NCBI RefSeq assembly: GCF_006345805.1
Contig: NW_021824779.1
Coordinates: 1-18,110 of the forward strand
Length of the DNA: 18,110 nucleotides
Direction of reading: 5' to 3'
Origin: Octopus sinensis
Lineage: Eukaryota
The notes under the pieces were generated by a model. It made no database searches. It was not told the origin of the DNA and saw only the letters and a list, made by a program, of their open reading frames with translations. A program made the translations under genes and the position numbers. Positions 1 through 18,110 of the stretch are shown in pieces (the stretch's first letter is position 1; every line of letters starts with the position of its first letter).

Positions 1-6
1 ACAAAA

Positions 7-46
<40 letters not shown>

Positions 47-47
47 C

Positions 48-122
<75 letters not shown>

Positions 123-182
123 TTATATATATATTATATATAAGTATATATATATAATATATATATATTATATATATATATA
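1..182. repeat. (CA)n followed by (TA)n microsatellite
   Basis: Directly visible dinucleotide runs. Confidence 0.97.
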
Positions 183-421
183 GTCACAATGAGGATATTT
201 TTATCCTAGATACAATGGTTTAAGATATTGTATTTTGAAGAAATATTTCTTCAATGAATATATTTTATGAAATATCGTAAAATATCAAACATTTTATCGA
301 GTTAGAAGACAGAGAGATTTAACGGATACAAATTTAGAAAATATATATATAACTATATAATTTTGCATTTTAAAATAGCTTGGGTGGAAACGCATCAGGG
401 TGTATTATATATATATAATAC

Positions 422-622
422 AAATAATTAGAAAATGGAGAAAACATCAGATCAACCAACACATCGATTGGACCACATTTATAGCTTATTTTTAAATACA
501 AAGCATCACATAACAAAATAGATGACGTAACATATCTCATTCTTTGTATTAAAAAATAAGCTACAAATGTGGTTCAATCGATGTGTTTGCTAATTTGTGG
601 TTTTCTCTGTTTTCTAATTATT
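422..622. repeat. Long imperfect inverted repeat (fold-back element), ~80-bp arms, ~38-bp spacer
   Basis: Left arm aaataattagaaaatggagaaaac...cacatcgattggaccacatttatagcttatttttaaatacaaag (422-503) is the reverse complement of ctttgtattaaaaaataagctacaaatgtggttcaatcgatgtg...gttttctctgttttctaattattt (542-622). A unique tail follows to ~790, then (TA)n. Confidence 0.9.
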
Positions 623-812
623 TACATTGGTTCCTGATAAACTATTGTTTATCATTTTGTTACCTGTACTCTACGTGCATGGAGTGCCTGCACAACAATA
701 CCCGGGGATAACACGGGTAACGGATACCGATAGTACATACGGATATTTTATCCCTTAGTTGGTTACTATAACCGCTAACTCTATTTGCGTATAAATATAT
801 ATATATATATAT

Positions 813-1962
813 ATACTAACTGATGTACCAGGTAATTCCCAGGAGTAAAGATGTTCGATTGAAATGCCTTATTAATCCGATATAAATAAGCAGTTTCGTT
901 ATAACTGCCACAAAAGGTGTATTTTTCCGTCACGAAAAAGTACAAAACAACTTTCAGCTAGAGGAATGAGAGAGATTGTTAGAGGTTGGCGAGAGAGGTT
1001 TTCGGAGGTTGGCGAGAGGCAAGGACATTATTCTGCTTAGCGGAGGCGTCTGGGAAATGTATAACTGCTATCATTCATAGAAAAACTATTGTTTTACAGT
1101 GAGAAAAGTGCTGTTATAGTATAAAGTGAAATTTGGCATTCGAGGATCAAATCCACGCTATGCCTGCATGAAGCCACTACAAATACATTGTGGAATAAAA
1201 ACAATTTATCTACTGTCATGGAGAAAGAGTAACTGTAAAAATGCAGAATTATCGGGGTAATGAGCATTCAAAAAAGAATGTATGTATGGTAATGTATGAA
1301 TGAAGTCTTTCAGGTTTAAGATTCAAATTAAGGAAATGCAATAATAATGTTTAACAGTTCAAAACTGTGAATAGTGAAATGCAGAATTATATCGGCTGAT
1401 CCTGAGAATAAAATAGTGATCGCTTCGCTAAAATATGCAGGTGGTATGGGTTATTTCCCTTGGGTTGTTTAAATAAAATATTAGTAATATGTAGTAGAGA
1501 GAAGGATCCATTGGAAGGTCCCTATTATCAATTTTTTTCAATAATCTAAGTATGTCACGAGGTTTCCAGACATGAGTTCTATTCACGTGTCAAATAAAGT
1601 ATAAAAGTGATACTGTCTGCATAAATTATAAATAGGACACACAAAAAATCAATATTCAAAGTAATCAAACATAAACAATGAAATGGGTTCTTTCCCTTGA
1701 GGGTTTTAAAAAAATATTGTACAAGTGCTATGGTTTATTTCCCTTGGGTGTTTAAAAAGAAATTAGTTATATGATGTAGATATAAAGGTACCTTCCAGGG
1801 GCTATATTATCGATTTTTTCAACAATCTAAGTATGTCACGGGATTTCCAGACATGAGTTCTACTCACGCGTCAAATTTCAACTAAATCAATAAAACGATG
1901 TGGGAGGAGTTAGCTAACAACGCCACAAACAACCACACACTGATTTTCCACATATGTAGTAT
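813..1962 (-). mobile_element. Non-autonomous Helitron-like rolling-circle element (Lep1/DINE-like architecture)
   Basis: Sits between (TA)n tracts. The minus strand ends in a decayed GC-rich hairpin followed by ..GTTAGT (CTAGT-like). The other end carries gtcaaatttcaactaaatcaataaaacgatgtgggaggagttag...acaaacaaccacac...tagtata, resembling the ccaaatttcatcaaaatcgg...agtata end of invertebrate non-autonomous Helitrons. Short terminal inverted match atacta/tagtat and internal direct repeats. Family assignment is by recalled motif similarity. Confidence 0.65.
1446..1876. repeat. Internal ~150-bp direct repeat (two diverged copies, period ~283 bp) plus a partial third copy at ~1683
   Basis: tatgggttatttcccttggg...aatctaagtatgtcacgaggtttccagacatgagttctattcacgtgtcaaat (1446-1595) versus tatggtttatttcccttggg...aatctaagtatgtcacgggatttccagacatgagttctactcacgcgtcaaat (1729-1876). 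Confidence 0.92.
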
Positions 1963-2069
1963 AAATATATATGTATTATATATATAGATATAGATATATA
2001 TATATATAATATATATATATATATATACACTATATATATATACTATATTTAAAGCAGCAGAAATTAACA

Positions 2070-2113
2070 AAAGCAGTTACTCAGTTTCACGTTCCCGTTC
2101 GTCGGACAGTTTT
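2070..2113 (-). ncRNA. Second (inverted) copy of the hammerhead motif
   Basis: Minus strand reads aaaactgt-CCGACGA-ACG-ggaa-CGT-GAAAC-tga-GTA-actgcttt. Relative to the plus copy, stem III is 2 nt shorter and stem I has one extra mismatch. Confidence 0.65.
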
Positions 2114-2116
2114 AAC

Positions 2117-2162
2117 AAAACTGTCCGACGAACGGGAACGTGAAACTCTGAGTAACAGCTTT
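2117..2162 (+). ncRNA. Minimal type I hammerhead ribozyme motif, U4C core variant
   Basis: Stem I aaaaCTGT/ACAGcttt; core CCGACGA (2125-2131); stem II ACG-ggaa-CGT with GNRA loop; GAAA (2142-2145); near-palindromic stem III ACTC-T-GAGT; GUA cleavage triplet (2152-2154). Confidence 0.75.
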
Positions 2163-2369
2163 TGTTGTAATCTGCTGCTTTTGAATAAAGCATATTACTC
2201 TACCAATGGTATTTGAGTACTCTTTTTCCACCTGTTTCACATTTATGTGCTTACTCCGGATATATATATATATATAATAATATATATATATATGTAAGCA
2301 AAATAGCTAGTCGTAAAATCTCAAGATTTCAGTGTAATAACTATACTAAGAAGTAAAATCATTGGCCAC

Positions 2370-2531
2370 GTGAAAGTGGCTGCCCCATGTCACTACTAGC
2401 TTAACCCCAGGCAGATTATCCGCTCGTTATCGGTGCGATGCATATAGAGGGTGCAGTGTCGCATCGATAACCAGCTGCCGGACAATCTGCCTGGAATGAA
2501 ACTAGTAGTGACATACAACAGCCACTTTCAC
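2370..2531. mobile_element. Palindromic MITE-like element (~160 bp)
   Basis: Nested complementary blocks gtgaaagtggctg/cagccactttcac, atgtcactactag/ctagtagtgacat, ccaggcagatt/aatctgcctgg, gttatcggtgcga/tcgcatcgataac. No clear TSD. Confidence 0.75.
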
Positions 2532-2544
2532 TATACATATTACG

Positions 2545-2642
2545 GAGATGTACTTGCATAGCAAGTGGCCTGATTTTAAGATCGTGTGCTGAAACAAAAA
2601 CAGTTGCAGCGTGGAAGGTGTTTACAAGCCATTTAAAAACAC
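2545..2642. repeat. Fragment of a dispersed repeat shared with 17220-17260
   Basis: ttgcagcgtggaaggtgtttacaagccatttaaaaacac (2603-2642) matches ttgcaacgtggaaggtgtttataagtcatttcaaaatacac (17220-17260). The left boundary is approximate. Confidence 0.7.
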
Positions 2643-2663
2643 TTTCAACCCTGTAATTCTGTA

Positions 2664-2892
2664 CACACATGCACACAAACACACGCACGCACGCACACAC
2701 ACAACACACACACACACACATTTTTATATATATATAATATAGGCGCATATATTTACATATGTATATATATATGCGTAAAAACATACATGCATATACATAT
2801 ACATATATTCATACATACATACATAAATACATACATACATACATACATACATACATACATACATACATACATACATACATACATACATACAT
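2664..2892. repeat. Compound (CA)n/(TA)n/(CATA)n microsatellite
   Basis: Visible runs; pure (CATA)n at ~2828-2892. Confidence 0.95.
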
Positions 2893-4001
2893 TTATAGGT
2901 TAAACATCTAAAACATTCTACTTGTTATCCGGTTAAATAATTATTATTAATTATAATTAATCGCTGACTTTATGAACCGTGTTGTTCTCTAATCGCCCGG
3001 ACCGCGTGGCGTATGGATATACCGAAGATACGATCAAACAAGCAATCAAACAACAACAAAAAAACACTGTAGGAAACAAGTGCCACTTGTTTTGTGGTGG
3101 TTGAAGATGTTTGAGAGAAAAGATGATAGATGATGCGAGTGGGTTTAAAAATAGGTAATTCTAAGCCAAAGAATGGTTTCATTGGCGTCACAGGTGAAAA
3201 CATGATACAATTGTTGAATGTTAGAAGACCAATGCATCGCTTTTACACCAGCAATGCGACAGGTAACTCCAATTTATGACAGATTTATTACAAGTGGAAT
3301 TATATAGTAAGTCATAATAGACACCAATGGCGGTACAACATGTCGGGTGTGATTAAGGCGTGACAGAAGACAGAGAGCGGCGGAAGGAGTAGAGGTAATG
3401 GAGAAGGTTACATGTTAGCATTCTATCATTATTATTCCATTCTGCAGATATTATGTAGCTAACTATATATATGTATTTCAAGAGAGAGAAAAAACAGTTA
3501 ATTTACAGCAAACGTTTCTTACATTACATTATAGTTATTTATTTCTATAACATCAGAACCGCCATTTTAAATGAGGCTGTTATATTTTATGGAGGCAGAA
3601 AAGAGAACATAAAAAAACCTGATAGCAACAACTTAAATCAATTTCGTTTCGGGTTTTTTTTTTCCCGACAATCTACGTTTTTGATTGATTGCAGTTAATT
3701 TAATGATATTTAGAATTTTATGTAACATTAATTTAAATCGCATTAATGCTTTCCCAGCAAATTTATACAAAATAATCTTTGCAATGTGTTCGTTTCAAAG
3801 TTCGTTTTCGTTATTCAGCAATTATGCCATGAATTCTACGTTCGATATACGTACACGCATACACATACACATACACAAACGCCCACGCGCACACATACAC
3901 ACATACGCACAACTATGCTTGAATTTAAGTATGTGTAAATATACATACACATATGTGTGTGTGTGCATATATCTGGTCGCAGCCCTCGGGCTGAAACTAG
4001 G

Positions 4002-4338
4002 GAACCCCCTTCGGTCACGAATGACCATGGGATCGCACCTAGAAAGTTACCCTCCGAGGCAAGTTCAAGCAAGGTTGTTTATTGAAGACCAGCAGTAGCC
4101 CATGCAAACCAGCCTCTCTTCTCCATGCCACTGATGTTAACTAAGGGAAAGGCAAAGGGGCCGATACAGCTTGGCACCAGTGATGTCGCAACTCATTTCT
4201 ACAGCAGAGTGCACTGGAGCAACGTGAAAATAAAGTGTCTTGCTCAAGAACGTAACATGCAACCCGGTCCGGGAATCGAACTCACAACCTCACGATCGTA
4301 AGCTCGACGCTCTAACAACTGAGCCATGCGCTTTCACA
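4002..4338 (-). mobile_element. Full-length tRNA-derived SINE with target-site duplication
   Basis: Minus-strand head with A box TGGCTCAGTTG, Arg(ACG)-like loop TTACGAT and B box GAGTTCGATTC; CORE-like central part gttcttgagcaagacactt; 3' hairpin ggtcattcgtgacc; 12-bp direct repeat gctgaaactagg at 3990-4001 and 4339-4350. Confidence 0.9.
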
Positions 4339-4527
4339 GCTGAAACTAGGAAAACAATATATACACGTGTGTGCGTGTGCGTGTGTGTTATGCACTTATC
4401 CAAAAATGCTGGTTGAATTCGTCATCACCAAGGTTTTATCTCACCTGTCTAAAATTTTACCTGAAGATGGTGAAATTATACCGAGGTAATCTGTGAATAC
4501 ATTGATAAAATACTATTGCATGTATGA

Positions 4528-4726
4528 GGAGCTTCAGTACAGTTTCCTTCCACCAAGTACCAATCAAGAAGCATTAGATAACCAGAGTTAGGAATCCTGT
4601 GTTGGGAAAACCTGAGTTAGGACAACCTGTGTTAGGAAACATTTGCCCGTCAAGCAGGGCTGTGGGATGGAATCGAACGTAATCGAACGATTATTAAGTT
4701 AACCTCTTAACAACACAGCCATGCCT
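4528..4726 (-). mobile_element. Highly diverged copy of the 5' half of SINE family A
   Basis: cagtttccttccaccaagtacc...catttgccc...ggaatcgaac...cttaacaacacagccatgcct aligns loosely to 8078-8227. Contains a ~15-bp internal tandem repeat (cctgtgttaggaaaa-like) at ~4582-4640. Confidence 0.55.
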
Positions 4727-5089
4727 TCATCTGTACCCTATTCTTTACGAGGTCATGTGTACGTAAGACACCCTAATATTTAGGTCAGACTGTTACAATT
4801 TCTGTACAGACGTCACTTTCTCAGCTATTGGTGGCGGGGTGGGGGACTTATCAAAGAGCCACATGTACTGCAGTATAGAGGCGTAGATGTTACTTAAATC
4901 TCTCGACTGATATTAGTAACATTTAGAGATCCGTTTCTTCCATCTTATCGGGTTCTCTTGTCATTCATGATTACCTGTCATAAATACGACCGAGTCCTAT
5001 CAATAGTCTATTGTGAAACAACCTGAGTGTGAGCCGTGGCAGGCGCTTTTGTTTCATATCTTGAAATCAGCGGCGATTGACAAGGCTTT

Positions 5090-5210
5090 TGATCAACAGC
5101 ATTCCAACCGTGACCACCTCGTGGACTATAATAGTTAAGCTGACACTTGAATTGTTTGAGTCAGTCCGCTGTGATTTGAAGGAGACTCTCCTGTTGTCTC
5201 GTCAACGAGG
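5090..5210 (+). repeat. Old diverged dispersed repeat (related copies at ~7057-7187 and ~9042-9204)
   Basis: Shared ordered motifs (g)atcaaa.g.c(a/g)tt(c/t)c..(tg)acca(t/c)c followed ~60 bp later by gt(g/a)at(t/c)tga(a/g)gg...tg(c/t)t(a/g)t. Identity is low and judged by eye. Confidence 0.45.
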
Positions 5211-5445
5211 GCTACAAAGTACGAAGGGAAGCTTACGTTGCTAATAGCAACACTGTAACCTTGGTAACGTTTTGTTGTCATGACCACAGGAGGGGGGGGC
5301 TGCAGTAAAAATGATTAGAGTTTATCTTCCATCGATGGATATTTCAGACAGTGAAAGTAAAATGATTAATTAAATGAAAAAAAAAAAAAAATTTATTCAA
5401 TGGAAAGACTGCTTCAATAAGGACGACTTCTTTACACATATACAC

Positions 5446-5448
<3 letters not shown>

Positions 5449-5497
<49 letters not shown>

Positions 5498-6366
5498 TGT
5501 GTGTGTGTGTGTGTCTGTGTGTATGTGTGTGTGTGTATGTGTGTGCGTGTGTGTACATACATATATATACATATATATGCATAAGTACAAATATACATTT
5601 ATCTATATAAATATTATATATATATATACATATATATATATTATGCTACATATATATGTGTGTGAATAACTTGACTTATAATACGGTTCTATATTCAAGA
5701 GATGAGGAATTATGTTCATTATTTACGTTGTTTACATTTGACGGATATTTGTCCTCATCTTGTTTGTTGTTAACACAACGTTTTGGCTAAAATGCCCCAA
5801 TTATGGAGTGAATTTTAGGGCTTATAAATCTAATATTTTCCTATTCTTCCTTAATACCAGTTTGACCAAAGCCTTGTGAGTGGATTTGGTAGGCAGAAAC
5901 TGAAAGAAGCCCGTCGTATGTGTGTGTGTGTGTATGTGTGTGTGTGTTGTGTGTGTCTGTGTGTAGTGTGTGTTGTATGTGTGTGCGTGTGTGTACATAC
6001 ATATATATACATATATATGCATAAGTACAAATATACATTTATCTATATAAATATATATATATATATACATATATATAAGATATATATATGCATACATATA
6101 TATGTGTGTGAATAACTTGACTTATAATACGGTTCTATATTCAAGAGATGAGGAATTATGTTCATTATTTACGTTGTTTACATTTGACGGATATTTGTCC
6201 TCATCTTGTTTGTTGTTAACACAACGTTTTGGCTAAAATGCCCCAATTATGGAGTGAATTTTAGGGCTTATAAATCTAATATTTTCCTATTCTTCCTTAA
6301 TACCAGTTTGACCAAAGCCTTGTGAGTGGATTTGGTAGGCAGAAACTGAAAGAAGCCCGTCGTATG
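5449..6366. repeat. Tandem duplication, unit ~445 bp, with (GT)n at the unit boundaries
   Basis: The unique segments 5664-5920 and 6110-6366 read identical; ataagtacaaatatacatttatct occurs at 5581 and 6021. Confidence 0.95.
5863..5920 (+). mobile_element. SINE family A internal fragment (duplicated portion)
   Basis: gaccaaagccttgtgagtggatttggtaggcagaaactgaaagaagcccgtcgtat, as in the other family A copies. Confidence 0.85.
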
Positions 6367-6581
6367 TGTGTGTGTGTGTATGTGTGTATGTTTGTGTGTG
6401 TGTGTGTGTGTGTGTGCTTGTGTGTTACGTTCCCGTAACTTGGTTCGGCCTAAGAGTCTAACAGAAGTATTAGGCTTACAAAGAATAAGTCCTGGGGTGA
6501 TTTGTTCGACTAAATGTGGTACTCCAGCATGGCCACAATCAAATGACTGAAACCAGTAAAAGAATAAAAGGATAAAAGAAT
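6309..6581 (+). mobile_element. 5'-truncated SINE family A copy
   Basis: gaccaaagccttgtgagtgg...(GT)n...cccgtaactt...gaataagtcctggggtgatttgttcgactaaa...ctccagcatggccacaatcaaatgactgaaaccagtaaaagaataaaag. Confidence 0.88.
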
Positions 6582-6760
6582 ATTTATATACAAAATGTAA
6601 TTTAGAAAGATGATTCCATCAGAATCCTTTCCATTTGTAGAAATGAATATATTGGTCACAAAATGACATCAGATTTAGCAGACGGAATGGTACTTTGTCT
6701 TCAAGAGAATAAGAATCTCAGAACTTTTGTTTCGAGAGAAGCCTTTCAGCACATAACAAA

Positions 6761-6982
6761 GGCGGCGAACTGGCAGAATGGTTAGCACGCCAGGCGAAAT
6801 GCTTGGCGGTATTTCGTCTGCCGCTACGTTCTGAGTTCAAATTAGGCCGAGGTCGACTTTGCCTTTCATCCTTTCGGGGTCGATTAAATAAGTAGCAGTT
6901 ATGCACTTGGGTCGATATAATCGACTTAATCCATTTGTCTGTCCCCTCTATGTGTAGCTCCTTGTGGGCAATAAAGAAATAA
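6761..6982 (+). mobile_element. tRNA-derived SINE family B (MetaSINE-like central domain)
   Basis: A box TGGCAGAATGG, B box GAGTTCAAATT, central gactttgcctttcatcctttcggggtcgattaaataagta, A-rich tail. A second copy lies at 16411-16627 on the minus strand. Confidence 0.88.
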
Positions 6983-7857
6983 CATTGTTTTAAACTACAT
7001 CTGCTGTTTGACCTCCAAGTCAGGCCTCATCGGGCAGATCTTCGATCAAAAGACGTTTCAGAATTGACCATCCCTACTTTGTCCAATATCTCATTTATTT
7101 AAGACACGGTGGATGTGATCTGAAGGCACTGAGGGTGAATTGTTTGCTATTTCTATTATTCCATGTGACCGGGTGGAGGCGTCCTCTTTGGTGTTTTACC
7201 ATAAAGCCGGGTCACACTTACTGCCCTCCCTGAAACACTTTACTAAGCTGTGTGGAGGCAATAAACTAGAATATTGTCTAAAAGAAATGAAAACAAACCA
7301 ACATTCTTATTGCTAAACAAACAGAGAAAACAAAAGAAAAAACACATAAAAATCAACAAAACGTAAAAATGTTTGAACAGCAAGTATTTATACACCACAA
7401 CAAGCAAATATTAATGCACTAATATTTTGGTGGGGGTGTGTGTATAAACAGTAACAGCCTAGTCTAAGCATGTGTGTATGTAAGAGCAGCGACTCCTGAA
7501 AGCTCGAGTTTATTTAACTAGTATAATCAACAAACGATGAAAACTAGTAGAGCAACGTGGTCTGCGTAGAATGTTTGACCTTGCTAAAAGTAGCAGCAGA
7601 ATTTCACACGGCAAGCTCTTCGGTTGTCTTTTTAAAATGGCGAATAAATATTTCAGGCTCTACATTTTTTTCGGGGGGGACAAACACTAGAATTTAAAAA
7701 CGTATGACTGTTCACCCCCGACTGCCCGTTGATTTAGCAACGAGGGATTTTACTGAAACCCTCGATATGTGATGACTTCTTTTCCAGGGAGTTACAACGG
7801 TCGGTTTTATGAAAGTACATCAATAAAACCCAAGGGAAACTCTTCCCGAACCCTTAA

Positions 7858-8227
7858 TTTATTCTTTTACTTGTTTCAGTCATTTGAATGCAGCCATGCT
7901 GGAGCACCGCCTTTGACCAAACAAATCGACCCCAGGTCTTATTCTTTGTAAGTCTAGTACTTATTCTATCAGTGTCTTTTGCCGAACCGCTAGTTACGGG
8001 GACGTGGACACCCCAACATCGGTTGTCAAGTGATGGTGGGGGACAAAGACACACGCACATATACGACGGGCTTCTTTCAGTTTCCGTCTACCAAATCCAT
8101 TCACAAGGCTTTGGTCGACCCGAGGCTATAGCAGAAGACACTTGCCCAAGGTACCACGCAGTGGGACTGAACCCGGAGCCATGTGGTTGGTAAGCAAACT
8201 ACTTACCACACAGCCACTCTTCCTGCC
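7858..8227 (-). mobile_element. Near full-length SINE family A (tRNA head, CORE-like domain, internal microsatellite)
   Basis: Minus strand: gagtggctgtgtggtaagtag...GGTTCAGTCCC...ccttgggcaagtgtcttct...gactgaaacaagtaaaagaata. Collinear with 12548-12965 and 16770-17160. Confidence 0.92.
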
Positions 8228-8377
8228 AAATTCAGCCTCAGTTTACATCGTCTTACAAAGGAGAGATCAGATTGTGTGGTGCTGTCCGTGGGTTACCTCA
8301 TGCCTGAAAGGAAACGGCAATGGAGAAAGGATAGCGGCCATGACAGTTTTTAGCGAGTCCTGAGGAAAGTGAATGTA

Positions 8378-8572
8378 GGTCGTCAAGTGGTTAGGGTGGT
8401 TTCGGATCCCAGGCCGGGTGGCGCTTTGTGTTCTTGAGCAAAACACGTCATTTGATGTTGCTTGAAATCCACTCAGCTGTAAATGAGTTAAACCTGCGAT
8501 GGACTGGCGTCTCGTCCAGGGGCAACGTTGTGATCTCGACTACTTATATACCATTGAAACCGGCCGTATGAG
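8378..8572 (+). mobile_element. Diverged tRNA-derived SINE with CORE-like and V-domain-like segments
   Basis: gtggttagggt...ttcggatccc...gttcttgagcaaaacac...cactcagctgtaaatgagt (shared with 4002-4338), then cctgcgatggactggcgtctcgtccagggg, resembling the V-SINE domain. Confidence 0.65.
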
Positions 8573-8580
8573 ACAGGGGT

Positions 8581-8730
8581 TGATGATGATGATGACGATC
8601 ATCATCATGATCATCATCATCATCATAATCTTCATCATCATCATCATTATCATCATCATCATTATCATCATCATGGGGATCACAATGATTATGATGACGT
8701 GGAGGAGGAGGAGCAGGAACAGGAGGAAGT
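8581..8730. repeat. (GAT)n/(CAT)n and (GGA)n trinucleotide repeats
   Basis: Visible runs. Confidence 0.93.
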
Positions 8731-8780
8731 AGCAGGCTTTAAAAAATGTAATGGTTTTGGTTTAAATGACCAAAAATTCT

Positions 8781-8829
8781 TTAAGGCGCTGCTCCAACAC
8801 GGTCGCAGTCTAATGGCTGAAACAAGTAA
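8781..8829 (+). mobile_element. Isolated SINE family A 3' end
   Basis: aaggcgctgctccaacacggtcgcagtctaatggctgaaacaagtaa matches the family A tail. Confidence 0.75.
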
Positions 8830-9515
8830 GTGCGCTAAAAGCGAGGAACAGGATGAAATTAAATGGAGATGAATTAGGAAATTAATGAGTTGGAAACGTA
8901 TTAAACAATATATTGTTGGAAATCAGGTGAATGACGGTGAGCGGATGAAATTCTGACCGGATCAGTTGATAGCAGTATGGGGTCCTTTGATAGTGTAGAG
9001 GTATGCGATTGTTGTTGCCGGCATTGACTTAACAAAGCTAAAATCAAAGACGTTCCTACCAGTACCATCGCATCAATGTTCCGCAAATTGTGAAAGTAGC
9101 ATATTATTAAGTATTGTGTTATATTTTAAAGACAGAAGAGAGTAATTTGAGGGAAATCTTTGAGTGTTATTTTTAGCCGGACAAATTCCACGTAGAGGGT
9201 CTCTTATGTTCGCATAATGAGACGCTGTAGGTTATGAAGGTTGTGTTATTAAATACAAGGGGTGTTAATGGTATTCTGAGGGAGGTGGTTGGTTGTCATA
9301 CCAATAGGAAGTGTAAAGGTAGTCTGGGGTAGATATTTGACTGTTAGTGCCGCGAGGGACGTTGAGTTGTGAAAGTTGTGTTCTTCGATACAGAAAGTGT
9401 AAAAAATGTGTATTCTGCTGTCTTATGTTATTTTTTATATTTTTCTTTTATTCCTTCGCTTTTAGCCATACCAAAAATACCGATAAGTATCGATCCATTG
9501 TCATGTAGAAGTTTC

Positions 9516-9729
9516 GGTAGTGGCGGTGATGGTGGTGTTTATGGTGGTGGCGGTGGTGGTGGTAGTGGTGGTTGTGGTTGTTACCGTGACAGCGGTGGCA
9601 ATGGCGGTGGTGTTTGGTTGTAGTGGCGTTGAGATTGCTGTGATACTAGTGATGGTCGATGTGATGGTGATGGTGGTGGTGGTGGTGGTGGTGGTGTGGT
9701 GGTGGTGGTGGTGGTGGTGGTGGTGGTGT
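9516..9729. repeat. Degenerate-to-pure (GGT)n repeat
   Basis: Visible; directly abuts the downstream break of the LINE fragment. Confidence 0.95.
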
Positions 9730-10850
9730 CCTGGTAGTTTCTTGGAGGTAGGCATTGATCCTGGGTTGCTATGATAAACCCTTTTGTCTCTGATTTTAAG
9801 CTAGAGGCCATTAACCATTGATGGGTAAGGACTTTGTCAACATCAACATTATTAGCTCTCTTTGGGTATTTGCCATTGAGAGGTTTTTCTTGCCATTTAT
9901 CAGTAAGAATATCCAAGGCAGCAGTTTTAGCACGGGTTTTCATAAATTTGCCTTTTTCTGCGCTAGTTTTCAGTACATTTGCCTGTCTTGTTACTGAGTA
10001 GTATGCGGTTTTCTTGTTTTCGTAATTCAAGCTAAGTTTTAGCATCCAGTCATCCGAATTTTTCCGATAAGGCCACTTATGGCAATCTTCATTGTCAATT
10101 CCAGCAGCAAGAGTCCACGACCACCCTCTTTACTTCGCAGGTAAAGTCACCTGAGAGTAGTGTATTCTATTCATTGTCAACAGTTTTCGAATTTTTGGTC
10201 AAGCTTACATATTTCAGTAATTGACCAGTTAATAATATTAAAACTGTAAGTCACAACCGCTGTGGCTAAAGTATTAATCGCTTCGATTGTATTTCTTGCA
10301 TTCAGCTCTGTCTTGAGTATTGCCCTTAACCTGCGATAACGTTCCTTTCTGATCTTTTCCCTCAACATTGAATGACTGATACCATCACCTTCAAATACCC
10401 CTAAGTATTTGTAACCTTCCTCTGGTTATAACTCCTTTATAACATTCTCTTGGTCAAGTTTAACGTTGGATGTTTCTGTCAGATTCACTCTGATAGAGGT
10501 AGCTTTTGTGCATTTATCTAAACCAAATTCCATTCTGATGTTACCTATTCAACTGTTTTACAATTGCTAGTAGACCCTGTAGTTGCTGGTAATTTTTTGC
10601 GAAAACCTTTAAATCATCCATGTAAAAGAGATGATTTATAGTTTTGTTAAACATTTTACAGCCATATTGTGCTTCATCGAGCAATTTGGAAAGAGGTATT
10701 AAGGCTAGACAAAAGAGGAGTAATGGATACAGAGTCACCCAGGAAAATGGCACATGAAATTCTTACATTCCCAGAATTCAACGATTCATTCTCACTATTC
10801 AAAGCTACTGTAGTTTTCCGTGAATACTTACAGATAAGAAGATTCGCAGA
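9730..10850 (-). pseudogene. Decayed non-LTR retrotransposon ORF fragment, R4/Dong-like clade (RT domain and downstream region)
   Basis: Motifs in order across frameshifts and stops: ISCAIFLGDS (GIFQGDS-like), LLFCLALIPLS, INHLFYMDDLKVFAKN, IRMEFGLDKC, YKYLG, ELNARNTIEAINTLA, YSFNIINW, LYLRSKEGGRGL, WQEKPLNG, SETKGFIIATQDQCL..RNYQ. Truncated at both ends. Confidence 0.92.
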
Positions 10851-10851
10851 A

Positions 10852-10908
10852 TTATGATAATAATAATAATAATAATAATAATAATTATTATTATTATTAT
10901 TATTATTA

Positions 10909-10955
<47 letters not shown>
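10852..10955. repeat. (TAA)n switching to (TTA)n
   Basis: Visible; the strand switch is at ~10883. Confidence 0.96.
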
Positions 10956-10956
<1 letters not shown>

Positions 10957-11161
10957 TTTTATTTTTATTTCCTGTTTATCCGTTTCGAATAAATTCCTTT
11001 CCTTATCTTTAAAGTGCAACCTCTTCACAAGACGTTAATGTTTGTAATTTGTCTCTATTTGATGGTTGTCTTATGTTCCACACTTACCAATTTCTTGCTA
11101 TATAAGAACATCATTCCACTCCTTTAGTAACTGTTTTGTTTCCTTTCCATATTCTTTATTC

Positions 11162-11445
11162 TCATCATCATCATCATCATCATCATTATTATTATTATTA
11201 TTGTTATTGTTATTGTTCTTCTTCTTCTTCTTCTTCTTATTATTATTATTATTATGCTGGTGTTTGTCGTACTAAATAATTTTGTACATTATCTATATTT
11301 GATGTTTCCCTCTTTTAATTGCATAATTTTAAAATACTCCTCTCTCTCTCTCTTTCTATCAATCTCTCTCTCTCTCTATTTCTCTCAGTCTCTCCCCCTT
11401 CTTTCGCTCTTTATTTCTCTCTCTCACTCACTCTCGCTCTCTTTC
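11162..11445. repeat. (CAT)n/(TAT)n/(CTT)n and (CT)n simple repeats
   Basis: Visible runs at 11162-11254 and 11338-11445. Confidence 0.93.
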
Positions 11446-11519
11446 ACCCATTAGATTTATTCATGCATGAACGCATCTCGTTATTGGCAGTAATACACTG
11501 GAAACACTGAAATTTACTT

Positions 11520-12082
11520 ACACAAACACACATACACACACATATATAAATAAATAAATATATATATACATATATATATTTATATATATATAGGTATATA
11601 TATATGTGTGTGTGTATGTGTGTACGTATATATATATATGTGTACATATAAATATATATATAAACTTACATATATATAAAAGTATATATATATATATGTA
11701 TATGTCTCTATATATACATATATATATTTACATATATATATATAATATATATATAATATATATATTATCTATATATTATATATACGTATAATATACGTAT
11801 ATATTATATATGTATATGCAAATATATATGACTATATATATATATATATTTACATATACATATATACTATATATATGTGTGTATATGTATATACATGTAC
11901 ATATATATATACACTTACATATTTATAGATATATATTATATATGCATATATATATATATGTACATATGTATATATGTATGTATATATATGTATATATATA
12001 TCTATATATATGTCTATCTATATATATATATATATGTGTGTGTGAGTGCATATATGTATATATACACACGCACCTATGTGTG
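11520..12082. repeat. Long degenerate (TA)n/(CA)n/(TG)n tract
   Basis: About 560 bp of alternating purine-pyrimidine low-complexity sequence. Confidence 0.95.
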
Positions 12083-12447
12083 CGAAACGTGTAGCTTCAT
12101 ATTATATGGATATTTTAAAACATAAATATATGTTAATTCATATCGCATTTTTGTGGTGAAAAACATGAAAGCATCTTTATAAATAGGCTGACGTTTACAT
12201 TGTATATAAAATAATGTGGTGTGTGTGTGTGTGTGTGATCTATGTGTATGGAGACACAGAAACTGAGTGGAAACTGTTTATTATATTAACGGATAATGTT
12301 ATCAGCGGATTATTGTGACCCAGTTATTGTTATCGAAAAGTTATCGCTGTACATCCAATGTATAACATGTATGCACGCGCTCGCGCATACAAACATTTAC
12401 ACATCTATGTAGGGTGATGATGATGATGATGATGATGGTGCTGGATT

Positions 12448-12481
<34 letters not shown>

Positions 12482-12547
12482 AACAGTTTTTCAAGTCACC
12501 CTTAAACACGACAGGGTTGTGTCGATGGATTTGATTTTAAAAGATAA

Positions 12548-12965
12548 CTTTACTCTTTTACTCTTTTACTCTTTTACTTGTTTCAGTCATTTGACTGCGA
12601 CCATGCTGGAGCATCGCCTTTAGTCGAGCAAATCGACCCCGATACTTATTCTTTTTGTAAGCCCAGTACTTATTCTATCGGTCACTTTTTGCCGAATCGC
12701 TAAGTGACGGGGACGTAAACACACCAGCATCGGTTGTCAAGCAAAGCTAGGGGAACAAACACAGACACACAAACACACACACATACATATATATATATAT
12801 ACGACAGGCTTCTTTCAGTTTCCGTCTACCAAATCCACTCACAAGGCATTGGTCGACCCGGGGCTATAGTAGAAGACACTTGCCCAAGATGCCACGCAGT
12901 GGGACTGAACCCGGAACCATGTGGTTGGTTAGCAAGCTACTTACCACACAGCCACTCCTGCGCCT
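12548..12965 (-). mobile_element. Full-length SINE family A with (AGTAAAAG)n tail
   Basis: Minus strand starts aggcgcaggagtggctgtgtggtaagtagc, has a B-box-like GGTTCAGTCCC, an internal (TA)/(TG) microsatellite, and ends gactgaaacaagtaaaag-agtaaaag-agtaaaag. Confidence 0.94.
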
Positions 12966-13197
12966 ATTTGAACAGATTCAAAATATATGAGCAACTTCCA
13001 CCAATATCAAGCACCACAGAAAAAGCAGTCGTTATTGTTGTTACTGTTGTTGTTTACGTTCTTTAACACTTATCCATGAGGGTGTACATGAGAGCTGAAC
13101 CTGAGGACTACGTAGTCGCAAGGTGGACTTCTTAACCGCACAATCAGAGTTCGAATTACGTGCCGAAAGGAAAGGAAAGAAAAAAATGTTGATTTCA

Positions 13198-13282
13198 GTT
13201 GGATTTGAACTCAGAATGTATAGAGTCGGGGAAAATTCTGCAAAGCGTTTTTTTTTTCTGAGACTTTAATGATTCTGCCAAC
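13198..13282 (-). mobile_element. Diverged SINE family B head fragment
   Basis: ggatttgaactcagaatgta...aatgattctgcca resembles the reverse complement of 6771-6842. Confidence 0.55.
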
Positions 13283-13786
13283 ACACAAGCTTCGTAATTA
13301 ATATAATCATTAGTAATTGGTACGGTTATATTTTAGGAGACGTATGCCCCAGAGTCAACCAATCATGAGGTTGAATTCTACGGTGTTACAAAATTTCACT
13401 GAACCTAAACAAACGTGGATTCTTTTTATACTTCTTCAAGGGTTTATATTTTCAAACAAATTATGGAGAGTGCACACACACACACACACACACACACACC
13501 ACGGGGATATAAAATTAGGTTCTTTTCACTTCTCGCTCAGTACGTTTCGATAGCGGGGCAATTTATTTCCACGCGGTGTATTACATATGATCATAGGCTT
13601 GGGAACAGGTGGCACAGGGGGTGAAAGCACCCCCACCGCTAAAATTGCAATGAAAACGCTTTGAACATCCTCTTTAAAAACTTCATTGTCAAAAACGAAC
13701 GAGCGTTGAAACACTTTTGAACTGATTTCGAACATTACTTCTCCATTATTCGATTTATCTCATGTGATTGAAGTGCATATGATAAA

Positions 13787-13857
<71 letters not shown>

Positions 13858-13884
13858 TCATAATAATAATAATAATATATTATA

Positions 13885-13952
<68 letters not shown>

Positions 13953-14140
13953 AAATAATAATAATAACAATAATAATAATAACATAATAATATAATAATA
14001 ATAATATAATAATAGTAATAACAACACAACAACAATAATAATAATAATAATAATAATATATAATAATATTATTATTATTTTATTATTATTATTATTTTAT
14101 TATTATTATTATTAATATCAATTATTATATCATTATTATT
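13787..14140. repeat. (TAA)n/(TTA)n array with several strand switches
   Basis: Visible; orientation flips near 13880, 13950 and 14068. Confidence 0.96.
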
Positions 14141-14363
14141 TTTTTTTTTTCCTTCTTTCTTCAAATTTTCTTCCGTTTCTCGCCGGGTGTTTTCCGTACA
14201 CCTAGGGCAGAGAAGCTCATTGTATGCATTCCCAGATTACACACGCAAATTCACAGACAAAATATGTATTTAAAAAAATTAATGAATAAATAAAGTCATG
14301 AATGGATGTTGTTTTCACTGCGATAGTGCTCTTCTCAGTACATGAGCCGTTCCAGTTAACACG
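14139..14363 (-). mobile_element. Severely 5'-truncated R4/Dong-like LINE 3' end inside a (TAA)n array
   Basis: Minus strand 14362-14315 translates VLTGTAHVLRRALSQ*, matching the typical C-terminus (LLGTAxILRxVL) of R4/Dong restriction-like-endonuclease ORFs. A ~165-nt 3' UTR and an A-run follow, running into (TAA)n. Confidence 0.8.
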
Positions 14364-14364
<1 letters not shown>

Positions 14365-14411
<47 letters not shown>

Positions 14412-14465
14412 ATTATTATTATTATTATTACTATTATTATTATTATTATCATTATTATTATTATT
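14365..14465. repeat. (TTA)n
   Basis: Visible. Confidence 0.97.
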
Positions 14466-14868
14466 GAGTGAGAGAGCAGTTCATGCCATCAAAGTGACAC
14501 TGGGGTAAAATATACGAAGCCCAATATACCCATCATGACTACCCATCTGATAAAGGTACACCAGGCACATGCATCACAACCATATGTGCGCGACATGGTG
14601 ATCTCATATCAAGATAAACAGCTCATGACCTTGCGGGTGGGACCCAGTTAGAATTTTCTTCAGCTTGAGTAACCCATCCCGCTCAAAAGGTCCCTGAATA
14701 AGGATTATTTAAGGATGTTGAAAGAACCACCCATGTTTCCAGGGGTGAATTATTCAAACCCCAAAGAATCCCTCATAACACATGGCTATGATGCTCCCCC
14801 ACTACTTCTGCTCGTGATCAGAGATGCACATATCGTCAGCCACTAAGGGAAATGCTCAACTGGTTGAG
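14466..14868. mobile_element. Unclassified ~400-bp non-coding insertion within (TTA)n
   Basis: Complex, more GC-balanced sequence with sharp borders to pure (TTA)n on both sides. No recognisable ORF, pol III boxes or TIRs. Confidence 0.6.
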
Positions 14869-14891
14869 TATTATTATTATTATTATTATTA

Positions 14892-14965
<74 letters not shown>

Positions 14966-14982
14966 ATTATTATTATTATTAT
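14869..14982. repeat. (TTA)n
   Basis: Visible. Confidence 0.97.
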
Positions 14983-15151
14983 ACCTGTGTATGTATTACG
15001 ATTTTACAACTGGAAAAAATCGACCTTGTTTGTAAAAAAAATTGGATCTGAGTTTGCTCTCCGCCTGCAAATTTCGTTCCAGCACTTATAATATGATATG
15101 AGATTACATGACTTGCATTACACATTATACTTCATTTTTAGCCATTTGATG

Positions 15152-15169
15152 CACACACACACACACACA

Positions 15170-15254
<85 letters not shown>

Positions 15255-15275
15255 GCACTTATATACATATATATG
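15152..15275. repeat. (CA)n/(TA)n microsatellite
   Basis: Visible. Confidence 0.96.
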
Positions 15276-15621
15276 TTAATCATTATTCATTTTTATTTCA
15301 AGATTTCTTGCCAATAGAGGAAGAACCAGTTTCTAACCTTTGATCGAAAGCTCCTTCATTGGAATTTCAACATCAACAACTGGGTATTTTTGCATGTATG
15401 CATGTATATATGTATGCATGTGTGTATATAAACGAACATGTGGACAAGAATACGATCTCTCGTGTTTTGTTATATTTCCTCCATATACTCTGTGACATAC
15501 TTAAACTCCGGATTCATACCAAATAATATGCTTTCAATATCACCATCAGAAATACACATAAATTGGATATCGCTAGCCACTAAACCATTTTTATTTTCTT
15601 TCTCTGCTTATTTCTGTGTTC

Positions 15622-15658
15622 CTTTCTGACGAAGAGCGTAGGCTCGAAACCCAAAAAG
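15622..15658 (+). ncRNA. Minimal hammerhead ribozyme motif, probably inactivated
   Basis: cttt-CTGACGA-a-GAGC-gtag-GCTC-GAAAC-cca-aaaag: intact core, 4-bp stem II, weak stem I (cttt/aaag). The expected NUH triplet reads CCA. Confidence 0.6.
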
Positions 15659-15751
15659 ACTTTCTCACTTCCCGAGCGTAAATCTAATACATCTGTTTGT
15701 TGTTTATACACCCGTCTTCATGTTTTTTTTTGTTAATTCTCACTATATATA

Positions 15752-15782
15752 ATGTGTGTGTGTGCGTGTATGTATGTCTATG

Positions 15783-15870
<88 letters not shown>
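15752..15870. repeat. (TG)n/(TA)n/(GA)n compound microsatellite
   Basis: Visible. Confidence 0.95.
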
Positions 15871-15872
<2 letters not shown>

Positions 15873-16144
15873 GGAAGGGAGTAGATAAAATTCGGACTAC
15901 ATATGTTTCATAGCGAGCGGAAGCTCAGAAGCGGTGAATATCCAAACGAGGCTAGTCTTCAGGCCAAGGGTATCGAATCCTCTGTATATTAACAGGGGTC
16001 TCCTGACTACTAAACTTCATCTAATTAAGATACCCCTGGCCTGAACAGTGGCCTGTGGTTAACACCTCGCTTGGATGGTTACTACTTCCGAGGATCCGCT
16101 CGCTATGAAAACATGTGTAACCCGGATTTTGTCTACTCCATTCC
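15873..16144. mobile_element. MITE-like element with ~80-bp imperfect terminal inverted repeats and an inner inverted repeat
   Basis: ggagtagataaaattcggactacatatgtttcatagcgagcgga...atccaaacgagg versus cctcgcttggat...tccgctcgctatgaaaacatgtgtaacccggattttgtctactcc; inner pair ttcaggccaagggtatc / gatacccctggcctgaa. Confidence 0.85.
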
Positions 16145-16360
16145 TTAATTCATGAATTTTTATTCACATACCCGGAAACCCTGGCTGCCTACTGAGAAAT
16201 ATAAAGTAATCTTTATTCAGTTTATCGTACTGCGATACGGAAAGAATCCGCAAGCTTCAACCCCGATAAACCACTGAAAGTTGTTTTTTTCTTTTTTATA
16301 TATTTTCTACGAATTACTTGAAGCTCACTTTCTTCCTATACCCTGATCGTTGGAACTTAC

Positions 16361-16407
<47 letters not shown>

Positions 16408-16410
16408 GCA

Positions 16411-16625
16411 TTTTTTTTACTACCCACAAGGGGCTAAACACAGAGAGGACAAACAAGGACAGACAAACGGATTAAGTCGATTACATCGACCCCAGCGCGT
16501 AACTGGTACTTAATTTATCGATTCCGAAAGGATGAAAGGCAAAGTTGACCTCGGCGGAATTTGAACTCGGAACGTAACGACAGAAGAAGTACAGCTACGC
16601 ATTTCGCCCGGCGTGCTAACGTTTC

Positions 16626-16627
<2 letters not shown>
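16411..16627 (-). mobile_element. SINE family B copy
   Basis: Reverse complement of 6761-6982 (gaaacgttagcacgccgggcgaaatgc...gagttcaaattccgccgaggtcaactttgcctttcatcctttcg...ccttgtggg). Confidence 0.9.
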
Positions 16628-16704
<77 letters not shown>

Positions 16705-16717
16705 ACATACAAATGAA

Positions 16718-16768
<51 letters not shown>
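16628..16768. repeat. (TA)n separating two divergently oriented SINEs
   Basis: Visible. Confidence 0.96.
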
Positions 16769-16769
<1 letters not shown>

Positions 16770-16770
<1 letters not shown>

Positions 16771-17160
16771 GGCACAGCGTGGCTATGTGGCAAGAAGCTT
16801 GCTTCCCAACCACATGGTTCTAAGTTCAATTCCACTGTGTGGCACCTTGGGTAAATATCATCTAATATAGCCTCAGGATGACCAAAGCCTTGTGAGTGGA
16901 TTTGGGAGATGGAAACTGAAAGAAGCCCATCATATGCATGTTTATATTTGTATGTGTCTGTGTTTGTCCCCCACCAGAGCTTGAATATCGATATTAGTGT
17001 GTTTATGTTCCCGTAACTTAGCGGATTGGCAAAAGTGACTAATAGAATAAGTACTAGACTTACAAAAAACAAGTCCTGGGGTCGAATTGTTCGTCTAAAG
17101 GCGGTTCTCCACTATGGCTACAGTCAAAATGACTGAAACAAGTATAAGCATAAAAGAATA
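16770..17160 (+). mobile_element. Full-length, more diverged SINE family A
   Basis: aggcacagcgtggctatgtggcaagaagc...aagttcaattcc...ccttgggtaaatatc...gactgaaacaagtataagcataaaagaata. Confidence 0.92.
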
Positions 17161-17219
17161 TTTATGTGTATATATATATATACACACGCATACACACAGA
17201 CACACACATATACACACAA

Positions 17220-17372
17220 TTGCAACGTGGAAGGTGTTTATAAGTCATTTCAAAATACACAAAAACCGTTAGATTCACTTCAAAAACTTAATTTAATTTG
17301 TCAAAATATTTTCGTCGCTTTGAAACCGCGACCTGTTGAAGTGAATCTAAAGGTTTTTGTGCGTCTTTAAAT
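17220..17372. mobile_element. Fold-back element fragment (37-bp arms) with a hammerhead-like 3' half in the spacer
   Basis: Arms 17247-17283 (..cacaaaaaccgttagattcacttcaa) and 17336-17372 (ttgaagtgaatctaaaggtttttgtg..). The spacer on the minus strand reads aaca-g-GTCGC-ggtttcaaa-GCGAC-GAAA-atat-TT-tgacaaa. Confidence 0.6.
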
Positions 17373-17469
17373 AGCACTCAGGTTTATGCATCCAGACTTA
17401 CACTCCTTCATGAACACATTTACTCTCGCTTTTCCTCTTTCTTCCACGCGTACCGTCATTCTTTCACAT

Positions 17470-17608
17470 ACACCCATACACACACTCACACACGCACGTA
17501 TATATATATATATATATATAGTATATACTATATATATTATATATATATACAGAGAGAGAGAGAGAGAGATACATATATAGATATAGATATATAGATATAT
17601 GCATACAC
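17470..17608. repeat. (CA)n/(TA)n/(GA)n/(TAGATA)n compound microsatellite
   Basis: Visible. Confidence 0.93.
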
Positions 17609-17678
17609 ATTTATATTATAACCAAATACACAAGAATAGAGGAAAAGAATGTAGTTAATCCGAGATAAAAGCCACGAT

Positions 17679-17783
17679 AGCAGCAGCAGCAGCAACAGCA
17701 ACAGAAGCAACAGCAGCAGTAGCAGCAGCAGCAACAACAACAACAACAACAGCAGCAACAGCAACGACAACAACTTGAGCAAC
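17679..17783. repeat. (CAG)n/(CAA)n repeat
   Basis: Visible; no supporting coding context. Confidence 0.93.
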
Positions 17784-17864
17784 AAAACCAATTTCAATTG
17801 AAATTTTTGTTTCTTGCGGTATTTCTAACAATTTCTTTCTACTACTGTTGTTAGTGACAATGTA

Positions 17865-18110
17865 ATTGTTGTTGATGTTGTGGTAGCGCTAGTGGTGGAG
17901 GTGGTGGTGGTGGTGGCGGTGGTGGTGGTGGTGGTGGTGGTGGTGGTGGTGGTGGTGGTGGTGGTGGTGGTGGTGGTGGTGGTGGTGGTGGTGGTCTTGG
18001 TAGTGGTCATGGTGGTGGGGGTGTTCGTCGTCGTTGTCGTGGTTGTGGTGGTGATGGTGGTGATACTGGCGATGGTGGCAGCGGTGGGAGTGGTGATGGT
18101 GATGGTGGTG
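17865..18110. repeat. (GGT)n and degenerate derivatives
   Basis: Visible to the end of the window. Confidence 0.95.

What the first reader, a model, noticed from the sequence alone, without database searches (positions are those of the whole stretch)
2051..2260. Palindromic mini-element built from two divergent hammerhead ribozymes with a variant CCGACGA core
Seen: a 131-bp fold-back with a 3-nt loop. Each arm, read outward from the centre, has every hammerhead element in the right order: stem I CTGT/ACAG, C-C-G-A-C-G-A, 3-bp stem II capped by GGAA, GAAA, self-complementary stem III ACTC-T-GAGT, and a GUA triplet. U4 is replaced by C in both arms. The element has no ORF and sits in (TA)n. Established: minimal type I hammerheads with palindromic stem III occur in Penelope-like element terminal repeats, cleave as dimers, and PLEs often carry an inverted partial terminal repeat. 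Inference: this is a non-autonomous, ribozyme-bearing PLE-derived element of ~210 bp. A standard CUGANGA search would miss it. The shared U4C could be a family trait or one mutation copied during inversion.
Basis: partly seen in the sequence, partly recalled or inferred. Interest (0 to 1): 0.8.

Follow-up and report, generated by a model that had tools for sequence, protein, structure and literature searches.

The report
Truncated Penelope retroelement with variant hammerhead
This palindrome is two short, head-to-head copies of the end of an abundant Penelope-type jumping gene, likely joined during one insertion, and its family carried a hammerhead-ribozyme motif with a normally damaging core letter through over a thousand copies, which likely makes it a natural test of what these ribozymes do.

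Summary
The element (2043-2259) is real, but it is not a dedicated non-autonomous double ribozyme. It is two 5'-truncated terminal-repeat copies of a Penelope-like retroelement (likely Hydra clade; RT + GIY-YIG ORF) joined head to head in (TA)n. The right arm is a complete type I hammerhead; the left arm has lost 2 nt of stem III and a stem I pair. Fold-back pairing buries both cores. U4C is a family trait: 1,099 exact C4 copies against 85 U4, a level close to CpG decay. The 38-nt ribozyme is unchanged between two C4 subfamilies whose flanks differ by 30% (p=1e-5). C4 copies run into their own ORFs, and the youngest subfamily has canonical U4, likely a reversion. In 30 of 31 inverted pairs exactly one arm has the 70-nt tail, and none has two. 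5' ends pile up 0-13 nt upstream of the ribozyme (40 of 74 against 5 expected), not at the cleavage site. Likely mechanism: two internally primed cDNAs run off the transcript's 5' end and join by microhomology. Cleavage and the start site are untested. New variant of a known kind.

The parts
2043..2259 (.). Whole insertion: two head-to-head 5'-truncated terminal-repeat (pLTR) copies of a Penelope-like element
2110..2259 (+). Sense arm with tail; begins 11 nt upstream of stem I, inside the family's 5'-end hot spot
   Evidence: sense 5' end -11; closest to the window-type subfamily; 88% identical to the young autonomous pLTR
2121..2158 (+). Complete type I hammerhead motif; core CCGACGA 2125-2131, C4 at 2126, palindromic stem III 2145-2153, predicted cleavage after 2154
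   Evidence: stem III self-duplex -7.9 kcal/mol
2184..2190 (+). AATAAAG: first family 3' end point (inferred RT start site 1; may also be a polyA signal)
   Evidence: tail-less copies end here in (TA)n
2191..2259 (+). Optional ~70-nt tail ending CCGG (inferred RT start site 2); in tandem units it runs on into the ORF start
2043..2113 (-). Inverted, tail-less arm ending at end point 1
2074..2109 (-). Decayed hammerhead copy (C4 core; 2-nt stem III deletion; stem I mismatch)
2110..2116 (.). Junction: 4-nt TTTT shared by both arms (microhomology) and the AAC loop
   Evidence: upstream family sequence
1960..2048 (.). Left (TA)n target tract (overlaps the end of the left arm)
2260..2293 (.). Right (TA)n target tract

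Best explanation
The element is two head-to-head, 5'-truncated copies of the terminal repeat of a Penelope-like retroelement family with its own RT and GIY-YIG ORF, likely of the Hydra clade and likely made in one insertion event in a (TA)n tract. Inferred mechanism: the element's protein nicks both strands of AT-rich DNA and primes reverse transcription at two internal sites of the RNA (after AATAAAG, and after the tail). When the 5' pLTR is the template, both cDNAs would run off the transcript's 5' end, likely at an initiator-like site 12-13 nt upstream of the hammerhead, and anneal by microhomology. That gives a palindrome with one tailed and one tail-less arm. The U4C hammerhead was the master state of several successive subfamilies and was kept unchanged while the flanks diverged. 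It is likely a slow, dimer- or protein-dependent ribozyme whose cleavage is not used to make insertion templates. The youngest subfamily likely reverted to U4 by CpG deamination. At this locus the ribozyme is likely inert, because read-through RNA folds back on it. Odds: identity as a truncated/inverted PLE insertion 0.93; twin internal priming 0.6; run-off at the transcript start 0.5; residual catalytic activity of C4 0.5; reversion polarity 0.75.
For: SHOWN: the same 143-nt end bounds 3.35-kb tandem units with 720-770-aa open frames (RWK, DKT, YRDD, GIY-YIG-like, CxxC, CxH). C4-type ends are continuous with ORFs: L223 (C4 HHR, then ORF aa 1-429) and L226 (ORF aa 233-711, 3' UTR, C4 HHR). Exact 28-mers: C4 1,099; U4 in the same context 85; G5A control 53; young U4 subfamily 2,656. 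Copies chosen on upstream flank only: C4 in 21 of 30 (old) and 24 of 30 (window-type). Old vs window-type commonest letters: 0 of 38 differences in the HHR against 47 of 157 in flanks, Fisher p=1e-5. Of 60 C4 loci, 31 have an inverted arm reaching the ribozyme region; 30 of 31 have exactly one tailed arm, 1 has none, 0 have two (independent arms would give about 7). Among 99 arms chosen on downstream sequence, 40 of the 74 that reach stem I end at 0 to -13 (5.4 expected) and only 2 of 34 end at -14 to -30. PAPERS: two internal RT start sites bound the tail, both strands are cleaved and extended, and the HHR is protein-assisted and dispensable for insertion in vitro (PMC11167929). Inverted 5'-truncated copy, one-sided tail and (TA)n targeting (PMC8557442, PMC3846280). 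U4C lowers activity in vitro yet a viroid with it stays infectious (PMC3088659, citing Ambros and Flores 1998).
Against: No RNA data show the transcript start or any cleavage. The initiator-like YYANWYY consensus is recalled and common here (2.6% per position, with a second match at -23 to -26). The hot-spot sample is young and intermediate subfamilies, not the window's own, and arms of one pair are not independent. U4 copies exceed the G5A control (85 vs 53, p=0.008), so some U4 may be more than decay. The protein tree does not confirm the order: it weakly (83/87, unstarred) puts the young group sister to the C4 groups. Site patterns favour old-basal only with the nearest outgroup (18 vs 8, p=0.08; 9 vs 11 and 7 vs 6 with two others). 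Neutral HHR positions are also unchanged between old and window-type, so the constraint may not be catalytic, or the module may have been exchanged. Pfam and PDB gave no meaningful match to the ORF. The CxCX5C linker is absent from the 5 young ORFs tested. Mutations in the CUGA turn gave low activity in a full mutational scan (PMC9901934).
Confidence: 0.75

Rival explanations
1. A dedicated non-autonomous palindromic element with two working ribozymes, copied as a unit.
For: Such palindromes are common: both arms span the whole ribozyme in 25 of 60 C4 loci, and few copies carry ORF sequence within 4 kb.
Against: Junction positions vary from locus to locus. 29 of 60 loci lack an inverted arm reaching the ribozyme. 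C4 ends are continuous with ORFs. The left arm is decayed, and the core is predicted >99.9% paired in read-through RNA of either strand. The same palindromes form in the young U4 subfamily.
Confidence: 0.04
2. The inversion comes from self-priming or fold-back of one nascent strand (as proposed for rotifer PLEs), not from two primed cDNAs.
For: The junction TTTT-AAC-AAAA can form a small hairpin. PMC3846280 reads palindromic junctions as self-priming on an antisense template.
Against: A fold-back copy should run through the tail, yet no pair has two tails (0 of 31) and the tail-less arm stops at the family's other end point. Many junctions are asymmetric, and solo copies end at the same hot spot.
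Confidence: 0.2
3. The C4 motif is catalytically dead and was conserved for another reason: a protein-binding or RT-positioning fold, or overlap with an internal promoter.
For: No excess of 5' ends at the cleavage site (at most 3 of 98 compatible, 1.6 expected). Loop and N7 letters are also unchanged between two subfamilies. The HHR is dispensable for insertion in vitro (PMC11167929). D. virilis Penelope has an internal promoter (PMC2377424).
Against: Across all subfamilies, changes other than position 4 fall at hammerhead-tolerant sites: N7, loop 2, 11.1, stem III centre. The frame matches the canonical Hydra-2_aMil HHR of a coral. U4C keeps some activity in a viroid (PMC3088659).
Confidence: 0.4
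4. The pile-up of 5' ends at 0 to -13 reflects RT stalling past the structured ribozyme, or preferred microhomologies (TTAA, CTAG, A-runs), not the RNA's 5' end.
For: Self-complementary 4-mers lie at about -7 to -10 in the young and window-type subfamilies. Ends are spread over 14 nt rather than one base.
Against: The edge at -13 is sharp (2 of 34 ends in the next 17 nt) and holds for solo copies. An initiator-like A lies at -12 in 20 of 23 window-type copies and at -13/-14 in 19 of 23 old copies.
Confidence: 0.4

Closest known systems
Hydra clade of C-terminal EN+ Penelope-like elements (Craig et al. 2021, PMC8557442), e.g. Hydra-2_aMil, Penelope-13_HM, Hydra-1_oBim
   Same: RWK, DKT, CxCX5C linker (in C4-linked ORFs), CxxC and CxH around the EN C-terminus, (TA)n targets. 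The HHR frame ctgt / actc-N-gagt / a / acag is as in Hydra-2_aMil. Penelope-13_HM has an inverted 5' copy with the HHR on the other strand.
   Different: All 26 Hydra-clade HHR rows in their File S2 have a ctga core; here several subfamilies have CCGA. The unit is 3.35 kb (theirs generally <3 kb) and the tail about 70 nt (theirs 30-40). The listed octopus family Hydra-1_oBim has a different HHR.
   Same: Type I, short stems, palindromic stem III, extra nucleotide after A9, mostly in truncated copies, sometimes in close opposite-strand pairs.
   Different: Their described core variant is U3-A8; I saw no C4 family in the parts read.
PAc Poseidon element of Anolis (Frangieh et al. 2024, PMC11167929)
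   Same: Two internal end points bounding an optional tail downstream of the HHR; AT-rich targets.
   Different: Different clade, canonical core, HHR overlapping the ORF start. Arm asymmetry and a 5'-end hot spot were not reported in the parts read.
U4C viroid hammerhead variant (Ambros and Flores 1998, as cited in PMC3088659)
   Same: Same core substitution in a natural hammerhead.
   Different: A variant in one viroid, not the master state of a multi-thousand-copy animal retroelement lineage.
Non-LTR retrozymes (bioRxiv 10.64898/2026.07.22.740005)
   Same: Non-coding, PLE-derived, type I HHR.
   Different: Retrozymes are head-to-tail tandem repeats; this is a head-to-head truncation product.

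Membership tests
EN+ Penelope-like element | Single ORF with RT and C-terminal GIY-YIG endonuclease linked to this terminal sequence | tested here: met
   720-770-aa frames with YRDD and VVY..YTG between two copies of the end; C4 copies continuous with ORF remnants. Pfam gave no hit; a relative carries PF01541.
EN+ Penelope-like element | Partial tandem pLTRs, inverted 5'-truncated copy, tail on one end only | tested here: met
Hydra clade | RWK motif and DKT in place of DKG | tested here: met
   RWK in 5 of 5 young ORFs; DKT in 3 of 5, EKT in 1, neither in 1
Hydra clade | CxCX5C linker | tested here: inconclusive
   Present in L226, L231, L074, L075; second C is F in 5 of 5 young ORFs and in L073, L229, L233
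Hydra clade | CxxC and CxH flanking the conserved E and N; no CCHH | tested here: met
   CxxC and CxH in 5 of 5; absence of CCHH judged by eye only
Hydra clade | (TA)n insertion preference | tested here: met
   40 of 46 scorable 3' ends (of 60 loci) are followed by TA-rich sequence
Hydra clade | Phylogenetic placement with named Hydra RTs | not tested
   No named reference proteins were on hand as tool sequences; the outgroups are unnamed
Type I hammerhead ribozyme | Stems I-III and GAAA/UH in order | tested here: met
   Right arm met, left arm not met
Type I hammerhead ribozyme | Canonical CUGANGA core | tested here: not met
   CCGACGA in the window and in 27 of 30 nearest loci; met in the young sister subfamily
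Type I hammerhead ribozyme | Self-cleavage after the NUH triplet | not testable with these tools
   Genomic proxy shows no excess of 5' ends at the site
Non-LTR retrozyme / non-autonomous unit | Fixed unit copied as such, tandem HHRs on one strand | tested here: not met
   Variable junctions, opposite strands

The most novel reading that the evidence does not exclude
A Penelope lineage kept a U4C hammerhead under purifying selection through at least three subfamilies and thousands of insertions as a deliberately slowed, protein-gated ribozyme, then reverted to the canonical core at its latest and largest burst. Its palindromic minis are twin 'strong-stop' cDNAs that mark the transcript start and show in genomic data how PLE inverted repeats form.
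Probability: 0.25. Interest if true: 0.7.

Novelty: new variant of a known kind. Interest (0 to 1): 0.45.

Why it matters
How PLEs form their inverted and tailed insertions, and what their hammerheads do, are stated open questions (PMC8557442, PMC11167929). This family supplies a natural matched pair of ribozymes: C4 and U4 versions differing at 2-5 of 38 positions, each with sequenced ORFs and over a thousand copies. Its genomic footprints (one tail per pair, a 5'-end edge just upstream of the ribozyme, no pile-up at the cleavage site) make twin internal priming directly testable. It also shows that CUGANGA descriptors miss roughly 40% of this family's hammerheads (42 of the first 100 of 7,020 matches). 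The single locus itself is an ordinary decayed insertion.

Tried and rejected
Rfam at E<=10: no hammerhead family matched; only low-score hairpin and simple-repeat hits. Pfam gave nothing for the 727-aa frame or the GIY-YIG fragments, and the PDB sequence search nothing meaningful. A pattern for a tail-to-ORF junction in the window-type subfamily found 0 matches; linkage was shown instead from fetched loci. One search had one N too many (36 indel variants) and was redone. Sequencing runs: no RNA holder listed. Contigs of four runs under three organism labels cover the stretch, with no row for a change at 2126; contigs cannot show starts, ends or cleavage, and divergent U4 copies may not have been laid, so this is not used as evidence. 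The raw inversion caller flagged 52 of 60 loci; 21 whose inverted match began 40 or more nt into the repeat were dropped as (TA)n or tail-only matches before the count of 31. A 3' splice site as the cause of the 5' edge was rejected: the AG exists only in young and intermediate subfamilies and lies at -7, not -13. Rooting by protein tree and site patterns was inconclusive. Lunse et al. and Ambros and Flores could not be read, and one supplementary file of PMC4209133 was not searchable; either could already describe C4 hammerheads in PLEs. Paper searches for U4C/CCGA hammerheads in PLEs or octopus listed no such report. Earlier scan findings: none.

Full report
Observation. The window is a simple-repeat-rich piece of a 2.72-Gb assembly; an octopus is my inference, not a tool result. 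Bases 2051-2183 fold into one hairpin with a 3-nt loop. The right arm, 2121-2158 (+), is a complete type I hammerhead motif with core CCGACGA and predicted cleavage after 2154. It is the only descriptor match in the window, against 0.005 per shuffled window (200 shuffles). The left arm, 2074-2109 (-), lacks 2 nt of stem III and one stem I pair and fails the descriptor. The insertion runs from 2043 to 2259 between (TA)n tracts. Read-through RNA of either strand leaves its core less than 0.1% unpaired, so the palindrome would silence rather than assemble the ribozymes.

Family. A DNA search with 2117-2260 gave 1,801 candidates, 40 scored. In the 30 loci fetched, the window among them, position 4 is C in 28 and T in 2. 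Two loci continued 1.4 kb upstream into a GIY-YIG C-terminus. That peptide retrieved 9,599 candidates, 150 scored. Of 20 regions fetched, most of the long-ORF ones hold 3.35-kb partial-tandem units: a 720-770-aa frame between copies of the same 143-nt end, often with an inverted 5' copy. The ORF has RWK, DKT, YRDD, a GIY-YIG-like motif, CxxC and CxH, the features Craig et al. give for the Hydra clade. The CxCX5C linker is present in four ORFs of the older, C4-type groups (L226, L231, L074, L075) but not in the five young ones tested. Pfam and PDB did not recognise the ORF. The protein search gave 1,076 relatives at E<=1e-20, nearly all unnamed. Placement among named Hydra proteins was not tested.

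C4 is a subfamily trait. Exact 28-mer counts: C4 1,099, U4 in the same context 85, G5A at the same CpG 53. U4 is therefore mostly CpG decay, with a modest excess (p=0.008). A young subfamily has canonical CUGAUGA in 2,656 exact copies. A degenerate pattern gave 7,020 matches; I counted 42 C, 57 T and 1 G at position 4 in the 100 listed. To avoid selecting on the ribozyme I searched with upstream flank alone: C4 stands in 21 of 30 old-type and 24 of 30 window-type copies. Mean distance from the column-commonest letter is 9.2% (old, n=30), 4.9% (window-type, n=30) and 1.4% (young, n=12); these are best-hit samples and read low. C4 copies have their own ORFs. In L223 the C4 repeat runs into aa 1-429 (56-60% identical to the young protein, decay included). 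In L226, aa 233-711 (79%) and the 3' UTR precede a C4 repeat.

Constraint and polarity. Old and window-type subfamilies differ at 0 of 38 ribozyme positions but 47 of 157 flank positions (Fisher p=1e-5). Differences to the intermediate and young groups fall at position 4, N7, loop 2, 11.1 and the stem III centre. So the motif was conserved while carrying C4; that selection favoured C4 itself is not shown. In the pLTR tree the young U4 group joins the two intermediate C4 copies (100/100), 2 ribozyme letters from them. With the age order, and with canonical cores in all 26 Hydra-clade rows of File S2, this suggests U to C early and C to U late. Against: the protein tree weakly places the young group sister to all C4 groups (83/87), and site patterns are not significant. 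I put reversion at 0.75.

How the palindrome forms. I took 60 C4 loci in genomic order from the first 100 listed. An inverted arm reaches the ribozyme region in 31 (21 further raw calls dropped as (TA)n or tail-only), and in 25 both arms span the whole ribozyme. Junctions vary. 3' ends fall at two points, after AATAAAG or after a 70-nt tail ending CCGG; 40 of 46 scorable ends abut TA-rich sequence. In 30 of 31 pairs exactly one arm is tailed, in 1 neither, in 0 both. This fits the Anolis PLE, whose protein cleaves and extends both strands and starts reverse transcription at two internal sites bounding the tail (PMC11167929). That each strand uses a different site is my inference. The window's arms share 4 nt at the junction.

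Where copies begin. I selected arms by sequence downstream of the ribozyme (6,213 matches; loci for 99 of the first 100 places; young and intermediate subfamilies) and mapped 99 arms. None begins exactly at the cleavage product and at most 3 are compatible with it (1.6 expected, p=0.21), so integrated templates were mostly uncut. In contrast, 40 of the 74 arms reaching stem I end 0-13 nt upstream of it (5.4 expected; nominal p=3e-26, paired arms not independent), and only 2 of 34 in the next 17 nt. The C4-selected sample shows the same cluster, and the window's sense arm begins at -11. The edge coincides with the A of an initiator-like YYANWYY (consensus recalled): -12 in 20 of 23 window-type and -13/-14 in 19 of 23 old copies, though the motif is common here. 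PLE pLTRs with initiator-like or internal promoters are reported (PMC3846280, PMC2377424). I infer run-off at the transcript's 5' end; stalling or microhomology preference is the rival.

Activity. Untested. The stem III palindrome forms a -7.9 kcal/mol self-duplex, while the monomer does not fold as a hammerhead, as expected for dimeric PLE hammerheads (PMC4209133, PMC6765202). U4C considerably lowers activity in vitro yet allowed viroid infectivity (PMC3088659). Changes in the CUGA turn gave low activity in a full scan (PMC9901934).

Papers seen. PMC4209133: parts 1-2 of 4 and passages of one supplement. PMC8557442: passages, section 11, supplement part 2 and passages. PMC11167929: parts 1-2 of 4. 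PMC3088659: section 8 and passages. PMC6765202: passages and part of section 11. PMC3846280, PMC2377424, PMC9901934, PMC6155905, PMC13282606: passages. bioRxiv 10.64898/2026.07.22.740005: part 1 of 5. Lunse et al. and Ambros and Flores: not seen. Searches listed no report of a C4 hammerhead family in PLEs; the unread papers and repeat databases could hold one.

Verdict. What is new is at family level: a conserved U4C hammerhead with a canonical young sister, and insertion footprints that bear on the PLE mechanism. New variant of a known kind; interest 0.45.

Noticed in passing
window 9581-10425 (-): Broken ORF pieces resembling a non-LTR retrotransposon of the R4/Dong type (label recalled); one unnamed homologue at 42%, no Pfam hit above cut-off.
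   Followed up: partly
window 5476-6425: 446-bp tandem duplication, 96% identical.
   Followed up: no
window 7858-8220, 12559-12966, 16769-17160, 6309-6582, 5864-5964: Five copies or pieces of a ~400-bp SINE-like repeat, 75-90% alike, also seen in many fetched loci.
   Followed up: no
window 6775-6979 and 16412-16626: Second dispersed repeat, 82% alike, opposite strands.
   Followed up: no
window 422-623, 2370-2531, 15872-16145: Three other imperfect palindromes (67-79%), MITE-like or truncated-inverted insertions of other families.
   Followed up: no
window 1438-1595 and 1722-1876: Direct repeat of about 158 bp, 82% alike.
   Followed up: no
L225 1371-1604 and 6401-6447: Three old-type repeat copies at one locus share another position-4 letter (core CAGAUGA); likely one mutated template or a local duplication.
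   Followed up: no
L064 1575-1640 and 9153-9998: An older C4 repeat copy and a fragment of a different PLE-like RT lie beside a full young unit, suggesting repeated insertion into the same TA-rich region.
   Followed up: no
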